A stretch of 63,315 nucleotides of DNA, counting the filler, from Pelomyxa schiedti (lineage: Eukaryota > Protista > Evosea): assembly GCA_020536535.1 (NCBI GenBank). It is 10 parts of 10 records of this genome, joined end to end, with 100 filler letters (N's around TTAATTAATTAA, not from the genome) between each part and the next. Parts side by side here need not be neighbours in the genome. Positions count along the whole stretch, not along the records: positions 28,185 to 47,460 come from JAHLWZ010000181.1; 9 more parts are not named here. One strand, 5' to 3'. The translations under genes and the position numbers were made by a program. This document shows, in pieces, positions 1 through 63,315 of this stretch. The notes under the pieces are model-generated. The model saw only the letters and a list, made by a program, of their open reading frames with translations. It did no database searches and had not been told where the DNA came from. Numbering within the stretch: the first letter of the stretch is position 1; every line of letters starts with the position of its first letter.

Positions 1-3000
1 TCCACAAGTCACCATCCTCTGCAATCGAGATCACTCGTTGTTCCATTGGATGCTGGTTTCGATGAAGAGGAACTTGCGATTTGAGAGATTTGTGAGAGAG
101 GATGGGAGTGGTGAGATGTCATCGAGGATTGCAGCGACCCTCTCAGGGGGTGCCTCTGGATCAATCGGAACGTATCCCGAGCCGGTTTTCAGAACTCCGT
201 AAAGTGCCACGAACTGCTCGATTGATCTCTCTGCAATGATCGGAATCAACTTCCCCGGTCCAACCTCCGAGAATGATGATTTGAGGAAGTGTGCAAGTTG
301 GTTTGCTCGGTTGTTGAGTTCATCATAGCTCACTGTTTCATTCCCGAACATCAAGGCTGGGAGATTTCCATGCTTTGTGACGAACTCCTCGAACAGGAAG
401 TGAACTGCTTTTCTCGTTTCTTCTGTGGTTGTGGTGTTGAACACCTTCTCTGTGGAATTCCACTCTTTCGCTCGAACTGGAGCTCAAGGGAACCGTCGAT
501 CTGTGGAACAGCATTGAGGGTGAGATCGAACTTGGACATGACGGGGTGGATGTTGTAAAGAAGCTTCACGTCTCTTATTCCTTCCATGGCGAAGTTCTTC
601 TTGTTCACGAACTTCCAGTCGTCCATCACGAAGCTGACTTGAACGAGTGTGTGCATGCTCAGCCTTGGCTCGATTCCAACAGTGTCAACAATCCAGTCCA
701 ATGGTACATCCTGTGCCTCTTGTGCAGCAAGAACCTTGCTTTTCACTGACTCCAGTGTTTCCTTGAACGATTTTGATTCCTCAATGGTGGTTCTGATGGG
801 GAGTGTGTTCACGAAGAACCCAATCAGAGATTCCACACCAGGGTAATGCCTGTTCGCTGTTGGAATCCCAACAACGATGTCACCTTGTGGATTGGATGGT
901 GGTGCTGTGGTGGCCTCTTTGTCTGTTTTGGACCACCTTGGACTGTGAAGGTGCAAAAGGATGTTGAACACAGTGAGAACTGTCATGAACGGTGTGGCTG
1001 TGCTCATGCTCTTTCCCAGTGTTGTCAACGCCGAAAACAGTGACGGTGGGATCATGTGGATGTGGAATCCAGCGGAATAAGTTCGGTTGTCAGTCCTTGG
1101 CCTGTCGAGCGGAAGTTCGCAAACTTGATTGACTCCCTCAAGTTCCTTCTTCCAGAACAAGAGCTGCTTCTCTTTCAGGTTGTTGGAAGTGTTGAGGAGC
1201 AGTTCCCTTTGCCAAACTGCAAAGTCAGAAAACTGAAACGCCAGTGCAGGTGGTTCTGGTGGGATTTGTTTAGGAGCTGCTGCGATCTTCTCAGCTTTGT
1301 TGCCATTTTTCAACTGTTGCTCAATGAGCTGTGGTAGTGAGGGTGAAGACACCACCACGCGGTTGTATTGGAGAGAGAGCTCCCTTGTGAAAACAACCAT
1401 TGACCACCCATCAGTGATGATGTGGTGCGCAATGACGAAAAGAACGGTCTCTTCTTCGTCAAGTCGGAACAGGGTGAGCCGCAGAAGGGGCCCTGATTTC
1501 AAGTCAAACGGAGTGCTCACTTCCTTTTGGAATTCACCATTGAGCCACTTCTGTTTTGCTTCCTCGGTACCGTAACAGCAAAGGCTTTCGGTTGGTCTGA
1601 TGTATTGCACTTCGCGGAACTGGATTGCGTGGTCAGCATCCTGCACAGGGAGGATCAACTGAAACCCTTGGGATGTTGTTGATGTTGCTTCTTCCTCGTG
1701 TTCTGTCACGAACCTTGTGCGGAGGCTCTCGTGTCGAATCACAACAGAGAGTGCTGCCTTCAGCATTGCGCCACCATCAAGATGTCCAAACAAATGGGCA
1801 CCACCAAAGACAGAGTACTGAACTGAGTTCGGTTGGAGCTGATCCAAGAAGAACAGCCTGTGTTGCGTCAGTGACAGTGGTGCAACCTTTTTGCTCGACG
1901 TTGATGCTGACAAGGGCTTGATTGGTGGGAACTTGAACTTTGTTGCCGAGTTGGTTGATGTGAGGAGAGATGCCATTGACCTGATTGTTCTGGATGCAAA
2001 CAAATCGCTGAGGTTGAGGCTCAACCCCCGTTTGTCAGCGGATGCAATTGCCTTGAGCATTCCGATTGAGTCACCACCAGCCTCGAAGAAGTCCTCATCG
2101 ATCGATGATGGTTGTGATGGGAGGACCTCGCACCAAATCTCGAGAACCTTTCTCTCCATTGGTGTCAGAGTCTCTGTGTCAATTTTCGTCCTCAAAGGTC
2201 CGGTTGATGACTGTGTTGAGGGAGGCACCTTACGGGGGTCGTCATGAGCAGTGCCGCAGTTGATTAGGGTGGACTTCTTCTTGAACACAGACGAGCATAA
2301 GGCGTGAGTTAAAAAACCAACACCTGGTGGTCCAAAATCAAATATCTCGACTGCATCGCATCCTCTGTTGTGGGATAGAATCGCTCTGTTCATGTGTTGG
2401 AAGCGAACTAGAAGGGAAAATTCACTTGACAGTTTCTGGCCAATTGATAGGGAGTCCCATTGAGTCCACGTGAACTTGATCGCAATAACGATGTGTGTCC
2501 CACTTCACAACACAACATATGTTAATTGTCAACCAGATCAAGAGGGAGGGAAGGCGTGAACAACCTGGGATGTGTCCGCATTTAAACTCGTGCTGAAAGA
2601 GGCGGCACTGTTTGGAACAGGATTCCAGAGGGGATACTTTGTGGGTGGGATGCGGCCAAGGAATAGATTCAAAGCTTCAGATTGATAAAACGGTGCATGG
2701 AAGCCCTCCGACACTGGCAGAACTTTTACTTGATGTGGAGGAAAAAGACTCTGAAGTTTGGCCAGAGGAGTCGGGTGACCTGGAAACCAACGAATCAGTG
2801 AATGGCAGAGGGATAAAGAATCAAGTGGTGGTACAAACCAGAGACAACTGACTGGGTGGGTGTCAACCTGATCGACACAAAAAGTGGTGTGGAGGGGAAC
2901 TCGGAATTCACAGCTTCAATGTACTTCTCAAGCATGGCAACTGGAACCTTGAACATGCACATCCAACTCTTGGACATCACTTCTTTCCCCCACTGTTTGT

Positions 3001-4450
3001 TGTGTTCCTCAAGGATTGCAAGGGTCAAACGAAATCCTCTTCTGACGCAATCCAAGCACATGGCTTGAAATTGGGCCACCGAATCTGCAGAATGCATTTT
3101 AGGAAAACGGTAGCATTCCCCACGTCGGAAAAGGGATTATGTGGAACCTGCTTTGAGGATGGCAGACGTAGGTATTTGTCCAGCAGAATAACCCACACAG
3201 ACATCAAATGACCTCGCAAAAGCAAAGAATCTCTTGTTGCCATCGGGGTCATCCTCATCAGTGGAGCCTTGTCCAAGAGCAGAAATAAGAAAACAAGCAC
3301 ACGAATATATCGTTTGCAGTGGGACGCAAAATAAAGTCATCCCAAGAAGGCTTTTTGGTGGCTGGCTCTCTCGGTCATGAACCCTTTTTAAAGCAATTAG
3401 TAATAATATTATTTTATTTCAACAAAGTTAAGGTGATTAGAAGTGTGTGTTTTCTATTATTATTTATTTTTGTTGTTTGTCGCCACAAAAAGCAAAAGGA
3501 CAAATCCACAACGAAAAATAATCTTCACAAAATTTCCCAATCCCACAATTTCGCGTGCTATATATTGCGTTGTTGGCACATACCACGAGTGGGGATCGTA
3601 TTTCCTCGAGATGGAGCCGTATGGCCTAAAGAACGCATCGGCATCGGCACCCACCGCGTCGCACAGCCGGTTCATCGTTATGGGTTTGTTCACCGTGCGC
3701 GACATCCCATCGCACACTCCGCGGATCCACGGTCCCACAATCCCCGGCGACGCCGCCGACCACCCCGCGAGTTTGTCGAGCAGCCACTTCGAGATGTCGG
3801 TGTCCTCGTTGAATCCTGAGCACAACGCGATCCTACGGCTGCGATGTATGGGAGGTGGCGCCGATGTAGATACGGCAGCGCTTCCGTCCGCCGGTGACGA
3901 ATTTCGTTGTTCTTGCGAATTTTCTTGGCCTCGTAGGCAAGGGGTAAAACTGGGACTGTTCATGAGTTGGTGCTGAGGGCTGCGAGTGGTTTGTTCTTTG
4001 TTGTTTGCGGTTACGGACACCCTGCGGAAAACACTTCGGGAGTTTCGCAAGTGCATTCCAGTGAAATCATCCGTGGTTGCTTTGTACAGTTGTAGTACTT
4101 GGTCCTCCTGACACTCAATCCTTGATGGGAATCGGAAGAGTGGCAGGGGAATTAAGAGAATTCTCCTTATCCCTTTCGTACGATCGGTTCGTAGTCCTGC
4201 AGGGTACACTACACTCCTACATCCCTACAACACGTTGAGTTGTTTGCCCCCAAAAGCCAGGGGGTCCAGGGTTGTTAAGAATTTGATGTCTAATAAGTTC
4301 AGGAACCGGCACAAGTTCCTGATGTCCAGCAAATTGTTCCGAATATCAGAGACGTCATGACAACAACAGCGCCGAACAACAGCCACTTCTCCTACGCACC
4401 TTGTGAGGCCACGCAAACCAGTAATTAATGTCCACGAGCCACCACGCCGA
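1..4450 (-). CDS. Hybrid megasynthase, partial at both ends: unknown N-terminus, FAS-beta-type starter acyltransferase (SAT/AT), carrier (T), condensation (LCL-like), adenylation (start only). Two apparent frame lesions
   Basis: GT-AG splicing (e.g. intron 3583-3384) joins in frame: IALCSGFNED, KYDPHSW|VHDRESQPPKSLLGMTLFCVPL, VGYSAGQ, VVSG|HP, LPVSEGFHAPF, PINWPETV, IFDFGP. Carrier motif DFFEAGGDS. C-domain motifs PLSLTQHRLFFLDQL, RHESLRT, HHIITDGWS, LPLDRPR, IGFFVNTLPIR, KFDLTL. A-domain motifs SYDELNNRANQLAH and LKTGSGYVPID. Confidence 0.9.
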
Positions 4451-4550
4451 NNNNNNNNNNNNNNNNNNNNNNNNNNNNNNNNNNNNNNNNNNNNTTAATT
4501 AATTAANNNNNNNNNNNNNNNNNNNNNNNNNNNNNNNNNNNNNNNNNNNN
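4451..4550. other. Artificial contig-joining linker N44-TTAATTAATTAA-N44. Also at 12297-12396, 19039-19138, 20307-20406, 22783-22882, 26510-26609, 28085-28184, 47461-47560, 62039-62138
   Basis: The same six-frame-stop 12-mer sits centred in 100-bp N blocks nine times. Adjacency across these linkers has no biological meaning. Plain 100-N gaps lie at 13015-13114, 18269-18368 and 46179-46278. Confidence 0.97.
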
Positions 4551-5717
4551 TTTTGTTCCCTTCGTTGATTTCCTTTACACAGTTCAGCACAAGCCACTTC
4601 AACACATCCAAATGCCCATTTCTGCTCACTTCCTCCATGATGTGGAACACTCCCCTCTTGCCCCAGAATTCATCAAACAGAGTATCACCCCAATTACTCC
4701 CCACTGTTGACAAATCCAATAGGCTGGAGGAGCTCAGCTCGTCATGTGTGGTGACCCCAACCTAGAACAAAAATTCTTCAGAGCAGTTGCATGAGAGAGG
4801 GAGATAGACACACCACGCTGTCAGAACTTCTTCCAAGAATAGAATTGTCTCCGAAACTACCACTGCGTGGCCACAGACCCCACTTCTTTGCAAGTGTGGA
4901 GGATGAACTGCCACTGGTCTCTCCTCCCTCCTCACACCAGCACTCACACCCATTCTCCACGAACCTCTGAGCCATCTTCAAGTGTCCACCCACGCACAGC
5001 CCCCTCAGCACCGCCACCTGCTCCTTGGCCTTCCTCCTCCTCCCTCTCCATCTCCGTGTCCGTGTCCGTACCATCACCACCCCCTGCTGGTGATGACGTC
5101 AGGGGCAGCAGCAGGGCATTTCTGTAACCTGTCACATCCACACACGTGTCACCCTCCGTCTCCCACCAGCAGCAGCTCCCCATCACCCTGCTCGTTTTGT
5201 TTCTGATGAGCCACGCGACGCACCTCGGGCTGAGCGCCCCGGCGGCCGCCTCGATGGCCGCGTAGCGCCGCGAGCCGCAGTGGCACTTGCTGTGCAGAAG
5301 CAGCACGGCGCGGGAGGCCAGGGCCACCAGGGGGAACATCGCCTCGGCCGTGGCCAGCACGCACGACACCGTGGCGGGGCGAGGGAACAAGTCCCAGGTG
5401 TAGTAGCCAATGAACTTGGCAGGTTGCAGCAGCCAGGGCACCACCACTTGCTCCCACACGATACGAGACAGGGTCAAGATCGTAGTTGCGGGCGGAATGA
5501 AGTAGCTGTCACTACTTGATGGGTTGTGGAACTCGTGAGCGGGGATCGGCACCGCCGCCACGCTTTCGCTTTGGTTGTTCCTCATCAACGTTTTTCTTGT
5601 AACCATTTGAGGAGAATTTTCGTTTCGCCGCGTTTTGTTTTTGCAAAAGTGGCACAACGACTCCACAAACCCGCGTGGCGCCGCGGTCGCGCCGGTGTCC
5701 ACCGCCAGACGGGTCAC
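4551..5717 (-). CDS. Lineage-specific ankyrin-like repeat protein, 3-prime truncated by contig end, probably frameshifted near 5050-5100
   Basis: Ankyrin-like segments VLRGLCVGGHLKMAQRFV and EEVSRNGHLDVLKWLV lie in different frames from the upstream ORF 4944-5717. Confidence 0.5.
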
Positions 5718-5884
5718 AACAACAAACTACCTCGACGGAGTGACGAGTACCACGACGAGGTGGAGACCGCGAGGGGACCAAGTTGGTGCACCACCCGACG
5801 CACCCAACCCCCCTTGATGCGGCGCCCCCTCCTGCGACTTACGATGCCGACGACAGAGACAACAATGAATGTTTGAACTGATGT

Positions 5885-8607
5885 TCAGGAATTGAGGATG
5901 TTGAGGGCGGCAACAGCAGTGAGCCTGGCTGCTTTATCAGGGTCCATCATCCTAATCATCACTGACTCAAGCACTGAAACAGTGTGGGTGTTGTTCTGAT
6001 TGACATCTGGTGCTGCCGTCACTGCTGCTTTTGTTGGTTGTGGTTGCTGGTGGTGTCTTGACACTGATGAAAACAAAGGAATGCTGAACTCACTGAGGAG
6101 TGACTGGGTGTTGAAGGTGCTCATGTCATGGTTCAATGTGCTCCCAATGAATCTGTTGGATTGGGGCAGAAGAGCATCCCAAAAAGTGAGTGCAAGTGCA
6201 AAGGAGTCGCACTTTGAGTACGAGAACACACCACTTGTTCCCCTCGTGATCCTCTCGAGGAAAATGCTCAGCTCTGGTGGCATTGTGCCTGTGTTGCCCC
6301 AGGGTTGTGATGTGGCAGATATCATCATCTCCATGTTTGGGCAGTGCTGTGCCTCGCCAAAGTCGATGAGTGTCAGTTTCCCAATCTCTGGGTCAACGAG
6401 AATGTTGTCTCCCTTGATGTCCCTTGTTTGTTTTGTGAGACAAGGAGGATTGATTGGGCAAGGGGGATACAACCTGTGAACAACAAACTGTGACTCAATG
6501 TGGGAGATGGCCTTGAGTCCTTGAACAAACAGATTCTGTGCAACTTCAATTCTCATATTGTTGCAGGAGAGGAACGATGACAATGTGATGCCACAATGAG
6601 GCATGAGGATGGCCAACGACTTGTTGTCGCACAGCTCTCGAAAAATCGTTTGCTCTGTTGGTATTTTCTCGACAAATGGTGCTGGAAGGCTGTACAAAAA
6701 TTTCTTGAGTGAAAAGGCGGCTTGTGAAAATTACCAAGGGATGACCAAAGCACCAAGAGGGTGGATCACGTTTGGGTGATTGGGGACCAGTGAGAGTACA
6801 ACACACTCAGCCATGTATTTCCTCCGCAACGGCGTCTGTTGTGGGGTGTTCTCCCAGTTGAACATGATCTTCATCACCATGCCTGTTGTGGTTTTTGTTG
6901 GAGAAGCTGAAGCAGAAGAAGGTGCTGATGTTGGGGTGGTTGTGGAACTTTTTCTGCTGTTAGATGTTGCGGCTTTGAATTGTACTTTGAACACAGCAGC
7001 ATGTGAGCCTGTGCCAAGCAGTTTTTCCACCCAAAAATCACAAATATTTGCTGAAATCAGTGATGTCATTGTGTTAACAATTGCCTAATTGATTGGTGAT
7101 GATTGTGTATGTTTTGTGAGAGAAAGGAAGGAAACAACCTTGTATCTTTCCACTTCCTCTGTGCCGTATTTCCTCAGGTTTTCAACTGCAATTTGTTGTT
7201 GACATAGAGTTGCCTCTGTTTCCTTGAGACGCCTCACAAGTTGTTCCTTCTCCTTCTTTTTTTTAAAAAAGTGACTTTTAAAGTGACTTGTGTGTGAAGA
7301 GGAAGGAAGCTGCGAACCTTGTATCTTTCCACTTCTTCCACAAGTTGTTGCCTCATCTTTTCTGCCTGTGTCTGGACTAAGGTTTTTTAATGGTGGGGTA
7401 CTTAAACCTCTTCCTTCTCTTTTTCCAAGTTTGCCACTTGTTTCTTCAGAGAGCCAACCTGTTTCAAATTAATTTTTGAGTTAAAACTAACAAAACACAC
7501 CTCTGCAGAATGCCCCCTTTCTTGAAGGAGCTGTTCTTCCAAGTATTCAACTGTTTTTTTCAACTTGCCAACAATGGTATCTTGATGTTCTGCAGCCAAG
7601 TTGCACAGTGACCATGAAGGTGAAGAGGTCTCTGATGAGAGCATCTTGGCAGCACCTACGTGACCAAACTGAGCAGCCATCGCCAGCCAGTGTTCAGCAC
7701 CATCCCCAAGACACACACCAAGGTGAAACATTGAAACTGCATCACCACCCTCAGCACCCATCTGGAAATATCGAACAGCAGCTCTCTTGTCTGTTGGTGC
7801 TCCACAGTCTCCCCTTTGACAATGCTCTCCCAGTTCCCCAAGTGCCACTGCACCCCATGCTACCCTCTTTGCCTCGTTGAAAAACTCATTTGCCTTTCTG
7901 CTGTCCAGGTCAACACCAATGCCCCTCTCATGACAATACCCAAGGAACACCTTGGCCTTGTAACTGAGATAAGTCCCTGCAGCACCACTGTTGAGCAGTT
8001 CCACACCCTTGACCACATCCCTTGCCACACCACACCCCCACAAGTAGCACCACCCAAGGTATGCCTGCGCCTCTCTGCTGTAACTGGCAGACTGTTGGAA
8101 GAGATCCACAGCCTTTGCCCAGTCGATCTGTACACCATCACCACACAGATAACACGCACCAAGCCGCCACGAGTGCGCCTTGTCTCTGGCGATTGCGGCA
8201 GTGTAGAGTGACACGGCCCTCTGTTTGTCACACTCCACACCCACGCCGTGCTGGCAGCACCACCCGAGCCGAACCATTGCATCAGCATAGCCCAAGTCAG
8301 CAGCCATGTTCCACACAGACACCGCCTTGTACATGTCACGGCCGTACACATCACCAGGACTGTTGTAGTACTCATACGCAACCAACAACAGGCCACCGCC
8401 ATCGCGTGCGGCGCGGTACCAGCGCAGTGCCGCGTCCAAGTTCTTGACCAATCCACGGAGACCACTTTGGTAACACCGAGCAAGTTCACTCATTGCATTG
8501 GCGTCGCCTTTGTTTGCCTGCTCAACGAGTGAACCAATGTCACCTACGGTGTGTGTTGCTGCTGTGGCAGCGACCATTGCATATGATACCCAACCAACAG
8601 AACTCAT
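5885..8607 (-). CDS. Sel1/TPR-repeat, coiled-coil, Ser/Thr protein kinase fusion (multi-exon)
   Basis: Sel1 repeats (AMSELARCYQSG, AMVRLGWCCQHGVGV, AQAYLGWCYLWGCGV). Short exons at about 7140-7255 and 7320-7373 splice in frame to the kinase exon (LLGTGSHAAVFKV, VMKIM). A 51-nt intron (6473-6423) restores HRDIKGDN. DFG and CDSFALAL are present. Confidence 0.85.
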
Positions 8608-8841
8608 ATTTATTATTATCCTTCTTTGTTAGTCACAAACTGAGTTGCTCCAACGCGGCATTAAATGAAATCGGGTTGTGAAACCCAAATTCACCAGACT
8701 TGAAATCGCGATTGCGTGGAAGACATCAAGTGATCAACGGAAAAAATCACCGACATCTTCCGCACTTGGTTGGTGTTAAGGAAAATGTTAACAACCATGT
8801 ATATTATCTATTCATTTTAATGTAATAGAATGCATAGGGCA

Positions 8842-8895
8842 CGATCCTGAGCAACGATAACGAAAATGACAGCGTTCCGGTCTGTTGATTATTTT
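8842..8895 (-). promoter_or_regulatory. Conserved 54-bp non-coding motif, copy 1
   Basis: Reverse complement matches 27484-27537 at 50 of 54 positions. It lies about 235 bp upstream of the Sel1-kinase ATG, in sense orientation. Confidence 0.55.
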
Positions 8896-8960
8896 ATTCC
8901 ACGTTCTGGACAGCCACTTCGGGAATTCATTTCCACGTTTTTCTTGTGATTAGACTAAAC

Positions 8961-10379
8961 TCAGGAAGCATATGAGTAGCTGAGGAAAGCCAGAAGAGTG
9001 TCGGTCTCAGCATCAGTGATTACATACCTGCCTGGTTGTGACACACAACCCCACAAAAGAACTCCACCCACAAACTGGACCTGTGGGCTCCCCAGAAACT
9101 TCATTCGGGAACCATCTTGTGCATGTGGTATAACTCTCTCACAGTGGACGGTGCAGCATGGTGTTGAGAGGTTTCTGGCGTGGAACACCTGGAAAACATC
9201 ATCTGATGGTGCTGCACCAAAAAGGGTGCAACTGATTTGCCACGGCAAGCCATGAAAGGTGTTGGTATGTTTGGTGGTGGTGTCGAAGATGTTGAAACCC
9301 GCACCATGCTTCCCAACAGAAACAATGCGAATGGGATCACAACCCAGAATGCCAATGTGATGCCACCATCTGAGGTCCATTGGGAGAGGCAACGGCTCAC
9401 TCTTGAGCACAAGCTCCCTCTGGTTGAAGCTCTCCTTCAAGTCAATGTGCCACAGGAAAGACGTCAACCCTCCATCTGTTGGGTTTGAAGCTGTCACGAG
9501 CAACACGTCAGGATCATCCTCATAGAATGCAGCATCGATAGGGTGCTGAGTCACACTGATTTTTGCGGCTCTGCCACCCAGCAGAACGTCGTCAGGACCA
9601 CCCAGCCTCCACAATGCCACCCCCGTTCCCTCGGTCAACACAATCCACCTTCTGTTGCACAACTGGTGGTTCACAACATCAGGGGACCAATCCGTTGTAT
9701 AGCCCATGTGCGCAGACACCCTGCGCCCACTGCCACTGACAATCTCCATGGCAACCCCAACTACCCCAGGGCCCTTCTTCACCACAACCAGCCTCTCACT
9801 CTCACCTTCAGTCCTGCTTGTACTTTGCGTCATTGTAGCCTCCGAGGCCCCTACCTCTCCCGCCGACGCCGATGATGATGATGATGAAGATGATGACGAC
9901 GATGGTGGTTGTGGTGGTGGTTGTGGTGGCGACACACGCCCAATGTGGCCGATCAGCTGGCCGAATTCCTGGTCATCGTAGGTCACCACGAACTGCGCGG
10001 ACCTCACGACGCCCAGAGTCGGGGACAGGCACAGCCACAAGTGCGCCTTGGCGTAGCTCCTCCACTGGTCGCCGGGCCGCGTGATCTCCACCGACACGGT
10101 CCCCGCCACGTCCCGGCACCCGCACACCACCCAGTCCCGCCCGAGCTGCGCGAGCACCGACGGCGACGAGGCGAGGAGCCGCGTTGCTGGCGACGCCTGG
10201 CTGGTCCTGGCCACGGCCGACCCGCACGCGAACGCGACGAACTGGTCCGCGGCAGACAGGGCGACGTCGAGGGTGATTGTGGGTGCGCTGTGTGCGCAAG
10301 GCGGAAATACTGCTGCTGTGGGTGGTGACGATGTGGCGGGAGTTGACTTTCTGTTTGTGCTGCTGGTTGTGTTGCCCAT
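8961..10379 (-). CDS. Intronless lineage-specific protein, possibly N-myristoylated (MGNTTS), with N-terminal DQFVAF module and possible degenerate beta-propeller
   Basis: Open frame of about 470 codons. The module AADQFVAFACGS...QLGRDWV resembles the one in the ORF at 27687. Confidence 0.7.
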   Translation of the reverse strand: MGNTTSSTNRKSTPATSSPPTAAVFPPCAHSAPTITLDVALSAADQFVAFACGSAVARTSQASPATRLLASSPSVLAQLGRDWVVCGCRDVAGTVSVEITRPGDQWRSYAKAHLWLCLSPTLGVVRSAQFVVTYDDQEFGQLIGHIGRVSPPQPPPQPPSSSSSSSSSSSASAGEVGASEATMTQSTSRTEGESERLVVVKKGPGVVGVAMEIVSGSGRRVSAHMGYTTDWSPDVVNHQLCNRRWIVLTEGTGVALWRLGGPDDVLLGGRAAKISVTQHPIDAAFYEDDPDVLLVTASNPTDGGLTSFLWHIDLKESFNQRELVLKSEPLPLPMDLRWWHHIGILGCDPIRIVSVGKHGAGFNIFDTTTKHTNTFHGLPWQISCTLFGAAPSDDVFQVFHARNLSTPCCTVHCERVIPHAQDGSRMKFLGSPQVQFVGGVLLWGCVSQPGRYVITDAETDTLLAFLSYSYAS

Positions 10380-10456
10380 TCCCAACGTTTGTTGAAGTTG
10401 TGGAGTTTTTTGATGATTCGTTCATTTTCGTTCATTCATTTTACACCGGGGGGCGA

Positions 10457-10630
10457 ATCAAATGAGAAAAACAGAATTTTTTAGTGAGCAAGGCAGGGTG
10501 AAGCGGCCCGATTTTGCCGGGATTTGTTGATGTTTTGTCCGCGGGGCGTTGGCGCGGCGCCGCGGCGGCAGCGCGGCGTGTGTGTTCGTTGAATCGGGTC
10601 TCGCCGCGGCTGCGCGGCCTTGACATAAAT
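10457..10630 (-). repeat. GC-rich dispersed element, copy 1 (left arm of an inverted pair)
   Basis: 10492-10610 is the reverse complement of 12176-12296 apart from two 1-nt indels. Confidence 0.9.
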
Positions 10631-11352
10631 GGGTTTTGGCGATTGTTCAGTGGCTTGTGTCTTTTCATTATCACAAAAGAAATCGACGACGAGGGGAGGC
10701 CATGCCGCCAGTGGTGAGGAGGAGCAAGCGGTACTCTCCCATTTGCTTTTTGTTGTCTTCTTCCCCACAACTGTTCTGTTTGCTTGTTTATTATTTTATT
10801 TATCGGAGTGGTGTTTTTGATTTTATTATTAAAATACAAATTAAATTTGATTTATTGTAAATAATTACAATGTATTAACCATTATTATTAAAAATTTAAT
10901 TTATTATATAATAATAAATTAAATTTAATGGTTATATATGCGTATTAATTAATAATATATTATCTATTATTAATTACGCCTCCAGTTCTTTTTTCCATTC
11001 GACCTGTATTAGAAGTCTCCACATTACACCAGTTTTTACGCCGCTTTCAACCTGTATTAGAAGTCTCCGCTTTCCGCCAGTATGTGGCTTCTTCTTTCTT
11101 CGTTTTCTCACGTAGGATAATTTAGGTGCCGGACGTGGTGGCTATAATCCCAGCTGGCTAGGTTTTTCTTATACTGGCACGGTGGTATGTAGCTTTTTTT
11201 TTTTACAGCTGCGCCAGCTGCCCAGATGGCAACCGCCAACGTACATCCCTCCCCCCTCGTCATCCAACTCAAAGTACTAGGTACCAACTGGGTACCAGGC
11301 CGAATTCCACACACTCACTCTCACCATCCTCACCTCACACCTCTATGTACAA

Positions 11353-11379
11353 GCCTGAAGTCGAAAATCGACTTCAGGC
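11353..11379. other. Perfect 12-bp hairpin GCCTGAAGTCGA-AAA-TCGACTTCAGGC followed by an A-run
   Basis: Read directly from the sequence. Confidence 0.85.
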
Positions 11380-12161
11380 AAAAAAAAAAATGTTATGCCC
11401 TTAAGTCCTTGGATAAAAAATCGTGCCACCTTTTTTTAAATCCACATTTTGAGAAGTGGGCGTTGTGGGTACACATGAGAGTGAAAGAGTAAGAAGGGAA
11501 ATTTGGGCCTGGTTGTGCACCCGTCACAGTAAAGTGTGGTAGTTGGAAAGCGGAAAAGTGGGGGAGAGTGGGTAAGGGAAGTTGGGGTTGGTCAGTCCGG
11601 TACCTACAACTGTTTAGCAATGACAAAAACTAGAAGGATGTACGTCAGTGGTTGTCATGTCAGCAGCGGCAGGAAGGTTGACCACCTAAGTGTAAAAAAA
11701 AAAAAAAGCATTCCAGTGTCCCAGTGCTGAAAGAACAGATGGAATTTACCTTGCCCGCTGGAATGATAGTTATCTACTGGGAAAAAGAAAACAAACAAAC
11801 AAGAGGCCACATACCAGTGGAAGAAGGCACGGAAATACATGCAAGGGGTGAGGCAATGCTGTAGGCCTAATACAAGTCGTAAAGGTGTAAAAAATTAATT
11901 TTAATTAAATTAATAATAAACAATTAAAAATTAAATTAATTTAATTTAATTTAATTTAATTTAATTGAAACAAACACGTCCAGAAATAAAACAATTAATA
12001 TTAGATGGAACGACGTGATGGAATAGACACACAAGGCGGGTACCGCTTGTTCCTCTTCACCCCAGGGCGGCATTGTATCCCTCGTAGCAGTGATTTTTTT
12101 GATGATAGTGGAGATAAACAAAGAGGCAAGTCACTGCACCGTCTCCACAACCCCAAACATG

Positions 12162-12296
12162 CCATTTATGTCAGTGCCGCGGCGAGACCCGATTCAACGA
12201 ACACACACGCCGCGCTGCCGCCGCGGCGCCGCGCCAACCGCCCCGCGGCACAAAACATCAACAAATCCCGGCAAAATCGGGCCGCTTCACCCTGCC
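12162..12296 (+). repeat. GC-rich dispersed element, copy 2 (right arm, runs off the contig end)
   Basis: Inverted near-identical match to copy 1. Confidence 0.9.
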
Positions 12297-12396
12297 NNNN
12301 NNNNNNNNNNNNNNNNNNNNNNNNNNNNNNNNNNNNNNNNTTAATTAATTAANNNNNNNNNNNNNNNNNNNNNNNNNNNNNNNNNNNNNNNNNNNN

Positions 12397-13014
12397 GTGA
12401 GAGCACTGAGAGCGATCCAGCAGTAGTGTTGCGAAAGCCAGAAACAAGAGTAGTGAAAGGTGAACAAGGCATCATTTCCAATCATATGTAACGCACACGC
12501 TCTCAACCCTGGCCAACGCCCAAGTCAGACCAATGTATGCTCCTTTCAATTGCACATACCGGAGAAAAGCCAAACACACAGCTCAACAGCCAATGGCACT
12601 TGAGAAGGCGCAACTGGATCATTGGCAACACCCAAGGAAATGGCAACCAATGGGCAGAAGCAGAAGCTGCTCCAGCAGAACCCAAGTAGAACTGCTGAAG
12701 TGGGATCATTGATTTCAAAACAAGAGAGCAACACCTAAAATCGGATTAGAAGAACACAACAGGATACAGTGTGATACTTGGCTGCAAGAAGCCAAAGCGA
12801 TAGTGCTGTAAAGCCACCAAGCTGGCTGAGAGTAGGTGGGGGAAAAACCCCCAATGGAACTGACAATAACAACAACAAAAAAAAAACCCTGAATGTGTGT
12901 GTGGAAAGGGAGTGTGAGAGGCAAACATAAAGAAAATTGCGAGTTGGGAAATATTCACCTTGTTGTCCACACCAAAAATGCCATGGGCTGGGAGTTTCCA
13001 AAAGGTGAAGAGGA
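12397..13014 (+). repeat. 2.6-kb dispersed repeat family, fragment A
   Basis: Matches about 16281-16818 and about 24270-24890. Bounded by gaps on both sides. Confidence 0.9.
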
Positions 13015-13912
13015 NNNNNNNNNNNNNNNNNNNNNNNNNNNNNNNNNNNNNNNNNNNNNNNNNNNNNNNNNNNNNNNNNNNNNNNNNNNNNNNNNNNNNN
13101 NNNNNNNNNNNNNNGTAGGACAAGGTGAAACGAGGAAAAGAAGAAACATACCAGTGGCCAAGCTGCTGGAAGTCAAAGGGCTCCAATGCCAGCACTCCCA
13201 TACAGGTTGCGGGAAAGGATCTAGAAGAGGAATACTGCTGGAATGGAGCTGAGCTGCACACACATTCTTCTGGGTGTGTGCTCGCTTCTGCCTTCAGGTC
13301 TCCCTGCTACTGTCTGCCTCTCAACTAACATCTAAAACACCACCTGGTTATCAAATGTGAGCAGTCAAAAAAGAAAAGCAGAGAAGATAAATGGAAACCT
13401 ACCAGAGCACCAGCACCCCTGCATCATTATCTTCAAGGACCTGTGTTGATGTGGGAATAAAAAACAAAACTAAACAAAAACGAAAACGAAATAAAACAAA
13501 CTTAAATAGCAGGAAAAAAAAATACTGACTGAGGTGTTTAAATTAAAGTAAATTACATTAATAAATAAATTAAGCATACCAATGGCGGAGCCCTTTCAGG
13601 AGGGGAAACTTGAAAACGGTGGTACGCTGCTGGGATTGAGAGGCCGAAACTGTGAAGTATGAGATGAAGAGCGAAAAGGCGTTAAGAAGGGATGTTGTAA
13701 ATTGTGCAAGAGGGAAACAAGTGGGAGTGCATACATCCTCAAGCACTTGAAACACCGGCATTGTAAACCATAGATTTTTTGTTGTTTTCCTTTTTCCTCC
13801 CCCAACGCCAACCGCAAACAAACGACCTCCCAAGTGTACGCGCTTTTTCACAATTTGGGGCTTTATGCCTGACGAAATGAAGGCCTCATTCTCATCACAT
13901 TTGCACACCGGT

Positions 13913-14010
13913 GTATGTCAAGGCCGCGCAACCGCGGCGAACCCGATTCAACAAACACACACGCCGCGCTGCCGCACCAACCGCGGCACAAAAAAATTCT
14001 GTCCTCATTT
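13913..14010 (+). repeat. GC-rich dispersed element, copy 3 (internally deleted)
   Basis: TATGTCAAGGCCGCGCA...ACCCGATTCAAC.AACACACACGCCGCGCTGCCGC...AAAAAATTCTGT..CTCATTTGA matches both ends of copy 1 but lacks its middle. Confidence 0.75.
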
Positions 14011-14395
14011 GACTTGCACCCCAGTGTACAAAAACATTGTACTCCTTTTTTTTCACTTTTTATGCCAATAAAGGCCAAGAGTCATTGAGACACTGATTGA
14101 ATGCCAAAGATGTGGTCTTACATCACATCAATGCAATGTTCGTTGCAACCTTTGTTGGGGGAGATCCCAGATGGTGTTAGGGCTTTCTCCCACAGAACCA
14201 ACTGTTTTTATGTGTAGAAGTACTTATGGGAAGGGTTGCCCTCTTTGAAACGCCGTTCTTTGCCACTGTGAATTGGCCTGGCAGAACTGCAGGACAATCC
14301 AACAAAGCTTCAAAGGCAAACTCTTCCAGCACTCAAGCAACCATTTCCAACACCGTTACCATGCATCAACAGGCTTAGTGTGGAAATGATAGGAA

Positions 14396-14482
14396 TGCAT
14401 ACAACGCTGCTTATACATTTCATTTGTATTTATTTATTGTTTTATTGGCTTATATTGGCGTTTTATTAACCAGTTATTGCTG
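14396..14482 (-). repeat. About 90-bp AATAAA-rich segment shared, inverted, with 25594-25688
   Basis: 36 consecutive identical bases (CAGCAATAACTGGTTAATAAAACGCCAATATAAGCC) followed by a further similar stretch. Confidence 0.85.
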
Positions 14483-14945
14483 TTGAGACTATTTCATGTT
14501 CAACCTGATACACATCTTTTTTCGCATTGGGAATTGCTGACCTCAATGGGTATTTTCTGAGGGGAATGGCATACTGAAGAGAAGTGCGCGATGAACAACC
14601 TGAGGAATCTGCTGCAACTCATACACCAAGTCTGCATTTTCTAGAGTACTGGTTTGGAAAAAAAAGAGTAACAGTACCAGCAATAACTCCACACTTCTCA
14701 CTCAAAGCAGCTCCATCACCACTCCCAGTGAGCTGTGTAATGTAAGGAATTATATTGCAGCAGTTACGAACCTGGAATAATCCTCCAATAAACCATTCCT
14801 TGGACTCCACACAGCATTAGAAAACAAAACGTTGCACCAGTATAAGTTTAGCCAGCTTTTGCGATACGAGAGCAAATTCGTTGTATACCTGGAGCTTAGT
14901 CTTATCTCTGTTGTGGTGTTGTTTTTGGAGTGCAGCTTTCAACAT
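14466..14945 (-). CDS. Possible small multi-exon hypothetical protein of about 100 aa
   Basis: Hand-built model with several 30-45 nt GT-AG introns. No recognisable domain. Confidence 0.25.
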
Positions 14946-15179
14946 TCAGTTCATTAAAGAATAATTGTGATCGCCTTGTCATCACATTAGATTAGATTGA
15001 AGTTTCAGACGGTGAACATGCCAGTTGTGGTCCATCATGTCTGGGTCCATATCTAGTGTAATAAGAAGTTAAGAACACAACACCGGTTTGTGTACATACT
15101 CGATCTGACAACGGCCTCTTCGGTACCTCTTCCAGAGGTGAGCATGCTCGCCGGGTACAGCAAAGGTGAATGTGATAAT

Positions 15180-17826
15180 GATGGGGGAGGAACTTGTCTG
15201 AGCCATGGCCGGTGTGGTCACGTCCACGTTGAGTGCAACTTCCATCGATACCCCGACCTCCTTTTACGCGCACCACCACGACACGACGACGGTCATTGGG
15301 CGACTGATGCCCACAAACACCCAAGATAACCTCACCTGGTGAGTGTTTGAGGCACTGGCCCGCATGTCATGTGGGGAAGGCTGTATCCGCGGCGGACCAA
15401 CCTCTTGGAAACATGGATGGCTCTCTTCTCCTCTGAGGAGGCAACCTGGCAGGCTGTCTCCAACGACGAGAAATTTGATATGGGATCCCCCCCAGGAAGG
15501 TGGAAAGCAAATGCCCTTGTGTGCAATCAGGGTTAAGAGTCCCCCATGCATTGAGAGCGAAGGAGTTACCTGCTTGGAGAGAGGCCACTGGCGAATAACA
15601 AGGATTGGCCTCAGGCCAAATAGAGACATGTTGAGTCAGCAGCCAGGGGGAACACCAAAATCTTGGCGATAGAGAAATTGGGGATAAACCAGCAGGAAGA
15701 ATGTGGAGATTGATGCAAGATTTGCTGGCAAGAAAGTCAAATTGTGCAGCACAATCCTGAGATGGAAACCTGATTGTGGAGCTGTCAGCCAAGCAGTACG
15801 CGGAGGCGACGTACAATTGCCGGAATGATATCTGATGTGGAATCTGTGCAGACCGAGATGTGCGGGGCGTGCCAATACTTGGAATCTCTGGTGTGGGCAA
15901 GCAGCAAGGATATGAAAGGCAACAATGAGGACTGCCTACGACTCCATCAATCAAAATAATGTGTGAGGGCAACAGTCACACCTTTCATGCACCAAGGCAG
16001 CTTCAGTCATTATCCACATCAGCATACATCGGCAAAAGGATAACAGTCTGGGAAGAGCACAAAGACCATCAATTGGCACCGCCGCATCAACATAAAGAGC
16101 AACCCGCCACCGCAATACATAATACCACTGGCAACATAACATATTTACACAAAGAGCCACAGAGCCGGAAACAAAAACCAGGCATTCAATCTTTTGCATC
16201 TGATTGCAATAAATAAATCCAAGGCAAGCTCTGAGGAAGTAAATATACCTGGCAGTTGCCAAGCACCTTCAGATCAGCAGTGAGAGCACTGAGAGTGATC
16301 CAGCAGTAGTGTTGCGAAAGCCAGAAACAAGAGTAGTGAAAGGTGAACAAGGCATCATTTCCAATCATATGTAACGCACACGCTCTCAACCCTGGCTGAC
16401 ACACAAGTCAGACCAATGTATGCTCCTTTCAATTGCCCATACCGGAGAAAAGCCAAACACACAGCTCAACAGCCAATGGCACTTGAGAAGCCGCAACTGA
16501 AGTGGGATCATTGATTTCAAAACAAGAGAGCAACACCTAAAATCGGATTAGAAGAACACAACAATATACAGTGGGGGATACTTGGCTGCAAGAAGCCAAA
16601 GCGATAGTGCTGTAAAGCCACCAAGCTGGCTGAGAGTAGGTGGGGGAAAAACCCCCAATGGAACTGACAATAACAACAAAAAAAAAACCCTGAATGTGTG
16701 TGTGTGGAAAGGGAGTGTGAGAGGCAAACATAAAGAAAATTGCGAGTTGGGAAATATTCACCTTGTTGTCCACACCAAAAATGCCATGGGCTGGGAGTTT
16801 CCAAAAGGTGAAGAGGAAGAGAGGGGGGGATGATGGCAAGTGGAAGGAACAGTGAACCACAAGTAGTACGCGCACGAAAGCGTCCCCTTCCTTATCCAAA
16901 TTTTTCGTTTTTGGCGGATCTCTGGCGGTTTCGGTAGCCCCCGCCACAAGCCGCTTCCCCCCACACTCTTTCCTTCCTTCCCCTTTTTCTGGTTCAGTGT
17001 CACCATACAACCTGGCCTTTTTTTTGTGGTTGGGAAGGTGAGTGAGTGGAGATCATCATCATCATCATCATACTTTGCGTTGCTGGTGGCCAAAGCCATG
17101 GCAAATGCGCAATGTGCACAGATATCAATAAGCAGAGTCTGATCAAGGTCACACAAAGTGGAAAAAAGAAAAGGAAAAATAACCCACGGGATCTTATTGC
17201 TGCTCCTCTTTGTATCCACTCCCCCTCTTTTCTTCCACTGAGTGCAATTTTTTTTGGATCTATGTGCGTTTAAATGCTTTATATTATAACGGAAGGCAAA
17301 GATCTTGGTGATGATTTCAGAAATGACCTGGAAGTGCTGAGGGCTCCTGATGTTGCTGACTCACAACCAAAACATCGCTGCTGACTCGCTCACAGCCTCA
17401 CCTTATCCCCGGTGATGCCACTGTATCCGATGTTGTTGTGTTGCAACAAACCTCGCTCTGTCGCTCCCAACGTTGCCTTTGCACTCTTTACGTTGTAAGT
17501 AGAGTGTGAATGCTGCTGGGCAGTATGGTGAAGGAACCAAGAGGCAGGATTGGAGTGTGAGATAGAGGGAGAGGTGTGGTCTGGTGTTTGCTCAATCCGG
17601 CAGTGATGGTACCTATTATTTGCTGAGTGGGTTGTAAAAGAGGATGAGAGAACAAGTCAAACACTAAATATGGTAAAAATTGGCAATTACAACAAAAACC
17701 AAAGCCAAGTGGCAAAGAAAAAGTTAAAAACACATGGACAACATGCAAAGCCGAAGAGGAAGGAATAGAGGGAAAAAAAAACAACAAACCCTTGTTTCTC
17801 CTGTCTATGTGTACCCCACCACATGC
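15180..17826 (+). repeat. 2.6-kb dispersed repeat family, copy B (longest)
   Basis: Collinear with 23193-25327. No transposase, RT or integrase motif recognised in any frame. Confidence 0.9.
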
Positions 17827-18368
17827 CGCCTTTTTTTTTTTGCATTTTGTGTCGAACGAAAACTTTTTTTCGGTATAAAATAATCAAAGGACACGCGCTA
17901 TTTTGTTTTTTTGAAGTCAAACACGACGCCAGAGGACAACCGAATTAATGGCGTGTCCCAGAGCAAAGAGTGCGCTCACCGTACTTAGTCGCAACGGTGG
18001 CTGAGCCACCTTGGGTTTTTCTCAACTTGAGGACTCCTCTGACTTGGAGTAGTAGTACGTAGCCGGCCCTGCATCGGTGTCGCTACGCTCCCCCCCGCAT
18101 CGGTGTCACTACGCTCCCTCCCCTCTGTATTTCCTTTTTCTTTCTTCCCTTTTTCTTTCTTTTTTACTCGCAGTAGCTTGGTTGAAATTGGACCAGCGGT
18201 CACCCTTTATGGCTGATCGCAGTGTGGTGCGCTTCCCTTTTCCCCCTTTTTACCTTTTTCCCCCTTTTNNNNNNNNNNNNNNNNNNNNNNNNNNNNNNNN
18301 NNNNNNNNNNNNNNNNNNNNNNNNNNNNNNNNNNNNNNNNNNNNNNNNNNNNNNNNNNNNNNNNNNNN

Positions 18369-19038
18369 AGCGTCCCCTTCCTTATCCAAATTTTTCGTTT
18401 TTGGCGGATCTCTGGCGGTTTCGGTAGCCCCCGCCACAAGCCGCTTCCCCCCACACTCTTTCCTTCCTTCCCCTTTTTCTGGTTCAGTGCCACCACACAA
18501 CCTGGCCTTTTTTTTGTGGTTGGGAAGGTGAGTGAGTGGAGATCATCATCATCATCATACTTTGCGTTGCTGGTGGCCAAAGCCATGGCAAATATGCAAT
18601 GTGCACAGATATCAATAAGCAGAGTCTGATCAAGGTCACACAAAGTGGAAAAAAGAAAAGGAAAAATAAGCCATGGGATTTTATTGCTGCTTCTCTCTGT
18701 ATCCTCTCCCCCTCTTTTCTTCCACTGAGTGCAATTTTTTTTGGATCTATGTGCGTTTAAATGCTTTATATTATAACGGAAGGCAAAGACCTTGGTGATG
18801 ATTTCAGAAATGACCTGGAAGTACTGAGGGCTCCTGATGTTGCTGACTCACAACCAAAACATCGCTGCTGACTCGCTCACAGCCTCACCTTATCCCCAGT
18901 GATGCCACTGTATCCGATGTTGTGTTGCACAAACCTCGCCAACCTCGCTCCCAACGTTGCCTTTGCACTCTTTACGTTGTAAGTAGAGCGGGAACGCTGC
19001 TGGGCAGTATGGCGAAGGAACCAAGAGGCAGGATTGGA
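18369..19038 (+). repeat. 2.6-kb dispersed repeat family, fragment C
   Basis: Matches about 16879-17548. Bounded by gaps on both sides. Confidence 0.9.
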
Positions 19039-19538
19039 NNNNNNNNNNNNNNNNNNNNNNNNNNNNNNNNNNNNNNNNNNNNTTAATTAATTAANNNNNN
19101 NNNNNNNNNNNNNNNNNNNNNNNNNNNNNNNNNNNNNNTTTTCTGTTGTGTTGGTGTTCTTTGATCAACCAGGTGGAAAAGGTATCGAAGCTTCGCCTGG
19201 AACGTTGGAAAACCCAAAACGGGTTAATAAAGGAAAAAGATATAGTGAGGGGGGTCCGGTTTTTCTTTTCCCTTTCCTGTGTGAGAACCTTCAACAGGGT
19301 GACACTGGCCGGTTGGGGTCGCTCCTCCCACAATAGGTGCATGTTCATGTACGAACAGGAACTTCCTGCAGGCTGCCCGCTCCTTTGTTTTGCTCTAAAA
19401 GTCCGTGCGAAATATCAAATAACAACAAGCAAGGAGGCGACGGTATCGGAGATCCGGGGTCGTACACAACAGACATACAAACAACAAACACAACAACATA
19501 AACAAGTACACACACACACACAAAGGAGGGGGAGGGAG

Positions 19539-20113
19539 ATGAACTTTGAGGAGCTAGCAAAGGCGTTCGTGCCGCACTTTGTTGGTCTTTTTGACAGCAA
19601 CAGAGCGGGGCTGAGTACATTGTTCACGGCGGAGAGCATGATGTCGCTCGAGGGCCAGCGCATCCAAGGCGTCCAACAAATCATGGCCAGCCTCTCCGGC
19701 CTCCCTGTGTGTTTTTTTTTTTTTTTTCTTACTTTTTCCACTGCGTATCTTGCTAATAAAATGTAAATAACATAGTGCGCCGAAAAATTCTTTTTCTAAA
19801 GAAAACGTCGTAACAGCGTGTATTTATATTTATTTATTTCGATCCATTTAACCTTATTTTTATTTTATTTTTGTAGCCAATAAAGCACAGCGTGCAAACA
19901 TTCGACTCGCAACCTTCTATGGGAAATGGTATGTATTGTTTGCGTACCTGTTTAGCCATGTCTAAATACGTCCAAGGTGTAATCATCTTTGTATCTGGTA
20001 ACATAAATGTCAATGGGGCTGATATGAAGTGCAGTGAAGTCTTCAATCTGATGCCCGGTGCCACTCAAGGATCCTTCTACATCCTCAACTATGTCTTCAG
20101 AACAAACCGCTAA
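19539..20113 (+). CDS. NTF2: Nuclear transport factor 2 family protein (3 exons)
   Basis: MNFEELAKAFVPHFVGLFDSNRAGL...SLEGQRIQG...LP|PIKHSVQTFDSQPS..|VIIFVSG...SEVFNL...SFYILNYVFR. First intron at 19707-19876, second intron GTATGT...CAAG. Confidence 0.88.
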
Positions 20114-20811
20114 TTCAGCCACAACCACAACTTCCCCACACAAACCAAAACAACCAAACAAATGAATTCCACACTCAAACTCTCAAGAAAATAGAACAGA
20201 ATTTATAATTCCCCACCAAGGAGATAACTTGTATTTTATTAATTTTCAAATTGTATTGCCGGGTCCTCGCTCATTTTAGCAGCCACCCTCTCGGGGTTAT
20301 AGAATCNNNNNNNNNNNNNNNNNNNNNNNNNNNNNNNNNNNNNNNNNNNNTTAATTAATTAANNNNNNNNNNNNNNNNNNNNNNNNNNNNNNNNNNNNNN
20401 NNNNNNAAACAATCACCAACACTCACCTGTGGTATCTACACCAAGAAACATGCCAGCACCACCCACGCTCCACTGTTGCCAGGGACAGTAACATGCCGCA
20501 CCACCTATTAGATGTCTAGTTCTTTTTCCAAATGCTATTTCCATTTCTATCTCTCCAGGTCGTCTTGGTGGCCACCATTACACGAAACGCCATAAATAAA
20601 TTAAATTTGCCGCCAAAAGTTTATAACATTGCCGCCAAAATACCCTCCAAAATAACCATAAAAAATCAAATGCAAGATCTGGTGCGGCAACCGGTGGTGG
20701 TACTACAAATCTTCATCCTGCGCGTACTGTATCAACATGTGTGCACTGTTGTGGCGCGGTAAATTGCGTCAGGTCTCATTGTGCTTGCTGGGGCTTATTG
20801 TGCTTGCTTCA

Positions 20812-20934
20812 GCTGGGGCAAGGGGTTCTTGTTCATAATTTCGAAATTTTCTGCTGGGGCAAGGGGTTCTTGTTCATGATTTCGAAATTTTCTGCTGGGG
20901 CAAGGGGTTCTTGTTCATAATTTCGAAATTTTCT
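20812..20934. repeat. 41-bp minisatellite, three tandem units plus a fourth at 21108-21148, with palindromic core AATTTCGAAATT
   Basis: Units start at 20812, 20853 and 20894. There are no spacers. Confidence 0.9.
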
Positions 20935-22381
20935 TTCTGTGCTTGCTGATCAGCTGGGGCAAGGGGAAATTCATCCCATCCATCATAATTTAATTCTCTC
21001 CCCAAACAGCTTTTTTCAAATTTCTGGCAAGGGGAAATTCATTCAGTATATTCTGGCAAAGGAATCAAACACTACAAACCTCTTTGTGGGGGGTGTTGCT
21101 TGCTTCAGCTGGGGCAAGGGGTTCTTGTTCATGATTTCGAAATTTTCTTTCTGTGCTTGCTTCTATTGCATGCTATGGAACCAACACTCTTGTCTGCTGA
21201 CAGCTGTGGCTATGGGGTCTTCTTGACCCTGCTGTTCAGGCTGAAGGTCAGCAGTGTAAAAAGCAACCATACACTGATGTTGTCTTCTTGCTTGTTTCTG
21301 AAGTCAGGGAGTGTTTACAAGCTTCTCCTGCTCCATGCTTTTCTATGCTGTCCTTTTGGAGCAGCGGAGCTTGATCGGATGAGTGTTGTTTCTGGTCTCA
21401 GTCCTGGGTATGACTCAGCAGAAGTTGTTTTCAAGCTTATCTGGGAGGTGATTCTTTCTTTGCCGAACTTCAAGTATTGTGACTGAGAGGTGTTGTTGCC
21501 CTCTTATAGCAGTGTTGTTGGATGTACCCTTCTGTTTCGCAATAAACTCCCTCACAAGGAGTCATCCAAGATTCTTGCTGTTTCGGTTTGTTTAGAACCA
21601 TCATCTAATGAGAGTGGGAATTCAGGAATTCAATAAGTGATGGTCTTGTCTGAGAAACCAAAGGTGTTTCACCTTCTGGACATCCAGGGTTTGCAACCTC
21701 TGTGTCAAATCGCTTCTTAAAAGAATCATGGCTGAAGTGGAGCTTGGGATGTGACCAACAATGTGCAGGAGTGTGTGAGCCAGTGAGCCATTTGGTGGTC
21801 TGTGCTCTTCAACGATTTTCTTGAACATCAGTTGAAGCTGTACCATCAGAAGGAGATGTGGGGAATTTGATTGTTGACTTCAAGGGATTTTGTCCTTGAA
21901 TGTCCCTGAAAGAAGAAATCGAAGTTACATATATGGCCGATTTGATCTATATAGGGTAGATAAAGTTTAAATACAATACGCACAAACAGTGGGACCTGAC
22001 ATTGTAGCATACCCAACAACTGAACAACACTGTTTAGTGTCCTCAATGTCTTCGACGTTGAGAACCCTGCAAAAAAGATTGCATTCCTTGGTTGATGTTT
22101 TGCGCGAGGCACTCCTTCACTTGCGTGTGAAAACGCTCCATGTCCGCGCTGTTGTTGTTGTTGTTACGATGCTGTTACGTCCGTATTCCAATCGAGTCGA
22201 TCACCCCGCAGAACCGAATTCAAAGAATAAGCGGTCTTTTTTTTGTGCAGCCCATGGCGTGTCAGCACTACCGACACTCATTTTTCGTAATTTGAGGGCA
22301 TGGAAACGCGGTACGGTGGTTGGCGGGCTTCAGGCTGCGATCCGATCTACGTTGGCGGTTTGCTGCCGCACTTCACCGCCA

Positions 22382-22782
22382 ATGACGTGGAACGATGTTT
22401 TCATACTGCCAGGTGACGCCGCCTCCACAGCATCACCATCAACACCATCAGCAGCCACAACCGCCGCCTTCGCATCGAAACCTGCCATTTCAGGACGGGC
22501 AGCGCTTCCAGAATGCCCAAGTACCCCCCCCAGCCTAATGCACGTCAAACCCAGTTCCAGCAGAGTGCAACCAAATCCCAACCGACCGACTTTGCAGCAG
22601 CAGTGGCGGCAGTGGCAGCAACAGTGGCAGCAGCAGTGGGAACAGTGGTACCCGAACCATTACACATCCCAGTCTGGTTCCTGTGCCTTCCAACAGCAGC
22701 CTCAGTCAACCGCATCGTATCCAGTGTCTCTGCTGCCCAGGAACACCTTGAACAGATGGTCCGAATACCAACAAGTTAGGGA
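22382..22782 (+). CDS. Hypothetical low-complexity protein with a Q/W tract, 3-prime truncated
   Basis: Open frame to the contig end, containing QQQWRQWQQQWQQQWEQW. Confidence 0.4.
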
Positions 22783-23192
22783 NNNNNNNNNNNNNNNNNN
22801 NNNNNNNNNNNNNNNNNNNNNNNNNNTTAATTAATTAANNNNNNNNNNNNNNNNNNNNNNNNNNNNNNNNNNNNNNNNNNNNAAGTGCATAAACAATGAA
22901 CTCAGTTAATTAATCCTGGGCGCGTTGTTCCCTTCCCAGTTGGCGCAGATCGACTTCTGTCTGACTTAGTGTTTTGGAGAGACTCCCCACTTTGGGTTTC
23001 CACTACCAATTTGGGCACGAATTCAGCTCTCCAATGTGCATACAAAATTGTGTTAAATCTCCCCGATCCATCCAAATTGGGGAACGTGGGCACACTTTGG
23101 ATTCAGGGTGTTGCAAACACGTTCTTTGCCACTGTGAATTTCTCGTTGGGTGCTACCGGACAATTTCACACATAGCTCAGCGTTAAGAGTCC

Positions 23193-25327
23193 GATGCTGG
23201 GGAGGAACTTGTCTGAGCCTTGGCCGCGTGGTCCCGTCCACGTTGAGTGCAACTTCCATCGATACCCCGACCTCCTTTTACGCGCACCACGACACGACGG
23301 TCATTGGGTTACTGATGCCCACAAACACCCAAGATCACCTCACCTGGTGAGTGTTTGAGACACTGGTCCGCATGTGGGGAAGGCTGTATCCGCGGCGGAC
23401 CAACCTCTTGGAAACATGGATGGCCCTCTTCTCCTCTGAGGAGGCAACCTGGCAGGTTGTCTCCAACGACGAGAAATTTGATATGGGATCCCCCCAGGAA
23501 GGTGGAAAGCAAATGCCCTTGTGTGCAATCAGGGTTAAGAGTCCCCCATGCATTGAGAGCGAAGGAGTTACCTGCTTGGAGAGAGGCCACTGGCGAATAA
23601 CAAAGATTGGCCTCATGGCAAATATAGACATGTTGAGTCAGCAGCCAGGGGGAACACCAAAATCTTGGCGATAGAGAAATCGGGGATAAACCAGCAGAAT
23701 GCGGAGATTGATGCAAGATTTGCTGGCAAGAAAGTCAAATTGTGGAGCACAATCCTGAGATGGAAACCTGATTGTGGAGCTGTCAGCCAAGCAGTACGCG
23801 GAGGCGACGTACAATTGCCAGAATGATATCTGATGCGGAATCTGTGCAGACCGAGATGTGCGGGGTGTGCCAATACTTGGAATCTCTGTGTGGGCAAGTA
23901 GCAAGGATATGAAAGGCAACAACGAGGACTGCCTACGACTCCATCAATCAAAATAATGTGTGAGGGCAACAGTGACACCTTTCATGCACCAAGGCAGCTT
24001 CAGCCATTATCCACATCAACATACATCGGCAAAAGGATAACAGTCTGGGAAGAGCACAAAGACCATCAATTGGCACCGCCGCATCAACATAAAGAGCAAC
24101 CCGCCACAGCAATACATACCACTGGCAACATAACATATTTACACATATAGCCACAGAGCCGGAAACAAAAACCAGGCATTCAATCTTTTGCGTCTGATTG
24201 TAATAAATCCGAGGCAAGCTCTGAGGAAGTAAATATACCTGGCAGTTGCCAAGCACCTTCAGATCAGCAGTGAGAGCACTGAGAGCGACCCAGCAGTAGT
24301 GTTGCGAAAGCCAGAAACAAGAGTAGTGAAAGGTGAACAAGGCATCATTTACAATCAGGTGTAACACACATGCTCTCAACCCTGGCCAACGCACAAGTCA
24401 GACCAATGTATGCTCCTTTCAATTGCCCATACCGGAGAAAAGCCAAACACACAGCTCAACAGCCAATGGCACTTGAGAAGCTGCAACTGGATCATTGGCG
24501 ACACCAAGGCAATGGCAACCGATGGGTAGAAGCAGAAGCTGCTCCAGCAGAACCCAAGTAGACCTGCTGAGGTGGGATCATTGATTTCAAAACAAGAGAG
24601 CAACACCTAAAATCGGATTAGAAGGACACAACAGGATACAGTGTACCCACATTTGGGGGATACTTGGCTGCAAGAAGCCAAAGCGATGGTGCTGTAAAGC
24701 CACCAAGCTGGTTGAGAGTAGGTGGGGGAAAAACCCCAATGGAACTGACAATAACAACAAAAAAAAAAACCCTGAATGTGTGTGTGAGTGTGAGAGTCAA
24801 ATATAAAGAAAATGGCGAGTTGGGAAATATTCACCTTGTTGTCCACACCAAAAATGCCATGGGCTGGGAGTTTCCAAAGGTGAAGAGGAAGAGAGGGGGG
24901 GATGATGGCAAGCGGAAGGAACAGTGAACCACAAGTAGTACGCGCACGAAAGCGTCCCCTTCCTTATCCAAATTTTTCGTTTTTGGCGGATCTCTGGCAG
25001 TTTCGGTAGCCCCCGCCACAAGCCGCTTCCCCCCACACTCTTTTCTTCCTTCCCCTTTTCTGGTTCAGTGTCACCACACAACCTGGCCTTTTTTTTGTGG
25101 TGGGAAGGTGAGTGAGTGGAGATCATCATCATCATCATCATACTTTGCGTTGCTGGTGGCCAAAGCCATAGCAAATGCGCAATGTGCACAGATATCAATA
25201 AGCAGAGTCTGATCAAGGTCACACAAAGTGGAAAAAACACATGGACAACATGCAAAGCCGAAGAGGAAGGAATAGAGGGAAAAAAAAAACAACAAACCCT
25301 TGTTTGTGTGTGCCCGACCACCACATG
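23193..25327 (+). repeat. 2.6-kb dispersed repeat family, copy D, with an internal deletion of about 560 bp
   Basis: Collinear with copy B. Jumps from CAAAGTGGAAAAAA directly to AAAACACATGG. Confidence 0.9.
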
Positions 25328-27483
25328 TCAAAAAGTGCGTTTTTACGTGACGAACGATGACCCCGTTCCGGTCTTTTGATTATGGTATTTTATTAAAGTT
25401 ATCATCGCCCAGGATCCGCGAGCCATGTAGCTCTACTCGTGAGCCGAATCCCGATTTTGCCGGGATTTCTTTTGCGGAGGCGAGCAGTGAGTTACATCTT
25501 TCGTTATTGACGTCAAATAAATTGATGACTACTGCGAGGGGAGACCATGTCACAAGCACTGGGACTGCGCATTCAAGTTATTTGATGTGGAACCAGCAAT
25601 AACTGGTTAATAAAACGCCAATATAAGCCTGCCTCTAAAACAATAAATAAATACAAACGAAATGCATAAGCAGAGCTTTGTATGTATTATTATTTGGATG
25701 CTTTGAATTCAAATTCGTATCTGGCATTATTCGTATGCCGGAGTCCATCATTTCCACGCTAATCCTTTTTGCAAGATGCATGCATACACTGGCATTGCAT
25801 ACACCACATCGTTTCTGCATTTCTGGCACCTTGTGGCGCTGCTGTGTTGCTTTCTTCTTGTTTGGCCTCACAGACTTTTTATCAGATGTGGAATTTCCAG
25901 CTGAGATATTCTGTCTGACGGCTCCATGTTGGCCACTTCGATTGGACGCCGACGCTGGCGCCGACTCGGGTGCCGCGTTGACGTCCGGGGGCAAATCTAG
26001 AATGGGAGACGAGGAGAGCTGACGGCCACTGGTGTTGCCGATTCGTTCTGCCAGTTGTTAGGATGGTTGTATGCTCATTGCAGTGATTGGTCTGGATGAT
26101 CTCCTTGCGCATCTGGCTTGCAGCTGTCTTGGATGAAGAATGAACATGAATTGTTCCCAGGTATTGTTCCGTTTGCCATAGATGCTTCCTTACTCATGGT
26201 CCTTCTTGCGTTTTGCCAAATCAGATTCGGCTTGTATCCCTCGTATCAGAATCCACCAGGTGCCATTGCCTTGGCGTCGTTCCACTTGCTGCTCTCAGCT
26301 GTCTGCCTTGTCTTCCAATTCCATTAACTACTGAACAGCTCAACTTACTCCTCTCTTTCCGACTAACCTGACAAGCCAGTGCGGAACGGCTAAAGGATTC
26401 CAGTTGCCGATTCTGGTATCCCCTTCTCCCTTTTTTTTTTCCCCAGCTAACCAATGCATAGATTTTGTAACAAGCTGCTGTTAAGTTCATGACTTCAGCG
26501 AGTTTGCCGNNNNNNNNNNNNNNNNNNNNNNNNNNNNNNNNNNNNNNNNNNNNTTAATTAATTAANNNNNNNNNNNNNNNNNNNNNNNNNNNNNNNNNNN
26601 NNNNNNNNNCGTTTCCCCGCACCCATTCATATTCACTTCCCCCCTCATAAAACACACAGAAACTCACCGGCCTTCTTTCCCGGCGATTGAGAAAATCATG
26701 ATGACATGTGCGGAGCTCATATTCTCATCAACCAGTCCAGGTGAAGGTTCCACACCCACAATCACAAGTACAAGCACATGCACACGCAACCTCACACCAA
26801 CTGGCAGCACCAACGACGTGACAGGACACATTTCGGCATGCCTAGCGGGAATAGCTGCATCTTTCCCTGCTTCCCGCTCATTTTAAAACCACCATGTGCT
26901 TGTTTGGGGTTCTGTTTTTGATTTACAAGGAACATTATGGTTGTGGATCATCAGGATGACTTGAGGTTGTTTGTGCAGCCTCCACCTTTCTTGGGGGTGA
27001 GTCCTCCCTGGCATCCATCTTCGTGCCTTAGGGCCATTTGTTGTTGGATATCCAATGGTCAGGCACTACACTTATTCTTCTTCCTCCATAACTGTGCCGA
27101 GGTAAATTGGGTTTGGGTAGTGACCACACTGTGAGGTGTGCTGGGGTGTTGATGGTTGTCGTTTTACTTGTGTAGTAAGGGAAAAAGAAGCCCGAATACA
27201 AACACAAGAGTTTATTGTCGCCTGAATCTCCCTCAGGGTCCCAACAGATTCGCGGTAGTTTTCCCAGAAATCCATCAGTGATTAGAACCGTACTAAGAAC
27301 TACAGCGACGCGAAGTCACCTTCGAAGATTTAGAAGCTATCAGATTTGAGTTTCTCATCAAAGCCACTTGGCTGAAAAAAAACACCAGACCTCCAGTGAC
27401 ACTGGGCGATGACACGAAAACGCTGTCATTATTGTATCCAGCCAAATCACCAAAGATGCAGATCACCCCCAACTTGGCTGACG

Positions 27484-27537
27484 AAAATAATCAACATACA
27501 GGAACGCTGTCATTTTCGTTATTGTCGCTCAGGATCG
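27484..27537 (+). promoter_or_regulatory. Conserved 54-bp non-coding motif, copy 2
   Basis: 50 of 54 identity to the reverse complement of 8842-8895. It lies about 150 bp upstream of the ATG at 27687. Confidence 0.55.
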
Positions 27538-27686
27538 GTCTGGTGTTTTTTTTCTTCCGCCACTTGAAGAAGGCATTCACGTACTCCACCAGCAGGCTGT
27601 CATCCAGCTGTATACGGGAATTACAGATGCTAACAGCTGTATTAAGACCGTACTTATTAGAACTGCAGAGACGCTACACACCGACG

Positions 27687-28084
27687 ATGTCGTGGAAAGA
27701 CGACGAACCTCCCGTTGTGAGCACACGCTCTACCGCCCCCCCACCCACTCACTGCCTGTGGGCCCGCGACCAATTCCTGGCCCTCAGCGCGGGGGCTGTC
27801 CTCGGTCGGTGCGGCGCCCGCGCATGCTGCCCCGCCCGCTGGCTCCCGTGCTCCCTCGCAGCCGACGCGATCGGCCGCCGCTGGGTCATGCAGAGGCACA
27901 GGGCCGTCTCGGTCAGACTGAGGCTGCAAAGCCTAGAGTATCGCCTAGACACGGCCTTCTGGGTCGTGGTGCTCTCCGAGACCGGGGGCGCGCTGGACGT
28001 GGCGCCGTGGCGCGTGGGCGGCTACAGGCTGTGGCTGTCAGACACCATGGTCGCCGTCGGCGTCGAGCCGAATGGCTTTGGGGT
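27687..28084 (+). CDS. Lineage-specific protein with N-terminal ARDQFLAL module, 3-prime truncated
   Basis: GC-rich open frame containing WARDQFLALSAGAVLGRCG...DAIGRRWV. Confidence 0.65.
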
Positions 28085-28248
28085 NNNNNNNNNNNNNNNN
28101 NNNNNNNNNNNNNNNNNNNNNNNNNNNNTTAATTAATTAANNNNNNNNNNNNNNNNNNNNNNNNNNNNNNNNNNNNNNNNNNNNCCCCCCCCCCCCCCTT
28201 TTTTTTTTTTACTTTGTTACTCTTTTCGTGACCGGACTCTTTCCTCAG

Positions 28249-29513
28249 GTTTATAGCATACGGAACTTCTTCTTACGGCGTCATCCGTGCAGTGGGAAAG
28301 ATTTGCAAATTGTTTGCACCAATAAAATGCAGATTACAGAGATTAACCCTGATGATGGGGCAATACCCAAGGCCCGACCTGTCAAAATAATACCAATCAA
28401 GGATATCCATGCTGGAACTCACTGGTGTGGTATGTGAGAGTAGTTGGTTTGGTTAATGTTGAGTTCTAAATTTGGACAAAAGATATAAGTGGTGTCATCA
28501 TTGATTCTGGGGAGCTGAAAGAAATGACTACTGAATCTGGGAGGTCCTTTTTCTCAAGGTACTTATCCCCTTAGCATAAAACTGGCTCAATTCTTGCTTT
28601 TTTTTTTCTCTTCAGGACCATTGTTATTGCTGACAGGTCAGGTCACAGGCGCCTTACCCTCCTAAGACATCTGATTACCATGAAGCCCCACAAAGGGGCA
28701 ATTGTTTGTGCAGCAGGGTGTCTTAACTATGGCTCTGGCTCTGAAGATAAGGTGCTAATTACAGACGACCTCAGTGACATATTCCAAATCCAAGCAGAGG
28801 GATCGGCAAAGCTGGCGGAAATTCTGTCCGACGAGCAGACGAACGAAAGAGAACTGGATGGCCTCATCCACGAAGAACGTGTTGAAATTGTGCAGAGGAG
28901 TACTGAGCAAGTGCACTGGGAAGTGCTCCATGAGCTTGGAGAAAGTGATCCCCTTGAGGACTACCCAGATGCCAACGAGGACGAAAGAAAAAGGGATGAG
29001 GCTAACCGTGAGGAATACGAGGAGTACGTGCGTCAAGTGGTGGCAGTGGAGGATGGCACTGAGGCCTGGAAGTCCCTCAAAGCTGAGCGACTTCAAAAGA
29101 CGGCAGTCACGTTCAAGGTTCCAAAAAACTATGAGGTGGTACCCTCTCCTGAAGACCTAGCAGACCAAGCTCATGAGGAAATCTTGAGTCAGGAAAAGAA
29201 GGAGGCGGAAGAAGAAGAGTCACTCCAAGAAGGAATGGCAGCTCTGCTCCAGCAAGAGCAGGAACAGCTGGCATCAGAGCCCAGAGAATACTATGTTGTT
29301 GATGTAGATCCGAATAATGATGATCAGGCTCATGACGCAATGTTGCAGGATCAACAGGAAGAGGCATACCAGCACGCACAACAACTACTGCAGCAGGACG
29401 AGGAGGTTGCCAATGACATCGATCAGGAAGCTGAGCAAGCTGACATTGAATCGAAGGAGAACAGTCTGTTTTCGATCACAGCGGGGGACATGCAGGCTAT
29501 TCTGGACTCTTGA
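28249..29513 (+). CDS. RPA70-like tandem OB-fold protein with long acidic tail, 5-prime truncated
   Basis: Exons 28249-28429, 28483-28558 and 28616-29513 splice in frame: VYSIRNF...ITEINPDDGAIP...PIKDI...CDISGVIIDSGELKEMTTESGRSFFSRTIVIADRSGHRRLTL. This resembles the RPA1 DBD-A end and DBD-B. Confidence 0.7.
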
Positions 29514-30043
29514 GAGGTCAAGTTACAGTGCAATTGCTAAAAGAATGATTGGTTGTGTGCATTACTCTGTTCTGACAGCGAAAAAAGTTTTCTTTTTTCT
29601 CCCAAACCTATTCACATACACCACAACGCAAAGCCACACCAAAATATGGTGTTTTATTTGGTTATTATTACCATAGTTGTTTGCTGACAACAAGACAGCG
29701 AGGCCCTATGTTATGTGTGCTGTGAGGCATACACCACTGAACAGGTGTGCAATATTGCTGCCCCTTTACACTCACCCAGATTGCAAGGCACGCAAATTGT
29801 TGCTACCCCAATTTGTATTGCGAAATGAGGGGCAACTGTGATTGTTTCTCCAAGTCGGATTTGTGATTAGTTCTCCTGCCTGCAACTGTTACATGCGGGA
29901 TGCACCTGCCTTGCTATTCCTATGGGTAAAAGTCTTCCATCTCAATTTTGATTAAATTCAACTCACGGGGTCCAGATCAACCATTTGGCGAATATTAAAA
30001 CACAACAACTGGTGTGGAGTTGTGACGCGGATTCCTGCCACTA

Positions 30044-30423
30044 ATGAACCAAACTGCTGCAGCTGAGAACGCCCGAATCGCCTCCGAACTTCGCAACACT
30101 CTCGCACAAGAACCGGAACTTGTATGCTGACTCTTAATTATTGTCTGTTGTTAGCCTTACATTACACCCAGTGGAAAATGTTGGAGGAAGCCGTGGATTA
30201 CTACTGGCAACTCGGACTCAATTCTCTCACCGACGCCCAGGAAGTTCAAAGTTCAATAGACGAGAAGGTGACAGACATGGAGGAGAAGCTCCGCTCCCTC
30301 TCCTTCATCCTCCTGGGCCAGGAACGTGATAGAGGTGTACGAGAGCCCTTTGTCATTCCACATGACAGTCTACAGCTTCTCACAAAAGCCCTGCCTTCGC
30401 CTCGAAATAACTCGTCATCATGA
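30044..30423 (+). CDS. Small hypothetical helical protein (2 exons)
   Basis: A GTATGC...CCAG intron joins two open frames. No domain recognised. Confidence 0.4.
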
Positions 30424-30481
30424 TACACCCATTGAGCAACAAAGCAAAAAAATTGTTCCTTCACTTGTTATGATTACTTTT

Positions 30482-33400
30482 TTACTCCTTAATTTTCAAA
30501 AATTTGAGGAATGTCTCTTTGGCACTTTCATCAAGGGCCAACTGGTCAAGGGGTATTCCAGCAGAAACTACTGTATCTCTCACTGCCGATTTGTGTGCTG
30601 TATATTGAGGGAGCACTGAGTGTTGGGGATATGAATGAGGCATGCATACACCACAGAGTCTGAAGAGCACCACAGGCGGATTTACATACATCCCGGGACC
30701 GTGGGTGATTCTTAAGTACTGTAACAATGGCCTCAATAGCTCCTTCTTTCACGATTACATCTTCTATATCTTGGGGATAACATTAGTGATGGTGAATGTT
30801 TGGTTTATTGCTCACTATCACTGCAAGCAAGATTTCTCAACACTCCGCATGCGGGAACTCCAACCCTCCCTACCATCGTTTAGGGAATGAAAAAATGGCT
30901 TTCAATGGTACCAGAAGAGGCATTGGCATTTGTTGCAGCTATTATAGTTTGTACAGCCCCAATTTCAATTATCAATTTTACATTTTCTAGATAGCAAATT
31001 AGAGCCGAAGTAATATTTGAATAAAGGAACCGGGGTTGTTGAATGTCATGTTGCATAGTGTCCACAGTGCTGCACCACACACAGAATGGGATGTTAGGTG
31101 TGTCTTAAGAGCAAGAGTTATAGGAGGAATAGCTCCAGCCTTCGCAGCTAAGGTTCGAGTTGCTGTATTCAATTAGAGGGTTTCACTTGGAGCATCTAAG
31201 CTGACCTGCATTGGAAGATGTCAAATTAGACAAGAGTCGACATGCTGCTTCAGTGAGTGTGGATTGGGAAACATGTGTCATCAATGCAACGACCACGAGC
31301 GGGATTACGTCAGCCTTTACAATCCGCGATTTAACCTCTGTGGACATGAGTTGCAGTCATTTAAAAATCTTTTCCAACCAACCATTATTGTTGTGTGTCA
31401 GGATACGAAGTGTAGAACATGCTGCTTCACACGCTCCATATGATGATGAGTGTTTTTTCAGGATGTTGGCTATTGCTGGTATTCCATCAGATTTGACGAC
31501 ACACGATACTGACTCTGAGAAATGTCAGAGGCGTGGAAGAGGAAGTTTCAACCTGGGGTTTTAGCCAAAATTTGGATTATTGCACAGGCAGAAGCACAAA
31601 CAGCAGCAGATGATGCATGCATTGTCAATACGGAAATAGTTGTTGGGATGGCATCTGCCTTAATAGCCATGGCAGTGGTTTCTAGTGAAGGGAATAAGCA
31701 TTACAGTGACGGTCTCCGCTTTTCACCTTCATTATTGTTACATATTTGGTGAAGTACACTGCAAGCCCGAGCAACAATTGCGTCCCTCTGACCGTATTTA
31801 GCCATGGCGCCTAACACTGATTTGATGGAGTTTTCGGATTTCATTTCGATCTCAGTGGTGAACATGTCTGTCGGTTCCTTAAAATGGGTTGTGGTAATAG
31901 TACTTAACATACTGGCAATCTTTCCATCTCTGTCTTCTACATCTAGACCACTCTCCACATATTCTTCTACAACGGGAGGAACTGTAATCCCTGGCAATTC
32001 AACACTGCTGAGGATTTGGGAATACATGGCTCGGAGGGATGGATGTTTGTATGCGTCCACAAGTTGATCAGCTTTACGTAGTGGAATGTATGTCAAAGGG
32101 GGTGGGTCAGGTATTAACTGCCTCAGAGAGCCAATGTGAGAGTATTTGGAGAAATGGGAGTTCATCAGATAAAATGAAATAACACTAAAGGGATCGATTA
32201 CAAACACAAATAAATTATCTGGGGGAAACCTCAGCACTAGTGTGATAACAACTATAATAAGCCCAGGAGTGAAGAGGTTAAGAGAGAAAATTCCCAGAAG
32301 AACTCCCTGTGGACGTTACTTGTTTTAGAGTGAAAACAGCAACTCACTTGGCTCAAAAACATGCCAATGAAAAGTTGATCAAAAGCTGTACACCAGAGTA
32401 AACCATCATCATGTGAAGGTTTGTTCACATAGCTTGTGGAAAGATGAGTAAAGGAGCCGTAAAATTTGCCAATACATGATGTTATATGCAAAGATGACAT
32501 TTTGCGCGGCGAAGTAAAAGACGCCAAAAGGTACAATCAGAGGTGCAATAGGTGTATAAGTGAGCATGATAGTAAATATTAGGGCTGATTGGCCGTAGTT
32601 ACACATGTAATCAAATTCTGGATTTTGATAAATTGCCTTCAACAATTCAGCCTTAAAAAGAAAACATGGCAATTAATTACCCTCTTTTCTCTGGGTGTCT
32701 TGGCAAGAAACATGCGTTTGACAATGCCCAGCCCCACCTGCGGAAACCTGAGGAGCCCAGTCCCAGCAGTCATTGCATTAGTCTATCCTATATCAGATAG
32801 GCATAGCAAAAACAAGAAGTAACCAAAATATAGTTCATGAAATAAGAAGACTGTGAAGGAAGAGCTTTTGCTAACAATGTAACGACATCCATAGGATCCA
32901 TAATCATCTCCAATTGAGAGAGGGCACCTGTAAGTAAAAGTTAACCGAGGGTCAAAATTTTCCTGGCCGACCAAGGATAGAATTTGCAAGAGTTGAAACT
33001 AGGAACACGTTCACAATCAAGAAGGTGAACCAAAGATTTAACAAACTAAAGGATATTGTGAGAAAAATCAAGATAGACTGTGGTTGTACGTCTTCCGTTC
33101 CTCAAGATTTGTTAAGAGATCTGAGAAACTTGTCGGTGAATAGAGAGCACAAAAAAAGTACATACGCTCATATTTTACAATGAATGAAAGTAGGGGTAGC
33201 AATAAAGCAAAGCACATAATGACTACCAGAGATGGAATAAATCCATTCAGTAGGACCAGTATCGACTGAGGAATGGCATTGTACAACTCCTCACCACCTG
33301 GAATCACCTTCAGGGTATCTAAACTGAATAGAGAAACGGCAAGTCCTAAAAAAAACCGTGTTGGAGCGGGAGAGAAGAGGACAGGCATCATACCAACAGG

Positions 33401-35223
33401 GAACATGAACAACCACACCAGTAAAAACAAAATGATATCAATGAAAAACAGTCGAATCCCCCGCTGCCATGAGCTAACAATCTGGTTACTCCAGAGAATC
33501 TAAAAAAACTTGAGTATGAACTCAAAAAGTTTATTGTAGACATTCTCTGGGTGCGGGGCTCGGGTTGGTTTCATAGAATTAGGAGACTGGAGAATCGATT
33601 GCACGCATTGCATTGCGGTTATGGCGGTCTTGAAAACAACAAAGGCGTTTCTAGTGAAACTTAGAATGTATCTTGCCTGAGAGTTGCATACACTGAACAA
33701 GGAGCGGAATTTGCTGTAGCCTGGTCTTCTCGAATCTTTTTATCACACTCCTCAAGTTGCCCCTGAAAGTAACTTATGGCGTCCACTTCTTTCACTTTTT
33801 TCACAAGTTCATTTCCAAATGAGCCAGGAAGTTCAGTCGGACTTTTTGTTCCGGAGCTGGTGAGTACATCAAGTTCGATTTTGACAAGGGACTGTGGTGC
33901 ATCCAAAATGGCTCGAGTCTTGGGGCGCTCCCGGTATTTCGAGTCCTTGTAAGCCTGTTCAGCCTATGATAGACAATTACTCACACTTGGGTAATCTTTG
34001 TGTTATGCCTTCTCAAGTTTCTGCAACCATTCCATGAATTTATTCCTTAACTTATCAATCTTTGGAAGTGAGGGTACAATTTGAGCAGTTATAATTTGGT
34101 CTTCTCCAAATATTTTTGAGAAGTATTCCTTCAACTAAGGAAATATCAGAAGGGGGCTTTTTAGGTGGGAAATGCATACAGTTTCTGAATTATACTGCCT
34201 TGGGATTAATTTTAGATAAACAGTGTAATTCTGAGGTAAACATAAGCTGTGGAACTTTGAAGAATATCGTATAAACTAGGGAAGAGTCATTTTGGCCTTC
34301 CCCAACCGTGAATATTTCTAATTTTTGCATCCAACACTTACAAAGTTGCGGTTGATGTACTGTGACAATATGAAACAAAAACTTGTGAACACGCAGCCAA
34401 AGGCATGGGCATAAAGTCGTTTTGCTTGTTTCTCTGAATCAATATTCGCTAAAGAAAGAATCGCAAGACCACTTGTAAGGTGTTAATACTTCATAAAAAT
34501 CTGACTGTAGTGTAAACACACCTGGTATGTGAAGGGTGAGTAGCAGGAAGTGACATATTGGTACCTGTAGCATTAATTGGCATGATAACCTTATCGAGTG
34601 TTACGCATGGGAGAAAAGTAAGTGATATCTCACCGCTGCTGCATAGACAAAGAAAACTAGAGATAGTATCACCAAGGTTCTCATTGTACGTATAAACCTT
34701 TTAAAAGAGGATCAAAAACCGGAAGTCCGACAGCTCGTTGATGAACATACATCACTGCATCAAGACCAGCATACTCATAGAGTTTCTCATCTGACCATGT
34801 TAAACAGTTTACCATCCAGTAGAACCAATGCTTCGGAGGTGGGGGAACGTCTGTAGGGGTTTCAAATTGATTGCGGAAGTAGTACTCAGGCTCTAATCTG
34901 CAACGTAAGGAATAAACATCACAGAGGAAAAACAGGGGTATTTTCTAAAGGGAGCAAACAAACAAAACGCAAACAACAGCAACAGAGTTGATAGTGCCAA
35001 CAAACTTGGTTCTTCTGGTCTGAACCTCGAACATTTTCCTGAACAGCTTCCTCAAAACCAAGAAACCCACAAACATTCCCGGCACAACCACCGCCCACAA
35101 AATCAAAGTAACGCCAAGGCCCGTATCCGCAGCCCGTTGTGTCTGCGCCGCCGTAACATTCGGCCAACTACTACTGCTACTACTGCTATTGCTGCCGCTA
35201 CTACTACTCGACAACGACGTCAT
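30482..35223 (-). CDS. OSCA/TMEM63 (CSC1, DUF221) ion channel fused to C-terminal armadillo repeats (multi-exon)
   Basis: N-terminal TM segment GVTLILWAVVV...FLVLRK. NAFVVFKT...RAPHPENV. YTPIAPLIVPFGVFYF. C-terminal YKHPSL. Then ARM-like SIKSVLGAMAKY...ARACSVL and EGAIEAIVTVLKNH...KSACGAL. Confidence 0.88.
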
Positions 35224-35465
35224 TCACAAACCCCAACCACCGCACTCACCGCCAACTGTGAGATGTTGTTGGTTTTTTTATTGGAGTTTTGAGAATAGTG
35301 TGCTCCAGATCCACGACAAGGAAGCAGGGGTTTTACTCAAAATTTCATCGTTATCTTTTATATGTTCATTAGGCGAATTGACCAAAATGTTGTTTTAATC
35401 ACACGGTGCCTCCGGGGTGTAGAAATACAGACAGGTTGTAGACTTAGACCTCCAAGAGAGTATCT

Positions 35466-38078
35466 TCAGGTACCCAGCACACTCAACAGAAAAGCGTCGT
35501 ATTCAGTGTAATTGTGGGTGACGGTGGTGGCTACCTCATATAAGTCCTTCAATGGGAAATTCAGTTTCCTGGAATCAAGACTGTTACCGGATATTGGTGA
35601 GGAGAAAGGGAGAATCAGCGTACATTCCCTGAAGTTTGTATGATACCCCCAGTGCTTGGAAGTACCTATACTTCAGGTCCGTAAACTCTTTTTGTACTAC
35701 TGCCTGGTCCCCTAACTAGAAGTACCTTAGGGTTTGGGCTTGAGAAGTTGTACATACAAGGTAGCTGACATAAAACTCCAGCTCTCTGTTCGTATTGGAT
35801 AAAATCTCACATTTTTGGATCCAATCCCCTGCGAGTTCTTCTCCCTGCATAGGATTAACAAGTGGAAGCGCGAGGCTTGATACCGTTCCGATCGGCCTGA
35901 GACCCCTTGCAGCCAGGTATTTGTGCACAAAGCAGTCCGCTTCGCTGTGCCTTCCTTCAATTTCCGCTGTGAACCTATCTGAAGTTTCGGCTTGGTTTAC
36001 TTCCGGTTGCAGGTCTGTTTCTCCCAGTAGTAACTTGTTCTCTTCCGGCTAAATTAAATTAGAGTTACTACGAAAATACCTTCGGGAAGGGCGTTACTTG
36101 ATTTACATCTTCATCCTTCTGTGTATTAGGATATGTTGCATCATTGAGCCACGCTTCCACACATTTTTCAATAGCTTCTTCCCACCCAAATGCACTATCA
36201 CCTTGAAGCCACTGCCGAAATCTCGCAATTTGGCTTCGCTGCGGAATACAAATTACTTCTCTCATGTATGTTTTTATAAAGTCTTCAATGGTGTGCTGAG
36301 ATAACCACTGCTGGTTGACCGACTCCCTTAGAACCTCGGAGTGCATCTTTGTCTCTTTTTCTCGTTCTTGGTTTTCGGATTCATTGTTGTGCATTACTAG
36401 TCTCTCTACTTCCAGTGAGAGGCACGTGTTCTCAGATTTACATTCATTAAGGAGGTTGTTTGTATTCTGTAATTGTGTCTGAAGCTCTTTAACTTGTAGT
36501 TGAAGGGAAGTAATAATATCTCTATCTACTCCCTATCGGCATTAGTCTCATGAAGAGGTTAAGTTTACACTTTACATCAAGAAGTAGCACTTTTGATCCG
36601 CCTACTGATGGTCGCATGTCTGTGCCTGTAGTTGTAGGTGTATGCTCTTTGATCAAGCAAACCGCGATATCTTCAACCGGCCCACCAAATCTTTTAAGCA
36701 ATTCACCTTGCAACCACTGTGCAAATCGATCTGCCCTACTGCCCTCAGGTAGGTCATTGAGCTCTTTTACTAAGCGGTCAAGGCTCGAGTGCGCATACTC
36801 AACTGGGCTCTGAGACTTGTCTGCTTCAAAGGCCCATATCAATTGGCGCCTTGCTTGGACGTATTGTGCTCGTTCACTGCGAGTCTCTTCCAATTCTTCA
36901 CGGACCTTCTTTAATTCTATTTTCAGAGAGGTATTTTGTGCAAGAATGGAAGTAGTCTCTTTGCAACGCTTTTCTAGGTCCTGGACACGGTTGTTGAGAG
37001 CCTCGTTTTCGGCTTCTAGTGCTGCTATACGAGATTCATCTTTGTGTGTGTATGAATTTGGTGTTGAAGCCTTTCCAACATATGTGGGTTCTAATGTGTT
37101 TTCTTCTTCTACTTCTTCATCCCAATTCGGCTCTTCGAGTACGCCACCCTTTGTCAGCAACCATGATAAAATGGCTTGTTCAATCTGAGGAACCCAAGCA
37201 CATACTGCCTTGGAATTGTCAAGTGCAGATGATCCTGATTGGTACCACTCCCTTAGCCTCGTCGCTCTAGAACGCTGTGGTAATCCATTGATGCTGTTCA
37301 TGTGAAGGGCAGCAAATTCCTCAATTGTCCTCTCCGCCAGCCATCTGGACTCGAATTCCCTCCTGAGCCAGAGTGCCCTTCTCTTTTCACGTTTTGCTAG
37401 TCTTAGCTGTTCCAGGTGCGCCAAAATTGTAAAAATCTCCGAGGTTCCCGCTGAATCCCACTCATCATCAACACTTTCATCCCAGCTACTTTCACCATCA
37501 GAAGAAAGAGTAGTGGTTTGCAAGTCTGAGTCCCGGAGGTGGGGCGGAAAGGAAGGGCTGCTCTCCCCCGATTTAAATCCGCTCCTAGTCGACGGGGATA
37601 ACCCCCCTGGGATAATGTTGAAGGTCCCGCTGGTGCGTAGATCGTCCCACCTTGGCTTGACTACCTCCTGAGTGCCATCCAATAAGAAAGAGGGCACCTC
37701 GGCACCCGATTCAATCCACTTGGAAACAGCTTCCTCAACCTCAGCGTAGTGTACTATCGCCTGTGCACTAGCTTCGGCAGCCAGCCAATCTCTCAAACGG
37801 GCGCTTCTAGAAGTGCTAGAGTTTAGGTCCTCAGTAACATTGTGCATGTGAAGGTCGGCAAAGCACTCACACGACAGTCCCCTGTCGATCCACAGCTCCT
37901 GAAAATCGTCACGCAGGCCCATTGAAGTATTCACGGGCGCTCGTTCGAAAATGGTCTCCAATGGGCCGCGCAAGCCTCGCCGCTGGTCTGAGCAACTTGG
38001 TGGTGTCACAAACTCCAGATCTACGGCGCATAACGGCACATTGAGGTGTTGGAAATCGACATGTGTTGTACGCTCCAT
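35466..38078 (-). CDS. Hypothetical coiled-coil protein with four copies of an unrecognised 65-aa W-rich repeat
   Basis: A 1.5-kb first exon is joined to ORF 36068-36394 by a 43-nt intron. The repeat units align by eye. The 3-prime end is approximate. Confidence 0.75.
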
Positions 38079-38570
38079 GGTAACCTCAGAAAGCAGAGTC
38101 GTAGCAATTACAAGATCTCCACTGCACAAACTGCCACCGACAAAAACGAAGGCGCCACCACTTGGTTGCTTGTTGCTTGTGTTAGTTTCTAAATTGTGTT
38201 AGCGGCGGGTGAAGATTATTGATTTTGAAATGATTTGATAGGGCGCACCTAGAAATACACGACATCTGCACCGGGAAGTGTTGTACAACACGGAAAAAAC
38301 ATCTCCGATCACCGAATCTTCAGCGAAAAGGACACAGAAGAGGGGCCGAAGAAGAGTTCATCAGGTGATGGGATCCAAGCTCCTCACACCGCGGGAGGGG
38401 GGCACGAATTCCTCCGCTCTCCCGAGTGCTCTCTGACACCGAATCTCTCCCAGACCGCCCGACCTTCGCTTAAACGAAAAACAAAAACGGGTGATGGGCA
38501 ACACTAGCGGCACCAGCGACGCCAGGGTAAGAGCGAAGTGCTTTGTGCCATTTGTCAAATTAACAAGTGC

Positions 38571-40271
38571 ATGACAAGGGAGTGTCTGGGGCACCGGTTT
38601 GTTACCGCACTCGCGAGTACGAAAACTTTCATACCAAGATCGGCTGTGGGGCAGAACACAACGTAGTTGTACTTGGTGTTTGCTAAATTTTTTTTTTTCC
38701 CCCCCCTCTGATTTTTCGTAACCTTACAGTATCGTTGCACAGAAAGTGGGCAAGTTTTTTCATGGGGATCCAATCGCTATGGAGAATTGGGACAGGGTGA
38801 CTTGATGAACAGATGTACACCGCACCAAATAACAACGCTTGGAAACTCCACCACTGCTATCACTTGTGGCAGCAAATTTGTTGTGGCTTTACAGAGTATG
38901 AACCCGTACAGCAACGATACTTTCTAATGTGGCAGTTACACAACATAGATTCTGGTCTTGTGTTTTGCTGGGGGGACAATCAAAAGGGCCAGCTCGGACT
39001 TGGTGAAGGACTCCCCAATGTAATTCTCACACCCCGAGAAAACATTTTTCTGCGTACTAGAATGGTTACAACATTATCTTGTGGTGCTGAGCACACTGTG
39101 GCATTGGTGGGTGAGTGTAGAAAGAAGGAATATCCAAATAAAGTTACTCCCCACAACATCAGAAACTGGCAGCGTGCTAAGCTGGGGGAGTAATAGTTTT
39201 GGTCAGCTAGGATTGGGGACTACGGTACCTGACATTCAACCAGCACCAGCTGAGGTTCTTTTCTTCTCTCAACTGAATGAGAATGTGGCCAGTATTAAAT
39301 GTGGCTGCTGGCATACAGTTGCTTTATCAAGTACTCGACCTTGAGGTTTTAATTCGTTCATTTCTTGTTCAGAGTCTGGTGTTATATACAGTTGGGGAAG
39401 TAATAAATTCGGCCAATTGGGTCTAAAACATAACACCGACAAGCACACTCCAGAAGTAATTCGGTTCTTCCGGGATAAAGTGTCTTCCTTTGATTGCGGT
39501 TCTTTTCATACTGCCGCTGTTCTAAGTATGTAGTTCTGTATACACGATTTTGTTTATGACACTCCAGCAAAAAGCCTCCAAAAGAGTATTCACCTGGGGG
39601 AATAATGATACAGGGCAACTGGGTCTTGGTAATTACGAAGCTAAGAACACTCCAGAGGAAGTTATTCTACTTGCTGATAAACAAATCTCTCGAGTTGTTT
39701 GTGGTGCTTTTTTTACTACCGTCATGCTTGGTGAGGACATTCTTTTTTGACGTGGAAACCTAATTGAACTCAGATACTGGTGATGTAATGGGATGGGGAA
39801 TGAATTTTGACCCGCAGCTTGACCGCGAACTACCCACGGAGCCACATCCACTCATTACAGGAATGAAAGTCACCACAATATCCTGTGGCTGGGGTCATTA
39901 TGTCGCTCTCCTAAGTAACTTTTTTCTTCTCCCGGACCTGTTATTGCTAATAATCTTCTCACCTTAGAAAACGGGTCACTTATAACTTGTGGTGATAATG
40001 GCAGTGGCCAACTTGGGTGTGGTGATACCGAGCCCAAAGTCAAACCACAAGAGATTGTAGAATTCCGCAGAAAAATAGGAACCCGACAAAGAAACCAAGC
40101 AATCACCTTACTGGTAATCCAGCAGTATTCCGTTCCAATTCACAAGAATCTTCTGCACAGATGGTGGATTGGAAAAGGAGGGGAATATTCAGTGCATTCA
40201 CAATACACATCATACAGTACATTTTCGAGGTGGGCTGGTGTTGCCCACTGCCCTCCCCCTTGTTGCCATAA
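38571..40271 (+). CDS. RCC1-repeat beta-propeller protein with a short C-terminal helical module (multi-exon, start approximate)
   Basis: Seven RCC1 motifs, e.g. SWGSNSFGQLGLG, CGAEHTVAL, CGCWHTVAL, TWGNNDTGQLGLG. Confidence 0.9.
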
Positions 40272-40411
40272 ATAACAGCATATCACCACAACAACCTCGT
40301 TGGTGCTAAGTTTCTCACCCGAGTAGAAATCAATGAACCTTTTGATCAAGAGATGCAGAGGGTTCCAAATTCGATCAATCATTTCGGGGACCGCGACCGA
40401 ACGACCGAAAC

Positions 40412-42580
40412 ATGTGGGGGCCACAACGAGAGTGGACGGGGAGCACTTCCGACGTGGAAAGTAGAAAGGGGTGCTGTGGACGATGGGCCAAGAAGGTCAT
40501 GGACTGGTGGATTCCCCCTGGGGTGCCTAGGTCGCCTTGTACCACGACTCCCTTACTCATACCTCTCTCTCTCCTTTTTTTTTTTTTTTCCCCTCTCTTT
40601 AGAGGTAGCTTTTTTGCTGTGATGTGGCTGGTCACGTGTGAGGGCTTTATGTGGAACTGCGTACTTGTTTACATTGGATTTTTGGTATTATTTATGCCCA
40701 TAATTTTTTTTTTCCTCATTGAGGCCGATATCAAGGTGGAGGATTATGTAACAAATGATCCTAACACAGTTGGCTTTTATACTGGATTCCCGTCCATGGT
40801 GTACCATGCTGGACAGGTTTTCACCTTACGCTTATTATGCATTCTACAGCACTGAACTGGCTGCCTTTAGTTGCTCAGTGTATTTGTTTCGGGGTATGCC
40901 TCTGATAAATGGGGCCGGAGAGTGGTTTTGCTGATTGGAGCTTGTGGAAGCTTTGTTACTGCTATTGTGATGTGCTTCACATGTAATTTCCTCTACGTGG
41001 TGATTTGCAGAGGGTTCAATGGTCTATTTTGCGCGTTTGTGTCCCCAACAAGATTTCTCGCCCAGTAACATTTTGTTAGACAAATAGGAGTGATAAAAGT
41101 ATGCACAAATTCAAGGAAACGTTTGTTGTTTTGGAAAATAAATTTTGATAGGCATACCTTTCTGATATAGCTGGGAAGGATAACCGAGTAATAGTATTCT
41201 CGAGGTTCAGTCTTCTGTCAGCATTTGGGGGCATTGCTGGCTCGCTGTTAGCTGGCTACACAGTAAGACCTGCTGTTTTGTAAGACATTACTCCTTTTCT
41301 GAAATTGATGTTCACTAAGGCAGGTACCCTAACATTGTAGGAAGTGATGCCTTTCTCGCTCGCTTTCCATACTTCATACCGAATTTTATCCAAACGCTAT
41401 CTTATTCTGGAGCCATACTAGCTTCACTGAAATGGCTGAAAGATGTCCCAAGGGCACCTCCAAAAATTGAACTGATGGCTCTCACCAAGGAGTCTGAAAC
41501 CTCAACCTCAGTTGAAATTTATGAACAGCAAATTGAGACAATTGCATCACTTGATACCCCAGTTGCTGTAACAGAGAAGATTGTGGCAACAATGTCTGAG
41601 GGTGATGAAACTTTAAGGAGTGAAAACCCCGAAGGCATTATTGTTAGCACCACACCTTCCAGTGAGGAGGAGAAAAACCCTGTAAAGAAAACTTGGACAC
41701 GGCGTGATTGGATCATACCCATTCTCTTGTGCATTGTTTATGGTGTTTCCGGATTAGCAGTGGCATTTCTGAAGAATATCATACCAGTAACCGATCGTGC
41801 TACTCTATCATTTTCTCATTTCTCGAATAGATTTGGGCAATGTCAGACATTGATAGTGGTGGCCTTGGATTCAACACCAAACAAGTTGGAATACTAAATA
41901 GTATCTTTGGAGGACTTGTGAGCTCTAAAATCTTTTCTATTCCTTGTATTAACATTGACACTAGACGATCGTGATACAACTTTTCTTCTATGACCCCGTT
42001 GTTAAAAAATTGCAGTATGTATCGTTCCTTGTGTGCATAAATTGACACTGTGCAGTCTACTTTGGACATTACGTATTGGTTGTATCCTGGCAGTTCCGGC
42101 ATTTCTAGCACAACCTACAATTAATCGACTTGCTGACATCAATATTGTGATGTGGGTTGTATTAATAGCTCTCTGTGCTGTACAGCAATACGCAGTTCAG
42201 CTGAATTTTACCCCTATATTTACACTCATTTCCAACAGTGTCGATGCAGGTAATTTTCAAAAGAAATGCCTCATAGTGAACTAACAAAACAAAATTTTCT
42301 AAAAGTAAGGTCCGGAAAAGTAAACGGGATTGGGCAGACAGTTGCATCCATTGGCCGCTGTGTGGGCCCTCTTTCTGCCACAGTCCTCTTTGGTGCATAA
42401 CTTCCCACAGATTCTACCTTCACTAACTGAATGTATTTGCCAGCATGGACCCTTGAGAACGGACTGGGATTTCCACTGGATTACCGGTTCTCGTTTATAG
42501 TCACTGCCTCGATCCCTCTGATTTCGCTCCTCCTCACAATCAGACTCCCAAAATCACTCAACTACCCATATCAAGGATGA
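40412..42580 (+). CDS. Major facilitator superfamily transporter, ZIFL/TCR-like (multi-exon)
   Basis: Motif A SGYASDKWGRRVVLL, ICRGFNGLF, AYLSDI, GKVNGIGQTVASIGRCVGP, and multiple TM exons. Confidence 0.88.
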
Positions 42581-42634
42581 AAGAATTTTCCTTCCTGTCA
42601 GTTTTTTCTTGTTGTCTCTGAGGGGTGGTGTTAT

Positions 42635-44220
42635 TTACAATTTGGAGTGGTGTCTATCATCCCAATACACTTTTGTGAACCCAGAGATCGTCGTCAGGAT
42701 TACAGGTGGAGTAAGACACTGTGGTCCACTTCTCTGGTTTTGGTGGAATAGGTCCAGCTACTACTTTGTTTTACCACAAGCCGGGCTACATGATCCAGGC
42801 TTCATGAAAATTAAAAAAAGGGCAGCTAGGCTCTACATCCTCGGGGGTTCCGATTGGATTGACAAGCGTATGCTTACGGGAAGAGACTCTTCGAAGCTTA
42901 ACGACAGATCCTGAGGTGTTTTGACAAGCCGCCCCGAAATTCAAAGGAAAGTCGAATCCCTCATACGTAACTATGGGTTGATTCGCTGTAGAATTCAAAA
43001 AATAAAATGCTCCTGCTGTGTAGTTGTTGCGGTTGCGGTTGCTGTGGCGGTTGTGTCTGAGGCTTCTGCGGCAGAGGCGGAGACGGCGTTGGCGCTTGTG
43101 GTGGCGGTTGCACTTTGATTTCGTACCGTGAGTTGCTTGAAACCCAGCATGTTGTTTGTCAGCATAGCGGCTAAAAAGATGTGGTCATTGTCGGGTGAAC
43201 GAGCAACACCAATCCCAATGCACTCAGAGTTGGGTATGTCAATCACTGTGTTGGGGGTGGTGGATTTGCATGTGTGAACTTGTGAGTCAGCCCCAACCCA
43301 GAACACAAGGCGGTGTCATATAGGTCACACGTAGAAAACGATGCGCTGGGCGTTCTACTCCAATAAGTACTGCTTTTTTCCAATAAGTCCACTTGAAAGT
43401 TGACAGATCCATCTGTGCCCAGTATAGAGCGTTATTTTCACATGTGATGAAAACACAAATAGAATCGAAAGAGGGTAGCAAAGCCACTGCTGGATCGCAG
43501 TTTGGGCAGATAGTTTGCAACACCCAATTGGTGATAGTCACAAACTTCTGCCAATCAACCTCATAGTAGCTCCATTGCAGTCTATGGGTTTTTGTGTGTA
43601 CAATGAAACACTTGACCACGCCGTTGACAAACAGCTACTCGACCAATGACCTCGGGGGACCCTGTAACTTCCTTCCACTCATCCCATTCCTGGGTTTCTG
43701 TGTTGTATATTCGGTAACTGACACGGTTTGACATGTTAGTGGTGAACACCCATATCGTATCACTGACCCACACAACAGAGGGAATAGAATTTATGGTATC
43801 TCCTGATGCTAGAGACCACTGATTGTAATGCTTGAGCAGATAATCGCATTGCTGGCGAAGGGGTCAGTTAGTAAATGGTGAATTGGAACGGGGGCTCCAT
43901 ATTCTATGACAACCCAGAGGTTTGAGTGATGCAGACCACACTGCTGAATCAAGAGCATCTGTATTGCATCCCCCCCTCACATTTAAGGCAATTACCTCCG
44001 TCACCTCTTTGGAAGTATAACCGGTGTTATGGAAGTTGTGGCCCAGCTTGATGGTCAATTAGTTTTCGCGCCTGTTGCAGAGTTGCTGCTCGTTCAATCA
44101 TCCCCTTTTCATCATCACCTTTTCGATTTAAACATGGTACGAGAACCCCCCCCAAAAAAATTCACACAAACAGTGAGGAGTTTCTTGCTCTCCGCGCATA
44201 TGATGTTCAGCTTCAATTCC
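42635..44220 (-). pseudogene. Decayed MACPF C-terminal half plus lectin-like (PLL/AAL-type) beta-propeller
   Basis: TPHCLCEFFWGG, then GG-x10-W-xx-SLKP-(frameshift)-WVVIEYGAPVPIHHLL. Blades such as PSVVWVSDTIWVFTTNMSNRVSYRIYNTETQEWDEW and PAVALLPSFDSICVFITCENNALYW...KWTYW. At least three frameshifts and several in-frame stops. Confidence 0.65.
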
Positions 44221-44381
44221 ACCTGGGCATTCATAGTTGATCCGCCAGCAGAGATGCACCTGTTATTTCGAGTAAGTACTAGCTCTTTCTTTTCGTTCGC
44301 GTGGTTGCTGTGATTTAGCTTAAATCACATCTTTTTGCGACGTTGAACTACTTGTGTTTGTGCATTTTCTTGGGGCAGAAA

Positions 44382-46900
44382 ATGAGCGACACTGCGTGCT
44401 TGGGGACAACAAAACGAAAATACACTGTTGTTGAGCTTGAAGGTAAAAAGTATGGTGTCAAGCTGGCAGAAACATCGAACCTGGCCACTGCGAGGAAGGT
44501 AATACGCACCGAACTTGAGGTTGAACTGACCGGTCGCACTTGGTTGTTTGCGGATCCGAATGACTCCATGAGAAAGCTCTGGGAAGTTCGTATCTTCCTT
44601 TCCAATTTTGCCATTACAATGCTCATTCGAATATCAAAGGGAATGGAGGCTGTAGTCACTCTTGAGAAGGCACTCTCTTGTGCCACTGCATCTCTGAGAC
44701 TGATAGTTTCCACCTCGCGTGCGTCAGCACCTCCCATTCTATTTGCAAAGGGTTCTGAGAAATCAGCTGCAAAGACCGAGATTGACCAAGTCACAATACC
44801 AAAGTTGATCTCTCAAGAAGAGTTTCATCTTCTTAGAGCAGCGCTCTGGAAGCGGAAGCATATTACTAAAGTGGGAAGACAAACGAATCACTTATGGAGT
44901 TGTTGCTACTTCCAGACGGTGACCATAGCCTAAAAGAGGTGATAACTGGGATTGGATTGCCACAAGCACTATGTCCAAATGGCACTGCGCCTCTGGGAAC
45001 GGCCAAACTCACATTCGATGACGATGCCAGCATGCTGAAACTCGTGCACGAGAACATCTGGGCTGTAAATGAGATCTCGACCTACACCCACGCCTACACG
45101 TCTCTGGGTGAAAGGAATGGATTTCATCTTTACGGAGTTGCTCCACACACTGTACAACTGTAAACTGGGGTGCGGGGTTTGACTCTTCCTTTGCACTTGA
45201 ATGTACAAATCAAGGTGAAGCTGTTACTGCAAAGCATTTGGAGCTTTGTACTGGGTGGCACGTGGTGAAAAAAGTTGAGATTCATATCCCAAAGAAGTTC
45301 ATTCAACTTAGCAGTGATGTAAATCCTGACTTTGATCAAGCTGCCAAGAACAATGCAAGATGCGATCAAGAAACATGGCGTATTCATTTTCAGCGACTAC
45401 GTCATTGGCGGTGTGCTGTATTATACACATAACCTGGGTCAAACCAATAGTTTCGAAGCATCAAAGAAAGAGTTTTCTATGGCATTTGCCCTGGCAATTA
45501 CTGGGAAAAAGGCATTTACAGGTTCTGGTGCTATAGCTGCCAAAGGGGAGAAAGCAGGACGGGGGCTTGATGTATCAAAAATATCCTATGAACACATCCA
45601 CCTCTTTGAGGGGGTACTAAAGGGACTAATGACAGTACAACACACTGGGCAGAATCTCTGAAGCCAAGTAATTGGCAGGTAGTTGCGTACAGCAACCCTG
45701 TTCATTCATCTCATCTCATCTTCATCACCCCTGGGGTATCACTGACTGGCTGCCATGAAACATAAAAACAAACCACCAAATAGAGGAAGTGATTGGGAGA
45801 CTGGGGCAGCCACGATTGTGCCAATCAACAAGGTCCCTCATTCTCCTCCAACCAACAAAGGCAGGCATCCTGACAGGATACACTGTTTTTGTGTCCAGGA
45901 AAGGTGTTTGTCTACCATGTGGACCTTTGTGCTTGTTGTTTGGAAGAGGTTGGTTACCCCTAAAACCTTCACCCCTGGGTGAAGGTTTTGAGAGGAAAAA
46001 AAGCTTCGCCCCATGGGTGAAGAAAAAAGGGTGAAGGTGTCAGTGTTTTCTGCTCTCAAGCTTCACCCCAAAACCTCCGCCCCATGATCCAGTTATGCAC
46101 CCCTAAGTTATAGAAAGTACAACATGTAGCTGCACAGGCATGTGTCCTGGTTCTTGGTTCAGCCCACACAAACGGCAGNNNNNNNNNNNNNNNNNNNNNN
46201 NNNNNNNNNNNNNNNNNNNNNNNNNNNNNNNNNNNNNNNNNNNNNNNNNNNNNNNNNNNNNNNNNNNNNNNNNNNNNNCAAGGTCCCTCATTCTCCTCCA
46301 ACCAACAAAGGCAGGCATCCTGACAGGATACACTGTTTTTGTGTCCAGGAAACAACAACAAATATCAGTGAGATACTGGATCTCAACAAGAAAAACTGGG
46401 GTGTCTTGCTGTCCAACATGTACTTTCCTTTGAAAACATGTGGCAGTCCAGAAGTACTTCCCATCAACTTCAGTCATTCCACCCTTGGTACAACCTTTTT
46501 CATTTAAGGCTTGAAAAGCTTGCCTTTTCTTGATCTCTGCTTGTCTCTACTGGCTTGCACTGTGGACAACTCTTGAATGAAATTTGCTTTGCCCTCAAAC
46601 TCATGGTTAGCAGCCAGATCCAACACTTCCTTCAGAACTGGATTCAGCCCAGCGCTTCACAAGACCTGCATCTGGAGTTGTCAAGAACAATGCTATCTCT
46701 GATAGAATGGGCATCACCTTGTGAAGATGTTATGCTTGAGAGTTTATTTATCACTGTACCACTTCCCTTTAAAGGATCCTTGACAGAAGACTGAGTACGG
46801 TTGCCAGTGCCATCAGAGGGCCTAGGTGTGCTCACATTTACCCCTTTGGTGTGCTTTGTTGTGGAGTCTGATTGTATTTAAAGGTCAAAATGTAAAAATT
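44382..46900 (+). pseudogene. MACPF (perforin-like) gene with propeller-like C-terminus, disrupted by frameshifts and an insertion
   Basis: Signature-like KKHGVFIFSDYVIGG. C-terminal GGTKGTNDSTTHWAESLKPSNWQVVAYSNPV. Frameshifts near 45155, 45350 and 45610. Downstream DRIHCF...DLNKKNW and AQRFTR match the paralogue's DSICVF...DLSTFKW and AHRFLR. End approximate. Confidence 0.75.
45903..46178 (+). mobile_element. Palindrome-rich non-coding insertion (MITE/foldback-like), copy 1, truncated at a gap
   Basis: Interrupts the coding sequence after GTCCAGGAAA. The uninterrupted site appears at 46279-46360. Near-identical to 47179-47460. Confidence 0.7.
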
Positions 46901-47178
46901 GTTGCTTTTTCAAGCAAGGCTCAGTAGAGGTGCAAAAAGATGAGATGATTATAATGTCATTGTCTGGGTTGTGGTTGACACTGCTGGTTGTGTTGCCACT
47001 TCAGTCATCTCCAATGATTCATTTGACTCACACTGAGATGTTTGGGACTGTTGCTGATGCCTTTTTGGCTTGTTTGAGGAAGGGATATTTGTTTTTTTCA
47101 AGGAAATCAGACCATCAAAACTTTTCCCTCAGTGAAACCTTCACCCCACCAGGGTGTTCACTTTGGCTCACTCAGTAA

Positions 47179-47460
47179 GGTGTTTGTCTACCATGTGGAC
47201 CTTTGTGCTTGTTGTTTGGAAGAGGTTGGTTACCCCTAAAACCTTCACCCCTGGGTGAAGGTTTTGAGAGGAAAAAAAGCAAAACCTTCACCCCATGGGT
47301 GAAGAAAAAAGGGTGAAGGTGTCAGTGTTTTCTGCTATAAAGCTTCACCCCAAAACCTCCGCCCCATGATCCAGTTATGCACCCCTAAGTTATAGAAAGT
47401 ACAACATGTAGCTGCACAGGCATGTGTCCTGGTTCTTGGTTCAGCCCACACAAACGGCAG
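47179..47460 (+). mobile_element. Palindrome-rich non-coding insertion, copy 2, truncated at contig end
   Basis: Same start (GGTGTTTGTCTACC) and same truncation point (CACAAACGGCAG) as copy 1. Confidence 0.7.
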
Positions 47461-48126
47461 NNNNNNNNNNNNNNNNNNNNNNNNNNNNNNNNNNNNNNNN
47501 NNNNTTAATTAATTAANNNNNNNNNNNNNNNNNNNNNNNNNNNNNNNNNNNNNNNNNNNNCTGGCAATCACCGCATACTGGTGGGTCTTCCACTTCCGTC
47601 AGACTCGGAGATCAGGCTCCAAGGAAGACTGCGGAGTAGATCTTGATCATCAAGAAAATTCATCGCCCAACAATGTTCCGTCGGGTGTCCAAACGACGTC
47701 CAGACAGAGCCCGTATGTTACGGTGTGCATGTAGTGCCATGGAGACCGCCGCTCTGATTGCCACACAGTCAAAGTAGATTGTGGGACCGTGCGTGCATTG
47801 TCACCTGGCTAGTGCACGTGTCGGGGGGTGGAGTTGTTGTATGTGGCTATTGCGTCGCCTCACACCCAGCCACTGTCTCCCGGTGCCTCGGAATTGTGGG
47901 TACACACCGCGCCGTGCTCCCACATCGGCCGAGATCGGTGCACCCTTGATTTTACGCCAAACTCTCTCAACGAGGTTGTCCCATAATTGGGCCGAAGGGT
48001 GGCCATAAATGTACGTTGTGGCCGACGGGACAAACCCACGGCATCGTCGCGGTCGTTCGGCGTGGTTTTCCGTTTGTACAAGAATTTAATTACTTTTTGG
48101 AAAAGCACTTGTTTTTACCATAACGT

Positions 48127-51100
48127 ATGGCATTCATTGGCACCGTAACAGCGACACCTACTGCATCAGCAACAGCAAGATCTAGATACGGCGGTGATGG
48201 GAGTACAACTGGCGACAATCGTGGTGGTGCTGTTGTTGGCGGAGACGACAAATTGCGGCGTTTGCGGTACACGGTGGGCCACTCTTCATCGTCATCGTCA
48301 TCGTCGCCGCGGTCGTCGGGGGAAGATCAGCAGGCGCTGTGGACGTCGGAGAAACTTTGTTCGTGGCCTCAAGAGCTGGTCGTGGAACTGGAAGGTGCTT
48401 TTTCCCCCTTTTTGTTTCAATAAGTTACTCAACGTGGAAAAACCACTTATTTCATGGTCTACAATGTGCTGTGTTAACTTTTGTTCTGGAAGGAGTTTCG
48501 AGGCTTCAAAGAGTGAAGGTTATATCACATGAGTATAAGATAGCCTCCCGAATTGAACTTTTTGTTGGCAGTGTTGGTTCTAGTGTTGGCTGGGAGAATG
48601 CAAATTTCAAGCGGCTTGGGTATTTTTCCCCCAGGGTTCTTGGGATCTGAGTCGTATTTTGATTAGATTTTTCACACTTTCATCAAATGTGGAAACATCC
48701 TACAAGTCAAGGGAATTGAAGTCTGTGCACGTTAATTGCACTGGCTCTTACCTCAAACTCGTTTTTCAAGGATGCTTCCGAAACCCACTCAACACCCACT
48801 CACAGGTACACAAGGTTTTGGTTTTTTTTTTTTCTCCCCAACACACAGGTTAGCTTAGTTGGATTGTGTATACTTGGAGAGTTTCTTACAGACCACATGC
48901 AGGCTATCACGAGGTCATTGAGTCTTCAAGTGAGTTTTCACTGAAATCCGCGCCCCTAACACGTACAAGGAACTACATTTGGAGACTACTAAGCAAATTG
49001 AGATACTCTCTGTGACTAAAGATAGAATGCAAAATTGTGTGTGACAGTAACCTCGTTGGACATCTCTAAAAACTCCCAGCTGAGAATGTCCAATGTTCTG
49101 AACAGATATCCTCTGATATTGACATGTTAAAAGAAGTGAGAGACGGAATAAAATAATAGTATTGTAACAATGAAAATCTGAGTTACTCAGATGTCTAATA
49201 AATTGGCTCAAATTGAGGCTGCTAAGCTACAAGCTGTAGAAAAGGAGGACTACATCCTTGCTCAGAAAATTAAGGTTGTGATATTTCCTATGTGCCTCTT
49301 TAATCTTTGGGCCCATTCACAGACGGAAATAGACAACTTAAAGCAAGCCATTCATAACAAACTTTCGTGTTTACCCAACTCAGTGGAGTTGAGTGTGTCT
49401 ACTTCCCCATTGTACGATAAGCCTTTAATTACTTTTGTTGATGCTTTTTACATAGAAAAGCCACCAACACCTGTTCACCTGAAGACTTTCCCACACAGGT
49501 TTTCTCTAGTTCTATATATCATCCTCATTAATATCACAGTGGCCAGATAATCATCAAATTGATATTCAAGCTCATTCTAAGGGAACATCTCACAGAAGAG
49601 CAATAAGGCTAGTGTAATCAGCAATTTGTGCACACTCATTTAAATAGTTTGATCAGCAGTAGCTCTTCACACAACCAGTCCATGTCTCATGATGCTGTTG
49701 CATTACCTACACTTTCTTCTGTGGGCTGCTTATCTTCTCTCCAATTGACTACGGTAGCTTCAACTGGTTTTGAATCGTTCTCTGCTCTCCTTTTTCCCCT
49801 CACTGTGAATCTCTTCAGAACCTCAAATTGAAAAAGACATACGACCCCCCTCACCTCTGACTCATAGCCACAGAACAGAATCGCAAACCTCTATAAATGT
49901 AAGACCAACCCTAAAACTTAGTGTCTATCAAAAACCCCCATCACACTGCAGGTTTTTGGTGAACATGTAGTTCAGTGTACATATTCTAGAAATCATTCCC
50001 TAAGGGAATATGCCATCAAAACTGTAACTGAGCGCCTACAACAGCCACTTGAATTTGTAAGTTTCACATTACTTTTTTTTACTGAATACTGTTTGGAATC
50101 GTGGTTAGGAGACTGAAGCTGTCTTGAGAGCTGTTTGTCACCTTGTTTTGTGCACCCTTGCGGACAGTGTCCCAAGTGTTTACCTCTTCACATTGGCTTT
50201 AATAGATTATTTACTGTGTAAGATTAATCAAGCTATCTCTGTTACCTTAATTTCCCCAGCCAGTTATGTCACAAAAACCTTAGTGAAGCCCTCGGTTTTG
50301 TCGAATTATGTTCATGGTGTGTATGCATTCTCACTTCACAATATCAAATATCCCTTCAGAGTTTCTTGTATCTATCACCCTCAGACTTGGGGATGCCAAC
50401 CAAAGAATCAGAGAATCAAGTACAAAAACAATTTTAGCCCTTGCTCGCTATGTACGATTAAAAATGTGTAGCAAGTAACCAATAATAATACAGGTTGGTG
50501 TGGCACCTGTGCTCTCCCTTCTTCTGCGTCCACCAAAGGGAGGCAGCTGGCGCGTCTGGCACCAACGCTTTCTACTTCTAGTATTACTTGAAAGTGAGTT
50601 TCATTTGGACCTCAATGAAGTTTGTCATCATTTCTTACATTATTACAATCGTAAACTACCCTAGGCTTCCTCTTTTATTTGTCTTGGTCTTGAGCACAGT
50701 TCAGTGGCTGTCAGAGCACAAGCTCTTCAAACCATGGTGGCCTTTCACAAAACAGATCCTGTTCAGACAGCACTGGTTTTATCTTTTTTTAAACCGTCGC
50801 TTGCAGCAGTATGCATGACATACAGTGATTGGTTCTAATTTTCATTTCAGATCGTGCAAAGCGCCTTGGATGAAAACTCCGGAAAATCAAAGGAAACTCC
50901 CTCTAAAGTCACCCCAACATACTTGGTATTTTTTCCCTTTGGGTTGGTTGCACATTGACTTGTGTCACTAGGCCAAGCGACCTTCCCTTAGTCACCGCGC
51001 CACCACACCACCTTCACCTGAATCACACTCCAGTTCAACCCGCACTGTTGGATCGCCTAAAAATTCTAGAACCACTTGCCCCAAGACAAACAATCCAAAA

Positions 51101-51927
51101 AGGAATGGCAAACCACCAACCACTCCAGTTTCACCACAAAACCACCTCAAATCCAAATCACCACAAGGTGCATATCATATGAAGGTCGATGGGATCTCCC
51201 CAAAGTCGTCCCACGATAAAACCAAAGGGTATTCCCCGTTGTAAAGGTACTGCACTTCTTACTTAGACCCTACCACAAGGACAGGTACTACATCCACTGG
51301 CAGCAGTAGTACTGAGGACAATATCCCGCCGCAATTTGATGTGGAGGCTTCCCTTGCCCCAGGTACATATCACCTGTCATTCCCTCAGACTCATTCAGTA
51401 CTTGCAGATCACTGTGAACAAAGTAGTCCCTCCAAATCTCCTTTGAAGTGTCAATTTTGCCATATGGAAATTGGTGAGGCAACCTCTGCAACCCCTCAAC
51501 TTGACGTTGAGAGGCACTTTATGGCCGACTGCCCGGTTCTAGGAGAATGCACCAAGTGTTGTCAAGTACCTTCATCTCATTCCTTTATACCACCTTAATG
51601 TTCAAAAAGATTGTAGAACTGTCCGGGATGGCTGATCACCTGCTTAACGACTGCGAGTTAAGCTCGAGCATGCACAGGTGTGAAATATGCACCTGTGTCG
51701 TTGACAACCAGGCCCATCACGATTGCCCAGGTTTCCACTTTCCTGTTGGCCGTGTTACTGCTCACTAATACACTCCTAATTCAACAGGCAAAGAGGTTGT
51801 GGTGTGTCCCCTATGCAACCAACAGATAGAAGAAAGAGAAGGTGAACCCCTCTGGATCAACCACCTGACATTATGCACCAAGAACCCCAGGCTCAAAAAG
51901 CCACTAGAATCACACCAGACCCTTTGA
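48127..51927 (+). CDS. CEP104: Centrosomal protein 104 homologue (multi-exon)
   Basis: N-terminal jelly-roll motifs WTSEKLCSWPQEL, ISHEYKIASRIELFVG, FKRLGY, SSNVETSYKSRELKSVHV. Coil KLQAVEKEDYILAQKIK. C-terminal C2HC fingers CQFC...HFMADCP, HLLNDC, CPLC...HLTLC. Confidence 0.9.
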
Positions 51928-52489
51928 GTGCCAATACCACACGCCCACTTTTGATTATTTTGGTCAATGTATCGTCAACAATCCGAAAACAGCAGGGTCA
52001 TTTCTCATCACCAAAACCCAAATGCAACAAAGATCAAGTGGGTGTGTTGACTTGGATATTTTACCCTGGCTGCACCTTTTTTCCCTTCGTGGGAAAAAAA
52101 TGCGACCCGCCGCCAATGGTGCCGTGCCACGTGTTGTAGGTAAAGTTAAATGGCCAATTGGTGTATATTAGCGTGCGTTGCCGTATCTGTGCCTTCAGTA
52201 ATTCGCTTATCTGTATTTTTAATTTCCCCCTGTGTCAATTGCAGCACGCAGCAGCGTTGACCCACCAACTCGGTCCTCGTCCGCTCCTCCGGTTTGTTTG
52301 AATTCTGTCTCTTTTTTTTTTTTTTTTGCGTGTGTTAGTGGGGTCGAGTGTTGAGTTGTATTTTATACTAGGTAATGCTGACCAGTGAGGGTCTGTTTGC
52401 CTTCAGGGCTGAGGATTGCCCTGTCCCGACACCACTCATGGCTTCCGTACCTCTGTCTTTATGTAATATGTCTTGTTTATCTTTTCGTA

Positions 52490-55293
52490 CAGCAGGATAT
52501 TAGATGCCAGGAAAACTATTATGACTTTTATTACTCAAGCGAAAATAGATATAACTTACCTAAACCACTAGAAATACAGGTATGTTGTTTTACAATTGTG
52601 CATATCCCAAAAATTAAAAAAACATTCAACCACAGCCTTTCCTGGTAGATAAGTCTACAGCAAGCACACTTCAGTCAGGATCCATACTTCTCGAAGGAAT
52701 AACTCCTGCTGACTCGCTTCCTGAAATGGTTTGTTCCCTTTCTATTCAAGCACCATAAGTTAAATTCCTGTAACACAGGGAGTGAGAGAACCATCACCAA
52801 CTACAACTCCCCGCCACGCTCTCCAAGAACAGTCACCCACGTGGTCTCCCCTGTCTCGCACAGTGGAGTCACTCGTTGAGGAGTTTGATCTGGACTCTGG
52901 AAGTGCAGTCCAGAGCTCTTCTCTTTCACAGCACTTCAACCACCCATCAGCATCTCAATCAGTTGACTCGCTTGGAAACGAATCGATTGGAAATCTTCAA
53001 GAGCAGATCTTAGCTGATTTTGCTCATCTCCACTTGGGTTCCTCGGGTCCACTCCAACCCGTCAGCTACCCATCTCCAACTTCATCCGGGGTCTCACTTT
53101 CGCCCATCACCAATTCCGCCACCCATTTAAGTGTAAACACACTCCCCAACAACTTCCCACCAAATCCAAGCATAAACACTACTAAAACACCTTTCCCCAG
53201 CACTCCTCCAATTCCCACACCCAGTCTTGCAATCCCCAGTTACACTTTCCAGCCTATTCCTAACACCACGTTTGTTGATGCTAGTACTACGGCAGTTGCA
53301 TCTCCTCAGTTTTCGCCGGATCCCAGACCCAGATGCAGGTTTTCCTATTTTTTCTTTTTTTGTGGTTTTTCTTGTACTTTGCTTTAGTTGACTTTTCCGA
53401 TCTGGGATATTAACCTGCTAAATATATACAAAAAAACGGACAGGTTCTTTATGCAAGGGTGTTGCTTTAGAAGCAATTGCCAATATTCACACGAAATGCC
53501 AGTCTCAAACCCAGCAGGATCCCACACCCCATTACCAAGCCTTCCTATTCCCACAACAACAGCAACAGCAATAATGCCCGTACTCCCAGCACCAGTGGTT
53601 AAGATAATAAATACTGGACCAAAGGCTTACGCCAGACAACTCCACACATCAGTACCGCAAGGTCCTTCAACAATTCCCTCACCACCGACACCCCTGCCTG
53701 CTTTGACACACGGCTCTGGTACAACACCACATGGTTCCAAGTGGATTCAGAGTAATGCACACTATTCAGGGCGGAAACCGTCCGTGGATGAAAGTCTGTC
53801 TATTGCGGGGAATTTTACTTGAAACTCACGTTTGTGAACCAGTTATCAGTAGCTTTCCACCAATTGAGCAACTTGTTGGGAAAATATACACTCTCTGCCA
53901 GGATCAGTTTGGGTGCCGTTACCTACAGAAACAGCTTGATGATCCAAATCCCATGGTTTCTCTTCACATGTTGCTCTGATAACCAATGTGCTCAATAGAT
54001 TAGAAACCTTATATTTAGTGAGGTTGTTGTGCACATGTCTGCACTGATGTCTGGTATTTACGCACTATCCAGCCAATTCTGACATCAAATAGACCCTTTT
54101 GGTAATTACCTGGCACAAAAAGTGATAGCCTGCAGCACAGATTACCAGCGCTTGAGAATTGTACAGGCTGTTTGCGGAGATTTAGATAACATTTCCCGAA
54201 ATATGCATGGCACCAGGGCTGTGCAGAAGCTTATTGAATGCCTTGTCAACCCAGATGAGGTTCCCTATTTCCTCTCCCTCTACAATTCTCATTCTGATAG
54301 ATACAACTGGTGCGTGATGCTTTAAGGTATAGTGTTGTCAGGCTGATTCAGGACCTGAATGGTAATCATGTAATCCAACGGTGTCTAAACACTTTGTCAT
54401 CTGCTGACAAACAATTTATCTATGACGCTGTTACCGAACCTGGCCATCTTGTAGCCGTGTGCAATACTACTAGTGAGCTTTTTTCTTCTTAATGCACCCA
54501 CAGGTGGCAACACATCGTCATGGTTGCTGTGTACTTCAAAGGTGCATTGATCATGCATCAGAGGACCAAAAGGTAACAAACAGGTGTAGAGGATAGCGAA
54601 GTACTGATGAAATATAGCTACAGTTGGTTTTAGAAGTTGTTTCCAATGCCTTGACCTTGGTGCAAGACCCGTTTGGCAACTATGTTGTTCAGTATGTACT
54701 GGACCTTCCTCTTCCTGGAATTCGTGTTGCCAAGGGATTGGCAGAGGAGCTACAAGGTTATTTTGCCGAACTAGCCAAGCAAAAGTTCAGTTCAAATGTT
54801 ATTGAGAAGGTCTGTACAAACAGTGAGAATGCGCACTAACACTGGTTTTTTGGGGTACCTCAGATTATTCAATCAGGTGATTCTGATGCCAAGTCACTTG
54901 TAATCCAAGAAATAACTGAGTGTCTGGATCAAGCACTTCTTCAGGATCCATTTGCCAATTATGTTATTCAAACTGCTTTGACCTATGCAGGTATATTCCA
55001 TCCCTAGTTTGGTGGTTTTTTACTTAAACACCCCAGAGCCAAGTGAGCACGAAACCCTCGTGGAAAAAATCAACCCCCACCTCATCCTCCTGCAAAACAC
55101 ACCTTATGGTAAACGGATTCAAGCCAAACTGACAGTTCCAACAGCAACTGCAACAACAAACACCAACACACCTCCCTCCTCAGACTCGATTTCAACACCC
55201 CCCACAGTCTCAATGACAACTACTCAACAACAGCCTCAGCAACAAACCATCAGGCGCAACCCCAATAAACAAGAATTCCCAAACCACAGATAA
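52490..55293 (+). CDS. Pumilio (Puf4/Puf5-like) RNA-binding protein with an upstream CCCH zinc finger (start approximate)
   Basis: Eight Puf repeats: QFGCRYLQK, PFGNYLAQK, MHGTRAVQK, LNGNHVIQR, RHGCCVLQR, PFGNYVVQY, KFSSNVIEK, PFANYVIQT. Spliced CR|FFMQGCCFRSNCQYSH. Confidence 0.92.
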
Positions 55294-55460
55294 AGAGAGA
55301 TAGCTCCTCTCTTATTTGCCTCAGTAGTCCCTCACAATAACCCTAGACCTTGTCTGTCTGTTTGTCTTTTAAAATTCTCCTTTTTTTTTTTTTTTTTTTT
55401 TTCAATACACTGTGCTACGTTGTTCAAGCAACGTTTCTACGTTTCTTTACAAACCAACTT

Positions 55461-57034
55461 TTAGGCTCTAAACAGGCCCAACTGTCTGATCATTTTAAAC
55501 CTATTGTGTGTTAAGACTCTGAAAGGGGTAAAAAGGGAAGAGACTGTTCCGGGATTTCTTGCAATGCGGCAACTAGCCATAAAATTAGATTAGAAGTATT
55601 TGGAATGTAAAATACCTGCAAATTCAACATCATAGTTTTCTATGTTTGCCCTTGTCATAACTTCATAATAGTTCACAAACTGGAAGTTGTCAACTGTTTG
55701 AAAATGAGTTACGATCACTTCTAATTGCTATCTACTCACACTTCCGCTTTGGCAGTCCATCGTCAAACTCTAATGGTACCCATTAGCTTGGATCAAATTG
55801 ATTAACTGGACTTACCTTCCATCATATCCCATGGGCCATCTGTTGTCATACGCCAGGAAATATAGTTAAAAAAAAGGAGGAAAAGAACTAAAATTAACAC
55901 CTCCGACTCCAATCATAACGATACTAAACTGGCTTAGTGTTTTGTAGAATTTAGCCAAGACAACCTCAGCGGGTAATTGGAGGCCTGCACAATGGCATCC
56001 TTTGTTGAAGCTTCATCAGTGACCTGTCCATCTGCAATTCTGAGTGTCATTTTAACAGACCACCAAGTTATGATCAAGGCAAACATGATCAAAATATGGT
56101 ATTGCTTTGTTCGCTCAACTATCTCGATTGCTTTTTTGATAACTGGAGCAAAAGATGTAGGACCGGACAATTGTACCATTGGGGTGATCTCAGTATATCT
56201 TCTTAGGACTTCACTAGGCGCAATTAATATACTAATACGAAGAAAGTAGACACTTACTCCACCCCATAGCACGGGTGTTCATCTGGGTAGAGCGGAAAAA
56301 CAGCTTTATCGGTAGTTGTCACATCTATCACAAGTTAGGAGATAAAGAAAAGTCAGCTTGTTACCTCCAAAGCCATAAACGGGAATGAGCTATTGTGGTT
56401 AAAATTTGGCATCAGTATATTGACATAGACCCAACCCGGCTACAAACAAACAAGGCTCACTTTATCTAAAACGAGGCCGTGGCGTTAGTACTTAAGCGAA
56501 GTGAATAGAGTCAACCATCATCAAAGGGCTCCAGTGTCCTTGCCATAACATCCATTACTCTCTGCACGGTGTGAGGAAAGGTAGAACTAAAACGAAGTAC
56601 AGAACTTGATATGGATTATATGTTGTAGGCTCTGCATTGAGGTGAGTTGGTATGTTGACAGTGGAATATCACCTATGTGATGCAGAGAATTTCCTGCGTA
56701 CGTATTTTTCCCATTCCAAGTGTTCGACTTTGTGTAATCGATTGAAATGATAAGGTTTGAGCTCCTATTACATCAATTACTTTTTTCGCCATTAACTAAG
56801 ATTAAATACTCTAAACCAGATGCTCTCAGTGCCTGTTGCACTTGCTCCAGTGTCTTAAGTTAAAATCAGCCCAAGCAAATAACTGGGGGGAAAAAAAAAA
56901 AAGAAAAGAAACTGTACTTTGTACAAGTTGGGAATGGCACGAAACGTCGGTGCTGATGGTGCACTACGAGGTGGTGCCCTTGTCGCAGTTACGGCTGTTG
57001 ATCTCGGCGGAGCACTACTACTCGTCAACCCCAT
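55461..57034 (-). CDS. RGLG-type copine vWA-domain protein, possibly N-myristoylated, no C2 or RING domain seen (multi-exon)
   Basis: MGLTSS start, LEQVQQALRASGLE, NLIISIDYTKSN, SGPTSFAPVI, IADGQVT, DGPWDMM, FDNFQFVN, QEIPEQ|FKMI. Confidence 0.85.
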
Positions 57035-57169
57035 CTTCAGGTTCTTTTATTTTGCTGTGAGTGATTCCCTTGCAAACCCACGTTTCGAGGAAAAAAACAG
57101 TGAAAATTGGGATGTCAATGATTGATGTTTTGTTGCACTACTGTCAGTGCCGCAAAACACACGCACAAC

Positions 57170-58648
57170 TCAAGGGTGGGATTGGGGCTTGGACTGGAGG
57201 TTGGTGAGTAGGAATGTGTCATATTCTTGTTGGAGCTGTGAGATAGTTTCTTGTAAGAGTGCTGCCTTGAGGTCAGGTGTTAGGACTGGTTCTGTTGCTG
57301 CTGGTGTGGTCTTTGGTGTGCAACAGGCAGCCGCAGTTGTTGCTGAGGCCGGTGTCGAGGCTAATGTTAGGGCGGCCTTTGGCAGCAACGCCGCGGCTGC
57401 TGCTGATGCTGCGGGGCTGGCGAGGGGTGCGGGGAAAGAGCAGCACAAGGAAATGGCGGATTGGAGGACTCCCTTTTGGTAACTGTGAATATCCGGCGGG
57501 ATGGGTGTCATCGCGCCGGGATCGACGGAGATTGCGGTGAGATACTGGGCGGCTATGTTGCTGAGGTTCTGGGAGAGTTGGAGTTGCGTGGTGATTCTCA
57601 AGGTAGGGTCACCCCACACATCAATGCTGTCAACAAACATTTGCCACAGCAAATGCTTTTCGTTAACCAATTGCTCGTTGGCGGCAGTGACAGATTCCCC
57701 CGAAGCAGCACGCTGGGTCCCGGCACTTGTTGCAATTGCGGCTTGCAATTCGCTCAGCGCGCTTCCCAGTGTTGTCAACGGCTGAGGGTCGTCGACGAGG
57801 AACAGACGCAGAATGGCGTGCGAGAAACACAAGTCAAGGTGCGGCGGAAGAGTACCCCTCCCACAATTGCCATCAGCGGCAGCAGCATCACCGCCATCAC
57901 TATCCGCATCCCTGCTGAGAATCCTCCTGCCACTCCCAGACATTCCCGGCCCCTGCGTCGGCGTCGGCGCGGCTATTCTGGGCCTCTTCGCGGGCCTGTC
58001 GGCCGGCCGCTCCTCCCTGCCCGCTCCTCCTTCCTCGCCGTCGTCTCCATCTCCATCTCCCTCTGCGCCGTCCCCTATCTCGATTGGGGTGGCCGCTCTG
58101 TCCCCGGCCTCGGTGTCGTCCTCGTCCTCGATCTCGGCCTCCTCGCCGCCTGGATTCAGGGAGCACCAGGAGACGCCGTCGCCGACGCAGAACCACTTGC
58201 GGGCCAGCCGCACGTGTACGGCGCTGCCGCTTTGGGGGCCGAGGCAGCAGCAGGATACGGATTGTGGGTCGCTGCCGTGGGGCGCGAAGACGGCAACTTC
58301 TACGGCGAGAGTCGTGGGGTCGGGACCAAGGCCGCACGTGCAGGGGGCGTTGTCGGCGTGCGCGTCTGCGTCGACGGTGTTGGAGGGGCAGGTCCCATAA
58401 TGGCCAAACTCGACAACCGCGAAGCGAGATGCCTGCAACCGGCCGGTGTCTGCGTACTTATGTGGGTGCTTTGGGCCATTGCCATTGTGGGATCCAGAGT
58501 AGTCTGCGACGACGGATGGAGCGAGGAAGCAACCCCAGCCCTTGAAGACGGACTTGGTTGCCGTGACACCAGTACCCATAACCGCATGCGGACTCGCCGA
58601 ACACTCGTGAACATCCCCCAATGAGCGCACAAACGACTCCAGATCCAT
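57170..58648 (-). CDS. Intronless hypothetical protein with an acidic loop and an NLS-like PAKRPR
   Basis: Open frame of about 490 codons. No domain recognised. Confidence 0.65.
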   Translation of the reverse strand: MDLESFVRSLGDVHECSASPHAVMGTGVTATKSVFKGWGCFLAPSVVADYSGSHNGNGPKHPHKYADTGRLQASRFAVVEFGHYGTCPSNTVDADAHADNAPCTCGLGPDPTTLAVEVAVFAPHGSDPQSVSCCCLGPQSGSAVHVRLARKWFCVGDGVSWCSLNPGGEEAEIEDEDDTEAGDRAATPIEIGDGAEGDGDGDDGEEGGAGREERPADRPAKRPRIAAPTPTQGPGMSGSGRRILSRDADSDGGDAAAADGNCGRGTLPPHLDLCFSHAILRLFLVDDPQPLTTLGSALSELQAAIATSAGTQRAASGESVTAANEQLVNEKHLLWQMFVDSIDVWGDPTLRITTQLQLSQNLSNIAAQYLTAISVDPGAMTPIPPDIHSYQKGVLQSAISLCCSFPAPLASPAASAAAAALLPKAALTLASTPASATTAAACCTPKTTPAATEPVLTPDLKAALLQETISQLQQEYDTFLLTNLQSKPQSHP

Positions 58649-58870
58649 TCGGCTGAATTGTTTCAAGTGATTGAGGGTTTGATGACCAAGACAATTGGCC
58701 GAATTCGAACGAGAGAAAACCCACCGTTTCTCATTTCCATCGACAACCGCAAGTGAAAAGTTACATGGGACACACCCACAGCAGTAACAGCCATACTACA
58801 CCTCCGTAACTTTCCGTTCTCCTCATACTTGTGTGACTGTGGGCTGCTTGTTTCTTTTTGGCCTGATTAT

Positions 58871-60375
58871 ATGCCCTCCTCCCTTTAAGTAGTTCAGGAG
58901 CCCCTCCGCCCTCAACAACTGCCACCACCACAGCAACAACAACCAGTAGCTGCAGTGACGGCGCGAGTCCTTCCCCGCCGCCCAGAACACCATCTCCCCA
59001 TAGGAGCAAAGGGGGGCCAGAGTGGGAGGCCAATCGCCGGCGGGCAAGCGAGAGGGGCGGGTACCAGGGCCCGCAGCTTTTCGTTAAGACACTCACTGGA
59101 AGAACCATCACAATCAATGTTACGGATTGCGGCATGTCCGTGTTGGAATTGAAGCTACAGGTGTGGCAGATGTGTGACTGTTCCTGGTGTTTGCTTGCTC
59201 ACAACTCTCTTTTTTTGTTTTTATTTGTTGATGGTTTGTTATTGTTCAATTTGCTTCGTCTTATTTATTTTTGGCTTTGCGTTGCTGTCAAGTTCAATAT
59301 AATCTCACAACACTTTGCGGGGCTGTGCAGATTGAAAGGCAGGCTAATATACCAGTTGACCAGCAGCGCCTTATATTTGCTGGAAAACAGCTGGAGGATG
59401 GTCGCTCTATTGCCGATTACAATCTGCAAAAGAGTTCGACACTCCATCTTGTACTTCGCTTGCGCCATGGTCCTGTCAAGCTAGCAGCATGCCCGCGTCT
59501 ATTTGGATTTACTGAGCCAACCGACGCATCGCACCCTATTGATGTGGAAAAATTTAGACACGGAGGTGTTCTTGTGCCACTAAAGTATGATGCCGTGGAG
59601 AAAGCAGTGGCAGAGCATATAAAACAGGCAAGAGGTGAGGGAGTCAGAGTTATCTGGCTTTCTGACAGGTATTTCGCCAAGGTGCATCGTCTATTTCTTC
59701 ATCTCTTCTTGTCTCACCACTAACTAGATGATTGTAATGGGACCAGGTATCCCTTTTTCATAAGATAGGAAGTTGTGTACTAATTTCATCTCCCCACCCA
59801 ATAGCTGGAACGCCATACGAAGGAGGAGTCTTTTCTTGTCTGCTCGAATTCACGGATGAATACCCTTTCAAGCCTCCACGGTTCCGGTTTTTAACTCCCG
59901 TTTTACACACTGCCATTGAAGACAATGGTACCGTTCATATGAGCGATTTCTTTGACAGTTGGAGCTATGGTACTAAGTGTAGGTGCAATTTTCCCATAGG
60001 TCTTTGCTAAAGCTAAATAGTTTCAAACCTTGCAACTAGAATGCAAGCTTACCTTGCGGATCAAAATATCAACCATGCAAATGACAACCCCGATCTGGGT
60101 AGAAAGGCGACCCTGTTTAGTCAAGACAAAAACCACGACCAATTCACAAGAATTGCCACGCAGTGGACAAGAACCCACGCCATTGGTATGCAATATTCTT
60201 CTAAAACATTCACTGCCACTCACAATACTAAACAACAGAGAGCTGGTGTGTATGCCGGCTTTTTCTGATTGGCCAAAGGGATTCTCAGTCCAATTTTTAC
60301 AATTTCCCAACACCCATCCTATGTCATATTCTTTCGCTAGTGCTTTATGCACATCCCTGGGGTATACAATTGTAA
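58871..60375 (+). CDS. Ubiquitin-like domain fused to a catalytically inactive E2 (UEV-like) domain with a short helical tail (multi-exon)
   Basis: [13 protein letters not shown]...[18 protein letters not shown]...[12 protein letters not shown]. Then MIVMGP|[10 protein letters not shown]...[27 protein letters not shown]...WSY|...[15 protein letters not shown]. Confidence 0.85.
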
Positions 60376-60478
60376 TAAAGTGCCAAAAAGCCTGTTTATT
60401 TTTTTTCTTTTTCAAATTGCCTTACAACAAACGGGGCCAACCCAAAGTGTAATGTCAAAAAGAGGGATTCACTTGGAA

Positions 60479-61341
60479 TCAGATATCATCTAGGTTTACA
60501 AACTGTGACAAATTCTCATCCAGGAAAGAAATAAACTTGGAGTGTGATGCGGAGACCTGGGATCTGGCACTAGGGTGCATACTGAAGTTTGAAGCAATTG
60601 ATGGCAGAACATGCAAAAGTCGTAGGAGATGCCCAATACCATACACCTGTTTTTTTGGTGGGAGAGAAGAAAGCACAGGAAATGAAAGAATTACCTCTGT
60701 GAAAGCAGACTTCCCAGTTGGTTTCTCCATTACTGCTTCGCCACGTAGCAAAAGGTGGTGCTCCACAGCTTTGTTGAAGTATACTTTTAAAGTTGCCAAG
60801 TAGCACTCCGTTGGTTCATCACTATTACCTTGCTTGCCAGTTGTTAATTGAAGAAACTAAATCATCACCTTACTTTGAAAAGGTCTAATATTTCCTCAAT
60901 CTTTTTACCAGGCTTCTCTTCCTCCCCCAAATTAATCATGGCATTCTTTTTGTAGATGGTGAGGTTTCAAAGGGAGAAGAATATTAAAACCAGAAGCTTG
61001 TCAGTTAACTTGGCATCCCATGGATGGTTGCCCTTATTTGGCCGTGTAACATGTTGTGTAGAGGATGCACTGGGTCTCTTACGGTAAAGCATGTTATCTG
61101 ATAATGGAGTCACTCTCGATTCTGGCCACCATTCATCTGGTTTTCCGCGTGCCTCGAACTGACGAAAGAAACAACCAATGGAAAAATTTGTGTTTTAGGT
61201 TAGCATCACTACAACACAAGCACACAAGTAGACGAAACAGGACACCAAGATAACTCCACCCCGGCCCACCCACCCACCCACCCACCCAACATTAGTCCAC
61301 CGGCAGAGTGGCCACGTCAATTAACCAACACACCAGCCAGA

Positions 61342-61373
<32 letters not shown>

Positions 61374-63315: not shown

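Follow-up and report, generated by a model that had tools for sequence, protein, structure and literature searches.

A Pelomyxa schiedti NRPS gene with an N-terminal SAT-like acyltransferase

To our knowledge, NRPS genes are rare in protists. Acyl priming of an NRPS follows one of a small and well-documented set of routes, namely a starter condensation (C) domain, a FAAL with an ACP, or a free acyltransferase in fungi. In epothilone and rhizoxin biosynthesis, PKS-type loading modules (AT-ACP or GNAT-ACP) stand before the Cy or C domain of the NRPS. In the emericellamide, W493-B and scopularide systems, the acyl-CoA ligase EasD and the free acyltransferase EasC load the first carrier (T) domain of the NRPS EasA (PMC3901194, PMC4515620).

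The gene described here belongs to the amoeba Pelomyxa schiedti and lies on the minus strand of the window (the whole stretch of DNA that was analysed, 63,315 nucleotides), which holds its 5′ 4 kb. It encodes a SAT-like acyltransferase, a T domain, a C domain and the start of an adenylation (A) domain, in this order, and an acyltransferase in front of an NRPS module is an unusual start for an N-acylated peptide. The closest functional analogue of the Pelomyxa module is the EasC/EasD system, in which an N-terminal T domain ahead of C-A is likewise acylated by an acyltransferase rather than by a starter C domain or an adenylating enzyme; EasC, however, is a separate protein, whereas the Pelomyxa acyltransferase is fused in cis. 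By analogy with starter C systems (surfactin, daptomycin) and with FAAL-T-C (PvdL), the C domain would couple acyl group and first amino acid, but the Pelomyxa protein has neither an N-terminal starter C domain nor an adenylating ligase. The loading of epothilone and rhizoxin offers a further parallel, in that an acyltransferase loads a carrier from which the acyl group would then be taken by an NRPS condensation-type domain. Those bacterial hybrid lines employ a FabD-type AT or a GNAT and usually a KS-like domain, whereas the Pelomyxa module is SAT-type, lacks a KS and occurs in a eukaryote. Literature searches found nothing on a described SAT-T-C architecture, and NRPS are not mentioned in two P. 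schiedti genome papers or in the Mastigamoeba genome paper. On balance, we consider it probable that the gene represents a Pelomyxa-only NRPS family with the initiation module SAT-like acyltransferase-T-C-A, which would load an acyl group and then perform N-acylation, and that the break seen in the A domain of the window copy is most likely an assembly fault.

A reading made from the sequence alone had joined the disconnected open reading frames into one spliced gene, and this was borne out. Joining of exons 4224/3963-3584, 3383-3148, 3084-2839, 2779-2565, 2502-2426 and 2385-354 produced a stop-free frame of 1149 codons, with one open frame leading from 3963 to 471 via five GT-AG introns (200, 63, 59, 62 and 40 nt). 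Exon 1 (3963-3584, in an open frame of 4224-3584) covers the acyltransferase N-terminus, RRIALCSGF (3837) through KYDPHSW, and is colinear with the N-termini of the P. schiedti paralogues P0002 and P0121; the likely start ATG is at 3963, with an alternative in-frame ATG at 4056. Intron 1 (3583-3384; 200 nt, GTATGT..AAAAAG, AT-rich) is followed by exon 2 (3383-3148), which carries VHDRESQP..LFCVPL together with the nucleophile elbow GYSAG (3193-3179) and is identical to the GenBank model P0127. Beyond intron 2 (3147-3085; 63 nt, GT..AG), exon 3 (3084-2839) encodes the helical central portion of the acyltransferase as far as VVSG, with a Pfam SAT match on this piece, and beyond intron 3 (2838-2780; 59 nt, GT..AG), exon 4 (2779-2565) carries HPTPLAKL and the His motif LPVSEGFHAP (2708-2691). 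An RNA contig covered 2670-2780 at exon 4 with 0 mismatches. Intron 4 (2564-2503; 62 nt, GT..AG) precedes the 77-nt exon 5 (2502-2426), which holds GLPINWPETVK, and intron 5 (2425-2386; 40 nt, GT..AG) connects the acyltransferase exons to the long, intron-free T-C exon 6 (2385-471). The final part of the acyltransferase (DFGPPG, 2339-2322) lies in the latter, followed by the carrier domain (about 2153-1962) and the complete condensation domain (1886-471; HHIITDG at 1427-1407). All of the motifs quoted earlier were found (KYDPHSW/VHDRESQP, LFCVPL, GYSAG, VVSGHP, LPVSEGFHAP, PINW, DFGP, GGDS and HHIITDG).

Four of the five splices were seen in RNA single-cell runs, all reading CT..AC on the plus strand: joints 3084>3148 (intron 2), 2777>2837 (intron 3, cut at +2, with canonical ends once this shift is applied) and 2502>2565 (intron 4) in run X3, and 2385>2426 (intron 5) in runs X3 and X4. 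These joints were gathered at ≥90% likeness, and some may stem from paralogues and not from the exact window copy. The last of them places the acyltransferase and T-C on one transcript, as had been claimed. Intron 1 had no RNA cover in the runs examined, but is supported by the colinearity of the window with P0002 and by identical intron positions in P0002 (a 201-nt gap), P0121 and P0122; DNA-run contigs at this intron include shorter variants with skips of 170 and 174 nt. The spliced window protein was colinear with annotated P0002 across every junction (72% identity), and all five introns match annotated P. schiedti paralogues. The gene is confirmed as a real, spliced P. schiedti gene.

Alignment to Pfam assigned window exons 2-4 to SAT (PF16073; E 1.2e-10, 41.9 bits, gathering cut-off 22.8 bits). 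Paralogues scored 28-42 bits, with P0125 alone under the cut-off at 20 bits. Acyl_transf_1 (PF00698) gave no match at E up to 10 for six paralogues or at E up to 1 for the window pieces, which separates the domain from the ordinary FabD/PKS AT. The elbow GYSAG and the downstream His of EGFHAP occupy columns that are conserved in paralogues, and Ser/Cys and His are kept in all full-length paralogues at 42-80% identity; the nucleophile of P0122 is Cys (GYCGG), a Ser-to-Cys swap such as occurs among SAT domains. Exhaustive phmmer against 1.84 billion proteins returned neither homologues outside Pelomyxa nor FAS proteins, and both a word-indexed search with P0002 residues 1-420 and a profile search of the acyltransferase at E up to 10 retrieved Pelomyxa proteins only. 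NCBIfam likewise had no match to the acyltransferase. Against solved structures the profile gave non-significant matches to 7q5s_B (fungal FAS beta chain, E 0.8) and PksA (8cg4_A, E 0.83). Protein-language-model (Atlas) neighbours were SAT clusters (top score 0.94, 197 shared features), and feature neighbours of the acyltransferase fell in SAT, FAS-AT and MAT clusters; these labels fit PF16073, which we take to cover fungal and bacterial FAS acetyltransferase beside NR-PKS SAT. AlphaFold2 modelling from a six-sequence paralogue alignment reached pLDDT 37.7 and pTM 0.31, too low for a usable model. The Pfam results support an acyltransferase of the SAT kind, very divergent and not FabD-like. 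The initial designation as a fungal-FAS-type starter AT was correct as to the SAT kind, since PF16073 passes its cut-off, but its fungal-FAS specificity was not upheld, 7q5s_B being no better than PksA; with no relative outside Pelomyxa in the proteins searched, that designation is too specific.

Like the SAT of NR-PKSs (for example PksA, PF16073), the Pelomyxa domain is N-terminal in a megasynthase, scores above the Pfam SAT cut-off and combines a GxS/CxG elbow with a downstream His, the profile aligning its elbow with GFCMG of PksA; its presumed role would also be the same, transfer of a starter acyl group onto a carrier. It differs in preceding NRPS T-C-A and not KS-AT-PT-ACP (no KS domain was found in the window or paralogues), in its usual Ser nucleophile, Cys being present in P0122 only, in having no significant pairwise similarity to any SAT domain and in its host, which is an amoeba and not a fungus. 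With the AT of FAS beta it shares W..P...P...L....PL before the elbow, the likeness to which the sequence reading had pointed, and VVSG.P, both aligned with 7q5s_B in a match that is non-significant and no better than that to PksA, whereas the other FAS domains are all absent from the Pelomyxa gene and the elbow of FAS AT is GHSQG, compared to GYSAG in Pelomyxa.

The extreme divergence of the domain, with no homologue beyond Pelomyxa, would also suit a domain that serves for docking or gating and has little catalytic activity, or one that takes an unusual unit (carboxylated, hydroxy- or amino-acyl) from a partner carrier, in place of a plain CoA starter loader; the product would then not be a simple N-acyl peptide. 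An Arg or Lys-Arg about 27 residues past the Ser, present in the window and P0002 and missing from the other paralogues, points the same way, its position being presumably near that of the carboxylate-binding Arg of FabD. SAT domains are also reported to be dispensable in some PKSs, some NR-PKSs working without theirs (PMC10401856). We nevertheless regard such a role as unlikely, given that retention of Ser/Cys and His in every full-length paralogue argues for catalysis and that the place directly before T is that of a loading enzyme.

The T, C and A domains were described at the outset as bacterial-type NRPS domains, and by Pfam they are standard NRPS domains, with matches on the window to PP-binding (E 6e-12), Condensation (PF00668; E 5e-59) and AMP-binding (PF00501; E 4e-19) in addition to SAT, and none to Acyl_transf_1. 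The carrier (PF00550) contains FFEAGGDS, with GGDS at 2078-2067, and HHxxxDG and the other C motifs are intact. The top solved relatives of the C domain were Txo2, Txo1, a cross-module construct, TycC6, fuscachelin PCP-C and LgrA, and E values for elongation C domains ranged from 7e-48 (Txo2) to 3e-28, compared to 1.5e-11 for the surfactin starter C. By this ranking against solved C domains alone, the domain ranks with the elongation (LCL-like) type, in keeping with the bacterial LCL type named before; it is internal, after SAT-T, and the surfactin starter C scores far lower. The nearest non-Pelomyxa relatives of T-C were all bacterial, and the best NCBIfam stretch for the window T-C was positions 581-1071 of PRK05691, a Pseudomonas synthetase model. 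In a C-domain tree, by contrast, the Pelomyxa sequences fell together in a single clade on a long stem, with no near donor and a distance of more than 2 substitutions per site to the closest bacterial sequence.

Introns were expected to cluster in the acyltransferase part, and they do so in every paralogue: five in that part (approximately 1 per 230 nt), the 2-5 kb of NRPS sequence being intron-free, with the same five positions in P0002, P0121 and P0122. Exon and domain borders do not coincide, since the long exon 6 also encodes the last ~45 acyltransferase residues. An intron-less NRPS part with bacterial nearest relatives, in an amoeba that harbours bacterial symbionts (PMC10579272), could in principle mean that the contig is a contaminant, or that a eukaryotic acyltransferase gene and a bacterial NRPS gene were joined artificially. 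This was rejected as highly improbable: the splice from acyltransferase to T-C occurs in RNA of two runs, the long exon itself encodes the acyltransferase end, GC is even over the join, the Pelomyxa C domains group in a single clade that lies far from those of bacteria, and the same fusion recurs alongside ordinary intron-rich eukaryotic genes in four or more independent contigs, the longest of 71 kb. The intron contrast had further been read as the trace of a more recently acquired bacterial module, a claim that the depth of the C clade does not support, no recent donor being visible.

The acyltransferase Ser/His pair, the GGDS phosphopantetheine site and HHxxxDG are intact in the window. A chemistry leading from acyl-CoA via the protein's own carrier to an N-acyl peptide is a reasonable proposal. 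The acyltransferase would take an acyl group from acyl-CoA or from a FAS/PKS carrier onto its own Ser (Cys in P0122) and hand it to the adjacent T domain, and the C domain would join it to an amino acid loaded by the next A-T, thereby beginning an N-acylated peptide. In P0122 the line would go on with a further T-C, and a neighbouring MFS transporter may export the product; an MFS_1 gene is divergent and upstream in L001 and L004. The module could be seen as a cis-fused version of fungal lipoinitiation, in which free EasC loads the first NRPS T domain. Neither a CoA ligase nor a PKS was seen adjoining the Pelomyxa genes, and none of the contigs showed a gene end or a domain for terminal release.

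More tentatively, and with somewhat less than even confidence, we suggest that Pelomyxa built an undescribed NRPS initiation module and expanded it to at least seven loci, with an orphan SAT-type transacylase fused in cis to T-C-A and acyl priming without a fatty-acyl ligase or starter C. Its sources would be an intron-bearing eukaryotic acyltransferase gene and an intron-less NRPS of bacterial ancestry, and MFS-exported N-acyl peptides could be aimed at competitors in the anoxic sediment or at the prokaryotes that live as obligate symbionts of the amoeba. If true, a SAT loader fused to T-C-A would be a compact lipoinitiation module on a single polypeptide, open to trial in NRPS engineering, and would indicate secondary-metabolite capacity in an anaerobic amoeba of an obligate consortium (bacteria and a methanogen), within which small molecules may matter. 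The intron contrast is a clean case in which to examine the joining of native and foreign gene parts by a eukaryote.

The order acyltransferase-T-C-A had been claimed to lie in one frame, and this holds for SAT-T-C but not for A, which is shifted at 470-464 and at 105-104. At the C/A junction (470-464) the window has 1 nt in place of 140 nt in the GenBank contigs L001 and L002, so that 139 nt net, or about 46 codons of the linker between C and A, are missing and the frame shifts. The N-terminal part of the A domain (463-106; AMP-binding E 4e-19, also aligned by tblastn with P0121 and P0122) contains motifs A1 VSYDELN and A2 LKTGSGYVPID in a frame different from that of C. Following a second shift of 1 nt at 105-104, A continues in a third frame (105-2; ILSHKSLKSQ..EDGDLW) to the piece edge. 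The piece includes only the first ~150 residues of the A domain, and as these are out of frame twice, the window copy as it stands could not yield a complete module. C leads into A in one frame in L001, L002, P0121 and P0122, the last two keeping the full C-A linker. Two intron-based explanations were discarded: a 14-nt GT..AG 'intron' (463-450) bridging C and A is far shorter than the real introns, and L001 and L002 are in frame; the 139-nt gap could not be an intron either, the missing L001 segment having no GT start or AG end.

Most likely, the 139-nt loss and the 1-nt shift are an assembly fault in a region repeated between paralogues. DNA- and RNA-run contigs leave the window exactly at 463 and 471, and a run contig does so at 104, continuing into undeleted sequence, and no bridging contig was present among the run contigs listed. 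A real disabled allele or decaying duplicate, in which an intact SAT-T-C would yield at most a truncated SAT-T-C protein, could also account for the frame being broken twice, independently, in a span of 370 nt. A 4% difference from L001 and L002 over 469-282, beside an upstream 2.2 kb that equals L001 (3046-838, 100% identical), would suit a distinct copy, and the SAT-NRPS family is known from many copies, of which several are fragments. This alternative is possible but doubtful, as L001 and L002 both terminate at one identical base of the A-domain stretch, a sign of an assembly-breaking repeat, and the data derive from amplified single cells, single-cell amplification being prone to chimeric joins.

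The window locus corresponds to that of a GenBank P. schiedti contig (99.4% identity to JAHLWZ010001291.1), in which the gene is split into two wrong gene models; window exons 2-4 equal P0127:1-218, and the start of P0001 was placed wrongly inside intron 5. The acyltransferase is carried by at least seven loci in the orders SAT-T-C, SAT-T-C-A (P0121) and SAT-T-C-A-T-C (P0122). Throughout the SAT-NRPS family GenBank models are wrong, with genes split and false introns that excise motif C1 and sever the A domain, and database-driven surveys will therefore miss the SAT-T-C architecture.

On positions 1–4450 of the window, no long ORF was found on the plus strand, and the minus strand displayed a series of open segments. 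Four public runs were aligned to this stretch, two genomic and two single-cell RNA-seq runs labelled protist metagenome. Splice joints were present in the RNA runs only, at 3084>3148, 2777>2837 (cut shifted by +2), 2502>2565 and 2385>2426 (the last in both RNA runs); all four read CT..AC on the plus strand, i.e. GT..AG on the minus strand, and the four introns had canonical ends once the +2 shift was applied. A genomic contig (run X1) spanned 2295–2567 with zero mismatches, unspliced through two introns. A fifth minus-strand intron (3583–3384, 200 nt, GTATGT..AG) is required by the frame and had no RNA cover; RNA joints were seen for the other four. Exons 4224–3584, 3383–3148, 3084–2839, 2779–2565, 2502–2426 and 2385–354, when joined, gave 1149 stop-free codons, with the ATG at 3963 as the likely start codon (alternative ATG at 4056). 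The spliced protein was colinear across all exon junctions with the annotated paralogue P0002 (1032 residues, 72% identity). The spliced hybrid gene proposed in the sequence-only reading is thus confirmed by the open frame, the four RNA joints and this colinearity. Since the threshold for accepting RNA contigs was 90% likeness, some joints may derive from paralogues; one RNA contig covered 2670–2780 with zero mismatches. The length of intron 1 differed among copies (200 nt in the window, ~60–70 nt in paralogues P0121 and P0122), and genomic-run contigs carried forms 170 and 174 nt shorter (window 3388–3577).

The T-C exon retrieved proteins named ‘non-ribosomal peptide synthetase [Pelomyxa schiedti]’, among them P0001 (696 aa, 91% identity) and P0002 (1026 aa, 69% identity, with Pfam SAT, PP-binding and Condensation domains). 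P0001 is encoded on JAHLWZ010001291.1 (L001) of assembly GCA_020536535.1. Window 4054–471 matched L001 5696–9280 at 99.4%, with complete identity over window 3046–838, and therefore represents another version of the same locus. Upstream of ~4054 (window 4054–4450), identity to L001 fell from 99–100% to 94% with five gaps, which may be allelic or copy-specific variation.

The hybrid genes are already deposited, but are mis-annotated and undiscussed; the two genome papers on P. schiedti mention neither NRPS nor polyketides. The GenBank models at L001:6410-9539 and at L002:1625-5236 (a second GenBank contig) are wrong. On L001 the locus is split into Pelo_17241 (P0127, 226 aa), which takes an internal exon-2 Met as its start and extends into intron 4, and P0001, with its start placed within intron 5. 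Extra ‘introns’ of 43–49 nt in these models were rejected as false; one of 48 nt deletes the conserved C1 motif, and one of 43 nt in the C-A linker (GTGTGG..CCACAG), where RNA and genomic sequence are uninterrupted, shifts the frame, so that the model stops before the A domain.

Translated segments were compared with Pfam. The 717-codon segment 2504–354 matched Condensation (E 5e-59) as well as PP-binding (E 6e-12), segment 483–34 matched AMP-binding (E 4e-19), and a weak SAT (PF16073) match came from the piece 3136–2798 (E 7.5e-4). Residues 1–218 of P0127 are identical to window exons 2–4 and hence allow the acyltransferase core of the window itself to be scored directly; its SAT score was 41.9 bits (E 1.2e-10; cut-off 22.8). 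PF16073 was matched by five of six paralogues (best E 1.5e-10), while Acyl_transf_1, the FabD/PKS family, had no match in the six even at E 10. Every full-length copy in the paralogue alignment retained the nucleophile elbow (GYSAG) as well as the E(G/A)FH His, P0122 having Cys instead of Ser as nucleophile (GYCGG). Alternation of Ser and Cys at this position is known from SAT domains, Cys being the classic SAT-type residue. In the ESM Atlas, the nearest neighbours by feature were SAT clusters (top score 0.94, 197 shared features); behind these came bacterial FAS-AT/SAT and MAT clusters.

The FAS/SAT-like motifs noticed earlier are real, as a profile search of solved structures produced colinear, albeit non-significant, matches: 7q5s_B, a fungal-type FAS beta chain (E 0.8), aligned over W..P...P...L....PL and VVSG.P, and 8cg4_A, PksA (E 0.83), at the elbow. 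A SAT-type loader is upheld, whereas the narrower label ‘fungal FAS’ is not, with two such similar E values. The acyltransferase cannot be placed in the FAS rather than the NR-PKS branch, and judged by sequence it is an orphan lineage. Its AlphaFold2 prediction reached a pLDDT of only 37.7. A phmmer search with P0002 residues 1–420 against 1.84 billion representative proteins returned five matches at E ≤ 0.001, all from P. schiedti, and word-indexed and profile searches added only further Pelomyxa fragments.

The carrier site of the T domain reads FFEAGGDS, and motifs C1–C6 were recognised in the C domain (LSLTQHRLFF, RHESLRTRF, HHIITDGWS, FSDFAVWQ, IGFFVNTLPIR and AQDVPLDW). The best solved relatives of the latter were bacterial elongation-type C domains, namely Txo2 (E 7e-48), Txo1 (E 9e-44), TycC6 (E 3e-28) and LgrA (about E 1e-23), whereas surfactin starter C (E only 1.5e-11) and a fungal PKS-NRPS (E 2e-13) matched more weakly; the expected bacterial elongation type was thereby borne out. 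Named non-Pelomyxa matches of the T-C exon were all bacterial (26–36% identity). In a FastTree phylogeny of 121 C domains from T-C exon matches, built without eukaryotic references, the five Pelomyxa domains formed one clade (support 100), 2.2–2.5 substitutions per site from its nearest neighbour, a Pyrinomonadaceae sequence. This distance does not support the ‘recent’ acquisition of a bacterial module suggested previously: the affinity of the C domain is bacterial-type, with neither a recent transfer nor an identifiable donor visible. In contigs of runs X1, X2 and X4, 61 nt of the C domain (the SSPSLPQLIEQQLKNGNK region, window 1281–1341) were swapped for seven other letters, an indel specific to paralogues that falls in a variable loop of low conservation.

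The reported intron asymmetry extends to the family. When annotated proteins were mapped on their contigs, the acyltransferase part had its five introns at the same places in P0002, P0121 and P0122. The remainder was a single exon, with a length of at least 3.0 kb in P0121; in P0122 it measures 5.06 kb and spans T-C-A-T-C. P. schiedti genes have a mean of 7.43 introns (PMC8887013), introns made up 14–34% of the span of neighbouring genes by our own arithmetic, and in the window five introns interrupt the 1154 coding nt of the acyltransferase part. Chance absence is unlikely, since by a rough estimate ~10 introns would be expected in 5 kb even at one per 500 nt. The asymmetry supports different histories for the acyltransferase and NRPS parts; alternatively, it could reflect 3′-biased intron loss through cDNA recombination. 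Exon 6 also codes for the last ~45 acyltransferase residues (AILSHN..DFGPPG..), so a border between two histories, if real, falls inside an exon. Overall, the sequence-only interpretation is partly supported.

The SAT-like domain would most likely work by self-acylation on Ser279; the acyl group would move from there to the phosphopantetheine arm of T, and the C domain would couple it to the amino acid on the following A-T. Among known systems, fungal lipoinitiation comes functionally closest: there the CoA ligase EasD acts with the freestanding acyltransferase EasC to charge the first T of an NRPS that starts T-C-A, as in emericellamide, W493-B and scopularide (PMC3901194, PMC4515620). The predicted loader of the Pelomyxa genes would be SAT-type and, unlike the free fungal enzyme, fused in cis. 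No description of a SAT-T-C-A architecture was found in the literature searched, and the hybrid gene is a putative variant of the NRPS lipoinitiation module.

The downstream end of the window carried two minus-strand lesions. On both L001 and L002, a normal linker (..LELQFEFAKDILDDST..KSLTVW.STEKVF..) connects the C domain to the A domain without a break in frame, whereas the window has 1 nt at 470 in place of 140 nt, i.e. a frame-shifting loss of 139 nt relative to both contigs (window 464–470; L001:9281-9420). Within the A domain the frame shifts a second time, by 1 nt, at 105–104 (ISPLP / ILSHKSL). Contigs from X1 (DNA) and X3 (RNA) departed from the window at 463 and 471 and then carried the undeleted sequence, a paralogue contig from X4 (RNA) had 144 extra letters at the linker site, and a run contig departed at 104 with its frame intact. 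L001 (9160–9608) and L002 (4860–5305) converged to 99–100% identity over their final ~450 nt and stopped alike at the base matching window 282, inside the A domain, which marks the start of this domain as a paralogue-shared repeat that breaks assembly; none of the contigs seen reached the end of the gene. Given the run-contig departures and this repeat signature, mis-assembly or an amplification chimera is judged likelier here than a genuinely disabled allele, which both frame shifts would otherwise fit.

At least seven loci bear this acyltransferase, including P0002 (SAT-T-C, 5.3 kb contig), P0121 (SAT-T-C-A, 71 kb contig) and P0122 (SAT-T-C-A-T-C, L004:10001-16507 on a 23 kb contig). Paralogue contigs also bear typical eukaryotic genes, for pseudouridine synthase and for EF-hand/LIM proteins. 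At two paralogous loci an MFS_1 transporter gene (L001:2367-6139 and L004:6690-8788) is found upstream of the NRPS gene in divergent orientation, and the two may form a conserved synthetase-exporter pair. A class III aminotransferase fragment occupies L004 1–1167.

Follow-up and report, generated by a model that had tools for sequence, protein, structure and literature searches.

Divergent, frame-disrupted loci in the Pelomyxa schiedti genome, with propeller-like blades on one strand and a transcribed block resembling perforin on the other

Two divergent loci and their support in reads

The window analysed here (63,315 nucleotides, filler included) contains two divergently oriented loci, both from contig JAHLWZ010000181.1 of the single-cell MDA genome of Pelomyxa schiedti. 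The plus-strand locus (Pelo_2198, protein KAH3765947.1) is annotated with a CDS of seven exons at 44382-46721. The minus-strand locus is annotated at 42995-44234 as a hypothetical protein of 237 amino acids without a Pfam hit, and its ORF relics extend beyond this model (42789-44324). The neighbouring genes (RSN1, RCC1 and MFS) gave normal Pfam matches, and an Rfam search of the contig piece found no RNA family. The organism is an anaerobic amoeba and a phagotrophic protist, as assumed in an earlier note on this DNA.

The reading frames of both loci are disrupted. Over 42300-45938, Logan contigs of two DNA runs (X1 and X2) matched the assembly with 0 differences and 0 gaps, so that the breaks described in the earlier note as signs of decay were left unrepaired. 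The assembly and these DNA runs probably share one sample, so that the runs amount to a re-assembly rather than independent material. RNA contigs from runs X3 and X4 showed 0 differences over 44397-46098, and the frame changes of the plus locus were reproduced in contigs of all four runs. The disruptions are real in the DNA and are not spliced away, with the exception of 46442-46670, where run X1 contigs are longer than the assembly by five short insertions (29 nt altogether) and reading frames are unreliable. Programmed frameshifting of the Euplotes type was rejected, for the frame changes differ in direction and have no motif in common. Stops are absent from all the ORF pieces of about 100 codons, which is somewhat unexpected in old pseudogenes.

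The P. schiedti genome paper reports 7.4 introns per gene, 98% of them GT-AG. With this density and with confirmed introns of about 50 nt, several of the frame changes could be introns.

Propeller-like blades of the minus-strand locus

At least five beta-propeller-like blades of about 45 residues each lie on the minus strand at 43118-43788, spread over three frames. They comprise blade 1 (43660-43788), blade 2 (43509-43659), which has a frame change within 43584-43640, blade 3 (43359-43508), blade 4 (43238-43358), in which 43316-43357 holds three in-frame stops together with a shift, and blade 5 (43118-43237). Alignment of six units gave the consensus xP..V...PD.I.VF.....T........L....W..W. 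The alignment of blade 1 with blade 3 scored 48 against a null of 24.3±4.5 (p<=0.001), so the repeated blade pattern noticed earlier is real. Downstream, a hexanucleotide microsatellite (GTTGCG, 4.7 copies, 43026-43053) lies inside an Ala/Thr-rich tail. No RNA contig covered 42646-44202.

The breaks fall within conserved units: at 43917 in a block shared with the plus locus (see below), at 43584-43640 in blade 2, and, as stops, at 43316-43357. These places leave no room for an intron, and splicing there would remove a conserved strand. The minus locus is likely to be the decayed relic of a propeller gene.

The kind of propeller was examined with several methods. In a language-model (ESM) comparison, the nearest clusters were propellers of the PLL-like and fungal fucose-lectin types, which had 166-173 features in common with the query (0.93). 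In Pfam, PF26607, PF03984 and PF07938 gave no match to the propeller pieces at E<=10, and Kelch_6 appeared below threshold (E=0.1). A PDB search returned a weak single-blade match to the YVTN propeller 1L0Q (E=0.06). The AF2 model of the propeller piece had a mean pLDDT of 46 and contained one four-stranded blade, for which pLDDT was 54-76. Foldseek with this model returned nothing at E<=0.001; at E of about 1, which is not significant, it listed blades of PLL2, PHL, kelch and DDB1 proteins. The single modelled blade superposes on blades of Photorhabdus PLL2 (6RFZ) and PHL (5MXE) with 22-27% identity. Like these lectins and the families named above, the minus locus has tandem blades of about 45 residues ending in W-x2-W; unlike them, its blades lie in three reading frames and escape Pfam. 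The repeated blades and the ESM neighbours support the lectin-like propeller proposed in the earlier note, and suggest that it probably belonged to the PLL or fucose-lectin type.

Transcription and structure of the plus-strand locus

RNA contigs of runs X3 and X4 define a transcribed span at 44276-46098 on the plus strand. A single intron was seen spliced in it, at 44590-44639 (50 nt, GT..AG). The annotation places the donor of this first intron 4 nt upstream, giving an in-frame intron of 54 nt; the observed splice breaks the frame, with a stop 7 codons past the junction. The contigs were collinear with the genome over 44640-45560 and 45613-46098, leaving annotated introns 2-4 unspliced and running inside intron 5 as well. 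The longest open frame in the spliced RNA has 112 codons. RNA depth was low (2-11), and the handful of fragments seen could be unspliced precursors.

A 148-residue antisense ORF (44348-44794) was considered as the N-terminus of the minus gene and rejected, with intron orientation, annotation and codon score favouring the plus strand. Its Pfam matches were sub-threshold noise only.

Farther along the transcript, a stretch reading H-G-V-F-I-x6-GG (45374-45412) is followed by 50 residues rich in Ala, Gly, Lys and Ser. A further element, here called the C-block, reads GG-x10-W-x2-SLKPSN-WQVVAYSNPVHSSHLI (45610-45726). Its frame differs from that of the piece upstream, the change falling in a G run at about 45610-45614. 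Its end, 'HSSHLIFI', is encoded by a microsatellite of five TCATC units (45701-45726).

Beyond the C-block, a blade-like ORF is interrupted after its first 25 codons by a dispersed repeat element (45903-46178; second copy at 47177-47460, the contig end). Read depth rises 2-10 fold at the repeat, and the RNA contig of 45613-46098 runs collinearly into it. An assembly gap follows (46179-46278), across which the sequence is not continuous. Its right flank (46279-46352) repeats 45829-45902 with 100% identity, and this 74-nt duplicate with the unique sequence after it (46279-46504, plus strand) yields one blade-like ORF, R-H-P-D-R-I-H-C-F ... N-W ... G-S-P-E-V. According to the genome paper, P_RNA_scaffolder was used for the assembly. 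With a dispersed repeat on its left and a duplicate on its right, the gap is therefore an RNA-based scaffold join, and no frame can be read across it.

These data bear on the possibility that both loci are functional orphan genes that evolve fast and contain many short introns, with the RNA contigs representing unspliced precursors. The intron density of the genome would allow this, and Augustus/EVM could connect the pieces of either locus through GT..AG introns. RNA contigs show transcription of the plus locus and splicing of its first intron, and codon usage of the ORF pieces is like that of neighbouring exons and positive in the used frames, a signal too weak to discriminate. A GT..AG interval of 38 nt (45572-45609) would bring the plus C-block in frame, and it falls exactly within the only stretch without listed RNA contigs. 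However, the contigs of two runs pass unspliced through annotated introns 2, 3 and 4, and the single observed splice uses the frame-breaking donor. The two confirmed introns are 50-51 nt long, whereas the annotated introns of Pelo_2198 measure 54, 68, 107, 40, 777 and 157 nt. In the minus locus, the breaks lie inside blades and the shared block, where splicing would cost a conserved strand. The annotated proteins have neither a Pfam match nor a relative, and the model of the plus protein shows no fold (AF2, mean pLDDT 30). We regard functional genes at these loci as unlikely. Pelo_2198 and the neighbouring minus model are probably not real proteins.

The shared block, its resemblance to perforin, and the origin of the loci

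The C-block recurs on the minus strand at 43977-43869. There GG-x10-W-x2-SLKP (43977-43918) is followed by an extra base (43917) and, in the next frame, by WVVIEYGAPVPIHHLL (43916-43869). A single base separates the two halves, which leaves no place for an intron, and contigs of runs X1 and X2 are identical to the assembly here. The same strings with the same spacing are thus present on both strands, as the earlier note had observed. When the plus C-block was aligned to the minus DNA with frameshifts allowed, the score was 45 against 32.1±4.1 for shuffled sequence, and 12 of 1000 shuffles reached it. The plus blade-like unit resembles minus blade 5 (p=0.009). Piece by piece, the best Smith-Waterman score between the two loci was 41, which is not significant against a null maximum of 41.8±3.5. 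Of the proposed homologous inverted pair, only the C-block stands out, in the frameshift-aware alignment; the loci show no significant similarity piece by piece. Likewise, a propeller in both copies holds for the minus locus with its five or more blades; the plus locus has a single blade-like unit, interrupted by the repeat element and the gap. The common block suggests an old partial inverted duplication.

Relatives were sought widely. An exhaustive phmmer search with a 97-residue core piece against 1.84 billion representative proteins returned only its own annotated protein and one repeat protein. We dismissed the latter as a chance match: the matches sit in a unit that it repeats, and Pfam gives it dispersed hits to families without relation to one another. 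Word searches with two pieces and the annotated protein found the query alone, two metagenome scans found no paralogue or orthologue, tblastn against plasmids was blank, and the ESM Atlas gave no usable match to two plus pieces. The phmmer, word and metagenome searches therefore yielded no functional parent or orthologue, no recognisable MACPF relative, nor any member of the expanded family with birth-and-death turnover that had been envisaged.

The lack of relatives or a domain match would also fit a plus locus that is a non-coding or repeat-associated transcript, with its ORFs and motif arising by chance and coding ancestry confined to the minus locus. Piecewise similarity at the null level, long ORFs on both strands at 44348-44933, a motif containing a microsatellite and a transcript entering a repeat are all consistent with this explanation. 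Against it, the transcribed strand carries a row of five pieces without stops, each of about 100 codons, where base composition leads us to estimate about 2 such ORFs per 5 kb in all six frames. The frames used score positively for codon usage, and two elements, the shared block and a blade-like unit, have similar counterparts in the minus locus. We judge a non-coding origin very unlikely.

The shared block is also the main link to MACPF proteins. When mouse perforin residues 281-329 (from the PDB) were compared with all six frames of the 19-kb piece, the best match was the plus C-block (score 47), with W, SL, PSN, V, YS, P, H and L in common. This perforin block is a conserved part of the Pfam MACPF domain (profile positions 156-197). 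In perforin-1 (PDB 3NSJ / 7PAG; PF01823) and in Pelomyxa alike, a block of 35-40 residues after a GG pair reads W-x2-SL-(K)-PSN-..-V-.-YS-.-P-.-H-..-L (mouse perforin 295-329), and another GG is located some 70 residues before the block (68 in the plus locus, 75 in perforin). In the plus locus, this upstream GG has x6 and a G before it and an amphipathic stretch of small residues after it, at the place expected for TMH2. The minus copy has an equal block with equal spacing and continues into the propeller. These features favour the reading of the earlier note, in which MACPF pore-formers fused to a lectin propeller were duplicated in inverted orientation and both are now pseudogenes.

Several results weigh against that reading. 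Of 3000 shuffles, 93 attained the perforin score (p about 0.03 over the piece). On the minus DNA the perforin match was not significant, and part of the plus C-block is the TCATC microsatellite. PF01823 matched neither the 18 ORF pieces taken singly nor the annotated protein at E<=1 or E<=10, although positive controls worked, with perforin blocks of 49 and 57 residues matching at 2.8e-7 and 2.9e-17. Other Pfam matches of these queries were sub-threshold noise only. PDB sequence searches with Pelomyxa pieces, block profiles and the annotated protein returned no perforin or other MACPF protein, and a profile combining perforin and Pelomyxa blocks recruited no other MACPF from the PDB. The residues of the MACPF signature, (Y/W)-G-(T/S)-H-(F/Y)-x6-G-G, are absent from both loci. 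The plus stretch H-G-V-F-I-x6-GG keeps the glycines alone, and the minus copy has just F-F-G-G-G at a run of eight G. On the plus piece, the perforin signature block scored 21 and ranked 154 of 910. The interval from GG to W is 10 residues in Pelomyxa and 21 in perforin, and the rest of the domain cannot be recognised. Upstream of the shared block, the minus copy leaves space for only about 110 residues, so that a whole MACPF domain, with its N-terminal 250-300 residues, cannot fit. No obvious signal peptide was seen by eye at either annotated start, and the AF2 models were uninformative. MACPF membership is thus unsupported, and both the fused pore-former ancestry and the assignment to a MACPF toxin family, which is unproven, appear doubtful on the sequence comparisons available.

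A comparable architecture exists in animals. Apple-snail perivitellin-2 (PV2) consists of a MACPF chain and a tachylectin-like propeller chain; it is a two-chain protein with recognisable domains. PV2 resembles the earlier proposal in that a propeller lectin aims a pore-forming module. It differs in that the MACPF part is unproven in Pelomyxa and the genes are broken.

The explanation we prefer, to which we give about an even chance, is that both divergent loci are decayed, lineage-restricted gene relics, the minus one of a multi-blade propeller and the plus one still transcribed, with a shared block that is perforin-like while MACPF membership is undemonstrated. Under this explanation, both loci would once have coded for protein. 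A multi-blade propeller gene on the minus strand would have become split over three frames, acquired in-frame stops and fallen silent. Pelo_2198 has kept its transcription and the splicing of its first intron, and its 3′ part enters the dispersed repeat and the scaffold join. The block common to both is similar to the end of the MACPF domain of perforin. The sequence, its breaks, the transcription and the repeated blades are observed directly; a former coding function, the type of lectin and the duplication are deduced from them. Automatic annotation would then have threaded both loci into hypothetical proteins by means of invented introns. Such relics resemble transcribed unitary pseudogenes in that a unique locus has frame breaks and stops, some transcription and splicing persist, and the searches gave no intact paralogue; they differ in having no known functional orthologue that proves a former function.

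The main lesson is one of caution. In a single-cell draft genome rich in introns, it is easy to read too much into frame changes and short motifs, and broken loci can be masked by introns that automatic annotation invents. The pore-formers of Archamoebae known to us are the saposin-like amoebapores. It is quite unlikely, though conceivable, that Pelomyxa, and perhaps Archamoebae generally, once had a perforin-like pore-former fused to a PLL-type propeller, which was partly duplicated in inverted orientation and of which both copies are being lost in a symbiont-packed anaerobe. If true, this would give the first sign of a MACPF-lectin weapon in the Archamoebae. Confirmation through an intact orthologue would add a glycan-aimed pore-former to this group and document its loss.

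The shared block and the MACPF question

The studied piece, JAHLWZ010000181.1 (19,276 bases; Pelomyxa schiedti assembly GCA_020536535.1), carries a minus locus (ORF relics at 42789-44324 (-)) and a plus locus, Pelo_2198 (CDS 44382-46721 (+)). An earlier note took these for a head-to-head pair of decayed MACPF and lectin-propeller genes, and the strings it quoted were found on both strands. Both strands encode GG-x10-W-x2-SLKP, then W.VV.Y..PV...HL. The plus block (45610-45726) lies in a single reading frame, and its end is encoded by a TCATC x5 microsatellite; in the minus block (43869-43977), one extra base at 43917 parts the two halves. Compared piece by piece, the two loci were no more similar than shuffled controls, and no similarity was found at the nucleotide level. 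The only comparison that stood out was the plus block aligned, with frameshifts allowed, to the minus DNA (45 versus 32.1±4.1; 12 of 1000 shuffles equal).

Long homopolymer runs are slippage-prone. In the minus relic they fall exactly on the "GG" motifs (44146-44160, T7 then G8, and 43969-43975, G7, both (-)), and a G5 run lies at the plus-locus frame change near 45610.

No ORF piece, nor the annotated protein, matched the Pfam MACPF profile PF01823. As a positive control, two mouse perforin blocks, taken from PDB output and searched alone, matched it, one at 2.8e-7 over profile positions 156-197 and the other at 2.9e-17 over positions 49-104, so the profile covers, and is sensitive to, the regions at issue. 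For the perforin C-block, the top match in six frames of the piece was the plus C-block, equalled in 93 of 3000 shuffles; on the minus DNA it fell at the correct place without significance. The plus "signature" piece reads H-G-V-F-I-x6-GG, and the perforin signature block ranked 154th on the plus piece. Upstream of the shared block, the minus copy offers space for no more than about 110 residues. A combined perforin and Pelomyxa block profile recruited no further MACPF from the PDB. Exhaustive phmmer of the 97-residue core piece, which did return the annotated product of the locus itself, word searches and metagenome scans found no relative. Taking into account that the candidate was picked from a very large scan for such resemblances, we regard MACPF ancestry of the loci as unlikely. 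A MACPF toxin family was not demonstrated, and its proposed expansion found no support.

Propeller-like repeats

The minus strand encodes at least five units of about 45 residues (43660-43788, 43509-43659, 43359-43508, 43238-43358 and 43118-43237, blades 1 to 5) with the consensus P..V...PD.I.VF...T...L....W..W. Blade 1 scored 48 against blade 3, versus 24.3±4.5 (p<=0.001). By language-model features, the clusters closest to a 115-residue minus piece were PLL-like (PF26607, DUF346) and fungal fucose-lectin (proximity 0.93; 166-173 features in common). Kelch_6 (E 0.1), YVTN propeller (E 0.06) and Foldseek of a single blade against PLL2 and PHL (22-27% identity, E about 1) gave weak but mutually consistent hints. 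The AF2 model had a pLDDT of 46 overall, with one four-stranded blade at 54-76. The minus locus is likely a beta-propeller relic, and its assignment to the PLL or fucose-lectin type is tentative. Of the propeller claimed for both loci, the repeated blades of the minus locus remain; the plus locus has one blade-like unit only (p=0.009 against minus blade 5, in three comparisons), cut by a dispersed repeat and the scaffold join.

Frame breaks and transcription

The genome was sequenced from MDA-amplified DNA of single cells with Illumina and Nanopore reads and assembled by SPAdes in single-cell mode; scaffolds were joined by RNA read pairs (P_RNA_scaffolder), genes were modelled with Augustus, PASA and EVM, and introns number 7.4 per gene, 98% of them GT-AG (PMC8887013). 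Frame changes are therefore to be expected in genuine genes, and the main rival explanation is that the loci are functional, intron-rich orphan genes. A canonical 38-nt GT..AG interval (45572-45609) would restore the frame of the plus C-block; it falls in the sole plus-locus stretch without listed RNA contigs. Three minus-strand disruptions are not introns, because they lie inside conserved units: the single base at 43917 interrupts the shared block, the frame changes within 43584-43640 of blade 2, and blade 4 has three stops plus a shift at 43316-43357.

The frame breaks withstood the read check: Logan contigs of two DNA runs, probably derived from the same sample as the assembly, span 42300-45938 with 0 differences and leave them unrepaired. 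They keep both confirmed introns and are thus genomic. RNA contigs from two single-cell runs covered the plus locus (44276-46098) at low depth and left 42646-44202 uncovered, which favours transcription over DNA carry-over. The sole spliced plus-locus intron seen was 44590-44639 (50 nt, GT..AG); the remaining contigs were collinear with the genome across or within annotated introns 2-5. The annotation takes an in-frame donor 4 nt upstream (44586; 54-nt intron). The RNA contig takes the frame-breaking donor 44590, with a stop 7 codons past the junction, and no ORF in the observed RNA is longer than 112 codons.

The neighbouring genes (RSN1, RCC1 and MFS) appear normal. A spliced RNA contig confirmed an intron (42392-42442, 51 nt, GT..AG) in the MFS transporter gene upstream, a 536-aa model annotated at 40412-42580. 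An antisense ORF of 148 codons (44348-44794 (-)), opposite the first two exons of Pelo_2198, had no Pfam match and probably results from the plus strand's coding-like composition. An uninterrupted 535-codon ORF (36522-38129 (-)), by eye seemingly rich in acidic, coiled-coil-like sequence, lies within an annotated 794-aa gene without a Pfam match, one more family-less protein on this contig.

The gap, the dispersed repeat and the nature of the loci

Given the RNA-pair scaffolding, the run of 100 Ns marks an RNA-based join, and no sequence is readable across it. Its left flank is the dispersed repeat (45903-46178), with a second copy at the contig end (47177-47460); read-contig depth jumps 2-10 fold over it. 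On the right, 46279-46352 duplicates without mismatch the 74 nt directly before the repeat (45829-45902), so the assembly graph branches after 45902, into the repeat or into 46353 onward. One RNA contig is collinear over 45613-46098, passing the junction; the expressed plus copy therefore includes the repeat. The repeat, of at least 280 nt, holds a 28-nt palindrome (AAAACCTTCACCCCTGGGTGAAGGTTTT) and recurring GGGTGAAGG motifs. Contig depth marks it as high-copy; it is expressed and terminates both the left sub-contig and the entire contig. At 46442-46670, contigs of one DNA run carry five short insertions (29 nt in total) and only two substitutions relative to the assembly, so reading frames there are untrustworthy. 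This suggests an uncorrected long-read patch of the hybrid assembly; a close paralogue may account for it instead.

The observation in the earlier note was thus confirmed in part, and of its interpretation the propeller and the decay are supported, the MACPF toxin family not. The annotated 379- and 237-residue proteins are probably artefacts of an ORF forced through breaks. Most likely, these would be two lineage-restricted, divergently oriented loci: a decayed, silent propeller gene on the minus strand, and a transcribed plus locus with a broken frame and a 3′ part interrupted by the dispersed repeat, their single short common block perhaps stemming from an old partial inverted duplication.
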